Notes: generated by a model not told the origin, from the letters alone. Shown: positions 1-64,000, counted from the first letter of the stretch. The stretch is DNA of 64,000 nt from Anaerolineales bacterium (GCA_034430425.1 DAOUEK010000031.1:62702-126701); one strand, 5' to 3'. A program made the numbers and translations.

Positions 1-1
1 T

Positions 2-2680
2 TGTGGTACCGGGTTAAGCCAGCATGAGATCGTGACGGAGGGGTATCAGGAAGTGACTCATCCCAGCGTCACGCTGCGTTTCCCACTTAGAGATCGGCCC
101 GGTGAGAATCTCTTGATCTGGACGACCACGCCCTGGACTCTGACGAGCAATGTGGCGGCGGCTGTGGGACCTGATTTGACCTACGTGCGGGTGAAGCAGG
201 GCGACGAATTTTTGTACCTCAGCGCCGGGACGCTGCACATGTTAAAAGGTGAATATGAAGTTGTTGCGGAACTGAAGGGCACAGAATTGGAAGGCTGGAC
301 GTATCAAGGTCCGTTCGATGAATTGCCGGTGCAAATCGAGAAAGAATCTCCTCAGGCGCATCGTGTGATCCTCTGGGATGAGGTCGGTGAAGAAGAGGGC
401 ACGGGAATCGTACATATCGCCCCTGGGTGTGGTGCGGAAGACTTTGCGCTTGGCAAAGAATTTGGTTTACCCGTGATCGCACCGCTGAACGAATCAGGTC
501 ATTTTGTGGATGATTTCGATTGGTTGAGCGGGATGCATGTCAATGCCGTCACACAGCCGATATTCGAAAAACTTGGCGAGAAGGGGCTGTCATATCGCAT
601 CGATGATTACACCCATCGCTATCCGATCTGCTGGCGCTGCGGCGAGGATCTGGTTTTTCGTCTGGTGGATGAATGGTTCATCTCGATGGGGCAGCAATTG
701 GATAAACCCTACGATGAAGTCACACAGGCGGAAAAAGCGGAGAACTTGCGCTACCAGATCATGGAAGTGGTGATCGATGAAACCCAATGGTATCCATCCT
801 TCGGTTTCGAGCGCGAACTTGATTGGCTGCGCAATATGCATGATTGGATGATCTCGAAAAAACGCTACTGGGGGCTTGCGCTGCCAATCTGGGAATGTCA
901 TCAATGTGGCAATTTCGATATTATCGGCAGCAAGGAAGAATTGAAGGAGCGCGCTGTTGCCGGCTGGGAAGAATTCGAAGGACATTCCCCACATCGTCCC
1001 TTTATCGATGCCGTCAAGATCGAATGCAGTCAATGCGGCGCGCAAATCGAACGTATTCCTGATGTTGGAAATCCCTGGTTGGATGCGGGTATCGTCGGTA
1101 TGAGCACGCTGTCTTACAATTCCGATCCCGAGTATTGGCGTAAATGGTATCCCGCGGATCTGATTAGCGAGAGTTTTCCAGGGCAATTCCGCAACTGGTT
1201 TTACAGCCTGTTGGCGTTGAGCACAATTCTTGAACGCAAGGCGCCTTTCCGGAACGTTTTTACTTATGCCACCTTACTTGCAGAAGATGGACGCGCCATG
1301 CATAAATCCTGGGGGAACGCGATCGAATTCAATGAAGCCGCGGACAAGATGGGTGTCGATGTGATGCGCTGGCTGTATTGCAATCACAAACCGGAGCGAG
1401 ATTTGATCTTTGGGTATCACCGTGCAGATGAAGTCAGGCGGCAGTTCTTGATTCCGTTATGGAACGTGTATTCCTTCTTCGTTACCTATGCCAATATCGA
1501 TCGATGGCAACCCGATGAAGATCGCAAAGTGTCCTACAGTCAGATTGATCGCTGGATTCTTTCCAGACTCAATCAACTCCTGAATGTAATCTCCCAGGCT
1601 CTCGATGCTTTCGAGCCGGACGCCGCGAGTGATGCAGCCAATCAATTTCTCGACGAACTCAGCAACTGGTACTTGCGGCGAAGCCGCAGGAGATTTTGGG
1701 CGAAAGCTGGTGCGAGTGAGGATTCCGATGAGGATAAACACGCGGCCTATGCCACCCTTTACGAAGTGCTGGTAAACCTGGTAAAAGGATTGGCCCCGTT
1801 TGTGCCATTTGTAACGGAGGTGATGTACCAGAATCTTGTGCGTTCGGACGGCCCGGATGCGCCGGAAAGTGTGCATCATTGTGATTGGCCGGTGGCGGAT
1901 GTCACGCGCATCGATGAAGATCTGATGGCGAATATGAATCTGGTGACGAAGCTGGTTTCATTGGGTCATGCCGCTCGCAACAAGGCCAACCGAAAGCTGC
2001 GTCAGCCGTTGGCGCACGCTGCTTTCTTCGTGGGTTCGAAACAGGAAGCCGAAACGGTTCGCCAGTATTCTGATTTGATCCTCGAAGAACTGAATGTGAA
2101 GGAAATCCGTCTCCTGGATGCAGTCTCCGAAGCTGCTGCATTCCGCATTAAACCTCTGCCAAAACAGTTGGGCCAGAAGTATGGATCGCGCTTCCCGGCC
2201 ATCCAGAAAGCGATTCATAATTTGGCTGCAGGAGATGTGGAAAGAGTCGCCGTACAACTTTTGAATGAGGGGAAATCGTTTGAAGTGGATCTGGATGGGG
2301 AGAAGATCGCCATCCTAGCGGAGGAAGTAGAGGTGCAGATCGACGCGCATGAAGGCTTCGTGGCCGTTGCCGAAGGGGCAAAGGTCGTGGCGCTCAACAC
2401 GGAGTTGTCAGCGGAACTGATACTGGAAGGCCTTGCGAGAGAATTCGTGCGGCGCGTACAGGATTTGCGTAAACAGGCTGACTTGCAGGTCGATGACCGC
2501 GTTCAGATAGCGTACAACGCAAGCGATCGTCTCGACGAAGCGGTTAAAGTCCACCGGGATTACATTATTGGTGAAACACTCGGCGCCTCACTTGAATCCG
2601 TGGAAGTACCTTCGGGGAAGGCGAGTGCTTCGCATGAATTCGATGGAGAATCACTTGTCCTCGCGTTGTCAGAAGCATAG
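2..2680 (+). CDS. ileS: Isoleucine--tRNA ligase, C-terminal ~883 codons (5' end is upstream of the window)
   Basis: The frame of ORF 32..2680 stays open back to nt 2 (CGTGLSQHEIV...). Zn-knuckle pairs CWRCGEDL, CHQCGN and CSQCGA. The KMSKS-position loop reads AMHKSWGN. Long helical anticodon-binding C-terminus. The conserved ileS-lspA-rluD order follows. Confidence 0.93.
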   Translation, partial: CGTGLSQHEIVTEGYQEVTHPSVTLRFPLRDRPGENLLIWTTTPWTLTSNVAAAVGPDLTYVRVKQGDEFLYLSAGTLHMLKGEYEVVAELKGTELEGWTYQGPFDELPVQIEKESPQAHRVILWDEVGEEEGTGIVHIAPGCGAEDFALGKEFGLPVIAPLNESGHFVDDFDWLSGMHVNAVTQPIFEKLGEKGLSYRIDDYTHRYPICWRCGEDLVFRLVDEWFISMGQQLDKPYDEVTQAEKAENLRYQIMEVVIDETQWYPSFGFERELDWLRNMHDWMISKKRYWGLALPIWECHQCGNFDIIGSKEELKERAVAGWEEFEGHSPHRPFIDAVKIECSQCGAQIERIPDVGNPWLDAGIVGMSTLSYNSDPEYWRKWYPADLISESFPGQFRNWFYSLLALSTILERKAPFRNVFTYATLLAEDGRAMHKSWGNAIEFNEAADKMGVDVMRWLYCNHKPERDLIFGYHRADEVRRQFLIPLWNVYSFFVTYANIDRWQPDEDRKVSYSQIDRWILSRLNQLLNVISQALDAFEPDAASDAANQFLDELSNWYLRRSRRRFWAKAGASEDSDEDKHAAYATLYEVLVNLVKGLAPFVPFVTEVMYQNLVRSDGPDAPESVHHCDWPVADVTRIDEDLMANMNLVTKLVSLGHAARNKANRKLRQPLAHAAFFVGSKQEAETVRQYSDLILEELNVKEIRLLDAVSEAAAFRIKPLPKQLGQKYGSRFPAIQKAIHNLAAGDVERVAVQLLNEGKSFEVDLDGEKIAILAEEVEVQIDAHEGFVAVAEGAKVVALNTELSAELILEGLAREFVRRVQDLRKQADLQVDDRVQIAYNASDRLDEAVKVHRDYIIGETLGASLESVEVPSGKASASHEFDGESLVLALSEA

Positions 2681-2732
2681 TCTCCTTTAATGGTTGTGCT
2701 TCGGTATCGGGCATATACAGCAATCAATGAAT

Positions 2733-2769
2733 ATCTCCAGGGTGATATATTCCTTGGAGATTTCGTTTC
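2733..2769 (+). terminator. Possible ileS terminator hairpin
   Basis: ATCTCCA (2733-2739) pairs with TGGAGAT (2755-2761) and is followed by TTCGTTTC. The U-tract is interrupted, so this is weak. Confidence 0.35.
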
Positions 2770-2864
2770 AATCGACTTCGCAAGGGGCTGACGATTCGGT
2801 ACAATTGGCTTGCGCTGTTAACCACGGTTTGGAGGGAGATTTGACCAAAGTACGAAAATATCTC

Positions 2865-3395
2865 ATGTTGATCGGTATTGCGAGTATTGTAGTTGCGCTC
2901 GATCAATGGACGAAATACCTGGTCCACACGAAATTGCAGATTGGGGAAACCTGGATGCCGATAAAATGGTTGGCACCCTATGTACGTGTCGTCCATTGGA
3001 ACAATACAGGTGCGGCGTTTGGGATGATTCCCTCCGCGAGCTTGTTCTTTGCCGTCGTGGCAGCATTGGTCTCAATCGCCATCATTATCTACTATCCTCG
3101 AATTCCGAAAGAGCAAATCGCTGTACGAATTGCATTGGCGTTACAACTCGGTGGTGCGCTTGGCAATCTGATCGATCGCGTTATTGCCAATATGACGGTT
3201 ACCGACTTCATCTCTGTTGGCACTTTTCCGGTGTTTAATGTTGCGGATTCCAGCTTGTCGATTGGATGTGCGGTGTTGATCGCTGCGATGTGGATCGAGG
3301 AACGCAAAGCGCGAGCTGGCGTGATGACCGAAACCGCATCGGCCGAAGATCCAGATAAGGATGCGGTTTCTGATCTGGAGCAGTCCGTTGAGTGA
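2865..3395 (+). CDS. lspA: Lipoprotein signal peptidase (signal peptidase II)
   Basis: ATG at 2865 starts MLIGIASIVVALDQWTK. SPase II motifs HWNNTGAAFG and FPVFNVADSSLSIG, with about 4 TM helices. The 57 codons upstream in ORF 2694.. have no family resemblance. Confidence 0.85.
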   Translation: MLIGIASIVVALDQWTKYLVHTKLQIGETWMPIKWLAPYVRVVHWNNTGAAFGMIPSASLFFAVVAALVSIAIIIYYPRIPKEQIAVRIALALQLGGALGNLIDRVIANMTVTDFISVGTFPVFNVADSSLSIGCAVLIAAMWIEERKARAGVMTETASAEDPDKDAVSDLEQSVE

Positions 3396-4306
3396 CTGAA
3401 AAACATGTCCGCTATCAAGTCTCGTCCCCTGCAGGCAGACTAGACGTATCATTGGTCGACCACACGATCGATTTTTCGCGTACACAGATCCAACGCTTGA
3501 TTCGCAAGGGTTTGGTTCAGATCAACGGAAGCGTTGTCTGCAAACCGAGCCTTCAACTTGAAGGCGGTGAATGGATCGAGGCCACTATCCCCGAACCTGA
3601 GGTTTCTGATCTTGTCCCCGAAGCAATTCCCCTCGATGTGATCTTTGAAAACAACGACGTCCTAATCGTCAATAAACCGGCGGGTATGGTCGTGCATCCA
3701 TCGGCCGGACATGCCGATGGCACATTGGTGAATGCTGCTCTGGCGCATGCACCGGATATCAAAGGTGTAGGTGGAGAGATACGGCCGGGTGTCGTTCACC
3801 GTTTGGATAAGGATACGTCGGGATTGATTATTCTGGCGAAGAATGATTCAGCGCATCGATTTATACAACATCAGTTCAAGAGCCGTAAGGTCGAGAAAAT
3901 CTACCTTGCGCTTGTTCACGGAAGTCCTCCCACGCCGGAGGGTCGAATCGAAGCGCCGATCGGACGTGATCCGCGCAATCGCAAGCGTATGGCTGTCCTG
4001 TCTCAAGGGCGCGGCCGGGCAGCTACTACGGTATACCATACACTCGAAGTATTCGATGGATATACGTTACTCGAAGCCCAGCTGATTACTGGAAGGACGC
4101 ATCAAATTCGATTGCACTTGGATTTTATCGGGTGTCCTGTGGTTGGCGATCGACAGTATGGGAAACGCGGCTCACATCGTTTGCTCCCGCGTCAGTTTTT
4201 ACACGCACATAAGCTGCGATTTATTCTCCCTGGCCAAGACGAGCCCATGGAATTTTCGGCGCCTTTGCCGGAGGAGCTGGTGCATTTCCTGGAGGAACTT
4301 AAGTAG
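3392..4306 (+). CDS. rluD: 23S rRNA pseudouridine synthase, RluA/RluD family
   Basis: The GTG start overlaps the lspA stop (GTGA). N-terminal S4-like segment, catalytic motif HRLDKDTSGLIILAKN, and GRTHQIRLH near the C-terminus. Confidence 0.9.
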   Translation: MTEKHVRYQVSSPAGRLDVSLVDHTIDFSRTQIQRLIRKGLVQINGSVVCKPSLQLEGGEWIEATIPEPEVSDLVPEAIPLDVIFENNDVLIVNKPAGMVVHPSAGHADGTLVNAALAHAPDIKGVGGEIRPGVVHRLDKDTSGLIILAKNDSAHRFIQHQFKSRKVEKIYLALVHGSPPTPEGRIEAPIGRDPRNRKRMAVLSQGRGRAATTVYHTLEVFDGYTLLEAQLITGRTHQIRLHLDFIGCPVVGDRQYGKRGSHRLLPRQFLHAHKLRFILPGQDEPMEFSAPLPEELVHFLEELK

Positions 4307-4318
4307 TCAGCGGAGACG

Positions 4319-5368
4319 ATGAGCCCTATGGAACGAGTAGATTTTCGATCGGATACCGTTACACATCCAACCCCCGAGATGCGCGAGGCGATGGCCTCGG
4401 CTGAGGTTGGCGATGATGTATACGGCGAAGACCCCAGCGTAAATCGATTGCAAGCCATGGCCGCCGAGCTTCTTGGCAAACAAGCTGCACTGTTCGTGCC
4501 CTCGGGGACGATGGCGAATCTGGCTTCTATCCTGGCTCATTGTGATCGTGGAGATGAGGTGATTCTGGGTGATGAGTCACATATCTTTCAAAATGAGGCC
4601 GGAGGGATATCCGCTTTTGGCGGTGTCCATCCCCATCTTATCCCCAATAACCGCGATGGGACATTGGCGCTTGACTCGATTGAAGGCGCGATACGCCATG
4701 ATGATGTGCATTATCCGATCAGCCGGCTGGTGCTTATCGAGAATACCCACAATCGTTGTGGCGGGACTCCATTGACGGTTGAATATACCCGTAGTGTCGG
4801 AGCGTTGGCGAAGAAGCATGGATTGAAATTGCATATCGATGGAGCACGGATTTTCAACGCCTCAGTAGAGCTGGGAGTTACTGCGGCCGATCTGGCCGAG
4901 CCGGCGGACTCAGTCGCTTTATGTCTTTCCAAGGGATTGTGTGCGCCGGTGGGCAGCGTGATTTGCGGCGATGAAACCTTTGTCACTCGGGCGCATCGGA
5001 TTCGGAAAGCCCTGGGTGGCGGCATGCGTCAGGCGGGAGTCCTGGCCGCGGCCGGAATCGTAGCGTTGAATTCGATGATCGACCGTCTGTCAGAAGATCA
5101 TCAACGGGCGCGCAGGCTTGCTGACGGCCTGCGGGATATTCCTGGATTATCGCTGCGATATGAGCGTCCCGCGACGAACATGGTCTTTGTAGATTTCTTG
5201 CCAGGAGCGAAATTGGACGCTGCCAGCGTGGTGGAAGCAATGCGTGAGGAAGGGATCATCCTGCGTGCATCGGGAGATGGATCGATTCGTCTGGTGGTCC
5301 ATTACTGGATTGACGATGCTGCGGTCGAGTGTTTAATCTCGAATTTCAAACGTCTCATGGGTCGATAA
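4319..5368 (+). CDS. ltaE: Low-specificity L-threonine aldolase (PLP, beta-eliminating lyase family)
   Basis: DFRSDTVTHPT, GDDVYGEDPSVN and LCLSKGLCAPVGS (PLP-Lys context). 349 aa. Confidence 0.85.
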   Translation: MSPMERVDFRSDTVTHPTPEMREAMASAEVGDDVYGEDPSVNRLQAMAAELLGKQAALFVPSGTMANLASILAHCDRGDEVILGDESHIFQNEAGGISAFGGVHPHLIPNNRDGTLALDSIEGAIRHDDVHYPISRLVLIENTHNRCGGTPLTVEYTRSVGALAKKHGLKLHIDGARIFNASVELGVTAADLAEPADSVALCLSKGLCAPVGSVICGDETFVTRAHRIRKALGGGMRQAGVLAAAGIVALNSMIDRLSEDHQRARRLADGLRDIPGLSLRYERPATNMVFVDFLPGAKLDAASVVEAMREEGIILRASGDGSIRLVVHYWIDDAAVECLISNFKRLMGR

Positions 5369-5585
5369 TCCGGGGTCTTGTGGTATCATAGCGGCGTGAT
5401 GAGAAACCACTCGCATGCAGTTGTACTCACCTATATCTATACCGGGGGCGGACGGTGCCCCAACGTAATCGTCTGAACACGCCCTGCGTATTTTAGGACA
5501 GCTAATTAGCGAATCTGAGAACTAACAATGCGTGGGCTGTGAGGGCCCACGCCTGATTTTTTAAATCGCACATGGAGTCAGTGCA
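5369..5585 (+). promoter_or_regulatory. Candidate attenuation leader of tyrS (T-box-like position, family not confirmed)
   Basis: 217-nt untranslated gap ending in an intrinsic terminator. The terminator's U-tract stops about 10 nt before the tyrS Shine-Dalgarno, so tyrS must be read through it. Local hairpins include GGGGC-N7-GCCCC at about 5444-5461. A UAC triplet and AAUUAG are present, but the canonical GGGUGGUACCGCG T-box core was not found. Confidence 0.35.
5530..5562 (+). terminator. Rho-independent terminator immediately upstream of tyrS
   Basis: GCGTGGGC (5530-5537) pairs with GCCCACGC (5545-5552) around a 7-nt loop, followed by CTGA and T6. Confidence 0.7.
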
Positions 5586-6821
5586 ATGGAAGAAATGAAA
5601 CTCGAACAACAAGTCGACTTGTTGATGCAAGGGACGGAATACGGAGATAAACATCTCAAGCAATCGATGCGAGATGAATTGCTTTCTCGCCTCAAACAGG
5701 TCAAGAGAGAGGGACGCACGCTGCGGGTGTACTGTGGATTCGATCCACGTACAACGGATCTTCATCTCGGCCATACGGTTCCGATGCGGAAACTGCGTCA
5801 GTTCCAAGATTTGGGCCATGAGGTCATTTTCTTGATTGGCCGCTTTACATCGTTGGTCGGCGATCCCTCCGATAAAGATAAAGTACGTGCACAATTATCG
5901 CCGGAGGAGGCGATCAAGAACGCGGAGAGCTACGCGAACCAGGCGTTTCGCATCCTCGATCCGGATCGCACAAGAATTGAATACAACGACACGTGGTTAT
6001 CGAAACTGACTTTCGCGGACCTCATTCATCTGGCCTCGAATTTCACCATACAGCAGTTCCTTTCCCGGGATGCATTCCGCAAACGCTGGGATCAGGATGA
6101 TCCGGTATATCTGCACGAGTTCTTCTACGCATTGATGCAAGGATATGATGCCTTTCACTTGAAGACCGATGTCCAGGTTGGCGGAACCGATCAACTTTTC
6201 AACATCGTCACTGCCGCCCGTAAGTTAATGGAATCGCTGGGAGAGATGCCGAACATTGCCATCATTCTCGGCATCCTCCCCGGTACCGACGGTGTGGTGA
6301 AGATGAGCAAATCCCTGGGAAACCACATCCCGTTGAACACAACGCCGGAGGACATGTATGGCAAGGTGATGAGCGTGCCCGACGCTGCGATGGGAGACTT
6401 CTTCCGGCTGGTAACACGCTGGACGCCTCCGGAGATCGAAGCGATCGAAAACGATTTGAATGCCGGCAAATCCCATCCCAGGGATGTGAAGATGAAGCTC
6501 GCTCGGGAGATCGTTGGTATCTATTACGGCGAGGAAGCCGTAAAGCCGGCCGAAGATACCTTTAGGCAGATTTTCCAGCAGCAAGAGGCGCCAAGCAACA
6601 TACCGGATTTCGTCGTACAACAAGGTACATTGTTGGTGGCGATCATGAAGGATGCCGGATTGGTAAAGAGTAACAGCGAGGCTCGCCGTTTGGTCAAGCA
6701 AAAAGGTGTACGCCTGGACGATGTCGTCGTCGAGGATGCCGATCAGATTATCGAGATCAAAGAGTCGGTCGTACTGCGGGTGGGGAAACGGCGCTTTGTA
6801 CGTTTGATGCCGGATAAGTGA
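5586..6821 (+). CDS. tyrS: Tyrosine--tRNA ligase
   Basis: HIGH motif as DLHLGHTVP, KMSKS as VKMSKSLGN, C-terminal S4 domain (SNSEARRLVKQKGVRLD). GGAG lies 9 nt upstream of the ATG. Confidence 0.93.
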   Translation: MEEMKLEQQVDLLMQGTEYGDKHLKQSMRDELLSRLKQVKREGRTLRVYCGFDPRTTDLHLGHTVPMRKLRQFQDLGHEVIFLIGRFTSLVGDPSDKDKVRAQLSPEEAIKNAESYANQAFRILDPDRTRIEYNDTWLSKLTFADLIHLASNFTIQQFLSRDAFRKRWDQDDPVYLHEFFYALMQGYDAFHLKTDVQVGGTDQLFNIVTAARKLMESLGEMPNIAIILGILPGTDGVVKMSKSLGNHIPLNTTPEDMYGKVMSVPDAAMGDFFRLVTRWTPPEIEAIENDLNAGKSHPRDVKMKLAREIVGIYYGEEAVKPAEDTFRQIFQQQEAPSNIPDFVVQQGTLLVAIMKDAGLVKSNSEARRLVKQKGVRLDDVVVEDADQIIEIKESVVLRVGKRRFVRLMPDK

Positions 6822-6913
6822 AATTCGATTGGAATCATGCGAATTCGCAAATAAACGGAAGGGATCTTCATCAAGAAGAGCCCTTTTCGATTTACAGGAT
6901 TGTTTTCACCAGC

Positions 6914-8365
6914 TTAGCCTTTAATCACGACGAGCGGTTTGAGACGCGCCACCTTCTTTGCAATCCCTGCTTCAGAGACGACATCGACTACACTGTCTAC
7001 GTCTTTATAGGCTTGCGGCGCTTCCTCCGCCAGACCCGACATCGACCCGGCGCGGATGTGAATGCCTTGATTCTCGAGCTTGGTCAGCAGCTGGTCGCCG
7101 CGCACGGAGCGTTTCGCCTGTCTGCGGCTCATCGTTCGCCCGGCGCCATGACAGGAGGATCCAAATGCCAGGGACATACTTTCCTCCGTGCCCAGCAGAA
7201 CCCATGATCCTGTCCCCATGCTGCCGGGAACCAGAACCGGTTGACCCAACGCTCGATATTTTTCTGGTAGATCTTCGAATCCAGGACCGAAGGCACGTGT
7301 CGCTCCCTTACGGTGTACGCAGAGGGTGCGTTCCTCTCCGTCGATGCGGTGTTGTTCGATCTTTCCCATGTTATGAGCGATATCGTAGACCAAAGAAAGG
7401 TCCCAATTGCTGACTTTGCCGGCCAGGACTTCCTCGAAGGCTGTACGGGCGTGATGGGTGAGGACCTGGCGATTGGCAAAGGCGTAATTGGCCGCACAGG
7501 CCATGGCGGCGAAATAACGTTTGCCTTCGGGAGAATTCAACGGCGCACAAACGAGCTCACGATCGGGGAGTTGGATGTTGTAGCGCCTGACGGCATTCTG
7601 CAGCTCGCGCACGTAATCCGAACATACCTGATGACCCAAACCACGCGAACCACAGTGAATCTGAACGGCCAGATTGCCAACCTGCAAACCCATCGCTTCT
7701 GCTGCTTCTGGATGGAAGACATCATCAATGATGTCGACTTCGATGAAATGGTTGCCCGCTCCCAATGTCCCTAATTGCGGCCGGCCTCGCTGTTTGGCGC
7801 GATCACTTACGCAACCTGGATCGGCATCCTCCAGGCACCCACATTCTTCCGTTCTACGCACATCATCGGAGGTCGCGAATCCATTTCTCTCCGTCCACCC
7901 AGAACCCAGGCGCAGCACATTCTCGAGAGCTTTGGCAGTTAGCCGGACGCTGCCTTTCCCGCCAACGCCGCTCGGACAATGTGCATATAAAGCATTCGCC
8001 AGATCATCCAGCCAGGGCTCGGCTTCATCTGCGGAGATCTCACTCGCCAGGACACGCACGCCGCAGTTGATATCGTAGCCAATGCCACCGGGAGAGATTA
8101 CGCCATCGGGCAGATTGGTAGCCGCCACACCGCCAATCGGAAAGCCATAACCCTGGTGAACATCCGGCATCACCACAACATGACTCACGAGGCCGGGGAG
8201 CGTCGCTGCGTTGATCGCTTGCTCGATCGAACGATCACCAAGAGTGGCTTCAAGGATTTTTTCGCTGGCGAAAATGCGCACAGGCACGCGCATGTCGTCG
8301 CGGAATGATTGGGGAATTTCCCAGGTTACGGGATTAAGACGAATAAAATCTTGTTTCCGCATCAA
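6914..8365 (-). CDS. rtcB: RNA 3'-phosphate ligase RtcB
   Basis: [31 protein letters not shown] and SCHGAGR motifs. 483 aa. Confidence 0.93.
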
Positions 8366-8377
8366 ACGTTCCTCCCT

Positions 8378-8809
8378 TTACACATCAAAAACAAGAGTTG
8401 TGGTAAAACCTTCGTCCGTCGCCTCGATTTTTAGATCGTAGAAGGTTACCGCTTTGATTTCCTTATTCATTTCTGCGAGAGGTGTTTCACGAACACTTGC
8501 TCTGAGCTGCCCATTTTTCACTTGATGAACCTCGATGCCAGTGTAATTTACGTCGTTGGTCTCTATATTGAATAGCAGCTCCTCCAGCCAGGCGACCAGC
8601 AAGGTTTCCTTATCGATCGCGGCCAGTTCGATGTGCTTTATATTCGTTTCTCCAGGGCGTGAAGATGCCTGCATCAAGCGCAGCATCCCCAGCGCAGCGT
8701 TTTCGAACAACGACTCGATGGTTTTCCCGCCAACGCGGATAGCCCAGTCGGCGGTGTGTTCGATCTCCTCGAAAAAACCTTCCTGGTTGTGAAAATTGGA
8801 TTCGCCCAT
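8378..8809 (-). CDS. Archease (RtcB accessory protein family)
   Basis: 143 aa. EHTADWAIRVGG...FENAALGM and a C-terminal beta region typical of archease. It sits 12 nt upstream of rtcB on the same strand. Confidence 0.8.
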   Translation of the reverse strand: MGESNFHNQEGFFEEIEHTADWAIRVGGKTIESLFENAALGMLRLMQASSRPGETNIKHIELAAIDKETLLVAWLEELLFNIETNDVNYTGIEVHQVKNGQLRASVRETPLAEMNKEIKAVTFYDLKIEATDEGFTTTLVFDV

Positions 8810-8947
8810 CTTCTCACTTTTCCGGCATCTATATAGTATTATATGGCAGGATTGATTCTCTTCATGATCCGGTGAGCTTGTCGTGGTGGTATAGTCCGGA
8901 AGTCCTATAGGGTTTATGGAATCTAGGCAGTCGCTTATAATTTACAC

Positions 8948-9799
8948 ATGGATGACCAACTTCACACTTTAGCAAGAACCATTCAACTGGCAATCCACGA
9001 AACTGTAAAACTCCTGCCGTGGCGCGATTTCTCTGTTTCCACACTTGCCCATCAAATTGCCACCGAGGTGGTGGCCACAATGCGGGCCGGTGCTGAATCA
9101 CGTCAATATGCCCCGGATCAATTCACGTTGACTATTCATCCCCATGAAACCGGCGAATTGCAGGCTGTAAAACCAGAGATTCAACATGACTTGGCCTCCA
9201 ATCTCCAACAAGCATTGAAGGAATGCAATCTGGATTTTACCAGGGAGCCACATATCACTTTGGCGACAGACCCCACGCTTAAGAAAGGTGAGATACGGGT
9301 AATCGCCTGGCACAGTGCGGATCCTACGGAGATCACATCCCATCCAATGCCTGAGAGCGCTTTCCAATCCGATCGGCCCGAGACGAACGCGTTCCTCGTT
9401 GTTGAAGGGAGGCGCCACTTTCCGCTGAACAAGGCGGTGATCGACATCGGTCGTCTAGTGGATAACGATCTTGTATTGGATGGTCATCATGTTTCACGGA
9501 GGCATGCGCAAATTCGTTCTCACCAGGGACGATTTCAAATTGTCGATCTCGATTCGATGGCAGGCGTCAAGGTGAATGGCCGATTCATTCAAGAACAATT
9601 TCTCTTAGCTGGTGATGTGATCGCATTGGCTGATGTTGAGTTGGTTTATGCGGAAGGGGCGGAAGGTCCACCTGCTGCAACACCTCCATATAGCCCACTC
9701 TCGGATACTATTGATGATCGTAATGAAATCACCCCACTCGATATGAAAAAAAAGGAACTCGATGACGATACTGCACCGACGGGATCAATGGAAAAGTGA
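8948..9799 (+). CDS. FhaA-like protein (DUF3662-type N-domain + C-terminal FHA), copy 1
   Basis: REPHITLATDPTLKKGEIRVIAWH (FhaA N-domain signature), then FHA: IDIGRLVDNDLVLDGHHVSRRHAQI...GVKVNG...GDVIALADVELVY. Confidence 0.85.
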   Translation: MDDQLHTLARTIQLAIHETVKLLPWRDFSVSTLAHQIATEVVATMRAGAESRQYAPDQFTLTIHPHETGELQAVKPEIQHDLASNLQQALKECNLDFTREPHITLATDPTLKKGEIRVIAWHSADPTEITSHPMPESAFQSDRPETNAFLVVEGRRHFPLNKAVIDIGRLVDNDLVLDGHHVSRRHAQIRSHQGRFQIVDLDSMAGVKVNGRFIQEQFLLAGDVIALADVELVYAEGAEGPPAATPPYSPLSDTIDDRNEITPLDMKKKELDDDTAPTGSMEK

Positions 9800-9824
9800 G
9801 TTCCGCGATAAATCCAGTTGAAGA

Positions 9825-10655
9825 ATGTGTAATATGAAAGAGCAGTTGAATCGATTAGAAGAACGAATCGAAGGTCTTGTCGAGGGGGCTTTAGGCCGAT
9901 TGCTTGGAGCGGAGATCCAACCCACTACGCTTGCGAGTCAATTGGCTCGAGCGATGATTGATGGCGTTCGAAATGGAAATGGCGATAAATTACTGGCGCC
10001 GGATCGGTATGCCCTGACCTTCAATCCTGTCGCAGTAGACATGTTGCTGGAAAAAATACCTGATTTGCGCGAAGACCTTGCGACAGGCTTATTGGAGATA
10101 GTACGTTCCAGTGGTTATAACCTCTCCCGTGAACCGCATATTACAATCGCCGCAGATCCGACACTGTCGGATCACGAGGTGCGCGTTATCGCCTGGCATA
10201 GTGAAACACTGATCGAATCGACCAAAGGAATGTCGCTGGACTTAAACCGGGAACCGGGGGAGCTGCCGATCGGTGCGTATCTCATCGTAAGCGGAACACG
10301 CCATTTCCCGTTGGATCGTCCCTTGATCAATATCGGACGCCGCCTCGATAATCACCTGATTCTGGATGAGCCCCAAGTATCCAGAACCCACGCCCAATTG
10401 CGGCTGCGAGAGTCACGCTTTGTTCTCTTCGATCTGGGATCGACCTCCGGAACGCGTGTGAACGATCGCTTGGCAAAACAGCATGTCTTGCAGCCGGGCG
10501 ATGTGATTACAATTGCCAACACCCGGCTTGTGTATGGAGAAGACCCCGAAGGACCTCCTGATGAAACCCCATCTTACCATCCCCCATTTCCACCTCGCCC
10601 AGCGGGGGATCAGCCAACCAGTACGACTCTAAAAAAGGATCAAATGGATCAGTGA
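9825..10655 (+). CDS. FhaA-like protein (DUF3662-type N-domain + FHA), copy 2 (tandem paralog)
   Basis: REPHITIAADPTLSDHEVRVIAWH, then INIGRRLDNHLILDEPQVSRTHAQL...GTRVND...GDVITIANTRLVY. Same architecture as copy 1. Alternative start at 9834. Confidence 0.85.
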   Translation: MCNMKEQLNRLEERIEGLVEGALGRLLGAEIQPTTLASQLARAMIDGVRNGNGDKLLAPDRYALTFNPVAVDMLLEKIPDLREDLATGLLEIVRSSGYNLSREPHITIAADPTLSDHEVRVIAWHSETLIESTKGMSLDLNREPGELPIGAYLIVSGTRHFPLDRPLINIGRRLDNHLILDEPQVSRTHAQLRLRESRFVLFDLGSTSGTRVNDRLAKQHVLQPGDVITIANTRLVYGEDPEGPPDETPSYHPPFPPRPAGDQPTSTTLKKDQMDQ

Positions 10656-11074
10656 ACCTGGATGTTCTCCTGCTCGCGCTTCGATTACTGGCCGCGCTGA
10701 TACTCTACGTATTTATTGGAGGCGTGGTGTATGTACTCTGGCGGGACCTACGTGCTACCAGCTTATATGCACAACAGATCCCCTCCGCATTTCTCATCGT
10801 CGAGGGGCTTCCTGAGGAATCCTGTCGGTTTACACTACAAGAGGAGAACATCATTGGACGAGCGGCTGAGAATACGATTCCGATTCTAGATGAGACTGTC
10901 TCCACACGTCATGCAAGATTGGCATTTTACAAAGGTCAGTGGCTATTGGAGGATATGGGGTCCCGGAATGGGACGCAAGTTAACGATATCCCTGTGAACG
11001 AACCCATGGTATTGACTGATGGGGATCGAATTCAATTGGGAAAAGTGGTTGCCGGATTCGAGACAGTCCGATGA
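10652..11074 (+). CDS. Membrane-anchored FHA protein (FhaB/FipA-like)
   Basis: The GTG start overlaps the upstream stop. One N-terminal TM helix (LLLALRLLAALILYVFIGGVVYVLW), then FHA: IIGRAAENTIPILDETVSTRHARL...SRNGTQVND. Confidence 0.8.
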   Translation: MNLDVLLLALRLLAALILYVFIGGVVYVLWRDLRATSLYAQQIPSAFLIVEGLPEESCRFTLQEENIIGRAAENTIPILDETVSTRHARLAFYKGQWLLEDMGSRNGTQVNDIPVNEPMVLTDGDRIQLGKVVAGFETVR

Positions 11075-11207
11075 GATTCATAGACAGAAGCATCCGGAAG
11101 ATCCGTTTGATCCTTTGACTCAGAAACCATCGAATACCGAACAGATAATTATTGCTTTTCATACTCGTCATGTGCCGGTTTCCCGTTGAAATATCCTTGG
11201 AGGGTTA

Positions 11208-12074
11208 ATGCAGACCAAACCTATACTCGGAGTTATCGGTGGATCCGGTTTGTATACCATGGATGGCATTATCAATGGAGAATATCACGATCTGGACACA
11301 CCCTTTGGAGCACCATCATCCCCTTTGTTCGTGGGCGAACGGGGTGGAAAGCGAGTCGTATTTCTGGCACGACATGGAATTGGGCACGTCTACACACCGG
11401 CAGAAGTGAATTATCGTGCCAATATCTATGCGATGAAAATGCTGGGTGTTGATCGTATTGTTGCCGTTAGTGCCTGCGGGTCTTTGCGTGAAGACTATGC
11501 CCCCGGGGAGATTGTCGTTCCCGATCAATTATTCGATCGAACGGAAAACCGCCCTCGTTCTTTCTTCGATGAAGGCATCATTGCACAGGTTACGCCTGCT
11601 GATCCTTTCTGTCCGCATTTATCACAGGCGTTGGCGAAAAGCGTCGAAGCAGCCGGCGGCTGTATTCACCATGGCGGCACCTACATCACCATACCGGGCC
11701 CACGCTTCTCAACCAGGGCGGAATCCAATACCTATCGTGCCTGGGGGATGTCGATCATAGGCATGACGACCTGCCCAGAAGCTTTCCTGGCACGTGAGGC
11801 GGAGATGTGCTATGCCGTTATGGCGCACGTCACAGATTACGATGTCTGGCATACCTCCGAAGATCCGGTGACTGTGGACGGTATCGTGCAGATTTTACGT
11901 GCAAATATAAAGTTGGCACAGGCTGCGGTGTATCTCCTTGTCGATGAATTGGATTCGTCACGAACATGCCAATGCACTAATGCACTCAGAGATACGCTGC
12001 TCACCGATCCGGAAAAACTCACTCCCGAAGTAAAAAGGAGGCTGGGCATTCTTGTCGAGCGTTATCTTCCGTAA
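11208..12074 (+). CDS. mtnP: S-methyl-5'-thioadenosine phosphorylase
   Basis: GVIGGSGLY, FLARHGIGH and IIGMTTCPEAFLAREAE, the PNP/MTAP family pattern. GGAGGG lies upstream of the ATG. Confidence 0.88.
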   Translation: MQTKPILGVIGGSGLYTMDGIINGEYHDLDTPFGAPSSPLFVGERGGKRVVFLARHGIGHVYTPAEVNYRANIYAMKMLGVDRIVAVSACGSLREDYAPGEIVVPDQLFDRTENRPRSFFDEGIIAQVTPADPFCPHLSQALAKSVEAAGGCIHHGGTYITIPGPRFSTRAESNTYRAWGMSIIGMTTCPEAFLAREAEMCYAVMAHVTDYDVWHTSEDPVTVDGIVQILRANIKLAQAAVYLLVDELDSSRTCQCTNALRDTLLTDPEKLTPEVKRRLGILVERYLP

Positions 12075-14721
12075 CCAGATCGAGGAGAACGATCGCCGCG
12101 AGGCCCTGCTGTTGGGTCTCGCTTTCACTTTCCTCTGTCTATCGTCCGTTGCTTTATATCTTGCGCCGGCTGTCAAAACGCGAACGGTGGATGCATTGGG
12201 TACACGCTGGCAGCACTTCAGTGTTTTGCCTGTTTGGTTAACAGCTGCGTATTTGCTGCGTAAGTCGCTGAAAAAAGTACGCCCGCTTCGTGATCCGTTT
12301 CTCCTGCCGATTGGATTGCTGCTGAGCGGTTGGGGGCTATTGACCATCTGGAGGCTAGCACCCGGATTCGGGCTGCGGCAGTTGGGCTGGTTTGTTATTG
12401 GGATCGGGGCGATGTTAAGTGTATTCCGGCTTCCTGCGGACCTGAGTTGGCTGCGGCGATACCGCTACTTGTGGCTGCTTGTGGGTGTTGCCCTGACGGC
12501 CTTAACGCTTTTACTGGGCACCAATCCATCCAGTATCGAACCTCGCTTATGGCTGGGATGTTGCGGTATCTATCTTCAACCTTCCGAACCCCTACGACTG
12601 TTGCTGATCTCTTTTTTCGCTTCTTACCTGGCAGATCGTATGGCGTTTCGCCTGGTGGAGCACTCGCCAATCTGGTCGCTTGTCTATGCACCGCTAATCC
12701 TAGTGTGGGGGTTATCCGTCGCCTTGCTCGTCATGCAGGGGGACGTGGGTGCAGGGGCGCTCTATCTGGTTATCCTCGCTGCGCTGCTGTATTTGGTGAT
12801 GGGAAAGCGGAATGTTCTTGTTATCGCCATTATCTTTCTGGTAATCGGCGGCCTGGTTGGCTTTGAGATGTCCGCACTTGTACACAACCGCGTACAGGCC
12901 TGGCTTGATCCCTGGATCGACCCCAGCGGAGGTTCCTATCAATTGGTCCAGGCGCTTATTGCCATCGCATCCGGTGGTGTCTTCGGGCGCGGTCCGGGAA
13001 TTGGTTCTCCCGGGTTCGTCCCCGTTATTCATTCGGATTTCGTATTTACAGCGATCGTAGAGGAGTGGGGGCTTCTAGGTGGGTTGGGCCTAATTGGCCT
13101 GCTTGCCATCCTCGTCACTCGCGGTTTTCGGGTTGCGACCAAATCCAGCGACCCATTTAAGGTGATCCTCTCTTCCGGTTTGACGATTGGCCTGGCCTTT
13201 CAGGCGATCCTCATCATCGGAGGGAATATCCGATTGCTGCCTTTGGTTGGCGTGACGCTGCCTTTTGTCTCCTACGGCGGCTCATCTCTCGTGACCAGTA
13301 TGATCGCTTTGTCTTTTCTGCTGCTGCTATCCGGCGGCTCAGCAGGATCAGATCCTTACGCAGAGCCACTGCAAAGGATTCATGGCGGGATCATGGCCGC
13401 CTGGGTGTGCTTGGTCGTACTGCTCGGGTGGTGGACGCTGTACCGCGCTCCGGTATTAACGTCACGTACGGATAATCCACGCAGGGCGGTATCCGAGCTG
13501 TACAATTTGCGCGGACGCATCGTTGATCGCTCAGGCGAAATCTTGGCGATGTCGACCGGCGACCAGGGGGCATATGAACGAGTCTATCCGGTCCCATGGG
13601 CATCAACCGTGACCGGATTCAATTCACTGGCATATGGCCAAATCGGTGTCGAACGAACGATGGATAAAGTACTGCGTGGGGAAGAAGGTTATCCATTGTC
13701 GATAAGTTGGTGGAACCGGCTTCTCAATGGGTATCCACCACCGGGATTAAACGTACGTCTGACTATCGATGGGAGCTTGCAGCGCAATGCCTGGGAGGCA
13801 CTGCAGGGCGAGACAGGCGCGATTGTGATACTCGATCCGCGGCAAGGTGAAATCCTGGCCTTGGTCTCCTCACCGGCGTTTGATCCCAATCGATTGGATG
13901 TAGATTGGCGGACGCTGATCAGTCGGGAAGATGCACCCTTGCTAAATCGCGCCACGCAAGGCCTGTATCAACCTGGAATGATATTCGCTCCGTTTACATT
14001 GGCCTGGTCGGAAACGAGCGGGTTGGTACATGTGGAGGACCAGGTGCTGGATGCAACCCGTGCGGTTTCCCTGGACGGCATGTCCTTGACTTGTATGATG
14101 GACTTACCCGATGTGGAAGAAGTTAATTATGGTCAGGTTCTGCGCGCTGGATGCCCTGGTCCTATCGCGGAATTGGGGACAAATCTGGGAGCAGATGGGC
14201 TGGAGGAAATGGCGCAGGCCTTTGAATTCACGCGTCCTCCTGCGATTCGAATCGAAACCGCCCCGATAATGGCCGTCGTGATGGGTTCTACTCCGTTGGA
14301 TTGGCAGGCCGCTGCGATCGGGCAGGGCGATCTGACGATCACACCGTTGCAGGTGGCCCGAGCCTTCAGCGCTCTTATCACAGATGGTTATTTACCCGCT
14401 TTACGCATTGTCTCTGCGGTAAAGGATGCGAATGGCCGCTGGCAGGAAGTCGAATCTCTCGGTGTGCGGGATCAAGTGATAGGCGCCGAAATTAGTGTAA
14501 AAATCCGTGCAGCGTTAGTAAGTGATTCTGGCTCGCTGCTTGGTTTTTCGGCTCGAGCGATCGCGGGGTCGGAAGAAGAGAGCTTGAGCTGGTATGTTTG
14601 TGCCCGTGTAGACGGATCGGACAATGTGCAGCTGATTTTGGTTGTTTTAGAAAACGCATCTGATGCACGCGCGAAAGCGATCGGATTATCGTTACTCGAT
14701 TCACGCCTGCCAGCCCCTTGA
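12052..14721 (+). CDS. Fusion protein: SEDS peptidoglycan polymerase (RodA/FtsW family) + class-B penicillin-binding-protein module
   Basis: The N-terminal ~430 aa is polytopic with SEDS motifs (YLQPSEPLRLLL, YQLVQALIAIASGGVFGRGPG, IHSDFVFTAIVEEWG). The C-terminal ~440 aa aligns to bPBPs (LDPRQGEILALVSSPAFDPN, NRATQGLYQPG..., IGQGDLTITPLQVARAF). The TTG start overlaps mtnP by 23 nt, so the true start may be slightly downstream. Confidence 0.85.
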   Translation: MSSVIFRNQIEENDRREALLLGLAFTFLCLSSVALYLAPAVKTRTVDALGTRWQHFSVLPVWLTAAYLLRKSLKKVRPLRDPFLLPIGLLLSGWGLLTIWRLAPGFGLRQLGWFVIGIGAMLSVFRLPADLSWLRRYRYLWLLVGVALTALTLLLGTNPSSIEPRLWLGCCGIYLQPSEPLRLLLISFFASYLADRMAFRLVEHSPIWSLVYAPLILVWGLSVALLVMQGDVGAGALYLVILAALLYLVMGKRNVLVIAIIFLVIGGLVGFEMSALVHNRVQAWLDPWIDPSGGSYQLVQALIAIASGGVFGRGPGIGSPGFVPVIHSDFVFTAIVEEWGLLGGLGLIGLLAILVTRGFRVATKSSDPFKVILSSGLTIGLAFQAILIIGGNIRLLPLVGVTLPFVSYGGSSLVTSMIALSFLLLLSGGSAGSDPYAEPLQRIHGGIMAAWVCLVVLLGWWTLYRAPVLTSRTDNPRRAVSELYNLRGRIVDRSGEILAMSTGDQGAYERVYPVPWASTVTGFNSLAYGQIGVERTMDKVLRGEEGYPLSISWWNRLLNGYPPPGLNVRLTIDGSLQRNAWEALQGETGAIVILDPRQGEILALVSSPAFDPNRLDVDWRTLISREDAPLLNRATQGLYQPGMIFAPFTLAWSETSGLVHVEDQVLDATRAVSLDGMSLTCMMDLPDVEEVNYGQVLRAGCPGPIAELGTNLGADGLEEMAQAFEFTRPPAIRIETAPIMAVVMGSTPLDWQAAAIGQGDLTITPLQVARAFSALITDGYLPALRIVSAVKDANGRWQEVESLGVRDQVIGAEISVKIRAALVSDSGSLLGFSARAIAGSEEESLSWYVCARVDGSDNVQLILVVLENASDARAKAIGLSLLDSRLPAP

Positions 14722-14840
14722 CCATGCTGATCTTCACGGCTACAATGCTTTGGCTTGTAGGCATCGAATGAAAGATGGCTCGCCGGCCGGTTACTGTCCT
14801 GTGACAGCCCGATCCGGCGGCTTGTGTGTAATGACCGTAT

Positions 14841-16157
14841 ATGTTTGAAGCTCTTACGCAACGTCTGCAAAGTGCTTTCCAGATACTCGGTAAACGCGGT
14901 CGTTTGCGTCCCGAGGATGTCGATGCTGCCCTGAAAGAAATCCGTCTCGCTTTACTCGAGGCGGACGTACATTACAAAGTTGTAAAAGAGCTGCTTGCGG
15001 TTGTGCGTGAGCGCACCTTGTGTGCAGAGGTGGCCAGGGCGCTGAATCCTGCCCAACAAGTGATCGTTGTCGTCCAGGATGTTTTGATGGCGATACTTGG
15101 TCAGCCTATCGCGCTCAACCTTGTCGGAAATAAACCGAGAATCATCATGCTGGTGGGACTGCAGGGCTCGGGTAAGACGACCACTGCGGCGAAGCTGGCC
15201 AGGTTGCTCAAGAACCAGGGAGAACGGGTATGGTTGGTAGCTGTCGATCCATACCGGCCTGCGGCCGCGGAACAGTTGGCAATTCTAGGCGAGGAGATCG
15301 ATGTGCCTGTAGCCTACGAACCCGATCTTTCGCCTCTGGAGATGAGTGAATCCGGGTTTCAATCCGCATCGAAAGCGGGAGCGAGTGTCGTAATTCTGGA
15401 CACCGCAGGTCGTTCACAAATCGATACGAGCATGATGGATGAACTCAAATCGATCGGCGATCGCCTGGAACCCATAGAAATCCTGCTTGTAGCCGACGCC
15501 ATGACAGGTCAGGAAGCGGTTAATATCGCACAAGGATTCCGGGATGTGTTAAGCATCACGGGCATGATCCTAACGAAAATGGATGGGGATGCGCGGGGCG
15601 GTGCAGCTATATCGATGAGAGCCGTCACCGGCGTACCGATCAAGTTTATCGGTGTCGGTGAAGGCAGAGATGCGCTTGAAACGTTCGATCCGGAGCGGCT
15701 CGCTTCGCGAATTCTGGGGAAAGGAGACCTGGCCGGGCTCTTCGAGAAAGCACAGATGAGCCTGGATCCTCGGCAGGCGAGCAAACAAGTCGATCGACTG
15801 CGCAGCGGTGAGTTTACCATGGAGGATTTCCTCGAACAGCTCATCATGATCCAGCGCATTGGCCCATTCGGGAAACTGGTATCCATGCTGCCCAGCGGAT
15901 TGACTGGAGGCGCACAGGTCGACCAGGATCTTGCTGAAAAACAGCTGATTCGAACGAAAGCAATGATACAATCTATGACAATATACGAGCGGCAGCATCC
16001 GCAAGTTTTAAATGCAAGCCGAAAACGACGAGTTGCTGCTGGTTCGGGCACGACAGTGCAAGAGTTGAATCAGCTCATTCGCCAATTTCGACAAGTGCAG
16101 AGGTTGGTTAAAAAAGCTGGACCAGGTGCGCTTAAAGGATTATCCAATTTGATGTAA
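14841..16157 (+). CDS. ffh: Signal recognition particle protein Ffh
   Basis: GLQGSGKTTTAAKLA, DTAGR and TKMDGDARGG GTPase motifs. Met-rich M domain. Confidence 0.93.
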   Translation: MFEALTQRLQSAFQILGKRGRLRPEDVDAALKEIRLALLEADVHYKVVKELLAVVRERTLCAEVARALNPAQQVIVVVQDVLMAILGQPIALNLVGNKPRIIMLVGLQGSGKTTTAAKLARLLKNQGERVWLVAVDPYRPAAAEQLAILGEEIDVPVAYEPDLSPLEMSESGFQSASKAGASVVILDTAGRSQIDTSMMDELKSIGDRLEPIEILLVADAMTGQEAVNIAQGFRDVLSITGMILTKMDGDARGGAAISMRAVTGVPIKFIGVGEGRDALETFDPERLASRILGKGDLAGLFEKAQMSLDPRQASKQVDRLRSGEFTMEDFLEQLIMIQRIGPFGKLVSMLPSGLTGGAQVDQDLAEKQLIRTKAMIQSMTIYERQHPQVLNASRKRRVAAGSGTTVQELNQLIRQFRQVQRLVKKAGPGALKGLSNLM

Positions 16158-16271
16158 AGACGCTGCTGAAAGAATTTCGTAACGAGGTGATACATGCTAC
16201 CTTCCTGGCATACCTCTCCCCTTGTTGCGAGGAACGGCGGCGATAATAAAAATAGGAGAGATGAAATCACA

Positions 16272-16844
16272 ATGGTTCGAATTCGATTACGCCGAGTAGG
16301 TTCTCGGAACCAACCAAGTTATAGGATCGTCGCGGCGGATAGAGAAAGTCCGCGGGACGGAAAATTCCTTGAGGTCATCGGTCACTATAATCCTCGCACC
16401 GATCCCTCGACGATTCAGATTGACGAAGCGCGTTTGTTTCACTGGATGAAGAATGGTGCACAGCCTTCTGATTCTGTTGTGTCTGCTCTCCGCTCTCTCG
16501 GAACGTGGGATCGCTGGGAGCGCTATAAAGGTGGCGAGAACCTGGAAAAACTGCTCAAGGAAGCCGAAGCAGCTATCCCAGAGGTCGATCCACGTACACG
16601 ACGGGATGATCTCATAGAAATGCGCGCTGCAAAGGAACAAAAGAAGAAAGATAAAGCAGAGCCTGAGAAGCCGGCAAAATCACAGAAAGAGACTGTACAG
16701 AAGCCGGAAGAAGACGAGGCCGAGAGCGAAGCGGAAGTCTCTGAAGAAACACCGGAAGAAAAAGCAGAGGCGGAGAGCGAAGAGGTAGAGGCCGAAGAAG
16801 ATACCCAGGAATCTGACGATTCGGAAGAAGAATCCGACGAGTAA
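16272..16844 (+). CDS. rpsP: 30S ribosomal protein S16 with ~100-aa acidic C-terminal extension
   Basis: ATG at 16272 (MVRIRLRRVGSRNQPSYRIV) with GGAGAG upstream. The core is about 88 aa. The tail is KKKDKAEPEKPAK...EAESEAEVSEETPEEKAEAESEEVEAEEDTQESDDSEEESDE. Confidence 0.9.
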   Translation: MVRIRLRRVGSRNQPSYRIVAADRESPRDGKFLEVIGHYNPRTDPSTIQIDEARLFHWMKNGAQPSDSVVSALRSLGTWDRWERYKGGENLEKLLKEAEAAIPEVDPRTRRDDLIEMRAAKEQKKKDKAEPEKPAKSQKETVQKPEEDEAESEAEVSEETPEEKAEAESEEVEAEEDTQESDDSEEESDE

Positions 16845-16974
16845 TTCACAGCATCATCGTGATATCAACGCTAAAGTTGATTCTGAGTTGTTTTCCGTTC
16901 TTTGATTTCCCATCATCTCGATCAACCTGTCCGGAATGAATCTCGTTGAGGAGTGGGGAGAAAGAAAATCTAGA

Positions 16975-17202
16975 ATGAAATCCTTGATCGAATTTATTGC
17001 CAAATCCTTGGTGGACGATCCCACGCAAGTGAAGGTCATGGAGTATACTCAACGTCGAAACGTCAGAATTACATTGAGTGTTGCAGATGAGGATATGGGT
17101 CGAGTGATAGGCCGCAAGGGACGCGTAGCGAATGCAATGCGCACGCTTTTACGTGTCGCCGCGTCGCGTCGTGGAAATCGTGTTTCCTTGGACATACTCT
17201 AG
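16975..17202 (+). CDS. KH-domain RNA-binding protein (YlqC/UPF0109 family)
   Basis: MKSLIEFIAKSLVDDP start. GxxG loop in MGRVIGRKGRVANAMRTLL. Canonical slot between rpsP and rimM. Confidence 0.85.
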   Translation: MKSLIEFIAKSLVDDPTQVKVMEYTQRRNVRITLSVADEDMGRVIGRKGRVANAMRTLLRVAASRRGNRVSLDIL

Positions 17203-17207
17203 GTAAC

Positions 17208-17753
17208 ATGTGTTCTGATAACTTTTCAACAAATGACAACGCCCGACAACCGCCAGAGTTCTTGGTTGTCGGGCGCATCGTTCGCCCACATGGTGTTCGA
17301 GGCGGGATGAAAGTCGCCGCCGATTCAGATCTTATCTACAAGCTCAATTCCTCCGTGCATATCTTCCTTGGTGACGAGAAAGTGCCAGCAGCTGTAAAAT
17401 CATTGAACTTGCATCGAAAAGAATTTCTGTTGTATATCGACGGCTGTATAAACCGAGAGACAGCTGAAAACTGGCGCGGGGCGGGTATCTACATTCGTTA
17501 CGCGGAGCTGGATCTTCTTCCTGATGGAGAATTCTTCCATTGGCAAATAGTGGGCTTGAAAGTCGTGACCACAGAGGAGGAAGAACTTGGCAAGATTGAA
17601 GATATCTTGGTGACGGGCGCAAATGATGTTTATATTGTGCGTCATGCATCTGGTAAAGAAATTTTATTGCCTGCGGTTGATTCTGTAATCCAGGAAGTCG
17701 ATCTTGAAAATGGAAGGATCGTCGTCCGGTTGATACCGGGATTAATCGAGTAA
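17208..17753 (+). CDS. rimM: 16S rRNA processing protein RimM
   Basis: VGRIVRPHGVRGGMKV, C-terminal PRC barrel (LLPAVDSVIQEVDLENGRIVV). Position after rpsP/KH. Confidence 0.88.
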   Translation: MCSDNFSTNDNARQPPEFLVVGRIVRPHGVRGGMKVAADSDLIYKLNSSVHIFLGDEKVPAAVKSLNLHRKEFLLYIDGCINRETAENWRGAGIYIRYAELDLLPDGEFFHWQIVGLKVVTTEEEELGKIEDILVTGANDVYIVRHASGKEILLPAVDSVIQEVDLENGRIVVRLIPGLIE

Positions 17754-17903
17754 CCAAACCCCCACCATATGTGTTAATGACTTATAGGTTTCAAGGAACA
17801 ATTATCTTTACGGTGAATTGTCTATACAAGTAAAAGTGCTTGCTCCATAAGAATCACTGTGGTAAACTCTGTCCGTTGTTTAAACGCCAGGTGGCAACCA
17901 ACA

Positions 17904-18281
17904 ATGAGTAAAACCAGCAACACAATGATGCTCGAGAGATTGCAAAGTTTCGAGGGTAACACACCAGATGTCGAAGCCTCAGCAATCGTAAGTGTAGATG
18001 GGTTGACGATTGCATCTTCATTTCCAATCGGAATGGCAGAAGATCGCGTTTCTGCCATGTCAGCCAGTATGTTGAATATTGGAAGTCGTATCTCAAACGA
18101 ATTGGAACGTGGTATGTTGGATGAAGTTTATATCCAGGGAAATGATGGCTATATCCTTTTAATGTCGGTGGGAAATGAAGCCCTTCTCTCTGTTATGGCG
18201 AGTCAACGAGCTAGACTGGGTCTTGTATTTTTAGAAATGCGGAAAGCAATCAGCGATTTGGGAGAACTCATTCGCATATGA
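17904..18281 (+). CDS. Roadblock/LC7 (MglB-like) domain protein
   Basis: 125 aa. ASAIVSVDGLTIASSF...AMSASMLNIGSRISNEL...VYIQGNDGYILLMSVG, the typical Roadblock pattern. ATG at 17904 preferred over the ORF-track start. Confidence 0.75.
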   Translation: MSKTSNTMMLERLQSFEGNTPDVEASAIVSVDGLTIASSFPIGMAEDRVSAMSASMLNIGSRISNELERGMLDEVYIQGNDGYILLMSVGNEALLSVMASQRARLGLVFLEMRKAISDLGELIRI

Positions 18282-18320
18282 TACCGCAGAGGACACACAC
18301 GCAAATCGGAAGTCCAACGA

Positions 18321-18362
18321 CGGTGGGGAGATCGCCGAAAATCGGTCTCCCCACCGCCTTTT
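18321..18362 (+). terminator. Intrinsic terminator-like hairpin between the Roadblock gene and pyrG
   Basis: CGGTGGGGAGA (18321-18331) pairs with TCTCCCCACCG (18346-18356), followed by CCTTTT. An overlapping alternative hairpin is CCGCCTT/AAGGCGG (18354-18369). Confidence 0.55.
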
Positions 18363-18380
18363 AAGGCGGAATCGTCTTAG

Positions 18381-20057
<1,677 letters not shown>

Positions 20058-20106
20058 CACCGATCAGGGGCTGTATGGATTGGTGAGATCCAATGGGGTG
20101 GTGGGC

Positions 20107-20595
20107 TTATTCGCTGTCTAGGATTTCGGGTGCTTGTTCGGTAATATTGAGGCGGTCGGCGGATAACTTGGCGATACCGTTTCGGGTCTGATTGACGAGA
20201 TGCAGCAGTTCTGCCTCGATCGCTCCCAGTGATTCGACAATATAATCATCCGCTTCACGACGGATCAATTCGGCGTCCGCTCGAGCTTGTGCCAGGATCT
20301 GTTCAGCCCTCGCTTGTGAAGCTTCCACAATAGCATCTCGAGCAACAACTTCTTCTGCGTTCTTCTTCGCCAGGGCGATCGTTCGATTGGCTTCTTCCTG
20401 TGCTTGTGCAAGTACGCGGTCACGCTGGGCAAGTACCTGTTGTGCTTTTTTTACTTCATCTGGAATCGAAATCCGCATCTGATCGATGATTTCCAGCATA
20501 CGATCTTCGTCAACCACAACGTTGTGGGTTAGTGGGATCGGTCTGCTTTCGTTGAATAACTCTTCCAACCGATCCACTAAATGTAGGATGTCCAT
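20107..20595 (-). CDS. Coiled-coil protein of unknown function (ATP-synthase-b-like heptad region)
   Basis: ATG at 20595 preceded by GGAGGAAAG. 162 aa, Ala/Glu/Gln-rich helix (AQQVLAQRDRVLAQAQEEANRTIALAKKNAEE...). Sits directly downstream of coaD. Confidence 0.7.
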   Translation of the reverse strand: MDILHLVDRLEELFNESRPIPLTHNVVVDEDRMLEIIDQMRISIPDEVKKAQQVLAQRDRVLAQAQEEANRTIALAKKNAEEVVARDAIVEASQARAEQILAQARADAELIRREADDYIVESLGAIEAELLHLVNQTRNGIAKLSADRLNITEQAPEILDSE

Positions 20596-20697
20596 ACTTT
20601 CCTCCGGTCCGTATTGCGGATTAGATAGGACCGCATTCTTGATGTTGCAAGGTTTAGGCCGAAGCGTACACTGATTAAGCTTTCCGGTCAACCCGCC

Positions 20698-21225
20698 TTA
20701 GTCGCGCAGGGAGGTGTCCGAAAAGCGATTCGGGCCATCTTCACCGAGTTCCTGGAAGCGGCGATCGAGTGCTTTTACGACGTGCTCGGGAACAAGGCTG
20801 CTGACGTCGCCGCCCAGGGAAGCAATTTCTTTCACCGTACTCCCCGTGAGGAAGCTATGTTCCTCACTGGTGATCAGGGCGACAACATCGATGTCCGGCT
20901 CGAGACGGTGATTCGCTAGCGCCATGCGGAATTCGTGTTCGAAGTCCGAAAATACCCGCAGACCTCGAACGATGACCAGCGCGTTGACTTCCTTGCAGTA
21001 ATTTACCGTCAGGCCGCTGAATATGGTCGCGCTGATGCGTTTGTCATCTTCGAATTCCTTGCGAACGAGTGCCAAACGTTCTTCAGGCGTGAACAATAAC
21101 TCTTTCTTTGGTTTATCGTATACGGCGATGATCATTTCGTCGAACAATCGAATGGCACGTTTCGCAATGTCGATGTGACCGAAATGAATGGGATCGAAAG
21201 TGCCAGGAAAGACGGCTCGAACCAT
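20698..21225 (-). CDS. coaD: Phosphopantetheine adenylyltransferase
   Basis: FPGTFDPIHFGHIDI nucleotidyltransferase motif. The start overlaps the recG stop (TAATG). Confidence 0.92.
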   Translation of the reverse strand: MVRAVFPGTFDPIHFGHIDIAKRAIRLFDEMIIAVYDKPKKELLFTPEERLALVRKEFEDDKRISATIFSGLTVNYCKEVNALVIVRGLRVFSDFEHEFRMALANHRLEPDIDVVALITSEEHSFLTGSTVKEIASLGGDVSSLVPEHVVKALDRRFQELGEDGPNRFSDTSLRD

Positions 21226-23774
21226 TAACTCATTTCTCCCTTCTCAGGTGACCAATAGCGCTGAATGTCTTCGGCGATCAGGGTATGTTGGGGTTGAGAC
21301 AACGTTGGATCGACGGAGAAAACAACCTGTGCTTCTCTGCGCGCTTTTTCGATCAGTTTGACATCAGTAATCTGTGCGGTGCGTAAATTCGTGAAACCCG
21401 ATTGCCGTGTTCCCAGAAATTCACCGGGACCGCGTTGATCGAGATCGTACTCGGCGAGTTTGAAACCGTCTGTTGTGGACTCCATCGCCGCGAGCCTCTC
21501 GTTGTCGGTATCGTTGTCTGTATCCGGGATGAGCAGACAATACGATGGATGTTGGCCTCTTCCGACGCGCCCCCGGAATTGATGCAGTTGTGCCAGGCCA
21601 AATCGGTTCGCACCTTCAATCAGCATGACAGTCGCATTGGGGACGTCGATACCGACTTCAACAACAGAGGTGGAGACGAGAATGTCGATTTTTCCTTCCC
21701 GGAATCTGGACATAATCTCATCTTTGTCCTCCGGCTTCATCCGTCCGTGCAGCAATCCGAGACGGAATTGGGGAAAAATCTCCTGGCTCAATTTCTCGTG
21801 TTCCTCGACGGCAGCCTTGGTCTGTATCTTTTCGGAATCCTCGACGAGAGGATAGACGATAAATGCCTGGTGACCCTGTTCGATTTGTGTGTGAACGAAA
21901 TGGTGTGCTCGGGTTCGCTCTTGTGGTCGGAAGACCTGTGTCTCGACCGGTTTGCGGCCTTTTGGCATTTCGTCGATGACCGACAGATCGAGATCACCAT
22001 AGATGGTTAGAGCAAGGGACCTCGGAATAGGGGTTGCGGTCATGACCAGTAGATTGGGATTTTCGCCTTTTTCGCGCAGGATGGCGCGCTGCCCGACTCC
22101 AAAGCGGTGCTGTTCATCAATCACGGCGAGGCCCAGTTTCATGAAGTTAACCGGACCTTCCAGGAGTGCATGCGTCCCGACGATAACCTGGATATCGCCG
22201 TTCTCCAATCTTGTTCGAATATCCTGTTTGTCGCTTTCGGATGTTGACCCGAGCAGTAATCCGATGCGTTCTGCGGGAATCCCGCTGGTGGATGGAAGGA
22301 TCTCAAGCAGGGTACGATAATGCTGTTCTGCAAGAATGCTGGTGGGTGCCATGATTGCAGACTGCGCCTCACATGCGGCCGTGATTCCAACGGCTGCCGC
22401 TGCGACAATCGTTTTCCCTGATCCGACATCGCCTTGTAACAATCGATTCATAGGATGGGGCGCTTCGAGATCGGATTGAATTTCTTTCAGCGCGCGTTTT
22501 TGGGATTGCGTCAATTCGTATGGCAATGAGGATTGAAATCGATCAATCCATTCCGAGTCAACCTGCAGAGGTGGGCTGTCGAGTTTTTCCCAGTTTTGTT
22601 TCTGGCGAAGAACACCAAGCTGCAGCATGAACATTTCGTCGAAGGCGATGCGGTGTTGCGCCTGACGCAAGTGCTCCCAATCATCTGGGAAGTGAATTTG
22701 CTTCAACGCTTGATTCAGGGAGATCAAGCCTGAGGACTCGCGGATTGAATCTGGCAGCGGGTCAGGAATTCGAGGCGCCAATCGATCTACGACGGAATGG
22801 ATGACCCGCCGCAGCCATTTACTGGATACACCCGCCGTCAGTGGATATATCGGCACGATGCGATTGGTATGCAGCTGTTTCCGTTCCAGCAGCTCCCATT
22901 CCGGACTGTTCATGGTGAGGTGGCCAAGGTATTGATCGATTTTGCCGGATAAAACGATGGGGCGATCGGGGCTGATGCGTTCGGCGATCCATGGCTGGTT
23001 AAACCAGGTCACTCGCAACGATCCGGTTCCATCACTGATGACAGCTTCGACCAGCTTTATCTTGCCGCTGCGTACGGTTCGTGTGTTCACCTCTTCAACT
23101 GTGCCAATGACGGTTACCTCATCACCATAGAACAGCTGGCTAATGGTTTTCAGCTGGGAGTAATCGTCATATCGGCGTGGCAGGTGCCAGAGTAAATCGC
23201 CGAGTGTTGATAAATCCAATTTCTTGAGCGTTTTTGCGGATTTGGGTCCTATACCGGCGATGCTGGTCAGGGGCGCGTTGAGGGCAGCTGGACGTTCCCG
23301 GGTTTCCGGCTCGCCATTGTTGCTGGACTGATCTTTCTTTGATTCCCCGGGGGGTTCCGGTTTCTCAGTTTCCTTTAGCTCTTGTCCGTTGATTTCAACG
23401 TTCACCTCATCTTGAGATGCTGGAGCAGAGAATGATTCCTCATGCCTCTCCTCTTGGATTGCGGAAGCTGGTTCTGCATAAGATCCTGTTCCTCGTGGAG
23501 GCAAATCGGGGAAGGGCAAGCCAGGGAACTCGGATTGCAAACGACGAATGAGTCCTTCGAGCGCCTCCTGTCGTGAGGTGATCGACAACTGCGGATAATC
23601 CCGAAGCCTTGCAACCACAGCTTTGATCACATTTTCCGGAATTCCGGTCGAACGTGCTTCCGATTCCCAGGGTTCGAGCATACGTTGAAGACCGCCCACA
23701 ACAGCCCGGTTATCATAGTTGCGTTCGACTTCCAAATTTAAAAACTTAGCGATTTTTTCTAATGCTGGATTCAT
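21225..23774 (-). CDS. recG: ATP-dependent DNA helicase RecG (with ~190-aa N-terminal extension)
   Basis: LTSIAGIGPKSAKTLKKL...HLPRRYDD wedge-domain entry, GDVGSGKT, DEQHRFG, and helicase C-terminal motifs. The start at 23774 (MNPALEK) avoids overlap with the upstream degV. The ORF-track start is 23864. Confidence 0.9.
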   Translation of the reverse strand: MNPALEKIAKFLNLEVERNYDNRAVVGGLQRMLEPWESEARSTGIPENVIKAVVARLRDYPQLSITSRQEALEGLIRRLQSEFPGLPFPDLPPRGTGSYAEPASAIQEERHEESFSAPASQDEVNVEINGQELKETEKPEPPGESKKDQSSNNGEPETRERPAALNAPLTSIAGIGPKSAKTLKKLDLSTLGDLLWHLPRRYDDYSQLKTISQLFYGDEVTVIGTVEEVNTRTVRSGKIKLVEAVISDGTGSLRVTWFNQPWIAERISPDRPIVLSGKIDQYLGHLTMNSPEWELLERKQLHTNRIVPIYPLTAGVSSKWLRRVIHSVVDRLAPRIPDPLPDSIRESSGLISLNQALKQIHFPDDWEHLRQAQHRIAFDEMFMLQLGVLRQKQNWEKLDSPPLQVDSEWIDRFQSSLPYELTQSQKRALKEIQSDLEAPHPMNRLLQGDVGSGKTIVAAAAVGITAACEAQSAIMAPTSILAEQHYRTLLEILPSTSGIPAERIGLLLGSTSESDKQDIRTRLENGDIQVIVGTHALLEGPVNFMKLGLAVIDEQHRFGVGQRAILREKGENPNLLVMTATPIPRSLALTIYGDLDLSVIDEMPKGRKPVETQVFRPQERTRAHHFVHTQIEQGHQAFIVYPLVEDSEKIQTKAAVEEHEKLSQEIFPQFRLGLLHGRMKPEDKDEIMSRFREGKIDILVSTSVVEVGIDVPNATVMLIEGANRFGLAQLHQFRGRVGRGQHPSYCLLIPDTDNDTDNERLAAMESTTDGFKLAEYDLDQRGPGEFLGTRQSGFTNLRTAQITDVKLIEKARREAQVVFSVDPTLSQPQHTLIAEDIQRYWSPEKGEMS

Positions 23775-23814
23775 TGGGTTAATAATAAAGGTGAAGCAGG
23801 AAATTTGCCAGAGA

Positions 23815-24660
23815 CTAAACGCAAAGTCCAGCGATGCCCAGGGCATTTGGTCCGACATGGACACCCAACAACGTCGTTACATCGACAGTCAGGGGCGGTG
23901 TCGCGGACAGATGCGATAGCTCTCCAGCCAACGATTTGGCTTCTTCCGGGACGGCTGTATGCAGGATGGCCAATCGTCGAAGCGGTCCCCATGATCTTCC
24001 CAGGGCCTTCAATTTATCAATAGCGTTGTGGCGTGTACGAACGAGTGCTTTACGAACGACCTCTCCATCTTCTACGCTTACAAGTACACGGATGCGTAAA
24101 ATCCTTCCAAGGCTCGCAGTTGCCCAGCTCACGCGACCGCTTCGCATCAAATACTCCTGCGTATCCAACATGGCGAGTAAACGTGCCCTTTTACGGATTT
24201 TAAATAATTTCTCGAGTGTATTTGGGATTGTACATCCTGCGGCGATAGCTTGAGACGCTTCCATAGCCTGAAACCCCAGACCCAGGGATACGGATTGACT
24301 ATCGAAAATGTGGACTCGGTCGCCGAATTTTTGTGCAGCCTGGTTGACGACGTTGATCATCCCACTCAATTTCGCAGAAAGGTGTATGGAGAGTACCTGC
24401 GTATAGCCCGACTCAAATCGTTCTTGATACACCTGCTCGAAAGCGAGCGAGGAGGGAACAGCGGTTGTGGGCGGTGTTTTTAAAATTGGCAGGCGACGAT
24501 AAAATTCATCACGGGATAAATCGATTCCATCAAGATAGGTCTTGTCATCTATCGTGAGAATCGCAGGCACAACTTCGATATCCAATGCCTTTGCTTCCTG
24601 CTCGGGAATATCGGACGTGCTGTCGGTTACAACGGCGATTTTCGATCTCGAGGCCTTCAT
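23815..24660 (-). CDS. DegV-family fatty-acid-binding protein (FakB-like), copy A
   Basis: KIAVVTDSTSDIP..., DegV fold pattern, 281 aa from the ATG at 24660. Confidence 0.85.
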   Translation of the reverse strand: MKASRSKIAVVTDSTSDIPEQEAKALDIEVVPAILTIDDKTYLDGIDLSRDEFYRRLPILKTPPTTAVPSSLAFEQVYQERFESGYTQVLSIHLSAKLSGMINVVNQAAQKFGDRVHIFDSQSVSLGLGFQAMEASQAIAAGCTIPNTLEKLFKIRKRARLLAMLDTQEYLMRSGRVSWATASLGRILRIRVLVSVEDGEVVRKALVRTRHNAIDKLKALGRSWGPLRRLAILHTAVPEEAKSLAGELSHLSATPPLTVDVTTLLGVHVGPNALGIAGLCV

Positions 24661-24667
24661 TACTTTT

Positions 24668-25519
24668 TTACATCGCCTCCAAGATGACGATGCCAAGACT
24701 GTTGAGCCCGAGATAGGCTGTTAGACAGGCGCCATAAGATGTCGTGGCGATGGAGACTTCGGGATAGATCGGTCGCAGTCGTTCGATGATCGAGAGGCTT
24801 TCTTGGGTTGGATGAGAACTCTCTTGAAGAATGGCAATATGTTCGACGGATGAGAATTCGAGTACGAATTCGATCAATTTTTCAACCGCCCGTGTTCGAG
24901 AGCGGACTTTCTCCATCGGAATCATCTTCCCATCTTCCAGGGTGAGAAATGGGATGATCTCCAACATATCTCCCAGGATCGCCTGGGATCGGCTGATATA
25001 CTGATTTTCTTCGAGGTAGAAGAGATCATGCATGAAGAAAACCATGTATAGTCGAGGGATGATATTCCTGGTAAGGCGAATGAGTGAATCGAAATCGGCA
25101 CCTTGACTTGCTGCTTTAACTACAGCCTGTATGAGTAACCCCAATCCATAGGAGACAGACTGGGAGTCGATGACCTGGATTTTGGTTTTCCCTAAAAAGC
25201 GTTGGCTTGCGGCTTGCGCGTTCGCCACAGCATCACACAACCCTGCGGAGGTATGGATGGAAAGAATTTGATCGCTCTCTGATTGTAGTCGGGCATAGAT
25301 CGAAGCCATTTGATCGATCGAAAACGATTCGATCTTTGGAACGCTCTGACACTCTTCGATCGTCGAGCGATACGCACCAATATCAACATCACCTCGATCC
25401 TCGATCGTTGTTACGCCACAGCGAATCCCCATTGGGGCAATGGATAAAGGATATTGATGAGCAATACTATTTGCAGGAAAACGGACCGAGCTGTCGGTTA
25501 CGATGCTGATGCGGGCCAT
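24668..25519 (-). CDS. DegV-family fatty-acid-binding protein (FakB-like), copy B
   Basis: RISIVTDSSVRFP..., 283 aa, tandem with copy A. Confidence 0.85.
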   Translation of the reverse strand: MARISIVTDSSVRFPANSIAHQYPLSIAPMGIRCGVTTIEDRGDVDIGAYRSTIEECQSVPKIESFSIDQMASIYARLQSESDQILSIHTSAGLCDAVANAQAASQRFLGKTKIQVIDSQSVSYGLGLLIQAVVKAASQGADFDSLIRLTRNIIPRLYMVFFMHDLFYLEENQYISRSQAILGDMLEIIPFLTLEDGKMIPMEKVRSRTRAVEKLIEFVLEFSSVEHIAILQESSHPTQESLSIIERLRPIYPEVSIATTSYGACLTAYLGLNSLGIVILEAM

Positions 25520-25521
25520 GT

Positions 25522-27216
25522 TTATTCGATCGACATGATGATTTGATAATGTGGTTGACAGCCTTCAACGACTTCGATTTCTTGATCTGTATAGATCTGC
25601 CGCAGGTTGTCGGCGATTTCGTTTGCTTGCCTGGCATTGAGATCCGCACCGTAGTAGAAAGTGAGCAACTCCAATTCTTCCGCCTTGGCAAGGGCGAGGC
25701 CTTCCTTGACGACCTGCTCGATATCGTCGCCGGCAATAGCAAGTTTACCGTTCAGCAGCGCAATGATCTGGCCCTCCTCGACCTGGACGTCGTCGATCTC
25801 GACTGAACGCGTCGCAGTGGTTATCTCCAGGCATTGAACGTCATCCAACGCGGCCGTCATTGACGCTACGATTTCATCGAAGTCAGCTTCCTTGTTGAAG
25901 GCGAATAACGCTGAGATACCTTGCGGTACAGAGACGCTGGGAATTACAGCAACTTGCTTTACAGTTAGATTGATGACTTGTTTTGCGGCCAGAACGACAT
26001 TCTTATTGTTGGGAAGAATTATCACCTTCTCGGTTGGAAGGTTCTCGAAGGCGTTGAGGATTTCTTGCGTACTCGGATTCATGGTTTGACCGCCTTCGAC
26101 AATCGAAGAAACGCCCAGGCTGGCGAAAACTCGGGCAATGCCATTTCCAGGCGCTACAGCGACTGTTGCGGTGTCTCCCGGCTGAATTGGTTCGAGCTGG
26201 ATATCTTCCATGGTTTGTTTGGAAGCTCGATCTTCCATCTGCGCCATTAAATTCTCGATGGCGACATTGGTGATCGTCCCTAATGTTTTAACGTATTCGA
26301 TCGGTTCGTATTCCGTCTTGTCTGGCACGTGGATATGCATGCGCATCAATCCATCGCCTTCACCAACCTGTATAGACGTCCCCAGTGTCTCGAGGTGGCT
26401 GTAAAAAATTTGAATGTCCAGTGTAGGTTCTGGCCGAAAGTCGATGATCACTTCCCAATCTTGCCCGGGTTCGATCGATTCAGTTGCGCTGTCCAGGTTG
26501 ATGGAACTCAAGGGTTGAACGTTGGTTACGGGTTGATCCAGGGGGAGGGAATAGACGGCACGCAGCATACCTTCGAGAATGAGGAATAGCCCCATACCTC
26601 CACTGTCGACCACGCCAGCTTCCTTGAGAACGGGCAGCAATTCCGGGGTTCTCTGCACGGATTCGTCGGCCGCTACAACGATGCGTTCAAGCAACTCGTA
26701 GGCAGAATGGGTCCCATTCTTCACGGCTTTCTCTGCTTCATCGGCGATGTCTTTCGTAACTGTCAGAATGGTGCCTTCCACTGGCCGAACGACTCCCTTG
26801 TAGGCGGTTTCGCGCGCTTCGGAGAGTGCTGCGGCCATACATTCAACGTCCATATATTCTAGATCATCGAGGACTCGCGAGAACCCGCGCCAGATCTGCG
26901 AGAGAATTACCCCAGAGTTACCACGCGCACCCATCAGCGCGCCGTGCGCGATCGAGTGGGCGACTTGGCCAATGGAGCGATTGGCTTCTTTCGAGGTCTC
27001 ATCTATGGCGGATTGCATGGTGAGCACCATATTGGTGCCCGTATCACCATCCGGCACCGGGAACACGTTGAGGGAGTTTACCAGCTGCTGATTGGTGCGC
27101 AGCCAGGTTAATCCGGCTGTTGTGAGGCGGCGAAGCATATTACCATCAACGGTTTTGTACCGACCGATTAGACGTTGACGGTTTGCTTTATCTATCTGTG
27201 GGATTACATCACTCAT
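25522..27216 (-). CDS. DAK2-domain protein YloV/FakA-like (fatty acid kinase ATP-binding subunit family)
   Basis: N-terminal Dak2 domain (VPDGDTGTNM, GARGNSGVILSQ), 564 aa. Located between asp23 and the degV genes, as in Firmicutes. Confidence 0.88.
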   Translation of the reverse strand: MSDVIPQIDKANRQRLIGRYKTVDGNMLRRLTTAGLTWLRTNQQLVNSLNVFPVPDGDTGTNMVLTMQSAIDETSKEANRSIGQVAHSIAHGALMGARGNSGVILSQIWRGFSRVLDDLEYMDVECMAAALSEARETAYKGVVRPVEGTILTVTKDIADEAEKAVKNGTHSAYELLERIVVAADESVQRTPELLPVLKEAGVVDSGGMGLFLILEGMLRAVYSLPLDQPVTNVQPLSSINLDSATESIEPGQDWEVIIDFRPEPTLDIQIFYSHLETLGTSIQVGEGDGLMRMHIHVPDKTEYEPIEYVKTLGTITNVAIENLMAQMEDRASKQTMEDIQLEPIQPGDTATVAVAPGNGIARVFASLGVSSIVEGGQTMNPSTQEILNAFENLPTEKVIILPNNKNVVLAAKQVINLTVKQVAVIPSVSVPQGISALFAFNKEADFDEIVASMTAALDDVQCLEITTATRSVEIDDVQVEEGQIIALLNGKLAIAGDDIEQVVKEGLALAKAEELELLTFYYGADLNARQANEIADNLRQIYTDQEIEVVEGCQPHYQIIMSIE

Positions 27217-27243
27217 CTTCTACCTGTCCTCGGCCTATATCTA

Positions 27244-27600
27244 TCAATCTGTATCACTGACACGAAGGTCTTGTACATGAACGTTAACCGCGGTTACCGG
27301 CATTCCAATCGCCCGTTCGACTTGAAAACGAACGGCATTGGCAACACTTCCGGCGACAGAAGAGATGCGCGTCCCGTATTCAACTATGACGAAGATGTCA
27401 ATGGACATATGATCTTCGTAGGCATGGACATCAACACCATGTTGAGGATCGCGTGCGATCACATTGGCGATGCCGTCCATAAAGTTCTTGGACGACATCC
27501 CTACAACGCCGTAAGATTGAAGTGCAGCTTGCGATGCAATGGTGGCGATTGCCTTTGGGGCAATTGTGATTCTGCCCAAATATGTTGTTTCACCGGTCAT
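27244..27600 (-). CDS. Asp23/Gls24 family envelope-stress protein
   Basis: ATG at 27600 preceded by GGAGG at 9 nt. GRITIAPKAIATIASQAALQSYGVVGM is typical of Asp23. Confidence 0.85.
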   Translation of the reverse strand: MTGETTYLGRITIAPKAIATIASQAALQSYGVVGMSSKNFMDGIANVIARDPQHGVDVHAYEDHMSIDIFVIVEYGTRISSVAGSVANAVRFQVERAIGMPVTAVNVHVQDLRVSDTD

Positions 27601-27631
27601 AAAATTTTGCCTCCGCAGTGGCAGCAATCAA

Positions 27632-27660
27632 TTGATACATTAATTATCATGTGGTAAGAT
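27632..27660 (+). promoter_or_regulatory. Sigma-70-type promoter for rpmB
   Basis: TTGATA (27632-27637), 17-nt spacer, TAAGAT (27655-27660) with a TG upstream (extended -10). About 40-nt leader to rpmB. Confidence 0.5.
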
Positions 27661-27706
27661 TTGTGCCGCTGGAGTGAATTCTATACTCCTTACGAAAGGG
27701 TATCGC

Positions 27707-27886
27707 ATGGCTAAGTGTGAAAATTGCGGCAAGACGACACAATTCGGACAAACCCGCAGCTTTTCGATGAAAGCTACGAAACGTACTTTTCGGCCGAACC
27801 TTCAGAAGGTTCAGGTCATGGAAAACGGTCGTTTGGTGCAGAAAACGTTATGTACAAAATGTATTAAACGCCTCGCTCGTGTCTAA
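27707..27886 (+). CDS. rpmB: 50S ribosomal protein L28
   Basis: [35 protein letters not shown], 59 aa. The ORF-track N-terminus (27674) is leader sequence. Confidence 0.92.
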
Positions 27887-27924
27887 TTTCAATACAATAT
27901 TCTATTGATTTAAACCCCATTATG

Positions 27925-27948
27925 GGCCGCCGCCTCGGCGGTCTTTTT
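27925..27948 (+). terminator. rpmB intrinsic terminator
   Basis: GGCCGCCG (27925-27932), loop CCT, CGGCGGTC (27936-27943), then T5. Confidence 0.7.
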
Positions 27949-28278
27949 CATTCTTTTCTCCCATATCAATATTGGGTTGCCGATTTCGACTGGTTCTTCA
28001 AGTGGAACTGCCTCGTTAAGACACAAAATTAATTTGCTCCAATTACTGCGATCAACGGATCGTGGTGCTAACGTGCTCAGGATCAAATCGTGTGCGAATT
28101 TCAAAAAATCGATGGGACGGCGTGCGGCTAGCAACTTCAAACGTGGCTGCAATCATACCTTTTTGGCCCATGCTTGACAAGCTGTTTATCAGGTTGATCT
28201 TTTTCATGATATTCGTATGCCGTAATGATTGTTTCGGGTTGACGACCTGTTAGGTTGGAGAATTCTAATCCGTCGGGA

Positions 28279-29328
28279 TTAGGACTCGTTCTTCCCTTCT
28301 GTTGCCAATTGACCGCAGCCAGCCTGGATTCTTATCCCTCGGCGCAGGCGCATTGTGCAGGAAATCCCGTGATGGGAGAGTCTGCTAAAGAAGCGGTCAG
28401 CATTATTTTTATTCGTAGCATCACCCTTGAAGTCGGAAGTTGGGTTTAGCGGAATGAGATTCACATGACAATTCATTTCATGGATGAGATCGGCGAGTGC
28501 CTCTGCCTGATCGAGGCCATCATTTACGTCGCGAATCAATGCCCATTCGAAGGTGATTCGTCGGCCGGATTGGTGGATGTATTCTTTACAAGCAGGCATT
28601 AATACTTCTAAGGGATAGCGTCGATTGACCGGCAGCAATTGATCCCGCAGGGCATTCGTGGCCGCATGCAGGGAGACGGCAAGGTTGAATTGCCATCCTT
28701 CCCGGGTGAAGAGTTTGATTCCCGGAACCAGGCCAACGGTAGAAATCGTTATCCGTCTGGCACCAAGATTGAATCCATCAGGATGGTTCAAACGTACGAG
28801 CGCCGGGAGTACAGCATCGTAGTTGTGGAAAGGTTCACCCATACCCATTACTACGATGTTGGTGATTTGCTTCTTCTGTGCGGCAAGCTGCCTGGCGTAA
28901 TGAATGACCTGTTCGATGATTTCGCCGCTGCTCAGGTTCCTTCGAAATCCCATTTGCCCGGTGGCGCAGAACGCACAACCCAAGGCGCAGCCGACTTGTG
29001 TGGAGATACAGACCGTATTCCGCTTTTCATAATGCATGAGTACAGTTTCAACTTTTTCCCCGTCGGGCAGTGTGAAGAGTGTCTTGATGGTGCTGCCGTC
29101 CTCGGAGCATTGTCTGTCCGTTTCCACAAGATTGGAGAAAGAGAGCACCTCATTTACTCGTGCTCTCAGCTCGAGGGTTAAGTCTGTCAACGCATTCGTA
29201 TCTGTGACCAACCGCCGATAAATTCCGCGCCAGATCTGTTTGGCACGATAGGATGGCTCTCCCCATTGTTCGAGGTTATCTGTGAGTTCCTCCAGGGAGA
29301 GATCGAATATCGAGGTTCGGGGGGTCAT
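28279..29328 (-). CDS. rlmN: 23S rRNA/tRNA (adenine-C2)-methyltransferase RlmN (radical SAM)
   Basis: CxxxCxxC as GCALGCAFCATGQMG, YRAKQIW N-terminus, MGMGEP, C-terminal GCGQL. Confidence 0.92.
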   Translation of the reverse strand: MTPRTSIFDLSLEELTDNLEQWGEPSYRAKQIWRGIYRRLVTDTNALTDLTLELRARVNEVLSFSNLVETDRQCSEDGSTIKTLFTLPDGEKVETVLMHYEKRNTVCISTQVGCALGCAFCATGQMGFRRNLSSGEIIEQVIHYARQLAAQKKQITNIVVMGMGEPFHNYDAVLPALVRLNHPDGFNLGARRITISTVGLVPGIKLFTREGWQFNLAVSLHAATNALRDQLLPVNRRYPLEVLMPACKEYIHQSGRRITFEWALIRDVNDGLDQAEALADLIHEMNCHVNLIPLNPTSDFKGDATNKNNADRFFSRLSHHGISCTMRLRRGIRIQAGCGQLATEGKNES

Positions 29329-30128
29329 TTTTTATCTGCGGTAAATTGTGTGGTGAGTTTGATGAGGTCTTCGAAGATCCAGTCCGGATGAATCGATGAA
29401 TTTTCGAGCTCCTGACGAGAGGTCACGCCTGTAAGTACTAACGCCGTCCAAAGACCTGCTTTGATGCCTCCCAGGATATCCGTATCGAGCCGGTCGCCGA
29501 GTGCGAGGGTTTCGTCGGGTTTCGTGCCTAATGTGCGTAATGCAAATTGATAAAGATAAGTCTCGGGTTTCCCGATGATGATTGGTTGGATTCCTGTTGC
29601 TGCACTAATTGTGGCCAGTATGGCACCATTACCGATGGTGATACCCCGCTCTGTCGGGAAACTTGGATCGGGATTGGTGCCGATGAATAATGCCCCGGCT
29701 CCGATCGCATACGCCGCTTCGGATAACTTCTGCCAGGAAATTTCTCGGTCCAGGCCAACGACGACGGCGACGGCTTCTTCCGCGCTTTCGCAAATATCGA
29801 ACCCCGCGGAAACGATCGCTTGACGCAATGGTGCTTCACCAATCACAAGCACTTTGCCGTCTTGAAGTTGATATTCGCGTAGATATTCTGCGGTCGCCAT
29901 TGCGGATGTAATGACTTTCTTTGGGGGGATCTGAACACCCAAATCGTTGAGTCGCCTTGCGAGGATTTCCGGTGAGACTGTGGCATTGTTGGTGGCAACG
30001 ACGAAGCCGAGTTCGCGCGCCGCGAGCAAAGAAAAGAACTCGGTGATCCCCGGCAGCGGAGACGCCCCCAAAACCAGGACGCCATCCATGTCGATAATCA
30101 GCGCGCGGATTTGGTCTAGTGTCTTCAC
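29325..30128 (-). CDS. HAD-superfamily hydrolase, subfamily IIA (NagD-like)
   Basis: LIIDMDGVLV (DxDG), VVATNNAT, GDRLDTDILGG. The stop overlaps the rlmN start by 4 nt. Confidence 0.8.
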   Translation of the reverse strand: MKTLDQIRALIIDMDGVLVLGASPLPGITEFFSLLAARELGFVVATNNATVSPEILARRLNDLGVQIPPKKVITSAMATAEYLREYQLQDGKVLVIGEAPLRQAIVSAGFDICESAEEAVAVVVGLDREISWQKLSEAAYAIGAGALFIGTNPDPSFPTERGITIGNGAILATISAATGIQPIIIGKPETYLYQFALRTLGTKPDETLALGDRLDTDILGGIKAGLWTALVLTGVTSRQELENSSIHPDWIFEDLIKLTTQFTADKK

Positions 30129-30288
30129 TTGTTACCTTTCGCTTACATGCTCGGTGGGTGATCGAGTTTGAATCGACCGAGTACGGTGCCATTATAATGG
30201 CTTCCCCCAGTTTCATGGGTGTGGATGAAACCATAAAGGCGAGATTGTTAACTTCTGAGGCCCCTGATGTATGAGGATGGAAAGGGCG

Positions 30289-31161
30289 TTAAGACGTATA
30301 TTTCTGTACGAGATAGTCGAATACCGGTTGATCGATTTTTCCGGCTTTAAGGTCCGTACGATCCTCGAAATTCTCGTTCCCGAGAAAATGTTGCAAGGCT
30401 TGCTTCGTCTCTTTATCGTAATTGCCGTGGATTGGGCCGCTGTAGTAGCCTTGAAGCTTCATGATTTCCTGTAATGCTGCAGCGATCTTGCCCTCGATTG
30501 TCAGCTCTTCGTCCTGCGGACTTTTGCCAAAATACAGCCGATGAAGTTTCAACAGACCCGATAACTGTGGAATGGGGTCGACGTGGTCATCCACGCGGTA
30601 ATCGATCCAGCGATCGTTTAAGCCGCCGTATCCCCCTTTGGGTTTGACGACGTATAGCGCCGCGCTTTGCCGTCCCCGGCGATCTCCGCCAGCCCGGTCC
30701 CCGGCCAGGAGCGTATTGAGCAAGCGTTCGGGGAAATCGCCTTCGAATTCCAGGTAAGCCTGGACCATTGCATCGAGAGTCTCCGGGCCGGTGAGAATAT
30801 TACCCTGAACCGCAAATTGCTCGCCGATTCGCCCGCCAGCCCATGCATGGCAGCTTTTTCCCGTAAATGTAGCTGCCTCTCCACATGCATCGATCAAGCC
30901 GACCTGTCGCTGATCTCGCTCCGGATCGTCTTTGAGCAGGCGATCGAGCGTTTTACTTGCACTCAGGCCATCTTCCATATATGAAAGTCCTCGAGGGCCA
31001 TAAGTTGTATTGGCATAGGATTGCGTAGCGATGGCGCCTGCATTTGCTTTCGCCCAGGGAACGACGGCGCCTACGGCCGGGAATTTCGAGGCTACTGCGA
31101 TTCCCCAAGCAGGTTCTTGCGGGTCATAGGCGACGATTGAAAAGGTTGCGATGTTATTCAA
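30289..31161 (-). CDS. DUF1028 (Ntn-hydrolase-like) protein with C-terminal peptidoglycan-binding-like domain
   Basis: N-terminus TFSIVAYDPQEPAWGIAVASKFPAVGAVVPW. C-terminus ALQEIMKLQGYYSGPIHGNYDKETKQALQHF resembles the PG_binding_1 repeat. Confidence 0.7.
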   Translation of the reverse strand: MNNIATFSIVAYDPQEPAWGIAVASKFPAVGAVVPWAKANAGAIATQSYANTTYGPRGLSYMEDGLSASKTLDRLLKDDPERDQRQVGLIDACGEAATFTGKSCHAWAGGRIGEQFAVQGNILTGPETLDAMVQAYLEFEGDFPERLLNTLLAGDRAGGDRRGRQSAALYVVKPKGGYGGLNDRWIDYRVDDHVDPIPQLSGLLKLHRLYFGKSPQDEELTIEGKIAAALQEIMKLQGYYSGPIHGNYDKETKQALQHFLGNENFEDRTDLKAGKIDQPVFDYLVQKYTS

Positions 31162-31185
31162 GTTTTGAATCCATTCGGTGGATGA

Positions 31186-32487
31186 TTAAGCGGCGTCCGG
31201 CAGGGTTTCATCGAGATAGGCAAGTTCTTTCCCTTTCTCATCCTGCAGTTGGGGTTTGGTATCGCCTCGAATTGCATCGGCGTCAACGTGTACTTTCCGT
31301 ATTTCAGGTCGTGAGGGAATTTCATACATCACATCGAGCAAGGCGCCTTCGATCGTGGAGCGCAGTCCTCGAGCTCCTGTCTCGTGTTCCATGGCCAACT
31401 GGGCTGCGACCTCCAATGCCGCATCATCGAAATGGAGTTCCACGTTATCCATTTCGAAAAGACGTTGGTATTGGCGGACGAGTGCGTTCTTCGGTTCCGT
31501 CAGGATCGCACGAAGGGCGTGGATATCCAGTGGATCGATGCTAATCGAAACGGGAAGTCGGCCGACCAGTTCCGGGATCATTCCGTAGCGCATGAGATCG
31601 TCAGGAGTGATGTGGCGCAGCAGTTGACTTTCCTGGGCTTCGAGGGAATTAATATCCGTGACCGTACCGGAAAAGCCCAAACGGCCCCGTCTCCCCAGAC
31701 GCTCGGCGACGATTTGCGGTAACCCATCGAATGTTCCCCCGCAGATAAACAAAACATCAGTGGTGTTGACCTGGATGAATTCCTGTTGCGGATGTTTTCT
31801 TCCCCCCTGGGGCGGTACATTGACAGCGGATCCTTCGATAATTTTTAGCAGTGCTTGCTGTACGCCTTCTCCGGACACATCACGCGTGATGCTGGGATTA
31901 TCGCCGCTTTTGCGTGCAGTTTTATCGATTTCATCGATGTATACGATGCCGTGCTCTGCGCGTGCGACGTTGAATTCTGCGGCCTGGAGAAGTCGCAAGA
32001 GGATGTTTTCAACATCCTCGCCGACATATCCTGCTTCAGTAAGCGCGGTTGCATCTGCAATACAGAATGGAACGTCAAGGCTTTTTGCAAGTGTCTGGGC
32101 CAATAATGTTTTACCGCATCCCGTCGGACCGACGAGCAGGATGTTGGCCTTTTCCAACTCGACATCCGTCCTGCCTCGATGGGCAATGCGTTTGTAGTGA
32201 TTGTATACAGCAACCGAGAGGACCCGCTTGGCGCTGTCCTGGCTGACGACGTACTCATCCAATTTTGCATAGAGCTCGCGTGGAGAAAGTGGGGGTTTCG
32301 CTGCTACAGCCGCTGAATTGGCAAGACCTGGTCGTTCATCCTGCAGAATATCACGACACAGGTCGACACATTCGTTGCAAATGAAGACGCCCTCGGGACC
32401 CGCGATGAGACGTTTTACTTCCGCTTCAACCCGACTGCAGAAGGAACACTCTCGCACTTCAGATTCTGACGAGCGTCTTCGTGCCAT
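31186..32487 (-). CDS. clpX: ATP-dependent Clp protease ATP-binding subunit ClpX
   Basis: Zn ribbon CSFCSR...CNECVDLC, Walker A GPTGCGKT, Walker [10 protein letters not shown]. Confidence 0.95.
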
Positions 32488-32493
32488 TGATCG

Positions 32494-33135
32494 TTATTTA
32501 CTTTCTTTCTTCCCCTTTTCGTCCGCTTCCTTTTTGTCGGAGGGATAAAGCACATGGTCGATGATGCCGTATTTTTTCGCAGCATCCCCATCCATGTAAA
32601 AGTCGCGTTCTGTGTCAGATTCGATGAGATCTAAGGACTGACCGGTATGTATTGAGAGTATAGTATTCAATTTTTCCCGCAGGCGCAAGATTTCCTTGGC
32701 TTGAATTTCAATATCGGTTGCCTGTCCCTGAACGCCGCCCAATGGTTGGTGCAAGTGGATCGTAGCATGTGGCAAGGCGTAGCGCATTCCATGGGTGCCA
32801 GCGGTCAGCAGCACGGTTCCAAAAGAAGCGGTCACCCCGACGGCGACAGTTGAAATTGGCGCTCGGACTTGCTGCATTGTGTCGTAGATCGCCAATCCGG
32901 CGTATATCCCACCCCCTGGAGAATTGATGTACATGTAAATTTGGCGTTCCGGGTCTTCTCGATCGAGGTACAGCAACTGGGCGATGATCAGATTGGAAAC
33001 TTGATCGTTAATCGGAGTTCCCAAGAAGATGATCCTTTCTCTCAGGAGCAACGAGTAAATATCATACGCTCGCTCCCCGCGACCGGTAGGTTCGATCACC
33101 ATGGGAACGGATAATCTCGGATCAATGCTATTCAT
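32494..33135 (-). CDS. clpP: ATP-dependent Clp protease proteolytic subunit ClpP
   Basis: [19 protein letters not shown], Ser context GVTASFG, His context IHLHQP. ATG at 33135 has GAGGG 9 nt upstream. Lys/Glu-rich C-terminal tail. Confidence 0.92.
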
Positions 33136-33146
33136 TATCTCTACCC

Positions 33147-34523
33147 TCACTCTTTTTCAGACTTCTCTTCAGGCTCGGATGACTCTTTCTCGGATTTGGA
33201 ATCCTTCTTCTTTTCTATTGTATCGCCTTCACCCTTCGCAATGGCGATGATTCTCTGGAAAGCTTTCTCGGTCAACAGATCCAGACGAATGCGGCGTCTT
33301 CCCTCCGGGTGATCAAGGGCTTTTCGAAATTCTCCGGCTTGCTCTTTGAAGGGCTGGACTATGCGTTCGATTTGCTCTTCGATTTCTTTTTCTTCAACTT
33401 CCAATTTCTCTTCTTCAACAATTTTACCCAATACAAGAGCCTTTAGCAGGCGGTTTTGTGCTCGCGGGAGTAGTTCCTCGCGTAAATCAGCCAGTGTTTT
33501 CCCCTCGATTTTTAGATAATCTTCCAGGGTTATGTTCTGGGAAGATAGGCTTTTGCTCCACTCGGTGACCATTTCGTCGATCCCCTCTTCCAACAAGATG
33601 GGAGGGTATTCAAAGTTAGCCTTTTCCACCATGGTTTCCATGACTTTTTCTGTGTATTCGGAATCTTTTTCCTGCTGTGCTGAATGCTCGAGATTCTCGC
33701 GTAATTTCAAACGCAGATCGAGCAAGTCGTTGAACTCTCCTATACTCTGGGCGAGATCATCCGACCATTCTGGCATATGGCGTGATTTCACTTCCAAACA
33801 TTTGACGTGAAAGGTTGCTTCTTGTTGACGTAACGTTTCAACAGGATAATCTTCAGGGAAGACGGCATCGAACTCGATTTCCTGTTCTGCTTTAATTCCC
33901 ACGAGATGTTCAGCGATACCTGCAATCGGCCATTGGGTTTTATCACTGAGGAGAATTTCCGTGCCTTTCATGTCCAGTATGCTGCCGTCTTCACCGTCTT
34001 CGGGCTCTTTCAACTTACTGGCTACGTCGATGACAACGACATCCGACATTTCGGCCGCTCGATCAACAGGCTCAATTAACGCTCGGCTTTGACGAATTTC
34101 CTCCATGACCTTGTCGAATTCTTCGTCACTGACTTGCGGCGCCTCGTATGGGACGCGAATCTTTCGATAATTGCCAAGTTTGACGCTGGGCTCCAATGGT
34201 ACGGAGAAACGCAAGACCAATGGATCCTGGCTGACGATTTCCTCCAGTGTGCCGGGCGCATAGGGTTCGAGCTCTGATTCCTGAATCGCTTCGCGGTACA
34301 TTTCCTGTCCGAGGCCGTCCAAAGCCTCCTCGAAAATCGCCTCCTGACCGAATTTATTGACGATCACTTCGTAAGGTGCTTTCCCTGGACGGAATCCGGG
34401 GATGTTCGTATTCTTAGATAGTCGGCGGGCCGCAGATTGCATGGCGGCTTGAAGGCGGTCTTCAGGTACTTCGACCGTCATTTCAACCTGACGATTTTCC
34501 AGATCTTGTGTTTTTACATTCAA
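33147..34523 (-). CDS. tig: Trigger factor
   Basis: TTG at 34523 ([20 protein letters not shown]) with GAGAGGA 7 nt upstream. GFRPGKAP ribosome-binding signature and a PPIase middle domain. The ORF-track N-terminus runs through the tRNA gene and is rejected. Confidence 0.9.
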
Positions 34524-34618
34524 AGTGTTTGTCCTCTCGTGGCCTGTCCTATCGATGCGTGTGGAATGGTTGCATTTCGATGGCAGATTGCTGATTGCAT
34601 AGATTTTATAAACAGGAG

Positions 34619-34700
34619 TAGGGAAGGCGGGATTTGAACCCGCACGCCCGAGGGCACGTGATCCTAAGTCACGCCTGTCTGCCAGTTCCAGCACTTCCCC
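34619..34700 (-). tRNA. tRNA-Leu (anticodon UAG), class II with long variable arm
   Basis: Minus-strand read: GGGGAAG-TG-CTGGAACTGGCAGAC...CGTGA-CTTAGGA-TCACG (anticodon loop, TAG). Variable arm TGCCCTCGGGCGT, T-arm GCGGG-TTCAAAT-CCCGC, acceptor CTTCCCT, discriminator A. CCA is not encoded. G1:U72 wobble. Confidence 0.9.
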
Positions 34701-34745
34701 GTCCAGCAGATTATAGCTTCCGTGTAATACTGTGTAAAGACAAGC

Positions 34746-35933
34746 TCATTTTGCCTGTAGTGAAATCAGGTTGGAACGTATCTGTGCCAGATGGAGTAGA
34801 TCATGATCTGTGGCGATTTTAAAGATTTCTGCGAGAGTCGTAGGTCCTAAGATGGAATGTCGCGCTGGCCGGTCCCATTGATCGGGTGTCAGGCCGCTGA
34901 GCCATTCGAGGAGTTGAAGCCGAGATTGAGTAAAGGCGTCGAAGGCTTCCTCTCCGGATTGCCGGGCATAACCTCGTTCTCCCGACCAGCAATCCGTTTC
35001 TACGGCAGATATGTGCGGGTTTTGCTCTGTTAATAACGAATGCATGCGAGGCAGGTACACCTCTTTCTCCACATCGCGCAGGTGGCAGATGATTTGGTTG
35101 ATTGTCCATTCGTCTTTTTTCGGAGGTTGGGTCCACTGCCTTTCATCGAGTGGAGCAAGAATGGTGTGAAGCGCTGACAAATGGCCTCGAAGGCGAGCGA
35201 GAATTGCCTCCGGCTGACTGGCGGCGTCCTGGCGGGCTTCCTGGTGGGCTCGATCGATCCAGGCTGCGGCTTCCAACAGGTCGCCTCCAGGAAAGCTGTC
35301 GGAATCATGATTGACGTCAAATACCGCCAATCCCATGTTTTGGGCAGGGATGAGATCATCCGTCGGATCGTTGCCGATCATTGCCGCCTGGTGGGGCGGT
35401 ATTCCCAAATGGGCGAGGATCTCGGTATAGTATTCCAGGCGTGGTTTGGCGAAGTGGAAGTCCTCATAGCTTGTAATCAACGAGTACGCGTATTGATCCG
35501 CGGGTACGTCCGCCCAGGCCAGACGATGTTCGATGGCCGTAAGTGGAAATAGCGGACTGGTGGCAATAACGACTTCGATTCCTTTTTTAATTGCTGTTTG
35601 CACGAGTTGGCTGGCGCCCTGGCGAGGTGAAGTAAGCGTTTGCAGATCGGGGAAGATCCGGTTATAGAATTCGTCCACTTGTGGGGAGATGTCTTTTTCT
35701 TTGATCCCCAAATGGGGGAAGAAGTGTTCTGCGAAAACCTGTTGTAGGGTACGGGTGGGATCATCGTTCTGAATCATCGCCATACTTCCAGCCATTACCC
35801 GGGAGGCAATTTGGTCCGCAGGCGCCAGGTTGGAAAGGTGCGTTCCCAGCCGATCAAGATAGACCGGAAGGAAACGTTTCATATCATTATCCAATAATGT
35901 GTCGTCTAGATCGATAAGCAGAGCGGAGATCAC
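34746..35933 (-). CDS. Fusion protein: HAD-like hydrolase (N-terminal) + DinB-family metal-binding four-helix bundle (C-terminal)
   Basis: LLIDLDDTLLD (DxDxT), VIATSPLF, IGNDPTDD. C-terminal WTINQIICHLRDVEKEVYLPRM...ATDHDLLHLAQI (DinB His pattern). The GTG start overlaps the upstream stop (GTGA). Confidence 0.75.
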   Translation of the reverse strand: MISALLIDLDDTLLDNDMKRFLPVYLDRLGTHLSNLAPADQIASRVMAGSMAMIQNDDPTRTLQQVFAEHFFPHLGIKEKDISPQVDEFYNRIFPDLQTLTSPRQGASQLVQTAIKKGIEVVIATSPLFPLTAIEHRLAWADVPADQYAYSLITSYEDFHFAKPRLEYYTEILAHLGIPPHQAAMIGNDPTDDLIPAQNMGLAVFDVNHDSDSFPGGDLLEAAAWIDRAHQEARQDAASQPEAILARLRGHLSALHTILAPLDERQWTQPPKKDEWTINQIICHLRDVEKEVYLPRMHSLLTEQNPHISAVETDCWSGERGYARQSGEEAFDAFTQSRLQLLEWLSGLTPDQWDRPARHSILGPTTLAEIFKIATDHDLLHLAQIRSNLISLQAK

Positions 35934-36277
35934 GGAACGTTCTCTGGGTTGATTAACTCGGGCAGATCAAGATGACACTGTCCGCATCCGATTTCCGGTT
36001 CGGGGACATCTTCCAGCGTCTGGGTGCACACGGCGCTGACTTCTACGCGGCGTCGAAGGCCGAGGAAGCTGGTGGCCACACGCGCTTCTAAGACCATGTG
36101 TTTGCAAGCATTGGACAATACAATCCGAGGTACTCGGCACTTGGCGCAGAGATCAGGTGTATAGGTTCCACTTGTTGGTGTACGTTCGATCAAACGACAT
36201 TCCTGAATCGAACGCCCTCGATGGAAATCCTGGTAGTAGTAGGGGCATTCTGTTCCCGCTGGAGTGCGCATAGCCAT
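35930..36277 (-). CDS. Cys-rich small protein of unknown function (8 Cys, including CAKC and CGQC pairs)
   Basis: 115 aa. ECPYYYQDFHRGRSIQECRL...DLCAKCRVPR...ACKH...IGCGQCHLD. Starts 15 nt after the efp stop and is translationally coupled to the next gene. Confidence 0.6.
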   Translation of the reverse strand: MAMRTPAGTECPYYYQDFHRGRSIQECRLIERTPTSGTYTPDLCAKCRVPRIVLSNACKHMVLEARVATSFLGLRRRVEVSAVCTQTLEDVPEPEIGCGQCHLDLPELINPENVP

Positions 36278-36292
36278 GCCGTAGCTGGGGAT

Positions 36293-36850
36293 TTAGGCGC
36301 GGGTTACATACGATCCATTGCGAGTGTCCACTCGAATCGTATTTCCGGTCTCGATGAAAAGCGGTACCTGGACTTTCAGCCCCGTCTCCGTGGTGACGCT
36401 TTTGTTGGCTCCCGTTGCGGTGTCACCTTTTACCGCCATTTCAGCCTCCACGACCTCCAGGTCGACGGTCGTAGGGAGTTCAATGTCTAACGGTTCCCCT
36501 TCGTAAAAGGTCAATTTGACCTCCAGACCATCGGTTAAGTAGGATGTCGCCTCTCCGAGTATGGAAGGATTAAGCACTGGCTGTTCGTAGGTTTCCGTGT
36601 CCATAAAATGATACAGATCGTTGTCTTTGTAGAGAAATTGTACGATGTGATAATCGAGGCGGATATCTTGGACTTTATCGCTGGAATTGAAGGTCTTCTC
36701 CAATACAGAACCAGTTCGTAAGTCACGCACTTTCGTGCGGATGGTCGCTTTACCCCGTCCTGGTTTATGGTGGCTATATTCAATGACTTTATACAGGCTG
36801 CCATCCAGTTCGAATGTCACGCCATTACGCAGTTCGTTAACATCAATCAC
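36293..36850 (-). CDS. efp: Elongation factor P (Arg at loop tip: KPGRGKA)
   Basis: 185 aa, three-domain EF-P pattern. Loop HHKPGRGKATIRTKVRDLRTG, C-terminal VPLFIETGNTIRVDTRNGSYVTRA. Confidence 0.93.
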   Translation of the reverse strand: MIDVNELRNGVTFELDGSLYKVIEYSHHKPGRGKATIRTKVRDLRTGSVLEKTFNSSDKVQDIRLDYHIVQFLYKDNDLYHFMDTETYEQPVLNPSILGEATSYLTDGLEVKLTFYEGEPLDIELPTTVDLEVVEAEMAVKGDTATGANKSVTTETGLKVQVPLFIETGNTIRVDTRNGSYVTRA

Positions 36851-36993
36851 AACGTTTGTCCTTTATGCTGAGATGTGGAGATTATAGCGTCTCAATGATG
36901 AAGGCGTCAATTGTAATGCGGTGCGTGGAGAAGAAGGAATCGAAAAAGATTGGATCGAGGCAGGAATCTGCTGCAAGATCGAGAGGGATTGGC

Positions 36994-37728
36994 TTAGTCC
37001 ATACTATCGTTGATTTGAACCAGCACGGCAGTTATGTTGTCTTGACCGCCATTGGCGATAGCTGTTCGGATGAATTCATCGCAGCTTTCTTGTGGGGATT
37101 TGCCGCTACGAAGAATCGACCCAATCTCATCATCCGGCACCATGTCCGTCAGGCCGTCGGTACAAAGTAGGAGTTGATCCCCCAATTTCAAGCCGAGTTG
37201 GCGTGCTTCCGGCTCGATCTCATCGCTTGCCCCGAGTGCCTGGCTTAATGCTTGTCTGGGAGGCCACAGACTTGGATTCTCGGGGAGTACGCCTTCTCGC
37301 CTTGCTTGCCACAGGAGGGTGTGATCCTCGGTAAGAAGGCTGAGTTTGTTCTCGCGGTATAAATAGGCGCGGCTATCTCCGACGTGAGCGATCCAGGCTG
37401 GTTCAGCTGGGGATGGAATCCAGGCCAGCACGATGGTTGTTCCCATACGGATGTTGTTATCGGTTCCGCCGGCAGCAGCGTGGATGGCTTTATGGGCGGC
37501 GTTTATACTGGCGAGAATGGTTTCTTGTACAGGCTGATGATCGTTGGGGTTGTGCGTAGACAGGTATTCTTGAATCGTGCGGACGGCAATAAAACTTGCG
37601 ATTTCCCCAGCGATATGTCCTCCAATCCCGTCGGCTACTATATAGACGTTTAGATTTGTGTCGACTGAATAATTATCCTCGTTTTTTTCGCGCACAATCC
37701 CGGTGTCTGTAGCTGCGCCATATTCCAT
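36994..37728 (-). CDS. PP2C-family Ser/Thr protein phosphatase (Stp/PstP-like, cytoplasmic)
   Basis: TDTGIVREKNEDNY, VADGIGGH, LCTDGLTDMV, GGQDNITAVLV. Confidence 0.9.
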   Translation of the reverse strand: MEYGAATDTGIVREKNEDNYSVDTNLNVYIVADGIGGHIAGEIASFIAVRTIQEYLSTHNPNDHQPVQETILASINAAHKAIHAAAGGTDNNIRMGTTIVLAWIPSPAEPAWIAHVGDSRAYLYRENKLSLLTEDHTLLWQARREGVLPENPSLWPPRQALSQALGASDEIEPEARQLGLKLGDQLLLCTDGLTDMVPDDEIGSILRSGKSPQESCDEFIRTAIANGGQDNITAVLVQINDSMD

Positions 37729-37802
37729 TCCGATTCTCCGATGAGTGTCGACGTCAATGCGTCGAGAATTGATTGGTTTATAAACCTGTACATACCGATC
37801 AT

Positions 37803-37831
37803 ACTATAACGGAACAATCCATTTCCGGCAA
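37803..37831 (-). promoter_or_regulatory. Sigma-70-type promoter for the PP2C gene (minus strand)
   Basis: Minus-strand read: TTGCCG (37831-37826), 17-nt spacer, TATAGT (37808-37803). Confidence 0.4.
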
Positions 37832-37846
37832 TTAATCAAATCGTCT

Positions 37847-37873
37847 TAAAAAGGGGCTTTGCTTAGGAAGCCC
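37847..37873 (-). terminator. dinG intrinsic terminator (minus strand)
   Basis: Minus-strand read: GGGCTT-CCTAAGCA-AAGCCC followed by CTTTTT. Starts about 19 nt after the dinG stop. Confidence 0.65.
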
Positions 37874-37891
37874 GATACTGGTTTAGGATTT

Positions 37892-40690
37892 TTAAATTCC
37901 CAGCCAACGTGAAGCGGCGTCAGGGAGTTCTTCCATAGTGCCAGCGCGCATCGTGCAACGAGGCAGCGAATCGATAAACGCGCGTCCATAGTTCTTGGAG
38001 AGAATACGACGGTCGAGGACAAATACAACCCCTCGATCGGACTGTGTGCGAATGAGACGACCAAATCCCTGTCGGAATCGGAGCACAGCTTCTGGCAGGG
38101 TATATTCATCGAAGGGGGAATCGTATGTTTCTGCACGTGCAGCGATGACGGGATCGTTCGGTACATCGAAAGGTAGGCGTGCGATTCCCAACACCGATAG
38201 CGCCTCGCCGGGAACGTCAACGCCTTCCCAGAATGAGCGAGTACCCAATAGTATGGCTTGTTTCGATGAGCGAAAGCGTTCGAGCAGGGCGTGCCGAGAA
38301 GCCCCTGAAGTCTGTTCAAGAACATCGACGCCCACCTGAACGAGGTGGGGGGCAATGGTGCGGGCCGTATGGTTCAATTGCAGATTGGAAGTGAATAAAA
38401 CCAGCGTTCTCCCAAGGGTGGCTCGGCAAAGCTGGATTAACGTTTTTTCAACGGCGCGCTGATATGCCTGGCGATCGGATGGTTCCGGGATATCGTTGAT
38501 CAGATAGAGAAGGGTCGAGGTCTCGAAATCGAATGGAGAACCAAGGGCAAGCTCATCGGCATCTTCGGCGTTCAGACGCTGCTTGAGGTAATCAAAGTCT
38601 CCACCGATGGTAAGTGTCGCCGAAGTCATAATCACCGCTTCCTTCTCGTGCCATAGAAAGCGTTCGATAAGTGGTCCCACAGTGAGTGGAGCGGCATGTA
38701 AAATCAGATCTCCTTCACCGACCTTGGTTTGCAGCCAATAAATCGTCTGTGGGTCGGGCTCGAAAATCATGTTTTCGAGATTGGTCATTATCTCCATCAG
38801 ACTGCGAGCTGAAATACGCGCCGCTGTGGCCAAGTTCTCCGCGGTCTCAATGCCGGTGGCGGTCATATCGTCCAGAGCATCGCTTAAGGTGGTTAATGAT
38901 TGGGTGATAGCAGACAGCGGACTGCGGGCATCCTCCCATGCAATTTCCACTTCAGACCACTTGGGGAGGGTGCGTGATGCCGGCACGATGCGTGTGCGTT
39001 GTCCGTAAGGGCCGAGTGGCTTCCCATCCCGTTGCTGCGTCATAAAATCCGAGAGGGTGGCAAACAATCGCTGCGACAGTTCACTGCAATCGAGGCGTTT
39101 ATCCGCGATGGAGACAATGATTTGTTCGACATGATTAACGATAGCGGTCGGTAATTCCTTGCGGGCCAATTCCCGGATTTGGTGGAGTAATCCGTCTCTA
39201 ACGCTTCCCAAATCCCGAAGCATGAAACCCACTGCGCTCTGACTGACCTGGAAACTCAAACCGTTCGTCGTCGCCGATTCAAGATGATGCGCCTCGTCTA
39301 CGATGAGATAGCGGTAATCGGGGATGACGCGATTGCCTGTGGCGATATCCGCCAGCAAGAGTGCGTGATTGACGACCACTACGTGGGCGCTTTCCGCAAG
39401 GTTGTGGACCTGGTAATAAGGACATGCGGCATCTGCGTAATGGCGACAGCTTTCGACAGAGCAATCTTCACCTTCTGCTGATAATCGCGACCAAGCCGCA
39501 GCCTCCCGCGAAGACAGATTGATTTCACTGCGATCACCGCTGCCGCCGTTGTACAGCCAGACGAGGATTTTCGCCAGCATACGCATCTCTTCCGGTGTGC
39601 GCGGACCGACCTGGCGCAAGCTGGCCAATCGTCTCGGGCAAATATAATTCGAGCGTCCTTTAAGGATCGCAGCGCGATAAGCGGCATCCATCGTTTGGCA
39701 CAAATCCGGGATATCTTTGTGGATAAGTTGATCCTGCAGGTTAATCGTATTCGTGGAAATTACGACTCGTTCCCCATTTTTCGAAGCCCAGCTGAGTGCT
39801 GGGATCAAGTACGCCATTGACTTTCCGATTCCGGTTCCGGCTTCTACGAGGAGGTGCCGGCTGTTGGATAAAGAATCACATACCGCTCGCAGCATCGTGA
39901 TTTGCTGCGGACGATGTTCGTATGCTGCAAAGCGCTTGTCGAAGAGACCTCCGGGTTCGAGGATCGCAGCGATTCCATCGCTGTCAAGAGGTTGGGGATT
40001 CTCAGCGGGAGAAAGCGGTTGCAGATCGCTCTGAACGGGTTTGAAGAATCGGGGGCGCTCGCGATGGGGAGATTCCTGGCTGTCTTGTGACGAGCGAATT
40101 TCCTCGTGCACTTCATCGAAGAACCAGCCAGCATCCCATTCGATCTCGGCACCCAGGCGGCAGATCTCTTCCAGTGCTTCCCGGGGAAGTTCGAGCGCTG
40201 TATCATACAAGCGGAGAAACACTTGCCTCGTCGTGTGGGCGTCTTCTAGGGCGCGATGAGATGTCATTACCGGAACGGTCAAGGCACTGGCGAGCCCGGC
40301 CAGATTGTATCGTCCTGCGGAAGGTAGAAGTACGGAGGCGATGGTATATGTGTCCAACCCGAGATTGTGCTCAAGAACCCCCCTGGGCTGAAGGAAACTG
40401 AGATCGAAACGGACGTTGTGCCCGAGAACGATCAAATTGCCGGCGAAATCCTGGAATTCTTGAATGACCTGATTCAGGCGTGGCGCGTTGGCAAGCATCT
40501 CATCGGTGATTCCGGTAAGTGCCTTGATCACCGGATCGAGGGGGCGGCCGGGGTTGACCAATGTCGACCACTCATCTTCGATGCGGGAACCCCGAAAACG
40601 AACGGCTCCAATTTCAATAATGGAATCTCGTTGGGGATCTAATCCTGTGGTTTCCAGGTCGAAAGCGAGCAGGGATTGTTTCACAGACAT
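37892..40690 (-). CDS. dinG: DinG-family helicase with N-terminal DnaQ-like 3'-5' exonuclease domain
   Basis: N-terminus LAFDLETTGLDP...GHNVRFD...HRALEDA (DEDDh). VEAGTGIGKS (Walker A), IVDEAHHLE (DEAH). Cys cluster ICPRR...CSVESCRHYADAACPYY (XPD-type Fe-S position). Confidence 0.88.
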   Translation of the reverse strand: MSVKQSLLAFDLETTGLDPQRDSIIEIGAVRFRGSRIEDEWSTLVNPGRPLDPVIKALTGITDEMLANAPRLNQVIQEFQDFAGNLIVLGHNVRFDLSFLQPRGVLEHNLGLDTYTIASVLLPSAGRYNLAGLASALTVPVMTSHRALEDAHTTRQVFLRLYDTALELPREALEEICRLGAEIEWDAGWFFDEVHEEIRSSQDSQESPHRERPRFFKPVQSDLQPLSPAENPQPLDSDGIAAILEPGGLFDKRFAAYEHRPQQITMLRAVCDSLSNSRHLLVEAGTGIGKSMAYLIPALSWASKNGERVVISTNTINLQDQLIHKDIPDLCQTMDAAYRAAILKGRSNYICPRRLASLRQVGPRTPEEMRMLAKILVWLYNGGSGDRSEINLSSREAAAWSRLSAEGEDCSVESCRHYADAACPYYQVHNLAESAHVVVVNHALLLADIATGNRVIPDYRYLIVDEAHHLESATTNGLSFQVSQSAVGFMLRDLGSVRDGLLHQIRELARKELPTAIVNHVEQIIVSIADKRLDCSELSQRLFATLSDFMTQQRDGKPLGPYGQRTRIVPASRTLPKWSEVEIAWEDARSPLSAITQSLTTLSDALDDMTATGIETAENLATAARISARSLMEIMTNLENMIFEPDPQTIYWLQTKVGEGDLILHAAPLTVGPLIERFLWHEKEAVIMTSATLTIGGDFDYLKQRLNAEDADELALGSPFDFETSTLLYLINDIPEPSDRQAYQRAVEKTLIQLCRATLGRTLVLFTSNLQLNHTARTIAPHLVQVGVDVLEQTSGASRHALLERFRSSKQAILLGTRSFWEGVDVPGEALSVLGIARLPFDVPNDPVIAARAETYDSPFDEYTLPEAVLRFRQGFGRLIRTQSDRGVVFVLDRRILSKNYGRAFIDSLPRCTMRAGTMEELPDAASRWLGI

Positions 40691-40873
40691 TTTGAGGCAT
40701 TATAGCATCAGAGAGTGCCATCCATGCTATACTCATTTGTGCGCAACGGCGGATAAGCTTCCGAGATGCGCGTCAGTGGATGAATCTTGAATGAATTGCA
40801 GCAGGATAGGGAAACCAACAATGGCTATCGGGGTTTTGATTCATAGCAGGCGTGCAATGAGGATTACGACTCA

Positions 40874-41461
40874 ATGACGCATCACGAGATCAGCGATCTC
40901 GAGCTTGCAGCACTGGCTGCTACCGATGCGGAAGCGTTTGGAGAGTTATACGAACGGCACGTCCGCAAGATATATAACTATATATACTATCGCACGGGAA
41001 ATCAGCAAGATGCGGAGGATTTAACCGCACGTGTCTTCCAGAGAGCACTTCGCCACGTACCGAACTTTGAAGACAAGGGCGTTCCATTCTCGGCCTGGTT
41101 GTATCGGATTGCCCACAATCTCGTGGCAAACTGGCATCGGGACCGCAGCCGCCGACCAGTTATTCCTCTCGAAGATCACGTTGCTGTTAGTAAAGTAAGT
41201 CATCATCCGGAAGCGGAGGCGATTGTCCAGGAAGAGCAGTCAATGCTGCTCGATGCAGTACGGAGTTTACCGGATGATCGGCAGCAACTGCTGATTTTGA
41301 AGTTCGTGGAGCGATTGTCGAACGCCGAGATTGGCGAGATTATGGGGCGAACGGAAGGCGCGATAAAAAGCCTGTACCATCGGACGCTTATTGCTTTGCG
41401 TGAAGAGGTCCGTGCTGTCGAGGGTAAAGCAGTTTTGGAAAACAAGAAGGAGTCCTCCTGA
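40874..41461 (+). CDS. ECF-type sigma-70 family RNA polymerase sigma factor
   Basis: Region 2 FSAWLYRIAHNLVANWHRDR. Region 4 LSNAEIGEIMGRTEGAIKSLYHRTLIALR. Confidence 0.88.
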   Translation: MTHHEISDLELAALAATDAEAFGELYERHVRKIYNYIYYRTGNQQDAEDLTARVFQRALRHVPNFEDKGVPFSAWLYRIAHNLVANWHRDRSRRPVIPLEDHVAVSKVSHHPEAEAIVQEEQSMLLDAVRSLPDDRQQLLILKFVERLSNAEIGEIMGRTEGAIKSLYHRTLIALREEVRAVEGKAVLENKKESS

Positions 41462-41547
41462 TAACTGAATAGCAAAGTGTTATCTGGTTGTTGGTCTCGG
41501 ATAATTCGATCGGTTGCATGATGACGGGTGTTGGAGGTAATTCCATA

Positions 41548-41850
41548 ATGGCCGGCGTAAAGCATGGGCAAATGGATACTAAAGAATTAGAACGGATCTT
41601 GGTTAAAACGCTAGTCCCTGTCGAACCGAGAAGCCGATTTGTTAAACGTCTAAGAGCGCGTCTCGTTCATTATCACGGCGGTACCCTTTTTTCTGGCTGG
41701 ATGGTAATCGTGGTTATCGCGACTATCGTACTGGTTGGAGTAACCATAATCCGACTTTTCGTACGCGGTCTCTCATCCTGGGGCGGTTTGATCAGCAATT
41801 TAAGCCGTAAGCGGAGTGGATCCGGCGAACCGACTTCGATTTCGGCCTGA
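41548..41850 (+). CDS. Small single-pass membrane protein, candidate anti-sigma factor
   Basis: GGAGG 9 nt upstream of the ATG at 41548. One TM helix (WMVIVVIATIVLVGVTII). Position immediately after the ECF sigma gene. No recognisable zinc-binding anti-sigma (ZAS) motif. Confidence 0.45.
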   Translation: MAGVKHGQMDTKELERILVKTLVPVEPRSRFVKRLRARLVHYHGGTLFSGWMVIVVIATIVLVGVTIIRLFVRGLSSWGGLISNLSRKRSGSGEPTSISA

Positions 41851-41950
41851 AGACGATTTCAACGAACCCTTTCAATATTTATATACGAAACGCTCGGAGA
41901 GGACGCATCGTTCGTTATTCAATAGGGGGGATGAGATATTAGACCTGGTT

Positions 41951-42298
41951 CTAGAACAAACCCCAATCTGCGGCTGTGTCGTCTTCCATCATGGTCTGAT
42001 CCCACATTTCCATCCCCATTTCGATCGTCGTGAGTTTATGCGCAGTTTCCTCCGTTTTGGAACGAGCCATTTCGAGGATTGCAGGTCCATATGGGCAGAA
42101 AGGCGTGGTGAGGATCATTTTTACCGCAATTTCCTCCTCGCCAATGCGGACTTCGCGGATTAAACCCAGTTCGATAACGTTCAGGCCCAACTCGGGATCG
42201 ATGACTTGCCGCAGCGTTTCACGGATTTCCGCAGCAATCCCTGGATGCGTTGAATCAGCTTCCCAGATCGTTTTGGGTTCTGTGATGTCCTCTGTCAC
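41951..42298 (-). CDS. DUF59/MIP18-family Fe-S assembly protein (SufT-like)
   Basis: VIDPELGLNVIELGLI and TTPFCPYG motifs. The GTG start overlaps the sufR-like stop (GTGA). Confidence 0.8.
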   Translation of the reverse strand: MTEDITEPKTIWEADSTHPGIAAEIRETLRQVIDPELGLNVIELGLIREVRIGEEEIAVKMILTTPFCPYGPAILEMARSKTEETAHKLTTIEMGMEMWDQTMMEDDTAADWGLF

Positions 42299-42966
42299 GA
42301 AAATATCTCTTCCTGTTTGACCGAGACGCTGAAGGCGCAGTGTGGATCGCCTTTCCGCAGCGATGTGACTCGCTCGACGGGAAGTGAGAGGGATTTTGCG
42401 ATAAATCCATAATCCAGGATACAGACTTCCGGATGTTCTTGTGCAAGCTTGAAATAGGGGCAGCTAAGTTCTCGAATGATGAATCGGTCGCCCTGCAGCT
42501 CCAATTCGGCGTCGAAACCTTCCACGGCCAGCAATTTGATCAAGCGCTGCAAGCGTTCCTTAATCGGAAGGGGTTTCAACTGTTCAGCATAACGCCCGGC
42601 TAGGGAATCCGCGATGGCTGTAAATATTTCTGTAACCTTCTCATCCGACAAGGTGTCTTTCAACTCGCCCAGCAAAAGATTAATCAGACGAAAATAGCGA
42701 GAGGGGAACTTTTCACGGCCATCATCGGTTAGTAAAAATACATGATGCGGTCGGCCGACGCCGCGGCGCACTTCTTCGGCTTGTACCAGACCGTCGGCTT
42801 GAAGATGGGTTAAATGATGGCGGACAGATACCGGAGAAATGCCGACCTTCTCCGACAGTTCTTTGACCGTGCACTTGTCCTGAACACGCAGCGCACGCAG
42901 GATCGTATCACGCGTACCAGAAGTCATGGTAAGTGGGAGTATACACGCTGGGGATGGATCTGTCAA
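42295..42966 (-). CDS. sufR: SufR-like winged-helix transcriptional regulator with C-terminal Cys residues
   Basis: TVKELSEKVGISPVSVRHHLTHLQADGLV HTH. C-terminal Cys in ELSCPYF, EVCILD and DPHCAF. Divergent from sufC. The start is ambiguous (TTG 42966 or ATG 42927). Confidence 0.7.
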   Translation of the reverse strand: MTDPSPACILPLTMTSGTRDTILRALRVQDKCTVKELSEKVGISPVSVRHHLTHLQADGLVQAEEVRRGVGRPHHVFLLTDDGREKFPSRYFRLINLLLGELKDTLSDEKVTEIFTAIADSLAGRYAEQLKPLPIKERLQRLIKLLAVEGFDAELELQGDRFIIRELSCPYFKLAQEHPEVCILDYGFIAKSLSLPVERVTSLRKGDPHCAFSVSVKQEEIFS

Positions 42967-43067
42967 TATTTTAGATATTTATCATTTTTATACACCTACA
43001 TTGTTCCTGACTATCACAATTTTTCAGTGTGGAAATGGGCGAATATTTACTATTTTTATCAAAAATA

Positions 43068-43096
43068 TTGACGTCTCGATATAAGGGTGCTATAAT
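43068..43096 (+). promoter_or_regulatory. Sigma-70-type promoter of the suf operon
   Basis: TTGACG (43068-43073), exactly 17 nt, TATAAT (43091-43096). About 55 nt upstream of the sufC ATG. Confidence 0.7.
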
Positions 43097-43155
43097 CCCG
43101 TCTATGCGATTCTGATGAAATCGTGGTGGTTTTAATTTGCGGCTGGAGGACATAC

Positions 43156-43938
43156 ATGAGCGATGCGCTTATTATTCGAGACCTTCATGTCTCTGTTGAG
43201 GGGAAAGAAATCCTGAAAGGTTTCACTCTGACCATCGGCCAAGGCGAGATACACGCGCTGATGGGGCCGAACGGTACGGGAAAATCCACGTTAGCTTATG
43301 CACTCATGGGACATCCCAACTATGAAGTGACGAGCGGTGAAGCGGAATTTCGAGGTAAGAACATCCTTGATCTTGAACCCGATGAGCGCGCGCGTTTGGG
43401 CATGTTCCTCGCCTTTCAGTATCCCGTTGCCATACCGGGTGTTACTGTGGCAAATTTCCTGCGAATGGCGATTAACGCCAAGCGAAAACAAGATGATCCG
43501 GATTATAAAGGCATTTCCATTCCCGAGTTCCGAAAAATATTAAAGCAGAAAATGGATTTACTCGAAATGACTCACGAGTTTGCCGGGCGATATTTGAACG
43601 AGGGTTTCTCAGGCGGGGAGAAGAAGCGTGCCGAGATATTGCAAATGGCTACTTTGGAACCGCGCATCGCTATTCTGGACGAAACCGATTCCGGCCTCGA
43701 TATCGATGCACTAAAAATCGTCTCCAGCGGCGTGAACGCACTCTCGGGACCGAATTTGGGTGTGCTCATCATCACCCATTATCAAAGAATTCTAAATTAC
43801 ATCAAACCGGATTTTGTCCATGTTATGCTTGATGGACGAGTTGTGGAATCCGGGTCTTCAGAACTAGCCCTGCATCTGGAAGAACACGGGTATGATTGGA
43901 TACGAGAAAAACACGCTGAGAAGCTCTTAAAGGCGTAG
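43156..43938 (+). CDS. sufC: Fe-S cluster assembly ATPase SufC
   Basis: GGAGGA upstream of the ATG at 43156. [31 protein letters not shown]. Confidence 0.95.
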
Positions 43939-43962
43939 TGAGGGTATTGTGGAGGTCTAGGT

Positions 43963-45375
43963 ATGGCGACGCGATCGGATCTCGAGCATCTTGAAGGCTT
44001 AGATCAATACAAGTACGGATTTAGCGATCCGGATGTTTCCGTATTTAAGACCCGGAAGGGTCTCGATGAGAAAGTTGTACAACAAATTTCGGCGATGAAG
44101 GGTGAACCGGAATGGATGTTGGAATTTCGCTTGAAGGCATTCAAGCATTATAAAGAGCGCCCGGTACCACAATGGGGCGGAGACCTCAGTCAACTCAACC
44201 TGGATGACCTTTATTATTATGTTCGACCAGCGGAACAAGAGGGGCGCTCCTGGGATGATGTGCCCGAAACGATCAAGGAAACCTTCGACAAGCTGGGCAT
44301 TCCGGAAGCGGAGCAAAAATTCCTCTCCGGTGTGGGTGCGCAGTACGAGTCGGAGATGGTCTACCACAGCATTCAGGAACATCTTGAAGAGCAGGGTGTA
44401 ATTTTCAAGAGTATCGAGAATGGATTGCGGGATCACGAGGATTTGTTCCGAGAATACTTCGGAACCATAATCCCGATCACCGACAACAAATTTGCTGCCT
44501 TGAACAGCGCTGTTTGGTCTGGCGGTTCTTTTGTTTACATACCGCCGGGTGTGAAAGTGGAGTTGCCCCTCCAGGCGTATTTCCGTCTCAACGTCGCCAA
44601 CATCGGGCAGTTCGAACGCACGTTGATCATCGTGGATGAAGGGGCGCAAGTACATTATGTGGAGGGCTGTACTGCCCCGACGTACACTACTGATTCCTTC
44701 CACAGCGGTGTGATCGAGATCGTGGTGAAGAAAAACGCCCGCTGCCGCTACACCACCATTCAGAACTGGTCGACCAATGTCTACAATCTGGTAACCCAGC
44801 GATCGATGGTGGGCGAGGGTGGAACAATGGAATGGATTGACGCAAATTTGGGCAGCAAGGTGACGATGAAGTACCCCTCTTGCTATTTAATGGGCCCCCG
44901 CGCGCACGGTGAGATTCTCTCGATGGCTTTTGCCGCCGACCATCAACAGCAGGATACAGGCGGCAAGGTGATTCACGTTGCCCCGAACACGACCAGCAAA
45001 ATTACTTCGAAGTCGATCAGTAAAAACGGCGGTAGGGCATCTTATCGCGGCTTGTTGAAAGTACACGACGGCGCGAAGAATTCGAAGTCGAATGTGGTCT
45101 GTGATGCCTTGCTGCTTGATGAACACTCCCAATCTGATACCTATCCGTCTATCGAGATCGATGAAGAATTGGTGTCCATCGGTCATGAGGCATCGGTGAG
45201 CAAGGTGGGTGATGATCAACTTTTTTATTTGATGAGCCGAGGCTTGAGCGAAGAGGAAGCGATCACGATGGTCGTCTCTGGCTTCATCGAACCGCTGGTC
45301 AAGGAACTGCCGATGGAATATGCGGTCGAAATGAATCGATTGATCCAGATTCAGATGGAAGGTTCGATCGGTTGA
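43963..45375 (+). CDS. sufB: Fe-S cluster assembly scaffold SufB
   Basis: 470 aa. YVRPAE..., [23 protein letters not shown], and GRASYRGL in the beta-helix region. Confidence 0.95.
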
Positions 45376-45421
45376 TCCATTCGCTTCAAAAAAAAGGATA
45401 ACGAAAAGGATTATTAGGGTA

Positions 45422-46789
45422 ATGGGCACTCGAACAGTTGCGAAACGGAAGCGATCAGTCAACAGACGTAAAACGGTCGAATTTCCTTTCTCGGAAGCGG
45501 ATGTACGGCGGGTTTCTGCGGATCTGAACGAACCGGATTGGATGGCGGAAAAGCGCTTGGCCGCGTGGGAGCGCTTCAAAGAAATGTCGCTTCCGACGTT
45601 GAAGGACGAGCCATGGCGTCGTACGGACATCCGCGCTCTTCCGGCTGACTCGTTTGTCTTGAAATCCGCAGACGAGTTAGAAGTGAATCCTGCATTATTG
45701 GAGCCGCTGGCGGCCGAGCAGCACGACGCACTGCTAATCCTTAAACCCGGGCATCCTCCCCGGATGGACAACGGCGCAGGACTCGCCAAACAAGGAGTGG
45801 TCTTTACCGATTGGGCGACGGCGGTAAAAGATCATGAAGCGATTCTGGCAGATCATCTCAGTAAAGTTGTATCGGATGAAGAGGGGAAGTTTTCGGCACT
45901 GACGGCGGGGTTGGTGAAAGATGGCGTGTTATTGCATGTCCCCAAGAATGTCCATCTCGAAGAACCTTTACATGCTGTTCTTTGGCCGACGGGAATCGAT
46001 ACGGCATTTTTCAGCCGTCTGCTGATCGTCCTTGAAGAAGGAGCTTCCGCGACCTTTGTTCACGAACTGGCATCCCCCAAAAGTCAAACTGGCGACTCCA
46101 TGCACGCCGCGATCGTTGAGATCTATGTAGGGAAGGGAGCTGATTTTACCTTTGTTGAGATGCAGAATCTTGGGAAGAGGATGTGGAATTTTTCCCACGA
46201 ACGTGCAAAAATAGAAGCAGATGCAAAGTTGCATTGGATTTTCGGCGCTGTGGGCAGCCGATTGACCAAGAATTTTAGCGACATCGATCTTCTCGGACCA
46301 GGCGCCGAAGTACGCATGTCCGCATTTTATTTTGCGAACGGCGAGCAGCATTTGGATCACGACACGCAGCAGAACCATATGGCGCCCAATACGACCAGCG
46401 ATTTACTATTCAAGGGAGCGCTTTTGGGTCGAAGCCGTTCTGTCTGGCAAGGTATGATCTATGTGGCGCCCGGTGCGCAAAATACGGACGGTTTCCAGGC
46501 GAACCGCAACCTGCTATTAAGTGACAAGGCGCGCGCAGATTCAATCCCGGGATTGGAAATCCTGGCTAATGATGTTCGCTGTACACATGGCGCCACGGTT
46601 GGACAATTGGAAACCGAACCGATATTCTATCTAATGTCACGAGGCTTTCCTCGGGAGGATGCAGAACGATTGGTGATCGACGGCTTCTTCTCACCTATTA
46701 TGGAGCGTATTCCCTTTGAAGCGGTTCGTGAACGCTTTCGAGGTATGATCGACGAGAAATTGTCAGGTGATGATTCATCACCTGCATGA
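45422..46789 (+). CDS. sufD: Fe-S cluster assembly protein SufD
   Basis: SufB/D-family beta-helix (HLDHDTQQNHMAPNTTSDLLFKGAL, CTHGATVGQL...FYLMSRG). Follows sufB. Confidence 0.9.
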   Translation: MGTRTVAKRKRSVNRRKTVEFPFSEADVRRVSADLNEPDWMAEKRLAAWERFKEMSLPTLKDEPWRRTDIRALPADSFVLKSADELEVNPALLEPLAAEQHDALLILKPGHPPRMDNGAGLAKQGVVFTDWATAVKDHEAILADHLSKVVSDEEGKFSALTAGLVKDGVLLHVPKNVHLEEPLHAVLWPTGIDTAFFSRLLIVLEEGASATFVHELASPKSQTGDSMHAAIVEIYVGKGADFTFVEMQNLGKRMWNFSHERAKIEADAKLHWIFGAVGSRLTKNFSDIDLLGPGAEVRMSAFYFANGEQHLDHDTQQNHMAPNTTSDLLFKGALLGRSRSVWQGMIYVAPGAQNTDGFQANRNLLLSDKARADSIPGLEILANDVRCTHGATVGQLETEPIFYLMSRGFPREDAERLVIDGFFSPIMERIPFEAVRERFRGMIDEKLSGDDSSPA

Positions 46790-46828
46790 TCAGGCAGCTC
46801 AGCTTATATCAAAGGCGGGGTATTCAAA

Positions 46829-47137
46829 GTGACGAAAAAATCGACGAATCCATTAATTGATGGTCAGGTAACCCAAGAGCAGTACCAAGTCGGTGACCGT
46901 GTGGAGGTGTTTTGCGATCACGATCGGGAAGGACGTCGCGTTCGAGACTGGATGGAGGGTGTTGTGGTACAGGCCGAAGAAAAACGCGTCGCCGTCCAGT
47001 TCGCGGATGATGTTTATCTAACCGATGGATGGATGGTTCCAGATCGTGTATTATGGTGCCCCCAGGGAAGTGAGAAGATCCATCCAGCGACGAAACGGCG
47101 ATCTGCGAAACGTTCGGGGTCGAAGAAAAAGAAATAA
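46829..47137 (+). CDS. Hypothetical 102-aa protein with Lys/Arg-rich C-terminal tail, embedded in the suf operon
   Basis: GTG start 39 nt after sufD. It ends 15 nt before sufS. YQVGDRVEVF...GVVVQAEEKRVAVQF suggests a small beta-barrel. Tail KRRSAKRSGSKKKK. No family recognised. Confidence 0.6.
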   Translation: MTKKSTNPLIDGQVTQEQYQVGDRVEVFCDHDREGRRVRDWMEGVVVQAEEKRVAVQFADDVYLTDGWMVPDRVLWCPQGSEKIHPATKRRSAKRSGSKKKK

Positions 47138-47152
47138 AAGGCAGGCATTTTC

Positions 47153-48400
47153 ATGGTGGGACCTCATGTGAAGGTATTTAATGTTGAGAAAATTCGGGAG
47201 CAGTTCCCTATTCTCTCACGGGAAGTCCGGCCGGGCACGGGGTTGGTGTATCTCGATTCGGCCGCGACTTCGCAGAAGCCGGAATCTGTGATCCAGGCTG
47301 TTGTCTCGTTTTACGAACAGCATAATTCGAATATCCATCGCGGCATCCACCGCCTGGCCGAAGAAGCAACTCAGGCTCACGAAAATGCCCGGCAGCGTAT
47401 TGCCGATTTTATCGGTGCAAAGTCGGCCCGCGAATTGATTTTTACCCGTAATGCAACCGAATCGATCAACCTGGTAGCGAATGCATGGGGGCGGGCAAAT
47501 TTGACCTCCGGCGACCTTGTGCTGCTCACGGAAATGGAGCATCACTCCAACATAGTGCCCTGGCAAATCCTGGCCCAGGAGATTGGTCTGCAGTTGGAAT
47601 TCGTTCCCGTGACCGATGAAGGGCGATTGGAGCTGGAAGCCTACAAATCGCTGTTGGATCAAGGTCCGCGTTTGGTCGGGTTTGTGCATGTATCTAATAT
47701 GTTGGGAACGATCAATCCTGTGGCGCAGATGACGGCCATGGCCCATGAGGCGGACGCCCTGGTCCTGATCGATGGTGCGCAATCCGTACCACATATGCAT
47801 GTGAATGTCTCTGAATTGGGAGCGGATTTCTACGCCTTCTCAGGCCATAAAATGTGTGGTCCTACGGGAATTGGCGTCCTTTATGGTCGTGAGGCGCTTT
47901 TGAACGAAATGCCGCCGTTTCTGGGCGGAGGGGACATGATCAAGCGAGTTCGTCTTGACGGCTTCACAGTAGCCGAGATCCCCTGGAAATTCGAAGCGGG
48001 TACGCCGGCAATCGCTCAAGCAATTGGCTTGGGTGCTGCCGTTGATTTTTTGAACGAAGTGGGGATCGATGCTGTTCACGCCCATGAGCATACGATAACA
48101 GGTTATGCGCTGGATCGCCTCAGTGAGGTTCCCGGTGTAACTGTCTATGGGCCGGAGCTGGCGGCGCGTGCCGGGGTGATATCCTTTACCATGACGGGAC
48201 TACACCCGCACGATGTGGCGCAGATTCTGGATGACGATGGAATTGCGGTGCGTGCCGGTCATCACTGCACCATGCCGATTCACGAGCGCTTCGATATCCC
48301 GGCTTCCGTGCGTGCTTCTTTTTATCTATACAATACGGTGGAAGAAGTCGATCTTCTGGTCGAGGGATTGCATAAAGTAATCAAAGTGTTTGATATCTAG
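47153..48400 (+). CDS. sufS: Cysteine desulfurase SufS (group II)
   Basis: FSGHKMCGPTGIG (PLP Lys), RAGHHCTMP (catalytic Cys), TESINLVA. Confidence 0.93.
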   Translation: MVGPHVKVFNVEKIREQFPILSREVRPGTGLVYLDSAATSQKPESVIQAVVSFYEQHNSNIHRGIHRLAEEATQAHENARQRIADFIGAKSARELIFTRNATESINLVANAWGRANLTSGDLVLLTEMEHHSNIVPWQILAQEIGLQLEFVPVTDEGRLELEAYKSLLDQGPRLVGFVHVSNMLGTINPVAQMTAMAHEADALVLIDGAQSVPHMHVNVSELGADFYAFSGHKMCGPTGIGVLYGREALLNEMPPFLGGGDMIKRVRLDGFTVAEIPWKFEAGTPAIAQAIGLGAAVDFLNEVGIDAVHAHEHTITGYALDRLSEVPGVTVYGPELAARAGVISFTMTGLHPHDVAQILDDDGIAVRAGHHCTMPIHERFDIPASVRASFYLYNTVEEVDLLVEGLHKVIKVFDI

Positions 48401-48482
48401 TACGGCTAACCACAAAACGGCATTCGATAGCGCTGTGAAGCTTGCGCAGCGCAGGAATAACCCTGAAGGTATATCTGAAAAT

Positions 48483-48881
48483 ATGGAAGATCTTTATCGA
48501 GAACAAATCATCGATCGTTATAAGAACCCTCGCATGCAGGGATCACTCGATCCGCATGACTACTCCTACGAGGATGACAATCCTCTGTGTGGCGACCGGA
48601 TCCGGATCGATCTTCGTGTAGACGAGGATGGTCGAGTGACAGAGGCAGCCTATTCTGGTGTGGGATGTGCCATTTCGATCGCTTCTGCCGATTTACTCGT
48701 TGAATCGATTGTCGGAAAAAAGCTTGATGAGATACGTGAGCTCAGCAAGCAAGATGTACTGGAATTGTTGGGGATCGATGTAGGACCTATCCGATTAAAA
48801 TGTGCGCTGCTTTCGTTGAAAGTGCTCAAAGCGGGGATCTACGGATTAGATACGCTCGAGGACGCACATAGGCTGGAGTAG
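48483..48881 (+). CDS. sufU: SufU/IscU-like sulfur-transfer protein
   Basis: MEDLYREQIIDRYKNPRMQG start matches the family N-terminus. NPLCGD, GVGCAIS, LKCALLS. Confidence 0.85.
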   Translation: MEDLYREQIIDRYKNPRMQGSLDPHDYSYEDDNPLCGDRIRIDLRVDEDGRVTEAAYSGVGCAISIASADLLVESIVGKKLDEIRELSKQDVLELLGIDVGPIRLKCALLSLKVLKAGIYGLDTLEDAHRLE

Positions 48882-49241
48882 ATGGCAATGTTCAATTATC
48901 GTGAACTTGCGGATGAGAAGCTTGAGTTTGTAGCCGTCGCAGATGTGGGAGATTTGGGTAACGGTGAGCGTTTATTTTTGGAAGTCGACGGTACACCGAT
49001 CGCCATCTTTGACATCGCCGGAAAACTATATGCCATTGATGACGTCTGCTCGCACGATCAAGGGCCGGTTGCGGAGGGTGATCTGGTTGACCATTCGATC
49101 GAATGTCCTCGTCACGGTGCCCGTTTTGATCTGGAAAGCGGAAAGGCGCTTTCCATGCCGGCTGTCGTGGATATAGCAGCTTATCCGGTGCGAATCGAAG
49201 GGCAGCAAATTATGGTAGGTTTCCCCGTGAAAGTACCCTGA
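48882..49241 (+). CDS. Rieske [2Fe-2S] ferredoxin-like protein
   Basis: CSHDQGPV...CPRHGARFDL (CxH...CxxH). The ATG abuts the sufU stop (TAGATG). Confidence 0.85.
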   Translation: MAMFNYRELADEKLEFVAVADVGDLGNGERLFLEVDGTPIAIFDIAGKLYAIDDVCSHDQGPVAEGDLVDHSIECPRHGARFDLESGKALSMPAVVDIAAYPVRIEGQQIMVGFPVKVP

Positions 49242-49297
49242 GCGCTAATCAACTGTGGCGAAGCATAAGTGATATGTAAGCCGATAAATATGACGAA

Positions 49298-49322
49298 ACG
49301 CCCCTGACAGTGGGGTGTTTTT
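49298..49322 (+). terminator. suf operon intrinsic terminator
   Basis: ACGCCCC-TGACAGT-GGGGTGT followed by TTTT. Confidence 0.65.
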
Positions 49323-49433
49323 GTATTATGATTACAAATTGTGTGAGATGCGCCGTGGCCGCGCAATCAGCGGACGCGGCGCGGATATTGTCACGTTGAT
49401 ACAAATACTCCACTCGGAGTTTGGAGGACTTAA

Positions 49434-52124
49434 ATGGCAAACAAATGGGTTTATCTGTTCGACGAGGTAGAGCAGGCTGAGAAGAAGGCCGGCTCTTGGG
49501 ATAGCGTGCGGGCGTTGCTCGGTGGCAAGGGTGCCAATCTGGGTGATATGACTCGCATCGGCGCTCCCGTACCTCCTGGTTTTACGGTGACCACCGAAGC
49601 CTGTAATGCCTATCTGGCTGCAGGGAATAATTTCCCCGAAGGCTTGTGGGACCAGGAACTTGAAGCGATGAAAGACGTGGAAAAGAAGACAGGGAAGGTA
49701 TTTGGTGACGTGAAAAATCCCCTGCTCGTCTCCAGCCGCTCAGGCGCCAAGTTCTCGATGCCCGGCATGATGGACACCGTTCTCAATATCGGTCTCAACG
49801 ATGAGACTGCGAAAGGCATGATCGAATTGACGGGCGACGCTCGATTCGTCTACGATTCCTATCGGCGATTGGTGCAGATGTTCGGCTCGGTCGTGATGGG
49901 TGTATCCGATGTGCCTTTCGAAGAGGTCATCACGGAGTACCGCGAGAAGCGCGGTGTGAAGATCGATGCTGAACTCTCTGCGGATGATTGGAAAGAGATC
50001 ACCGAGGAGTTCAAGAAGATCGTCAAGGCCAACACCGGCAAGGATTTCCCAACGGACCCATACGATCAACTGCGAATGGCGACCGAAGCCGTATTCTCTT
50101 CCTGGAACGGAAAACGCGCCGTGGATTATCGCAACGGCGCAGGTATCTCTCACGATCTTGGAACCGGTGTGAATATCCAGACCATGGTCTTCGGTAATAT
50201 GGGAGACGACTCGGGCACGGGTGTGGCGACGACACGCAACATCACCGTGGGTACAAAAGACATCGAAGGTGACTTCTTGATCAACGCCCAGGGTGAGGAC
50301 GTGGTTGCGGGTATCCGCCAAACGCTTGAAATTGAAGAATTAAATACAAAGATGCCCGATATTTACAAGCAATTTGCGGCCATCCTCGAGAACCTCGAAA
50401 ATCACTACCGTGAGGTTCAGGATGTCGAATTCACTATCGAGCGCGGCAAACTCTGGATGCTGCAAACCCGCGACAGCAAACGCACAGCGCAAGCAGCCGT
50501 TCGGATCGCCGTCGATCTAACGGATGAGGGTTTGATTTCGAAAGAAGAGGCAGTGAAGCGTGTCTCGCCGGATCAAGTCGATTTCTTCCTGCATCCGCAG
50601 TTCAACACGAAAACAAAAAAGAAAGCCATCGAGGCCGGCAGAAAAATTGCTGAGGGCTTGAATGTTTCCCCCGGCGCGGCCGTTGGACAGATTGCTTTTG
50701 ACGCCGACACCGCTGAAAAATGGGCCAAAGAGGACGGCCTCGACGTTATCATGGTGCGTCCGGAAACAAAGCCCGATGATGTGCATGGAATGTTGGCGGC
50801 GAAAGGCATCCTCACCAGTCGAGGCGGACGAACGAGTCATGCAGCCCTGGTTGCACGCCAATTTGGTAAACCAGCAGTTGTTGGTTGTTCAGTGCTGGTA
50901 TTGGACCTCTCGAAACGTCACATGACCGTCGATGGTCAGGTGATTAAAGAGGGGGATTGGGTGTCGATTGATGGTACGCTTGGCGAGGTTTTCCTCGGCA
51001 AGTTGGAGACTGTAGTGCCGGATATCAACGATCCTTACCTGATCAAACTGCTCTCCTGGGCGGATGAAATTCGTAAACTGGATGTCTATGCTAACTCAGA
51101 TTACCCCCGAGATGCACAGCGTGCTCGTGATTACGGTGCACAGGGCATCGGTCTGTGCCGCACGGAGCATATGTTCTTTGAAACCGAGCGTTTGCCATTC
51201 GTGCAGCAGATGATTTTAGCCAAGACTGATAAGGAACGCGATGAAGCGTTGGATAAATTGCTTCCGTTCCAGCGTTCAGATTTCGAAGGCTTGTTCCGCG
51301 TGATGGACGGCTTGCCGGTCATCATTCGCCTGATTGATCCGCCGCTCCACGAGTTCCTGCCCAGCCATGAAGAGTTACTTGTTGAAGTAACTACCTTGAA
51401 GGTGAAAGGCGGGAATGAAAAAGAACTGGCCGAGAAGCAGAAGATGCTCTCAGCCGTCGAGTCCATGCGTGAAGCCAATCCGATGCTGGGATTGCGCGGC
51501 GTACGTCTTGGCATCCACATGCCTGGCGTGACCAAGATGCAGGTTCGTGCGATCTTTGAGGCGGCTTGTCTGGTGAGCAAGGATGGCGTGGATGTTCATC
51601 CCGAGGTGATGATCCCGCTAACCAGTCACGTGAACGAGCTGAAGATCCAGCAAGCGACCTTGGAAGAAGTGGCCAAGGCTGTGATGGAAGAGCAGGGCAT
51701 CGAAGTGGATTACATGTTCGGTACGATGATTGAAATCCCGCGCGCTGCGCTGACGGCAAAACAGATTGCCGAGTATGCACAGTTCTTCTCCTTCGGCACG
51801 AACGATCTCACCCAAACAACCTTTGGCATCAGCCGAGACGACGCCGAATCCGGTTTCTTGATCGAGTATCTGGAAAAGGGCATCTTACCGTACAATCCCT
51901 TCCAGACGATCGACCGCGACGGCGTTGGGCGTTTGATGCAGATCGCCACCAACGAGGGACGTGAGACTCGTCCGGAATTGGAAGTGGGCATCTGCGGCGA
52001 ACATGGTGGAGATCCCGAATCGATTCGTCAATGCCATGAGTACGGATTGAACTATGTGAGTTGTTCGCCATTCCGTGTGCCGATTGCGCGCCTCGCTGCT
52101 GCACATGCGGCACTCGAATCCTGA
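49434..52124 (+). CDS. ppdK: Pyruvate, phosphate dikinase
   Basis: GGKGANLGDM, phospho-His motif TSRGGRTSHAALVARQFGKP, CGEHGGDP. 896 aa. Confidence 0.95.
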   Translation: MANKWVYLFDEVEQAEKKAGSWDSVRALLGGKGANLGDMTRIGAPVPPGFTVTTEACNAYLAAGNNFPEGLWDQELEAMKDVEKKTGKVFGDVKNPLLVSSRSGAKFSMPGMMDTVLNIGLNDETAKGMIELTGDARFVYDSYRRLVQMFGSVVMGVSDVPFEEVITEYREKRGVKIDAELSADDWKEITEEFKKIVKANTGKDFPTDPYDQLRMATEAVFSSWNGKRAVDYRNGAGISHDLGTGVNIQTMVFGNMGDDSGTGVATTRNITVGTKDIEGDFLINAQGEDVVAGIRQTLEIEELNTKMPDIYKQFAAILENLENHYREVQDVEFTIERGKLWMLQTRDSKRTAQAAVRIAVDLTDEGLISKEEAVKRVSPDQVDFFLHPQFNTKTKKKAIEAGRKIAEGLNVSPGAAVGQIAFDADTAEKWAKEDGLDVIMVRPETKPDDVHGMLAAKGILTSRGGRTSHAALVARQFGKPAVVGCSVLVLDLSKRHMTVDGQVIKEGDWVSIDGTLGEVFLGKLETVVPDINDPYLIKLLSWADEIRKLDVYANSDYPRDAQRARDYGAQGIGLCRTEHMFFETERLPFVQQMILAKTDKERDEALDKLLPFQRSDFEGLFRVMDGLPVIIRLIDPPLHEFLPSHEELLVEVTTLKVKGGNEKELAEKQKMLSAVESMREANPMLGLRGVRLGIHMPGVTKMQVRAIFEAACLVSKDGVDVHPEVMIPLTSHVNELKIQQATLEEVAKAVMEEQGIEVDYMFGTMIEIPRAALTAKQIAEYAQFFSFGTNDLTQTTFGISRDDAESGFLIEYLEKGILPYNPFQTIDRDGVGRLMQIATNEGRETRPELEVGICGEHGGDPESIRQCHEYGLNYVSCSPFRVPIARLAAAHAALES

Positions 52125-52153
52125 ACGAACAACACTCTGGTTTTCTAGCGATC

Positions 52154-52187
52154 GAGGTGCACCCAGCCGGGTGCACCTCTTTTTTTT
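52154..52187 (+). terminator. ppdK intrinsic terminator
   Basis: GAGGTGCACCC-AGCC-GGGTGCACCTC (11-bp perfect stem), then T8. Confidence 0.85.
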
Positions 52188-52205
52188 ATCTTCTCATTCT
52201 CAAAT

Positions 52206-52235
52206 TTGCATTGTCCGTCTGAAATGTAGTATGGT
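52206..52235 (+). promoter_or_regulatory. Possible promoter for the TPR-metalloprotease gene
   Basis: TTGCAT (52206-52211), 18-nt spacer, TATGGT (52230-52235). It would give a leader of about 165 nt. Confidence 0.3.
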
Positions 52236-52404
52236 CATCAGAGAGGCTACGGTAACTTCCCGGTAACCAAGGGGTGCTATATTCATGATTAGGATCGGGT
52301 TGAACCGTAGTTGCGAATGAGACGAATATGGGCTTTAAACTGAAGTACTCTCGTATCGGCTTTTCCAATCGATTCATTCACACGGATCTACGATGAGGTG
52401 ATCG

Positions 52405-55400
52405 ATGAAACGCTTATACTTACCCATTAAGTCAGTCATTAAAAACATGAGCATAGGTTTGACGTTGATCTCATTGATCGTCGGGTGTACGCTGCCTTTC
52501 ACGAGTGGCAAGCTACCTACACCGACGCCGATATCCGCTGCGGATTATCTTCAGCTTGGGGATGATGCGTTATTCGAGAGTAAATATGATTTGGCGGAAA
52601 ACCTCTATCAAGAGGTATTGGCAATCGAACCGGAAGATGCGAGTGCGTTGAGCCGCCTGGCGTATTTGAAAGCGGTTCAAATAGTATCTCGTACCGAATC
52701 GATGGCGATGATCGATGAGGTCGTTGAAAGCGCTCCTGATGTTGCAGAACCCTGGGCTTTCCATTCGCTTGTGTATTTGCGAAATTATCAAATTAACGGT
52801 GCTGTCACCTCCGCTGAAAAAGCGATCGAGATCGAACCACAGAATGCCTGGGCTCAAATCGCACGCTGCCAGGCGTCAAGAATTTTGCGTGATGCGGAAG
52901 CGGCGCAACAAGCAGCAGAAGAAGCTCTGAAGGTATCGCCCGAACATCCCGAAGCGTTAATTTGCCTTTCGTATGCCCTTGCAGACAACGGTCAGATCGA
53001 TGCAGCAATTGAAGCGGCCAAACAGGTGTTCGATCAAGCGCCATTTTACATCTTCTCCATTCTGGCTTTAGCTGATAGTCATATCATGGGCGCGGAGTTC
53101 ACGGAAGCTGAATCGATTCTCGATCAAGGGCTCATCGAGAATCCTGATGATTTGCACTTGATTCTAGCGAAGATCAACCTCTATCAACTGCAGAATCGAC
53201 TTATTCCAGCTGGTAATGAACTTGAAAAAGCCAGAGCTCTCGGCAGCGATTTACCAGAGGTTAAATATGCGCAAGGCAATCATCGTTTATATCTGGAATC
53301 TCCTTACACTGCGGTGGAATTATTCAATGAGCTTATCGAAAAGTATGAAAATTACTGGCCCGGACATTTGGGAAGGGGTTGGTCGAATTATGAGCTTTCG
53401 AATTGTGAGGAGGCCATTGAAGACTTCATGGAAGTGTTGAGGCGATATCCTCAATCCGGCTCGGCACATTTGGGTTTGGCGCTCAGCTTTACATGCCAAG
53501 GGGAATATGAGCGCGCAGAGGAGGGAATCTCCTCTGCGTTGGAATTGGAACCATTCGATCCTCAAATTCAGATGGAAATTGGATCGCACTATTTCAATAT
53601 CGACGATATCGAGGAAGGGAAGCTTGCGTTCGATGCCGCCCTTATCAGAGGCATGTTCGATCCTGTTTTATACACGACGATTGGGTATTCGCAATGGTAT
53701 GACTACGCTGGTCTTGGAACCATAAAGTCCGAATTTGAACAAGCACTTCGGATAGCCAAACATGATATCGAGGCCGGGAAAGGACTGGGTTTTTATTTCC
53801 TGGGTGTCGGTGATTTCAAGAAGGCGAGGGATATCTTTCAACAAGTTATAAAGGATTCGCCATACGACGAGGATGCATTGTATGGTTTAGGCCAGGCGTA
53901 TCTATATTTAGAGTCGTACCCAATGGCGATTCAGAATATGAATCAAGCTAGAAGTTACCACCTTACACACTGGATGCTCTTCGTCCAACTTGCACAAGCG
54001 TATCGACTTTATGGTGATGACGAAGAAGCTGCACGGATCCTGGGGTATGCCCTGGAGGATGAGAACCTTCCAGAATTTGTTGGATACCGTATTTATAATA
54101 CCGGTATGAGTCTATTGGAAGGAAATTATTGGATGTCCGAATCGGATGCCGAAGCGTACATTGTGAAAAGCGCAATGGCCACGCCTGACAGTCCACTCGA
54201 AATGAGTGTTGCAGAGATGTTCGATATCCCGACTTTCGATGCCTCGGCACAGTTCGAAACGCAGGACACCGGAAAGCGAATGAAGATTAGCGTGCGGATT
54301 AAAGAGGCTGGATCTGATGATGACAGCCTGCTAATCACCATCGAGTACTTTCTGCTTCTAGGTTCCTTTACAGCGGCGCGGGTTAGTGAACCACTTCAGG
54401 ATGGCTTGGTACTTGAAATCTTTGAACAAGATGGCACGAAGATAATCGAGGTTTATCTGTCATACAGGGCAATCCTCGACTGTTCGGATGGCGTCGTTCT
54501 TATGCCTTCTGACATCTTGGAATCTGCGTTGATTGTTGATTTACGACCAACCAATGAGTTTTCCGATCGGCTCGAAGCGATGGAGACGATCGCTGAAAAC
54601 GTAGAGACATTACGTGGCATCCGATCAAGTCAAGAGATCACTTTTGATATTATTAGCCAAGATGAACTCGCCGATAAACTCAACGAAAGTGTCTCTTTCC
54701 AATCTCTTGAACACATCCAAGCTTCTCACGATTTGTTGGTTTTACTAGGCCTATTGGAGAGAGGAGATAACCTGGAAGAGAAAATCTTGGAAGCTCGCCT
54801 GAGATCGATTTCCGGTTTCTATGTACCAGAGGAAAGGAAATTTTATCTTGTCAGTGATGAAGAAGGCGAATTGGGTGTGAGCGAAATCATCACACTTTGC
54901 CACGAATACGTACATGCATTACAAGATCAGTCCTATGGTCTGCGTGAAATGGAGCAGAAAACATCCAACGAGGATGAGCAGCTGGCCTTGCGAGCTGTTG
55001 TAGAAGGGGAAGCCCAGGTCGTCTCGCACGCCTACTTTGATCGCTATCTAACCCCATTGCAGCAGCAGTCTTTTTGGAGCGGTTTGAATGACGATAATCA
55101 CCAGGATGGTATCGTATTTATTGGAGATGTTTTTACGTATATAGAAGGCGAGAATTTTATCGACGCAGTTGCACCAGGTGGCTATTGGCCTTCCATCGAA
55201 GCTGTTTTTATCGATCCCCCAACCTCTTCTGAGCAAGTCTTGCACCCGGAAAAGTTCCTTGAGGGAAGTGATCCGCCGCTCGAGGTAGACATCCCGGATT
55301 TTTCAGAATTATTGGGTCCTTCGTGGAACGAGATCGCGGGGAACGTGATGGGAGAGTTCCATATCCGTGCCTATTTGGCCGGTCATATTTCACCCTCTGC

Positions 55401-55731
55401 GGCCGAGTTGGCAGCCGCAGGATGGGGTGGCGATCGTTACGTTCTGTTCGAGAATGAAGAAGATGGACGTGATATTTTGGTATGGAAGGTTGAGTGGGAC
55501 ACAGTTGAAGATGCACGTCAATTTGTACTTGCACATCGGTTGAATTTCGAATTCGACGATCGTTTCGAAGAAATCGAGCGAGATCTCCATGCTTTCAATC
55601 GAACCCTTCAGTGGCAAGGTGAGACTCGATCTGTATTTATCCGCCAGATGCGAGCGGTAACGTGGATTGTGGTTGCGCAAGACACTGTGGATTTGGATCT
55701 CATCACGGCGCAACTGGATGAAATGGAGTGA
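52405..55731 (+). CDS. Lipoprotein with N-terminal TPR array (~550 aa) and C-terminal HExxH (gluzincin-like) putative metalloprotease region
   Basis: Lipobox LIVGC. Repeated TPR-like helices (AxxxYxxALxxxP patterns). HEYVH at 54901-54915, followed about 25 aa later by VVEGEAQVV. AAGWGGDRY near the C-terminus. Confidence 0.7.
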   Translation: MKRLYLPIKSVIKNMSIGLTLISLIVGCTLPFTSGKLPTPTPISAADYLQLGDDALFESKYDLAENLYQEVLAIEPEDASALSRLAYLKAVQIVSRTESMAMIDEVVESAPDVAEPWAFHSLVYLRNYQINGAVTSAEKAIEIEPQNAWAQIARCQASRILRDAEAAQQAAEEALKVSPEHPEALICLSYALADNGQIDAAIEAAKQVFDQAPFYIFSILALADSHIMGAEFTEAESILDQGLIENPDDLHLILAKINLYQLQNRLIPAGNELEKARALGSDLPEVKYAQGNHRLYLESPYTAVELFNELIEKYENYWPGHLGRGWSNYELSNCEEAIEDFMEVLRRYPQSGSAHLGLALSFTCQGEYERAEEGISSALELEPFDPQIQMEIGSHYFNIDDIEEGKLAFDAALIRGMFDPVLYTTIGYSQWYDYAGLGTIKSEFEQALRIAKHDIEAGKGLGFYFLGVGDFKKARDIFQQVIKDSPYDEDALYGLGQAYLYLESYPMAIQNMNQARSYHLTHWMLFVQLAQAYRLYGDDEEAARILGYALEDENLPEFVGYRIYNTGMSLLEGNYWMSESDAEAYIVKSAMATPDSPLEMSVAEMFDIPTFDASAQFETQDTGKRMKISVRIKEAGSDDDSLLITIEYFLLLGSFTAARVSEPLQDGLVLEIFEQDGTKIIEVYLSYRAILDCSDGVVLMPSDILESALIVDLRPTNEFSDRLEAMETIAENVETLRGIRSSQEITFDIISQDELADKLNESVSFQSLEHIQASHDLLVLLGLLERGDNLEEKILEARLRSISGFYVPEERKFYLVSDEEGELGVSEIITLCHEYVHALQDQSYGLREMEQKTSNEDEQLALRAVVEGEAQVVSHAYFDRYLTPLQQQSFWSGLNDDNHQDGIVFIGDVFTYIEGENFIDAVAPGGYWPSIEAVFIDPPTSSEQVLHPEKFLEGSDPPLEVDIPDFSELLGPSWNEIAGNVMGEFHIRAYLAGHISPSAAELAAAGWGGDRYVLFENEEDGRDILVWKVEWDTVEDARQFVLAHRLNFEFDDRFEEIERDLHAFNRTLQWQGETRSVFIRQMRAVTWIVVAQDTVDLDLITAQLDEME

Positions 55732-55984
55732 GTTCCCTTTCTCGGGTTTTCCAAATAGTAGGGTGATTGCGCTCACGGCATATTATCTGCTGATGTGTAT
55801 ATTCTCGTAAGCGGTGTCTCTTCATACGTTTCCGTATTGAAACTCATTTGAACGCTGTAGGATAAACGTGCTTCCGTGTGATTGATTTGCGATATTCCGC
55901 ATAGGCGATGCGCGAGGATTCGAGTACAATAACTCGTTGGCCGACTATCGTTAGCAGGAATTCGATGACTGCGCAGGAGTACAT

Positions 55985-58300
55985 TTGACAGAAAACAGTG
56001 GAACAAATACCCAGAGCAGGCAGGAAGTAACGCTCAGCCGTGACCTCAATCTGTTCACCGTTACCATGATCGGTATCGGCGGGATGGTGGGCGCAGGTAT
56101 TTTCGTCCTCACAGGTATCGCTGCCGGTATTGCTGGCCCTGCTTTGATTCTTGTTTTTTTTCTAAATGGTCTCGTTACCTCGTTAACCGCGATGTCCTAT
56201 GCTGAACTTGGTTCTACATTTCCCGGTGCAGGAGGTGGCTATCAATGGATTAAGAAAGCCCTCGGTGGAACCCTGGGCTTTTTGTCCGGGTGGATGAGCT
56301 GGTTTGCCCAGGCTGTAGCCGGAAGCCTGTATGCGCTGGCGTTCGGTCGCTTTGCAGCTGAATTGGTATTCCTCATTAATTTACCGACATTTGGATTAGC
56401 CATAGAGCCTACAAGCCGGCTTTTCATGACGCTGATCATAATTCTCTTTATCGTCACCAATTACCGCGGCGCATCGGAAACGGCCGTGGTCGGTAACTTC
56501 CTCACGGTGACCAAAATCGTCATACTTGCCTTCCTGGTACTTTTTGGTATTGCAGCCATGCTGCGGACAGAAGCCTGGCACACGCGCTTTACTTCGGATT
56601 TTTTTCCGAACGGAATTTTCAGCGTTTTCGTGGCGATGGGTTTGACCTTTATCGCCTTTGAAGGATACGAGATTATTGCACAGTCGGGAGAGGAAGTAAT
56701 CGATCCGAATCGCAACATCCCGCGGGCTGTGTTCTATTCCATCGGCATTGCAGTCGTGATTTATATTCTGGTTGGTTTTGTGGCGATCGGTGCCGTCCAG
56801 CCACCACCTGGGCAGGTGGGGTACGCCTATCTTGGCGAGCAGGGGGAAGTTGCTGTGATCGAAGTCGCTCAGCAGGTGTTCCCGTTTGGTATTGGCGGAT
56901 TGATCCTGCTGCTGAGTGGATTGGCTTCAACGACGTCGGCATTGAATGCCACAACGTATGCTTCGTCGCGGGTATCTTTTGCCATGGGGCGTGATCACAA
57001 TCTACCGGAGTTCTTCGCTAAGATACATCCTGAACGTCACACGCCGTATTTGGCCGTGTTGGCTACAGGCGGCTTGATGGTCCTCATTGCGTGGACGCTT
57101 CCCATCGAGGATGTTGCTTCTGCGGCGAGCATTATGTTCTTGCTCTTGTTCTTGATGGTCAATCTCGCTGTGTTGTTCCTGCGGCTACAGCAGCCTGAAC
57201 TCAAACGCGGGTTTATGGTGCCCTGTTTTCCGGTGTTACCGGTCCTGGCGATCTTCTCTAACGCCGTACTTGCGTTGTATATTTTTCAATTCAGTTCCAT
57301 TGCCTGGTACGCGACCATTGTCTGGGTCGTAATCGGTTTACTTGCTTATTCTTTTTATTTCTCGCGCGTCGAAGAGATGGAAAAGCCCAAAGAAATCCTG
57401 CTCGAAGAAGTATTGGTTAGTCGGGATTATTCCGTTCTGGTGCCGGTGTCGACCAAGGAGGAGGCCAGAGTTCTGGGTGAGATTGGCGCAATCCTCGCGC
57501 AGCAGCGACAGGGAGAGGTGCTTGCATTGAACGTTGCTAAAGTGCCTCCGCAGCTCACACTCGGTGATGGCCGCTTATTCCTCCGTGAGGGTCGCGTACA
57601 CCTTGAGGAAGTGATCGAGAAAGCACGCAGCTATGACGTTCCTGTACATACCATTATTCGCCTGGGACGGAATGTATCCGCGGCTATTCGTCAGACGGCG
57701 ATGGAAAATGCTTCCGATCTTATGGTACTCGGCTGGCCCGGTTACACTCACACAACCGGAAAGGTTTTCGGTTCGGTGATCGATCCCATTGTGGACAATC
57801 CGCCGACGGATGTGGTTGTTGTTCGCTATCGTCAATGGCGTCCTTTAAAGAAAGTGCTCGTGCCGGTTTCTGGAGGGGCCAACAGCCGACGAGCGGTCAA
57901 GCTGGCGGTGGACATGGCGGCGGCTGAAACTCCCAATCCGGCTTCGGTGACAGCGCTGCACGTCGTACCCCATAATGTCAATGAACAAGGTCGTGTGCGA
58001 GGAACACGAGCGTTGAAGGATAGTGTGGATGGGATCGATTTCGATCTGTTAGAACTGCATATCGTTGAAGGTGCCGATCTTGCCAGTGCCATCCTCGAAC
58101 AGGCGGAGGGGTATGACTTGATTGTCCTCGCGGCAAGTGACGAACCGTTGTTTAAAAATCTCCTGGTAGGAAAGATGACAGAACGCGTTGCCCGGCTCGC
58201 AAAAGTGACGGTGATGATGGTAAAGCGACGCAGCACCCCGATACACTCATTCGTGCGTCAGGCGCTTCTGGAGCCCACCGTGCCGAAACCTTTAGAGTAG
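55985..58300 (+). CDS. APC-superfamily amino-acid/polyamine transporter fused to two C-terminal universal stress protein (USP) domains
   Basis: TTG start with AGGAG 6 nt upstream. 12-TM APC core (TVTMIGIGGMVGAGIFVLTG). Then two USP-like modules (VLVPVSTKEE...DLMVLGWPG and VLVPVSGGANS...DLIVLAAS). Confidence 0.85.
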   Translation: MTENSGTNTQSRQEVTLSRDLNLFTVTMIGIGGMVGAGIFVLTGIAAGIAGPALILVFFLNGLVTSLTAMSYAELGSTFPGAGGGYQWIKKALGGTLGFLSGWMSWFAQAVAGSLYALAFGRFAAELVFLINLPTFGLAIEPTSRLFMTLIIILFIVTNYRGASETAVVGNFLTVTKIVILAFLVLFGIAAMLRTEAWHTRFTSDFFPNGIFSVFVAMGLTFIAFEGYEIIAQSGEEVIDPNRNIPRAVFYSIGIAVVIYILVGFVAIGAVQPPPGQVGYAYLGEQGEVAVIEVAQQVFPFGIGGLILLLSGLASTTSALNATTYASSRVSFAMGRDHNLPEFFAKIHPERHTPYLAVLATGGLMVLIAWTLPIEDVASAASIMFLLLFLMVNLAVLFLRLQQPELKRGFMVPCFPVLPVLAIFSNAVLALYIFQFSSIAWYATIVWVVIGLLAYSFYFSRVEEMEKPKEILLEEVLVSRDYSVLVPVSTKEEARVLGEIGAILAQQRQGEVLALNVAKVPPQLTLGDGRLFLREGRVHLEEVIEKARSYDVPVHTIIRLGRNVSAAIRQTAMENASDLMVLGWPGYTHTTGKVFGSVIDPIVDNPPTDVVVVRYRQWRPLKKVLVPVSGGANSRRAVKLAVDMAAAETPNPASVTALHVVPHNVNEQGRVRGTRALKDSVDGIDFDLLELHIVEGADLASAILEQAEGYDLIVLAASDEPLFKNLLVGKMTERVARLAKVTVMMVKRRSTPIHSFVRQALLEPTVPKPLE

Positions 58301-58324
58301 CCTGTCTGGGAATATCGTGAATTT

Positions 58325-58359
58325 AAACAAGCTCCCCATCATGGGGAGCTTGTTTTTTT
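58325..58359. terminator. Bidirectional intrinsic terminator between convergent genes
   Basis: AAACAAGCTCCCC-ATCAT-GGGGAGCTTGTTT (13-bp perfect stem), flanked by an A-run on the 5' side and a T-run on the 3' side. Confidence 0.85.
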
Positions 58360-58365
58360 AAGGGG

Positions 58366-59529
58366 TTACGGGATCGGGACAGAGGCCGGCTTCGCAGGTC
58401 GATAGGCGTCCCCGCCGCAAGTCCAATTCCAATCGGCGATAACGATGTTCTCGACGCTGCCGTTCGATGGGACGGTCACGGTTTTCAGTGCCTTGCCACA
58501 GGAAGGGTTGCTACCTGTATACCCGCCGGTGACATATGGTATGTCACCGACGCCTCTGGCATAGGCGACAACATGGTAATTCCCGGGTGGAACCGTCATT
58601 CTGTAATAGGGATGGGTCGGCGTGGAGTGGATCCACCACCAGGTGCCGTCGTCCAGGTTGAAAAACATGACCACAACAGGTGATTCGTGGTATGTGTAGG
58701 AGTCCTTCAGGTACGGAGGGGCGGAGGCCAAATCAACCATTCCGGATATCGTGCCGGGGATGCCACTCGATGTGCTGGATGTAGTTGCTGTTGCGAGAAC
58801 AACAGGCTCTGGCGGCAGTGCAGCCGGATCCCGCTGGATATACGGTAAGATCCAAATTGGGTTGTAGCGTGTACGATCACCCTTGGTACGCACGACAAGC
58901 GTAAATTCCACCGTTTGTCCGGCGAGTGCGCTGAGATCGACTTCAACTTCGGTATAGGCGCCGCTGGATGCATCGTGGTCGGAAATCGGCGACGGGCCTA
59001 TTTGAGGGGAAAGATCGTGAAAACCACCATAGCTATCGAAGTAGCTTAATCCAAATTCCACATTGCAGTCTGTATCGGAGGGTTGACAGGCAAGAATGGC
59101 GTGGAAGGTGTCACCTTCCCATACTTCAAGTGCTGGATAGTGACCGAAGATGCCGGCTAATCTTTCGTAAGCGGGGATGGTTATCAGCGAAGGCGCTTCG
59201 ACGAGGGTATCGCCAGATATTGTCGTGCCATCCAAGCGATCCACGTAACCGGCACCGGTATCGTCAGGATCACCGGGGCAGATCAAGTATTCACCGTTGT
59301 TCGACCATTGGGCAGTGCACATTGCCGCGACGAAATCGAGAACCACAGTCGATGGATCCGGAGTCGTCACCTCGAGTATCTGCGCTGTTGGGGTACTCGT
59401 TGGTTCCGGTGTATTTGTTTCGGTGGGGGGCGGTGGGATGGTGATTGTCGGCGTGGGTAGGCTGTCGGAGGGAGCGTTGCATGCAGCCAGTGTGAGGATG
59501 ACGGTGAGGATCAGAATAAAACGTTTCAA
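58366..59529 (-). CDS. Secreted lipoprotein of unknown function with Pro/Thr-rich linker
   Basis: Signal peptide plus lipobox LTLAAC. PTPTITIPPPPTETNTPEPTSTPT linker. Cys-containing middle domain. C-terminal GNYHVVAYARG beta-sandwich-like segment. Confidence 0.7.
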   Translation of the reverse strand: MKRFILILTVILTLAACNAPSDSLPTPTITIPPPPTETNTPEPTSTPTAQILEVTTPDPSTVVLDFVAAMCTAQWSNNGEYLICPGDPDDTGAGYVDRLDGTTISGDTLVEAPSLITIPAYERLAGIFGHYPALEVWEGDTFHAILACQPSDTDCNVEFGLSYFDSYGGFHDLSPQIGPSPISDHDASSGAYTEVEVDLSALAGQTVEFTLVVRTKGDRTRYNPIWILPYIQRDPAALPPEPVVLATATTSSTSSGIPGTISGMVDLASAPPYLKDSYTYHESPVVVMFFNLDDGTWWWIHSTPTHPYYRMTVPPGNYHVVAYARGVGDIPYVTGGYTGSNPSCGKALKTVTVPSNGSVENIVIADWNWTCGGDAYRPAKPASVPIP

Positions 59530-59824
59530 AGTAGCCTCCGATGATTAAAGTATATTGTTGGTCGTTGTTGTTCTGACCGCAGGTCGAAGGATACTCTATC
59601 GCGCCTGACTCAAGCTGTCAATCCATCTGCGACAATAAGGATGCGCATAGCCATAATGTATAGAGAAGCAATCTGGTATAAATCTTCGGATTATGAGGAT
59701 TATGTGGGATAATGTCGTCTTGATTGCATCGAGGAAATGTATAGATATATTGAACGAAACGCGTTGAGATGATGCCGGGTTTGTCGGTCGTTGAGTGTTC
59801 GATAGGATATTTTGAGAAGCGAGA

Positions 59825-61447
59825 TTGATGAAATTAACCGCCAAAACACTACATCCCTTCCTGATTGCTGTATATCCCGTACTTGCGCTCGCTGCCAATA
59901 ATGCCCAGGAGATTCCACCAAGCCAGGCCTGGCGCGCGTTGCTATTGACGGAGATCGTAGTATTACTGATCCTCGTCCTGTTTCAGTGGGTTTATCACTC
60001 CTGGCAAAAAAGCGGTATCCTGGCTTCGACACTGATCTTGATTTTTTTTTCTTATGGACATGTTTATGCCATAATCGAAGACTTCACCATCGCTGGTTTC
60101 AATATCGGACGACATCGTTTCCTGTTATTACTATGCGTCAGCTTGGCGATGGGGGTCATTTGGTTTCTTCACAAGATTGAATCCCAACGTATGTGTGAAA
60201 TCGCCAGATCTCTCAATATATTCGGTCTCCTGGTTTTGATCTTTCCGCTCCTATCGCTGGTCGCCTTTGGCTTTCGTTTCCATAATATCGACTCGTCATT
60301 CTCACCGAATACGGAAACCTCCGATCTACATTTCGTAATGGAAGGCGAGCTTCCGGATATTTACTATATAATTCTCGATTCCTATGGCAGGGAGGATATC
60401 CTCCGGGATTTATATGGTATCGATAATTCCGGTTTTATCGAAGCACTCAAGCAGCGTGGTTTTTACGTCGCAGATCAAAGTATTCCCAATCATGTTGCCA
60501 CTGCATTTTCTCTCGCTTCGTCTTTGAACATGAACTACGTTCAGGATCTTGGAATCGAACTTCCACCGGGAACGTACCCTGGATCGCTTGTTGATCCGAT
60601 ACGCAGTAGCATCGTTCGAACTGAGCTGGAATCATTGGGTTATTCCGTGGTTGCACTCACAAGTGGGTGGGCAACCACTACGTTAATCGACGCAGATTAT
60701 TTCCTGTCTCCGGATATGTTGACGTCAGAATCGGGTTATAAATATAAAGAATATTGGCTGAATGATTTTGAAAGAATGCTGCTGGAGACTACAGTATTGC
60801 TTGTGCCTATCGATTATATCGAACGTGAAGTCGTGCAAGATAATCTACGCGAGCTCGCCAATTTCTCTGGATGGGAAGGCCACCGCCGGATTGTCCTGGC
60901 GGCTTTCGAGAATCTTAAAACCGTCCCGAATATTCAAGGACCAAAATTCATTTTTGCACACATCATCTCCCCGCATCGACCCTATCTCTTCGATTCTGAT
61001 GGTAATCGGGTTACCCAGTCAGGCCCGACAACGCTTGATGATTTGGGCTCAACCATCGCGCCCAAAGATGAGGTCAGCTATTATGCTGACCAGATGATGT
61101 ATATTAATACATTGACATTGGAAACCATTGACACCATTTTGGCGAACTCGCCCCGCAAGCCGGTGATCATCCTTCAATCCGACACCGGCCCAGCATTCGA
61201 TTTTGACTGGGAGCAACCTGATCCGATAAACCTGCAGACGAAGATTGCCATGCTGAGTGCCTTTTACTTTCCTGATGGATGTGATGGCAATTTGTATTCG
61301 CAGATATCTCCAGTAAATATCTTTCGAGTCCTCTTTAACTGCTATTTTGGTGGAGATTATGCGTTGTTGGTGGATCGGACGTTTTTTACAGACCATCACA
61401 GCAAGACGGAATACCAATTCATCCCGGTTGAGGATTTACTCCAATAA
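59825..61447 (+). CDS. Polytopic membrane protein with extracytoplasmic alkaline-phosphatase-superfamily (LtaS/sulfatase-like) domain
   Basis: About 5 N-terminal TM helices, then LPDIYYIILDSYGRED...HVATAFSLASSLN...FAHIISPHRPY, which resembles the sulfatase/phosphotransferase metal and nucleophile region. The family call is tentative. Confidence 0.55.
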   Translation: MMKLTAKTLHPFLIAVYPVLALAANNAQEIPPSQAWRALLLTEIVVLLILVLFQWVYHSWQKSGILASTLILIFFSYGHVYAIIEDFTIAGFNIGRHRFLLLLCVSLAMGVIWFLHKIESQRMCEIARSLNIFGLLVLIFPLLSLVAFGFRFHNIDSSFSPNTETSDLHFVMEGELPDIYYIILDSYGREDILRDLYGIDNSGFIEALKQRGFYVADQSIPNHVATAFSLASSLNMNYVQDLGIELPPGTYPGSLVDPIRSSIVRTELESLGYSVVALTSGWATTTLIDADYFLSPDMLTSESGYKYKEYWLNDFERMLLETTVLLVPIDYIEREVVQDNLRELANFSGWEGHRRIVLAAFENLKTVPNIQGPKFIFAHIISPHRPYLFDSDGNRVTQSGPTTLDDLGSTIAPKDEVSYYADQMMYINTLTLETIDTILANSPRKPVIILQSDTGPAFDFDWEQPDPINLQTKIAMLSAFYFPDGCDGNLYSQISPVNIFRVLFNCYFGGDYALLVDRTFFTDHHSKTEYQFIPVEDLLQ

Positions 61448-61482
61448 TAACTAACTTTGTTACCAGGAGGCGCCGATCTAAT

Positions 61483-61974
61483 ATGAATCGATTGCTTTCC
61501 AGCTCTTTGATGATCTTTGTATATATCTTTTCTGCGATTGCGGGTGTGTTTATAGGTCTCACGATTGGGGGCGCAACATTTGGTGTGGCATTGGCTATCG
61601 TGCTGGCTTTCGGATTCGTACTAGTAATTGCCGCCGTGGAAATTGTCTTCAGGCGAAAGATTGCCGGCGACATCGAGCCGGCACAAGATTTCGCGCCAAT
61701 CCAGGATGTAGTGATTGTTGGTGGCAGGCTCCACAATAATTCGGATGAAATATCAAGCGAGGTGAAGGAAGTCTATCGACAATTGCTGAAAGACGCAGAC
61801 GATGACGGACGCCCGGATATACTTCAAGAGATAACAGCAAAGCAAGATGCAGCGGAAACGCTTGAAGCAGATCAAGTGCTTCAGTTACAGGAAGCAAAAC
61901 AAATGCTGGAAAGCGGATTGATCACCCGAGAGGCATATGCAGCAACCGTAAAACAGATTCTGGCAGCTGAATGA
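61483..61974 (+). CDS. Membrane protein with C-terminal SHOCT domain
   Basis: Two N-terminal TM helices. C-terminus AKQMLESGLITREAYAATVKQIL matches the SHOCT pattern. Confidence 0.65.
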   Translation: MNRLLSSSLMIFVYIFSAIAGVFIGLTIGGATFGVALAIVLAFGFVLVIAAVEIVFRRKIAGDIEPAQDFAPIQDVVIVGGRLHNNSDEISSEVKEVYRQLLKDADDDGRPDILQEITAKQDAAETLEADQVLQLQEAKQMLESGLITREAYAATVKQILAAE

Positions 61975-61985
61975 GTGTGAATGAA

Positions 61986-62900
61986 TTACTCGACGAATTG
62001 ATGGTTGAAGATATTCGCCAGTTTTCGGAACATGTGACGGAAGGTGACGACAATACCGATCCAGGCGATCTTAATATGTGTCAGGATGCTTCTTCTCTCG
62101 TTATAGGTCTCGCGTAGCACGAATTTATCTCGCTCGATCGCATCCAGAACCCCCTCGAAACGGGCGCAATACCAATACCCAACGATTTTACATCGTAAAA
62201 CGTCTAGCAGGTCCAGGTATCTCTTTCCTTCGGAGAAGAACCTCCGGGCCAATTTGACTCGTTCTTGAACCCAGCTTCTATATGCTTGAGCTCCGAAGTC
62301 ATCCGGCCTGATGTTATTGGCTTCCAGGTACTCTTTAGGGATATTAATAAATCCGTCGGCAATATCCTTGAGCATGTCCCTGAGAAGGTGCGTAATATGT
62401 GCAGCGGTGGCTGCCAGAAATCGAGCTTTGTTCTGGGGATAAGGGTGGCCGTTCCCAATAAAATATTGAATACCATCCGTAACAGAGATCCCCAATCTTT
62501 CCGTGTACCATGCCAGTTCATTTTGTTGGATCAGTCGACCCTTTCGGTGAGCATCGAAGTCGATGATCGCCAGCATGTTGCGGATGAATGAACCGAGACC
62601 TTCGTCATCTGGGGATCGATGCTGAATGAGTTCGGCAATAATTATTTCTTCATCCGATAAGTCTTTGAAGGTCTCGTTGTTGAAGAGCCCATCGATGATT
62701 GTTTTTTGCCGCTCCATAAAAGCGAGACGCTCCTGGTTGGAACGAGCATGGATATCGATGACATCATCGACCCAACGGAAATAGGCATATGCGCTGAGGA
62801 AGTCATCCACCAGTTCCTTGTCAACCATCAGTCGCGCAGTGAAGTAGGTTTGCTTACTTCCATCTCGGGTGATCGTACGAGCCAGTTCGGTGGTTTTCAT
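61986..62900 (-). CDS. Squalene/phytoene synthase family protein (trans-isoprenyl diphosphate synthase, head-to-head)
   Basis: First Asp-rich motif YFRWVDDVID (DDxxD). Second motif LLRDMLKDIADG (DxxxD). 304 aa. Confidence 0.75.
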   Translation of the reverse strand: MKTTELARTITRDGSKQTYFTARLMVDKELVDDFLSAYAYFRWVDDVIDIHARSNQERLAFMERQKTIIDGLFNNETFKDLSDEEIIIAELIQHRSPDDEGLGSFIRNMLAIIDFDAHRKGRLIQQNELAWYTERLGISVTDGIQYFIGNGHPYPQNKARFLAATAAHITHLLRDMLKDIADGFINIPKEYLEANNIRPDDFGAQAYRSWVQERVKLARRFFSEGKRYLDLLDVLRCKIVGYWYCARFEGVLDAIERDKFVLRETYNERRSILTHIKIAWIGIVVTFRHMFRKLANIFNHQFVE

Positions 62901-63139
62901 GATCCAGTTTCATCTCGTAGAACGTAATTATATCAATTTCGGCGATCACCAATAGCACCTTCATTTTTATTTATGAAAGTGAATGCTAACTTGAAATTCG
63001 TCCACACGAGAAGATCATTTATAATGAGTTGATTTCATTTTGAGTATACCAGTCGATCCGGCTAATAAAAACTACATCAGCATCGAACTTATCGAAACGT
63101 GTTTCGACTTTACTTGTGACCAACAAGGAGTACCAACCA

Positions 63140-64000
63140 ATGCTTACGCCTCGCCAATTAAAAACGCTATATGAGCAAGGTCAGAATATCAGTGAAATTT
63201 TGCGCGAGGAAATGGACGTAGAGTACAACACAAAAGAAATCATCGAAATCTCCTATGATTTACAGGCGGGAAGCTACACCAAAGCGCTGAGTGAAATGGA
63301 TGTCGCAGAACGCAAGGAGAGGTATTGCGCTGAGATTGTTAAAACCATCCGGTCGTTGTGCCAACCGCAGTCGATATTGGAAGCAGGGGTTGGGGAAGCA
63401 ACGACGTATTCCGGTGTCCTGCTGGGTCTGGAGCAACACATTCCCAGCTATGCTTTTGACCTGAGCTGGTCTCGCGTGGCATATGCGAGGCGATGGCTTG
63501 AAAACGCGGGTGTAACGAACGCGACTCTATCTACAGGAAGTTTGCTTCAACTTCCGTATGCGGATAATTCGATCGATGTTGTCTATACCTCGCATTCGAT
63601 AGAACCCAATGGTGGCTATGAAGAAATCATCTTGCGGGAACTCTATCGAGTTGCGATCCGCTACGTTATTCTTCTGGAACCTGGGTACGAACTTGCCAGC
63701 GACGAAGCCAGAAAGCGGATGGATTTACATGGATACTGCAAGAATCTGAAGGGGATATCTGAATCTGCTGGGTACGATGTGATAGAACATGCATTGTTTG
63801 CGGTAACATCAAATCCACTAAACCCCACAGCATTGACGGTTATTCGGAAAAGCGATCGCACTTCTTCGCCAGATCATGTCCTGGCATGTCCGAAGTATAA
63901 AACGTCATTGGAAGAGATCGGTGGTATGATGTTCAGCGCCGAAGCTTTGGTTGTTTATCCCATCATCGCCGGGATTCCATGCCTGCGGATCGAAAACGGA
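63140..64000 (+). CDS. Class I SAM-dependent methyltransferase with C-terminal Trm112-like segment (3' end beyond the window)
   Basis: Not in the ORF track because it has no stop in the window. AAGGAG lies 9 nt upstream of the ATG at 63140. ILEAGVGEATT (motif I), LPYADNSIDVVYTSHSIE (Methyltransf_11-like). Tail LACPKYKTSLEE...IAGIPCL. The frame is open for 287 codons to nt 64000. Confidence 0.75.
   Translation, partial: MLTPRQLKTLYEQGQNISEILREEMDVEYNTKEIIEISYDLQAGSYTKALSEMDVAERKERYCAEIVKTIRSLCQPQSILEAGVGEATTYSGVLLGLEQHIPSYAFDLSWSRVAYARRWLENAGVTNATLSTGSLLQLPYADNSIDVVYTSHSIEPNGGYEEIILRELYRVAIRYVILLEPGYELASDEARKRMDLHGYCKNLKGISESAGYDVIEHALFAVTSNPLNPTALTVIRKSDRTSSPDHVLACPKYKTSLEEIGGMMFSAEALVVYPIIAGIPCLRIENG

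Follow-up and report, generated by a model that had tools for sequence, protein, structure and literature searches.

The genome of an uncultured Anaerolineales bacterium encodes a natural fusion of a SEDS glycan-strand polymerase with a PbpA-type penicillin-binding protein of class B (bPBP), and all three active-site motifs of the transpeptidase half have been lost. We consider it probable (roughly 0.7) that this half is a natural pseudo-transpeptidase kept as an activator or scaffold of the SEDS polymerase, with cross-linking carried out in trans. More than 300 distinct Anaerolineae/Chloroflexota metagenome relatives are likewise without catalytic residues, some of them fusions and others separate PBPs whose genes adjoin a SEDS gene. 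Such clade-wide loss of the active site in natural SEDS-bPBP fusions appears to be unreported.

Gene and domain organisation

The features of the gene and its surroundings, counted along the window (the whole 64-kb stretch of DNA analysed), are given in Table 1. A 100% identical protein of 889 aa is held in both NCBI and JGI data (P0001, P0002), and the strings quoted in the initial annotation were all found in place. That annotation had described a natural fusion whose polymerase half seemed intact, a description borne out by alignment to Thermus thermophilus RodA and by the Pfam search it had proposed, in which FTSW_RODA_SPOVE, PBP_dimer_2 and Transpeptidase were all matched in one ORF. The join between the SEDS polymerase and the PbpA-type module is made by one membrane helix, and the AlphaFold2 (AF2) model of the whole protein has a pLDDT of 87 and a pTM of 0.79.

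Table 1. Features of the fusion gene and its upstream neighbours, with positions counted from the first nucleotide of the window.
Feature	Residues	Position	Strand	Remarks
Two FhaA-like genes		8948-9799, 9825-10655	+	Pfam FhaA_N + FHA; upstream of fusion
FhaB-like FHA gene		10652-11074	+	Pfam FHA alone; upstream of fusion
PNP_UDP_1 phosphorylase gene		11208..12074	+	3' end overlaps fusion start by 23 nt
Shine-Dalgarno AGGAGG		12036..12041	+	10 nt 5' of TTG start; direct reading
Whole ORF, SEDS polymerase + PbpA-type pseudo-transpeptidase	1-889	12052..14721	+	889 aa; TTG start
N-terminal extension	1-80	12052..12291	+	Two predicted extra helices before canonical SEDS core
SEDS (FtsW/RodA/SpoVE) glycosyltransferase core	81-430	12292..13341	+	PF01098
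E179 and R182 of QPSEPLR loop	179, 182	12586..12597	+	E108 and K111 of T. thermophilus RodA; both invariant
D231	231	12742..12744	+	D152 of T. thermophilus RodA; invariant
D329 in IHSDFVF	329	13036..13038	+	Essential D255 of T. thermophilus RodA; invariant
Short cytoplasmic linker and single membrane helix (bPBP anchor)	427-466	13330..13449	+	AF2 helix 437-464
Pedestal region	467-588	13450..13815	+	Includes PBP_dimer_2 at 487-568
Transpeptidase-fold domain without catalytic residues	589-889	13816..14718	+	PF00905 and fold match
M643-I-F-A646 at S-x-x-K position	643-646	13978..13989	+	In NRATQGLYQPGMIFAPF, residues 632-648
C681	681	14092..14094	+	Invariant in 83 sequences; similarly placed cysteine in PbpA
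G700-C-P702 at S-x-N position	700-702	14149..14157	+	In VLRAGCPGPIAELG, residues 696-709
I837-A-G839 at K-T/S-G position	837-839	14560..14568	+	In SARAIAGSEE, residues 833-842

The SEDS core matches PF01098 at residues 107-425 (3e-64, 217.7 bits against a Pfam cut-off of 26.4), and 60 of its 350 columns (17%) are invariant in 83 homologues. The N-terminal extension is poorly conserved (2 of 80 columns invariant across the same 83); its helices span residues 9-43 and 54-76 in the AF2 secondary structure, and the alignment to T. thermophilus RodA starts at about residue 95. Residue equivalences in Table 1 were obtained by alignment to 6bar and position counting, with invariance taken over the 83 homologues. 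The segments quoted in the initial annotation are YLQPSEPLRLLL (residues 174-185), GGVFGRGPG (308-316) and IHSDFVF (326-332), the last carrying the counterpart of D255, the essential acidic residue in extracellular loop 4 of T. thermophilus RodA. By this alignment the SEDS half retains all of the residues known to be needed for polymerisation. Its sequence does not allow a specific assignment to FtsW or to RodA, both NCBIfam equivalog scores lying below threshold (TIGR02614 ftsW, 223.7 against 337.5; TIGR02210 rodA, 187.9 against 336.7).

An N-terminal membrane anchor, a pedestal and a transpeptidase fold make the second half a class B PBP of the PbpA type. The linker and anchor are weakly conserved except for W460 and W461. 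The pedestal is matched by PBP_dimer_2 (PF21922; 2e-11, 44.6 bits, above cut-off), with 15 of 122 columns (12%) invariant in the 83 homologues. Transpeptidase (PF00905) is matched above its cut-off at residues 589-824 (2e-21, 77.0 bits), over profile positions 1-217 of 299 only, and 13 of the 301 columns of the domain (4%) are invariant. Against PbpA structures, the AF2 model gives Foldseek TM-scores of 0.78-0.81, normalised to the target.

Loss of the transpeptidase active site

Met and Ala replace the nucleophile Ser and the Lys of S-x-x-K, Gly-Cys-Pro stands for Ser-x-Asn, and Ile-Ala-Gly for Lys-Thr-Gly. In a phmmer alignment with Mycobacterium tuberculosis PbpA (3un7), pgMIFApf falls opposite pgSTFKvi and raGCPgp opposite ksCNta (S-C-N), while in a profile built from 83 members of the family the l-a-g column (I837-A838-G839) falls on the KTG of GKTGTA in 4mnr and 3un7. 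The proposal that all three motifs are gone is thus upheld by single-sequence, family-profile and fold alignments to PbpA, none of which placed a genuine triad; M-I-F-A, G-C-P and I-A-G fill the motif columns. A string search of the whole fusion protein found no K[TS]G. The block IGQGDLTITPLQVARAF occupies residues 756-772, and SAVK, at 788-791, is indeed the sole S-x-x-K of the PBP half, as the initial annotation had it; its S788 and K791 are less than 70% conserved among 83 homologues, and the only S-x-N is SDN (856-858). Among the best 120 homologues the family reads GCP, GCA or ACP at S-x-N and x-[TASV]-G at the K-T/S-G column. P647 and the Cys of GCP are invariant, the Pro of GCP is at least 90% conserved, and C681 is the probable disulfide partner of C701.

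The PBP half is predicted to be unable to form the acyl-enzyme needed for D,D-transpeptidation and penicillin binding; with the nucleophile missing, beta-lactam binding is predicted to be lost. As a SEDS domain and a bPBP transpeptidase domain in one polypeptide, the protein agrees with the first part of a published definition of such fusions (PMC12516126). The second part, two catalytic activities, does not apply, the transpeptidase catalytic residues being missing, and on sequence grounds the 889-aa fusion is monofunctional.

Distribution of the dead state

The S-x-x-K lysine is present in none of the 120 best homologues, which come from independent assemblies and all share the same dead state. 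For the PBP half, about 146 of 148 representative clusters are without the catalytic S-x-x-K and S-x-N; the 148 are those aligned out of the best 150, and include fusions of ~880 aa and stand-alone proteins of ~450 aa. One stand-alone dead PBP (P0144) lies directly after a separate SEDS gene. STFK, SCN (or SSN) and KTG are kept in 12 of 240 fusions among the matches listed (P0252, P0279-P0286, P0302, P0312 and P0322), and even among the 120 best relatives of an intact fusion 108 are dead. The intact Anaerolineae fusions have the same architecture, length and taxon labels as the dead ones, with a SEDS-core identity to them of ~45-55%. In a neighbour-joining tree of the SEDS and pedestal columns (midpoint-rooted, without bootstrap support), the 12 intact sequences cluster in a single small subclade, alongside which stand three or more groups made up only of dead proteins; this rough tree implies that the active site was lost independently at least three or four times. 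The dead state, which the initial annotation had described for this gene, is not a peculiarity of it: most members of a very large Anaerolineae family, fused and split, are in this state, which seems to have arisen several times.

Selection and rate shift

The dN/dS of the transpeptidase-like domain is ~0.2 (0.11-0.26), compared with 0.07-0.15 for the SEDS core and 0.07-0.25 for the pedestal, over pairs with dS of 0.2-1.4. By this measure the dead domain is under purifying selection and is not freely decaying. Its rate has nonetheless shifted relative to intact fusions. In those, the transpeptidase domain and the SEDS core evolve at similarly slow rates (transpeptidase/SEDS identity ratio ~1.0) and conservation is lowest in the pedestal, whereas in dead fusions the ratio stands at ~0.7-0.8 and the transpeptidase fold is less well conserved than the pedestal. 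Profile scores show the same division: dead proteins score 77-105 bits with PF00905 against 196-217, over the full profile, for intact ones, while PF21922 gives 41-52 bits in dead and 32-36 in intact proteins and PF01098 is unchanged. Purifying selection, the rate shift and a pedestal conserved above the transpeptidase fold all fit the earlier suggestion of a retained, non-catalytic module.

Comparison with known systems

M. tuberculosis PbpA (Rv0016c; 3un7, 3lo7, 3upo) ranks in the top two sequence matches to the PBP half (E 1e-30 by phmmer, 9e-53 by profile) and is its best fold match. The two share the short PBP_dimer_2 pedestal and the cysteine within the S-x-N motif, and at the PbpA locus a SEDS gene lies immediately upstream with FhaA and FhaB genes nearby. 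However, PbpA stands alone as a protein, its STFK, SCN and KTG are intact, and penicillin, imipenem and ceftriaxone acylate it (PDB entry titles). The best profile match is 4mnr (2e-53). This is one of the 'peptidoglycan glycosyltransferase' transpeptidase domains crystallised from Eggerthella lenta and Atopobium parvulum (4mnr, 4jbf, 4n1x), which have PGSTFK and GKTG and of which 4n1x and 4mnr were solved as beta-lactam complexes. Judging by the depositors' names, we infer that these domains come from actinobacterial fusions.

The initial annotation had taken the fusion as direct evidence for the SEDS-bPBP pair. The fusion itself stands, but it is not new evidence, as 117 natural SEDS-bPBP fusions ('bifunctional bPBPs') have been catalogued, including proteins from Senegalimassilia faecalis (931 aa) and Rhodococcus jostii (947 aa), with the same order of SEDS domain, PBPA-type pedestal and transpeptidase fold (PMC12516126). 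The catalogued proteins are treated as bifunctional, and active-site motifs are not considered there (PMC12516126).

There is precedent for a bPBP that supports its partner without catalysis. As one study summarises it, catalytically inactive Bacillus subtilis PBP2B and Clostridioides difficile SpoVD each still support their SEDS partner while PBP3 cross-links (PMC12516126). By its title, a second has Enterococcus faecalis Pbp4 supplying transpeptidase activity to FtsW-PbpB (PMC12217480). The SEDS machine is reported to need the body of the bPBP, and the transpeptidase chemistry can come in trans (PMC12516126; PMC12713402). PBP2B, SpoVD and PbpB were laboratory mutants or antibiotic-treated forms of normally active enzymes, whereas in Anaerolineae the inactive state occurs naturally, is fixed and ancient, and recurs across the class.

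Genomic neighbourhood

The gene order in Actinobacteria is fhaA-fhaB-pstP-rodA-pbpA-pknA-pknB. Here too FhaA and FhaB genes stand next to SEDS-PBP, with the PNP_UDP_1 gene between the FHA genes and the fusion. Both the FHA-gene order and this position are kept in six loci (L001-L006), the order down to 41% fusion identity; ffh, rpsP and rimM lie downstream. The FHA-gene synteny of the fusion resembles the actinobacterial rodA locus. Unlike the actinobacterial FHA/STPK cluster, no phosphatase or kinase gene adjoins the fusion, and neither PP2C nor Ser/Thr kinases were found within its cluster. The sole PP2C found is 22 kb away (36994-37728, minus strand), and a scan of ORFs in the 64-kb window, though not of every small one, revealed no Pkinase domain. 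Neither the short, poorly conserved cytoplasmic linker nor the N-terminus of the fusion showed a conserved Thr. The conserved gene order suggests FHA control of the fusion. The window holds no other PBP or L,D-transpeptidase.

Proposed role of the dead module

By analogy with published RodA-PBP2 and FtsW-FtsI work, we infer that the PBP half is an activator of the SEDS half; the proteins of those proteobacterial, Thermus and Firmicute systems have a different pedestal (PF03717, as against PF21922 here). The SEDS polymerase is permanently joined to its cognate PbpA-type bPBP through the PBP's own membrane anchor. The ectodomain would be kept because the polymerase depends on the membrane helix and pedestal of its partner to be stable and allosterically activated, and the dead transpeptidase lobe may be a structural or regulatory part of the activation switch. 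Cross-linking of new glycan strands would then fall to a separate enzyme acting in trans, whether another bPBP, a class A PBP or an L,D-transpeptidase. The adjoining conserved FHA genes may point to phospho-threonine-dependent regulation as in Actinobacteria, which is the weakest step of the proposal.

The dead lobe may instead have acquired a new non-catalytic job, as a sensor of stem peptide or nascent glycan or as a dock for a trans-acting transpeptidase, and would then do more than serve passively in the pedestal switch. We regard this as unlikely, although the lobe is full-length in nearly all of the >300 clusters and under purifying selection, its replacements are themselves conserved (P647, GCP), as in a settled alternative state and not drift, and bPBP-bPBP contact has a precedent in the reported C. 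difficile PBP3-SpoVD interaction, which places bPBPs in one complex (PMC12516126). Its 13 invariant columns are mostly structural (glycines, prolines and the cysteine pair), and the cleft region has no new conserved polar cluster. In a distant relative of 808 aa (L006), ~80 transpeptidase-like residues are gone, including the S-x-N helix region, so at least one lineage can do without part of the lobe. That shortened variant, the recurrent loss of catalytic residues and the status of the domain as the fastest-evolving part of the protein could also suggest baggage, kept only because its removal would upset how the fusion folds or enters the membrane, and with no function in wall synthesis. Such a reading is improbable, since a dN/dS of ~0.2 is far from neutral and stand-alone dead PBPs persist beside SEDS genes, though as separate genes they could disappear with no harm to the polymerase.

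The chance that the module is still an enzyme with a non-canonical nucleophile is slim. Cys701, which like C681 is invariant in 83 homologues and lies inside the former S-x-N motif, could in principle serve a thiol transpeptidase, carboxypeptidase or endopeptidase. However, the cysteine is ancestral, S-C-N being also found in M. tuberculosis PbpA and intact Anaerolineae fusions, and in the known geometry of S-x-N the middle residue faces away from the cleft. The second invariant cysteine, 20 residues upstream, would fit a structural disulfide, and no general base (Lys, His, Tyr or Glu) is conserved in place of the lost Lys residues. An assembly, frameshift or sequencing artefact, for which no supporting point was found, is refuted by the 885-895-aa architecture with the same substitutions in hundreds of independently assembled contigs (NCBI, JGI, ENA, Logan), by the synteny conserved across six loci, and by the strong Shine-Dalgarno and continuous reading frame; the recurrence in all 120 best homologues likewise excludes the assembly or sequencing errors that the initial annotation had named as a possible refutation.

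The preferred reading therefore remains that of a pseudo-transpeptidase. As the dead state is common to hundreds of relatives, the module probably survives in this family only as the polymerase's built-in activator.

Architecture of the fusion protein

The natural SEDS-bPBP fusion proposed in the initial annotation is borne out by three Pfam domains that stand in order within a single ORF (see the table below), preceded by a Shine-Dalgarno sequence (AGGAGG) 10 nt 5′ of the start codon, and every peptide string listed in that annotation was found at its claimed residue and nucleotide position. The polymerase half, which had been read as intact, carries the complete SEDS catalytic set at the sequence level: D329, E179, R182 and D231 correspond to D255, E108, K111 and D152 of Thermus thermophilus RodA (positions counted in the alignment with 6bar), and all four are invariant across the family. 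As the fusion reaches the NCBIfam equivalog threshold neither for FtsW nor for RodA, we refer to this half only as a SEDS polymerase. The AlphaFold2 prediction, for which 83 homologues served as input, has high confidence (mean pLDDT 87, pTM 0.79), and in it a helix at residues 437-464 is the sole connection between the last SEDS helix and the ectodomain. This helix is predicted to be the membrane anchor of the bPBP, and the modelled topology is the outcome that would be expected from a direct joining of neighbouring rodA and pbpA genes.

Table. Features of the window and domains of the fusion protein (nucleotide positions in the window, unless given as residues)
Feature	Position	Strand	Remarks
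RtcB RNA ligase and archease pair	6914-8809	-	directly upstream of the FHA cluster, divergent; kept in L001-L005
FhaA-like paralogue 1 (FhaA_N plus FHA)	8948-9799	+	tandem; ~37-41% mutual identity
FhaA-like paralogue 2 (FhaA_N plus FHA)	9825-10655	+	as paralogue 1
PNP_UDP_1 phosphorylase-superfamily gene	11208-12074	+	3′ end overlaps fusion start by 23 nt
SEDS-bPBP fusion ORF	12052-14721	+	889 codons; TTG start
FTSW_RODA_SPOVE (PF01098)	residues 107-425		Pfam, 3e-64
PBP_dimer_2 (PF21922)	residues 487-568		Pfam, 2e-11
Transpeptidase (PF00905)	residues 589-824		Pfam, 2e-21; profile positions 1-217 of 299 only
Ribosomal protein S16 ORF	16194-16844	+	216 aa; S16 domain at residues 34-92 only; long C-terminal extension
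ORF	20107-20691	-	no Pfam match at E<=1e-5
DUF1028 protein	30289-31161	-	C-terminal PG_binding_2
PP2C-type Ser/Thr phosphatase	36994-37728	-	22 kb from the FHA cluster, opposite strand
ORF	58366-59529	-	no Pfam match at E<=1e-5
ORF	59825-61447	+	no Pfam match at E<=1e-5
ORF	61483-61974	+	no Pfam match at E<=1e-5

Loss of the transpeptidase motifs

We call a PBP half dead when it is without the residues of S-x-x-K, S-x-N and K-T/S-G, and intact when STFK, SCN (or SSN) and KTG are kept. In a phmmer alignment with PbpA of Mycobacterium tuberculosis (3un7, E 1e-30), PG-MIFA-PF of the fusion falls on PG-STFK-VI, and RA-GCP-GP falls on KS-CN-TA, the S-C-N of PbpA. An 83-member family profile carries the alignment into the C-terminal third of the PBP half, where the family column l-a-g (I837-A838-G839 in the window protein) lies on the KTG of 3un7 and of the actinobacterial transpeptidase domain 4mnr, and the invariant W847 and E867 match the canonical tryptophan in 'sWFvG' and the glutamate of the next strand. 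Foldseek comparisons with PbpA and with two transpeptidase domains from actinobacteria gave target-normalised TM scores of 0.78-0.81. A scan of the whole 889-aa sequence found no K[TS]G anywhere; the sole S-x-x-K of the PBP half is SAVK (788-791) and its sole S-x-N is SDN (856-858), both of which were ruled out as moved motifs, being poorly conserved and outside the cleft positions. Since the three kinds of alignment agree and the stray motifs are poorly conserved, all three transpeptidase motifs are lost, as had been claimed, and the bPBP body of the fusion is, judging by its sequence, predicted to be unable to form an acyl-enzyme.

Spread of the dead state

Judging by source names and by related genome loci, which are Anaerolineales MAGs, the window belongs to an uncultured Anaerolineales bacterium (Chloroflexota). 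The same substitutions recur in orthologues. The best 120 homologues (45-100% identity; 801-912 aa, nearly all 865-900) all combine a SEDS with a transpeptidase domain, and the S-x-x-K lysine is present in none of them; their S-x-N column reads GCP, GCA or ACP and their K-T-G column x-[TASV]-G, and their SEDS half has kept its QPSE and (S/T)D motifs. When the PBP half was searched exhaustively with HMMER, 493 representative clusters, formed at 50% identity, passed E<=1e-30, and the catalytic S-x-x-K and S-x-N residues are missing in ~146 of the 148 clusters that were aligned from the best 150. These dead clusters include both fusions and stand-alone proteins of ~450 aa, and the few stand-alone dead PBPs that are named come from Anaerolineae MAGs. 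The gene for one of them, P0144, directly follows an unfused SEDS gene, and its neighbourhood includes an FHA-domain regulator and a Ser/Thr kinase. At the locus L011 (6509-9335), and likewise at L012, the system is split: a 444-aa gene for a dead PbpA-like protein comes after a 461-aa SEDS gene, and the genes just upstream of the pair encode a GH3 glycosidase, a Ser/Thr kinase and a regulator of the FHA plus Trans_reg_C type.

The nearest intact fusion, P0252, has STFK, SCN and KTG, and a search seeded with it again returned Anaerolineae/Chloroflexota fusions, 12 intact and 108 dead among the 120 matches listed, most of the dead ones belonging to a second subfamily that reads PGAALQTV / AAACPAP / GVAVAG. 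Two proteins are partly degenerate by their motifs and may be intermediates toward full loss: P0267 (491 aa; STFT/SCN/KTG, the lysine alone lost) and P0297 (897 aa; STFH with GCP). In a groundwater Chloroflexi relative (L006, 7332-9755; 808 aa) the transpeptidase-like lobe, residues 589-889 of the window protein, is ~80 residues shorter and the GCP region is gone, which is one more step in the erosion of the dead lobe. A locus from Ca. Metalachnospira gallinarum (L007, 9623-12831), a distant fusion according to a tblastn summary, was left out of the results, as translation showed the SEDS ORF to end and the PBP-like sequence to continue in a different frame; the locus holds either two neighbouring genes or a fusion with a frameshift.

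Selection and repeated loss

Nei-Gojobori dN/dS values, calculated for the window gene against four orthologous loci and for pairs among three of those four, were 0.07-0.15 for the SEDS core, 0.07-0.25 for anchor plus pedestal (the PBP_dimer_2 region) and 0.11-0.26 for the transpeptidase-like domain, which is therefore under constraint, though weaker than that on the polymerase. The share of columns that never vary among the 83 homologues falls from 17% in the SEDS core to 12% in the pedestal and 4% in the transpeptidase-like domain. The most telling of the selection results is the comparison of intact and dead fusions at equal SEDS divergence. The ratio of transpeptidase to SEDS identity is ~1.0 in intact fusions, where the pedestal is the least conserved part, whereas in dead fusions it is ~0.7-0.8 and the transpeptidase fold is less conserved than the pedestal. 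The same pattern is seen in Pfam scores, with 77-105 bits in dead versus 196-217 in intact proteins for the transpeptidase (PF00905), 41-52 versus 32-36 for the pedestal (PF21922) and 218-256 versus 237-268 for SEDS (PF01098).

A neighbour-joining tree computed from the columns of SEDS and pedestal (midpoint rooting, no support values) has one clade of 85 sequences, all dead and including the window protein, and a second clade of 62 all-dead sequences together with a group of 16 in which the 12 intact fusions are all found, beside 4 dead ones. We know of no plausible way in which the catalytic triad, once lost, could be regained, and this topology therefore implies that loss occurred independently no fewer than three or four times.

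Genomic context

The fusion lies in the gene order FhaA, FhaA, FhaB-like, PNP_UDP_1 phosphorylase, fusion, ffh, rpsP, rimM, which is the same in six related loci (L001-L006), down to 41% fusion identity. The actinobacterial cluster runs fhaA-fhaB-pstP-rodA-pbpA-pknA-pknB; the window resembles it in having FHA genes beside the SEDS/PBP fusion and differs in that no phosphatase or kinases are adjacent. The conserved gene order hints at possible FHA control of the fusion. In each of the six related loci the PNP_UDP_1 gene separates the fusion from the FHA genes, and this conserved position suggests co-transcription with the wall synthase. Both FhaA-like paralogues occur in L001-L005, and L006 apparently has one only. 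The PP2C phosphatase of the window could be the PstP counterpart, though it is unlinked to the FHA cluster.

The 64-kb window, which was scanned almost completely, yielded no further PBP, glycosyltransferase or L,D-transpeptidase, and the sole wall-related protein seen in it besides the fusion is the DUF1028 protein. Matches to the S16 ORF in relatives (tblastn) are limited to its first ~140 residues, and the four ORFs without a Pfam match encode 163-540 aa.

Proposed mechanism and alternatives

From published work on RodA-PBP2, FtsW-FtsI and inactive bPBPs, we infer a mechanism in which the anchor helix and pedestal would be kept as an activator of the SEDS polymerase, the dead lobe would be a component of a structural activation switch, and cross-links would be supplied in trans; covalent fusion would make the partnership of polymerase and bPBP obligatory. 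The rate-shift data are consistent with this reading, and catalytically inactive bPBPs are reported still to support their SEDS partner (PMC12516126). Less probably, the dead lobe may have taken on a new binding role, or be mere baggage; the constraint on this domain speaks for the former reading and against the latter, and its small share of invariant columns the other way round. An artefact is refuted, as the best 120 homologues all lack the lysine. The idea of a cysteine-based enzyme with Cys701 as the new nucleophile is weak and was judged unlikely, because S-C-N is ancestral, being present already in PbpA and in intact fusions.

In its broadest form, the proposal would be that in much of the Anaerolineae the FHA-linked SEDS synthase gave up D,D-transpeptidation for good, several independent times, that polymerisation was uncoupled from 4-3 cross-linking, that cross-linking of the wall is left to unrelated enzymes alone (e.g. 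L,D-transpeptidases) or is nearly absent, and that the machine is intrinsically insensitive to beta-lactams. We consider this unlikely as a whole, at roughly one chance in five; if true, it would be natural proof that what makes the bPBP essential to its SEDS partner is allostery and not catalysis.

Significance

The fusion itself is not new, since 117 natural SEDS-bPBP fusions have been catalogued and termed 'bifunctional' (PMC12516126), and for transpeptidase domains of Eggerthella and Atopobium, entered under the name 'peptidoglycan glycosyltransferase', there are crystal structures with beta-lactams. Active-site motifs lie outside the analysis in that catalogue (PMC12516126). A naturally dead bPBP with a SEDS partner was not reported in the literature searched, nor was such a trait in Anaerolineae, including work on Anaerolineae peptidoglycan and PBPs and on Anaerolinea thermophila. 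What appears to be new is a SEDS synthase whose bPBP half, judging by its motifs, is a pseudoenzyme, a state that has become fixed throughout a large clade and has arisen more than once. Database labels such as 'bifunctional bPBP' and 'penicillin-binding transpeptidase domain-containing protein' are, on this evidence, wrong for most members of the family.

SEDS-bPBP pairs are core wall-building machines of bacteria and chief targets of beta-lactams. To our knowledge, the question of what a SEDS pair requires of its bPBP, its own chemistry or the activation of the polymerase, has so far been approached with engineered mutants only. Here a large natural family, repeatedly evolved, has lost the chemistry and kept the protein body and, above all, the pedestal, which lends evolutionary support to the activator model and provides a sequence set for mapping the bPBP surfaces that matter in SEDS activation. 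For the Anaerolineae, filamentous bacteria abundant in wastewater, sediments and digesters, the prediction is that the wall would be cross-linked by another route, and that the fusion synthase would be a point of partial beta-lactam insensitivity.
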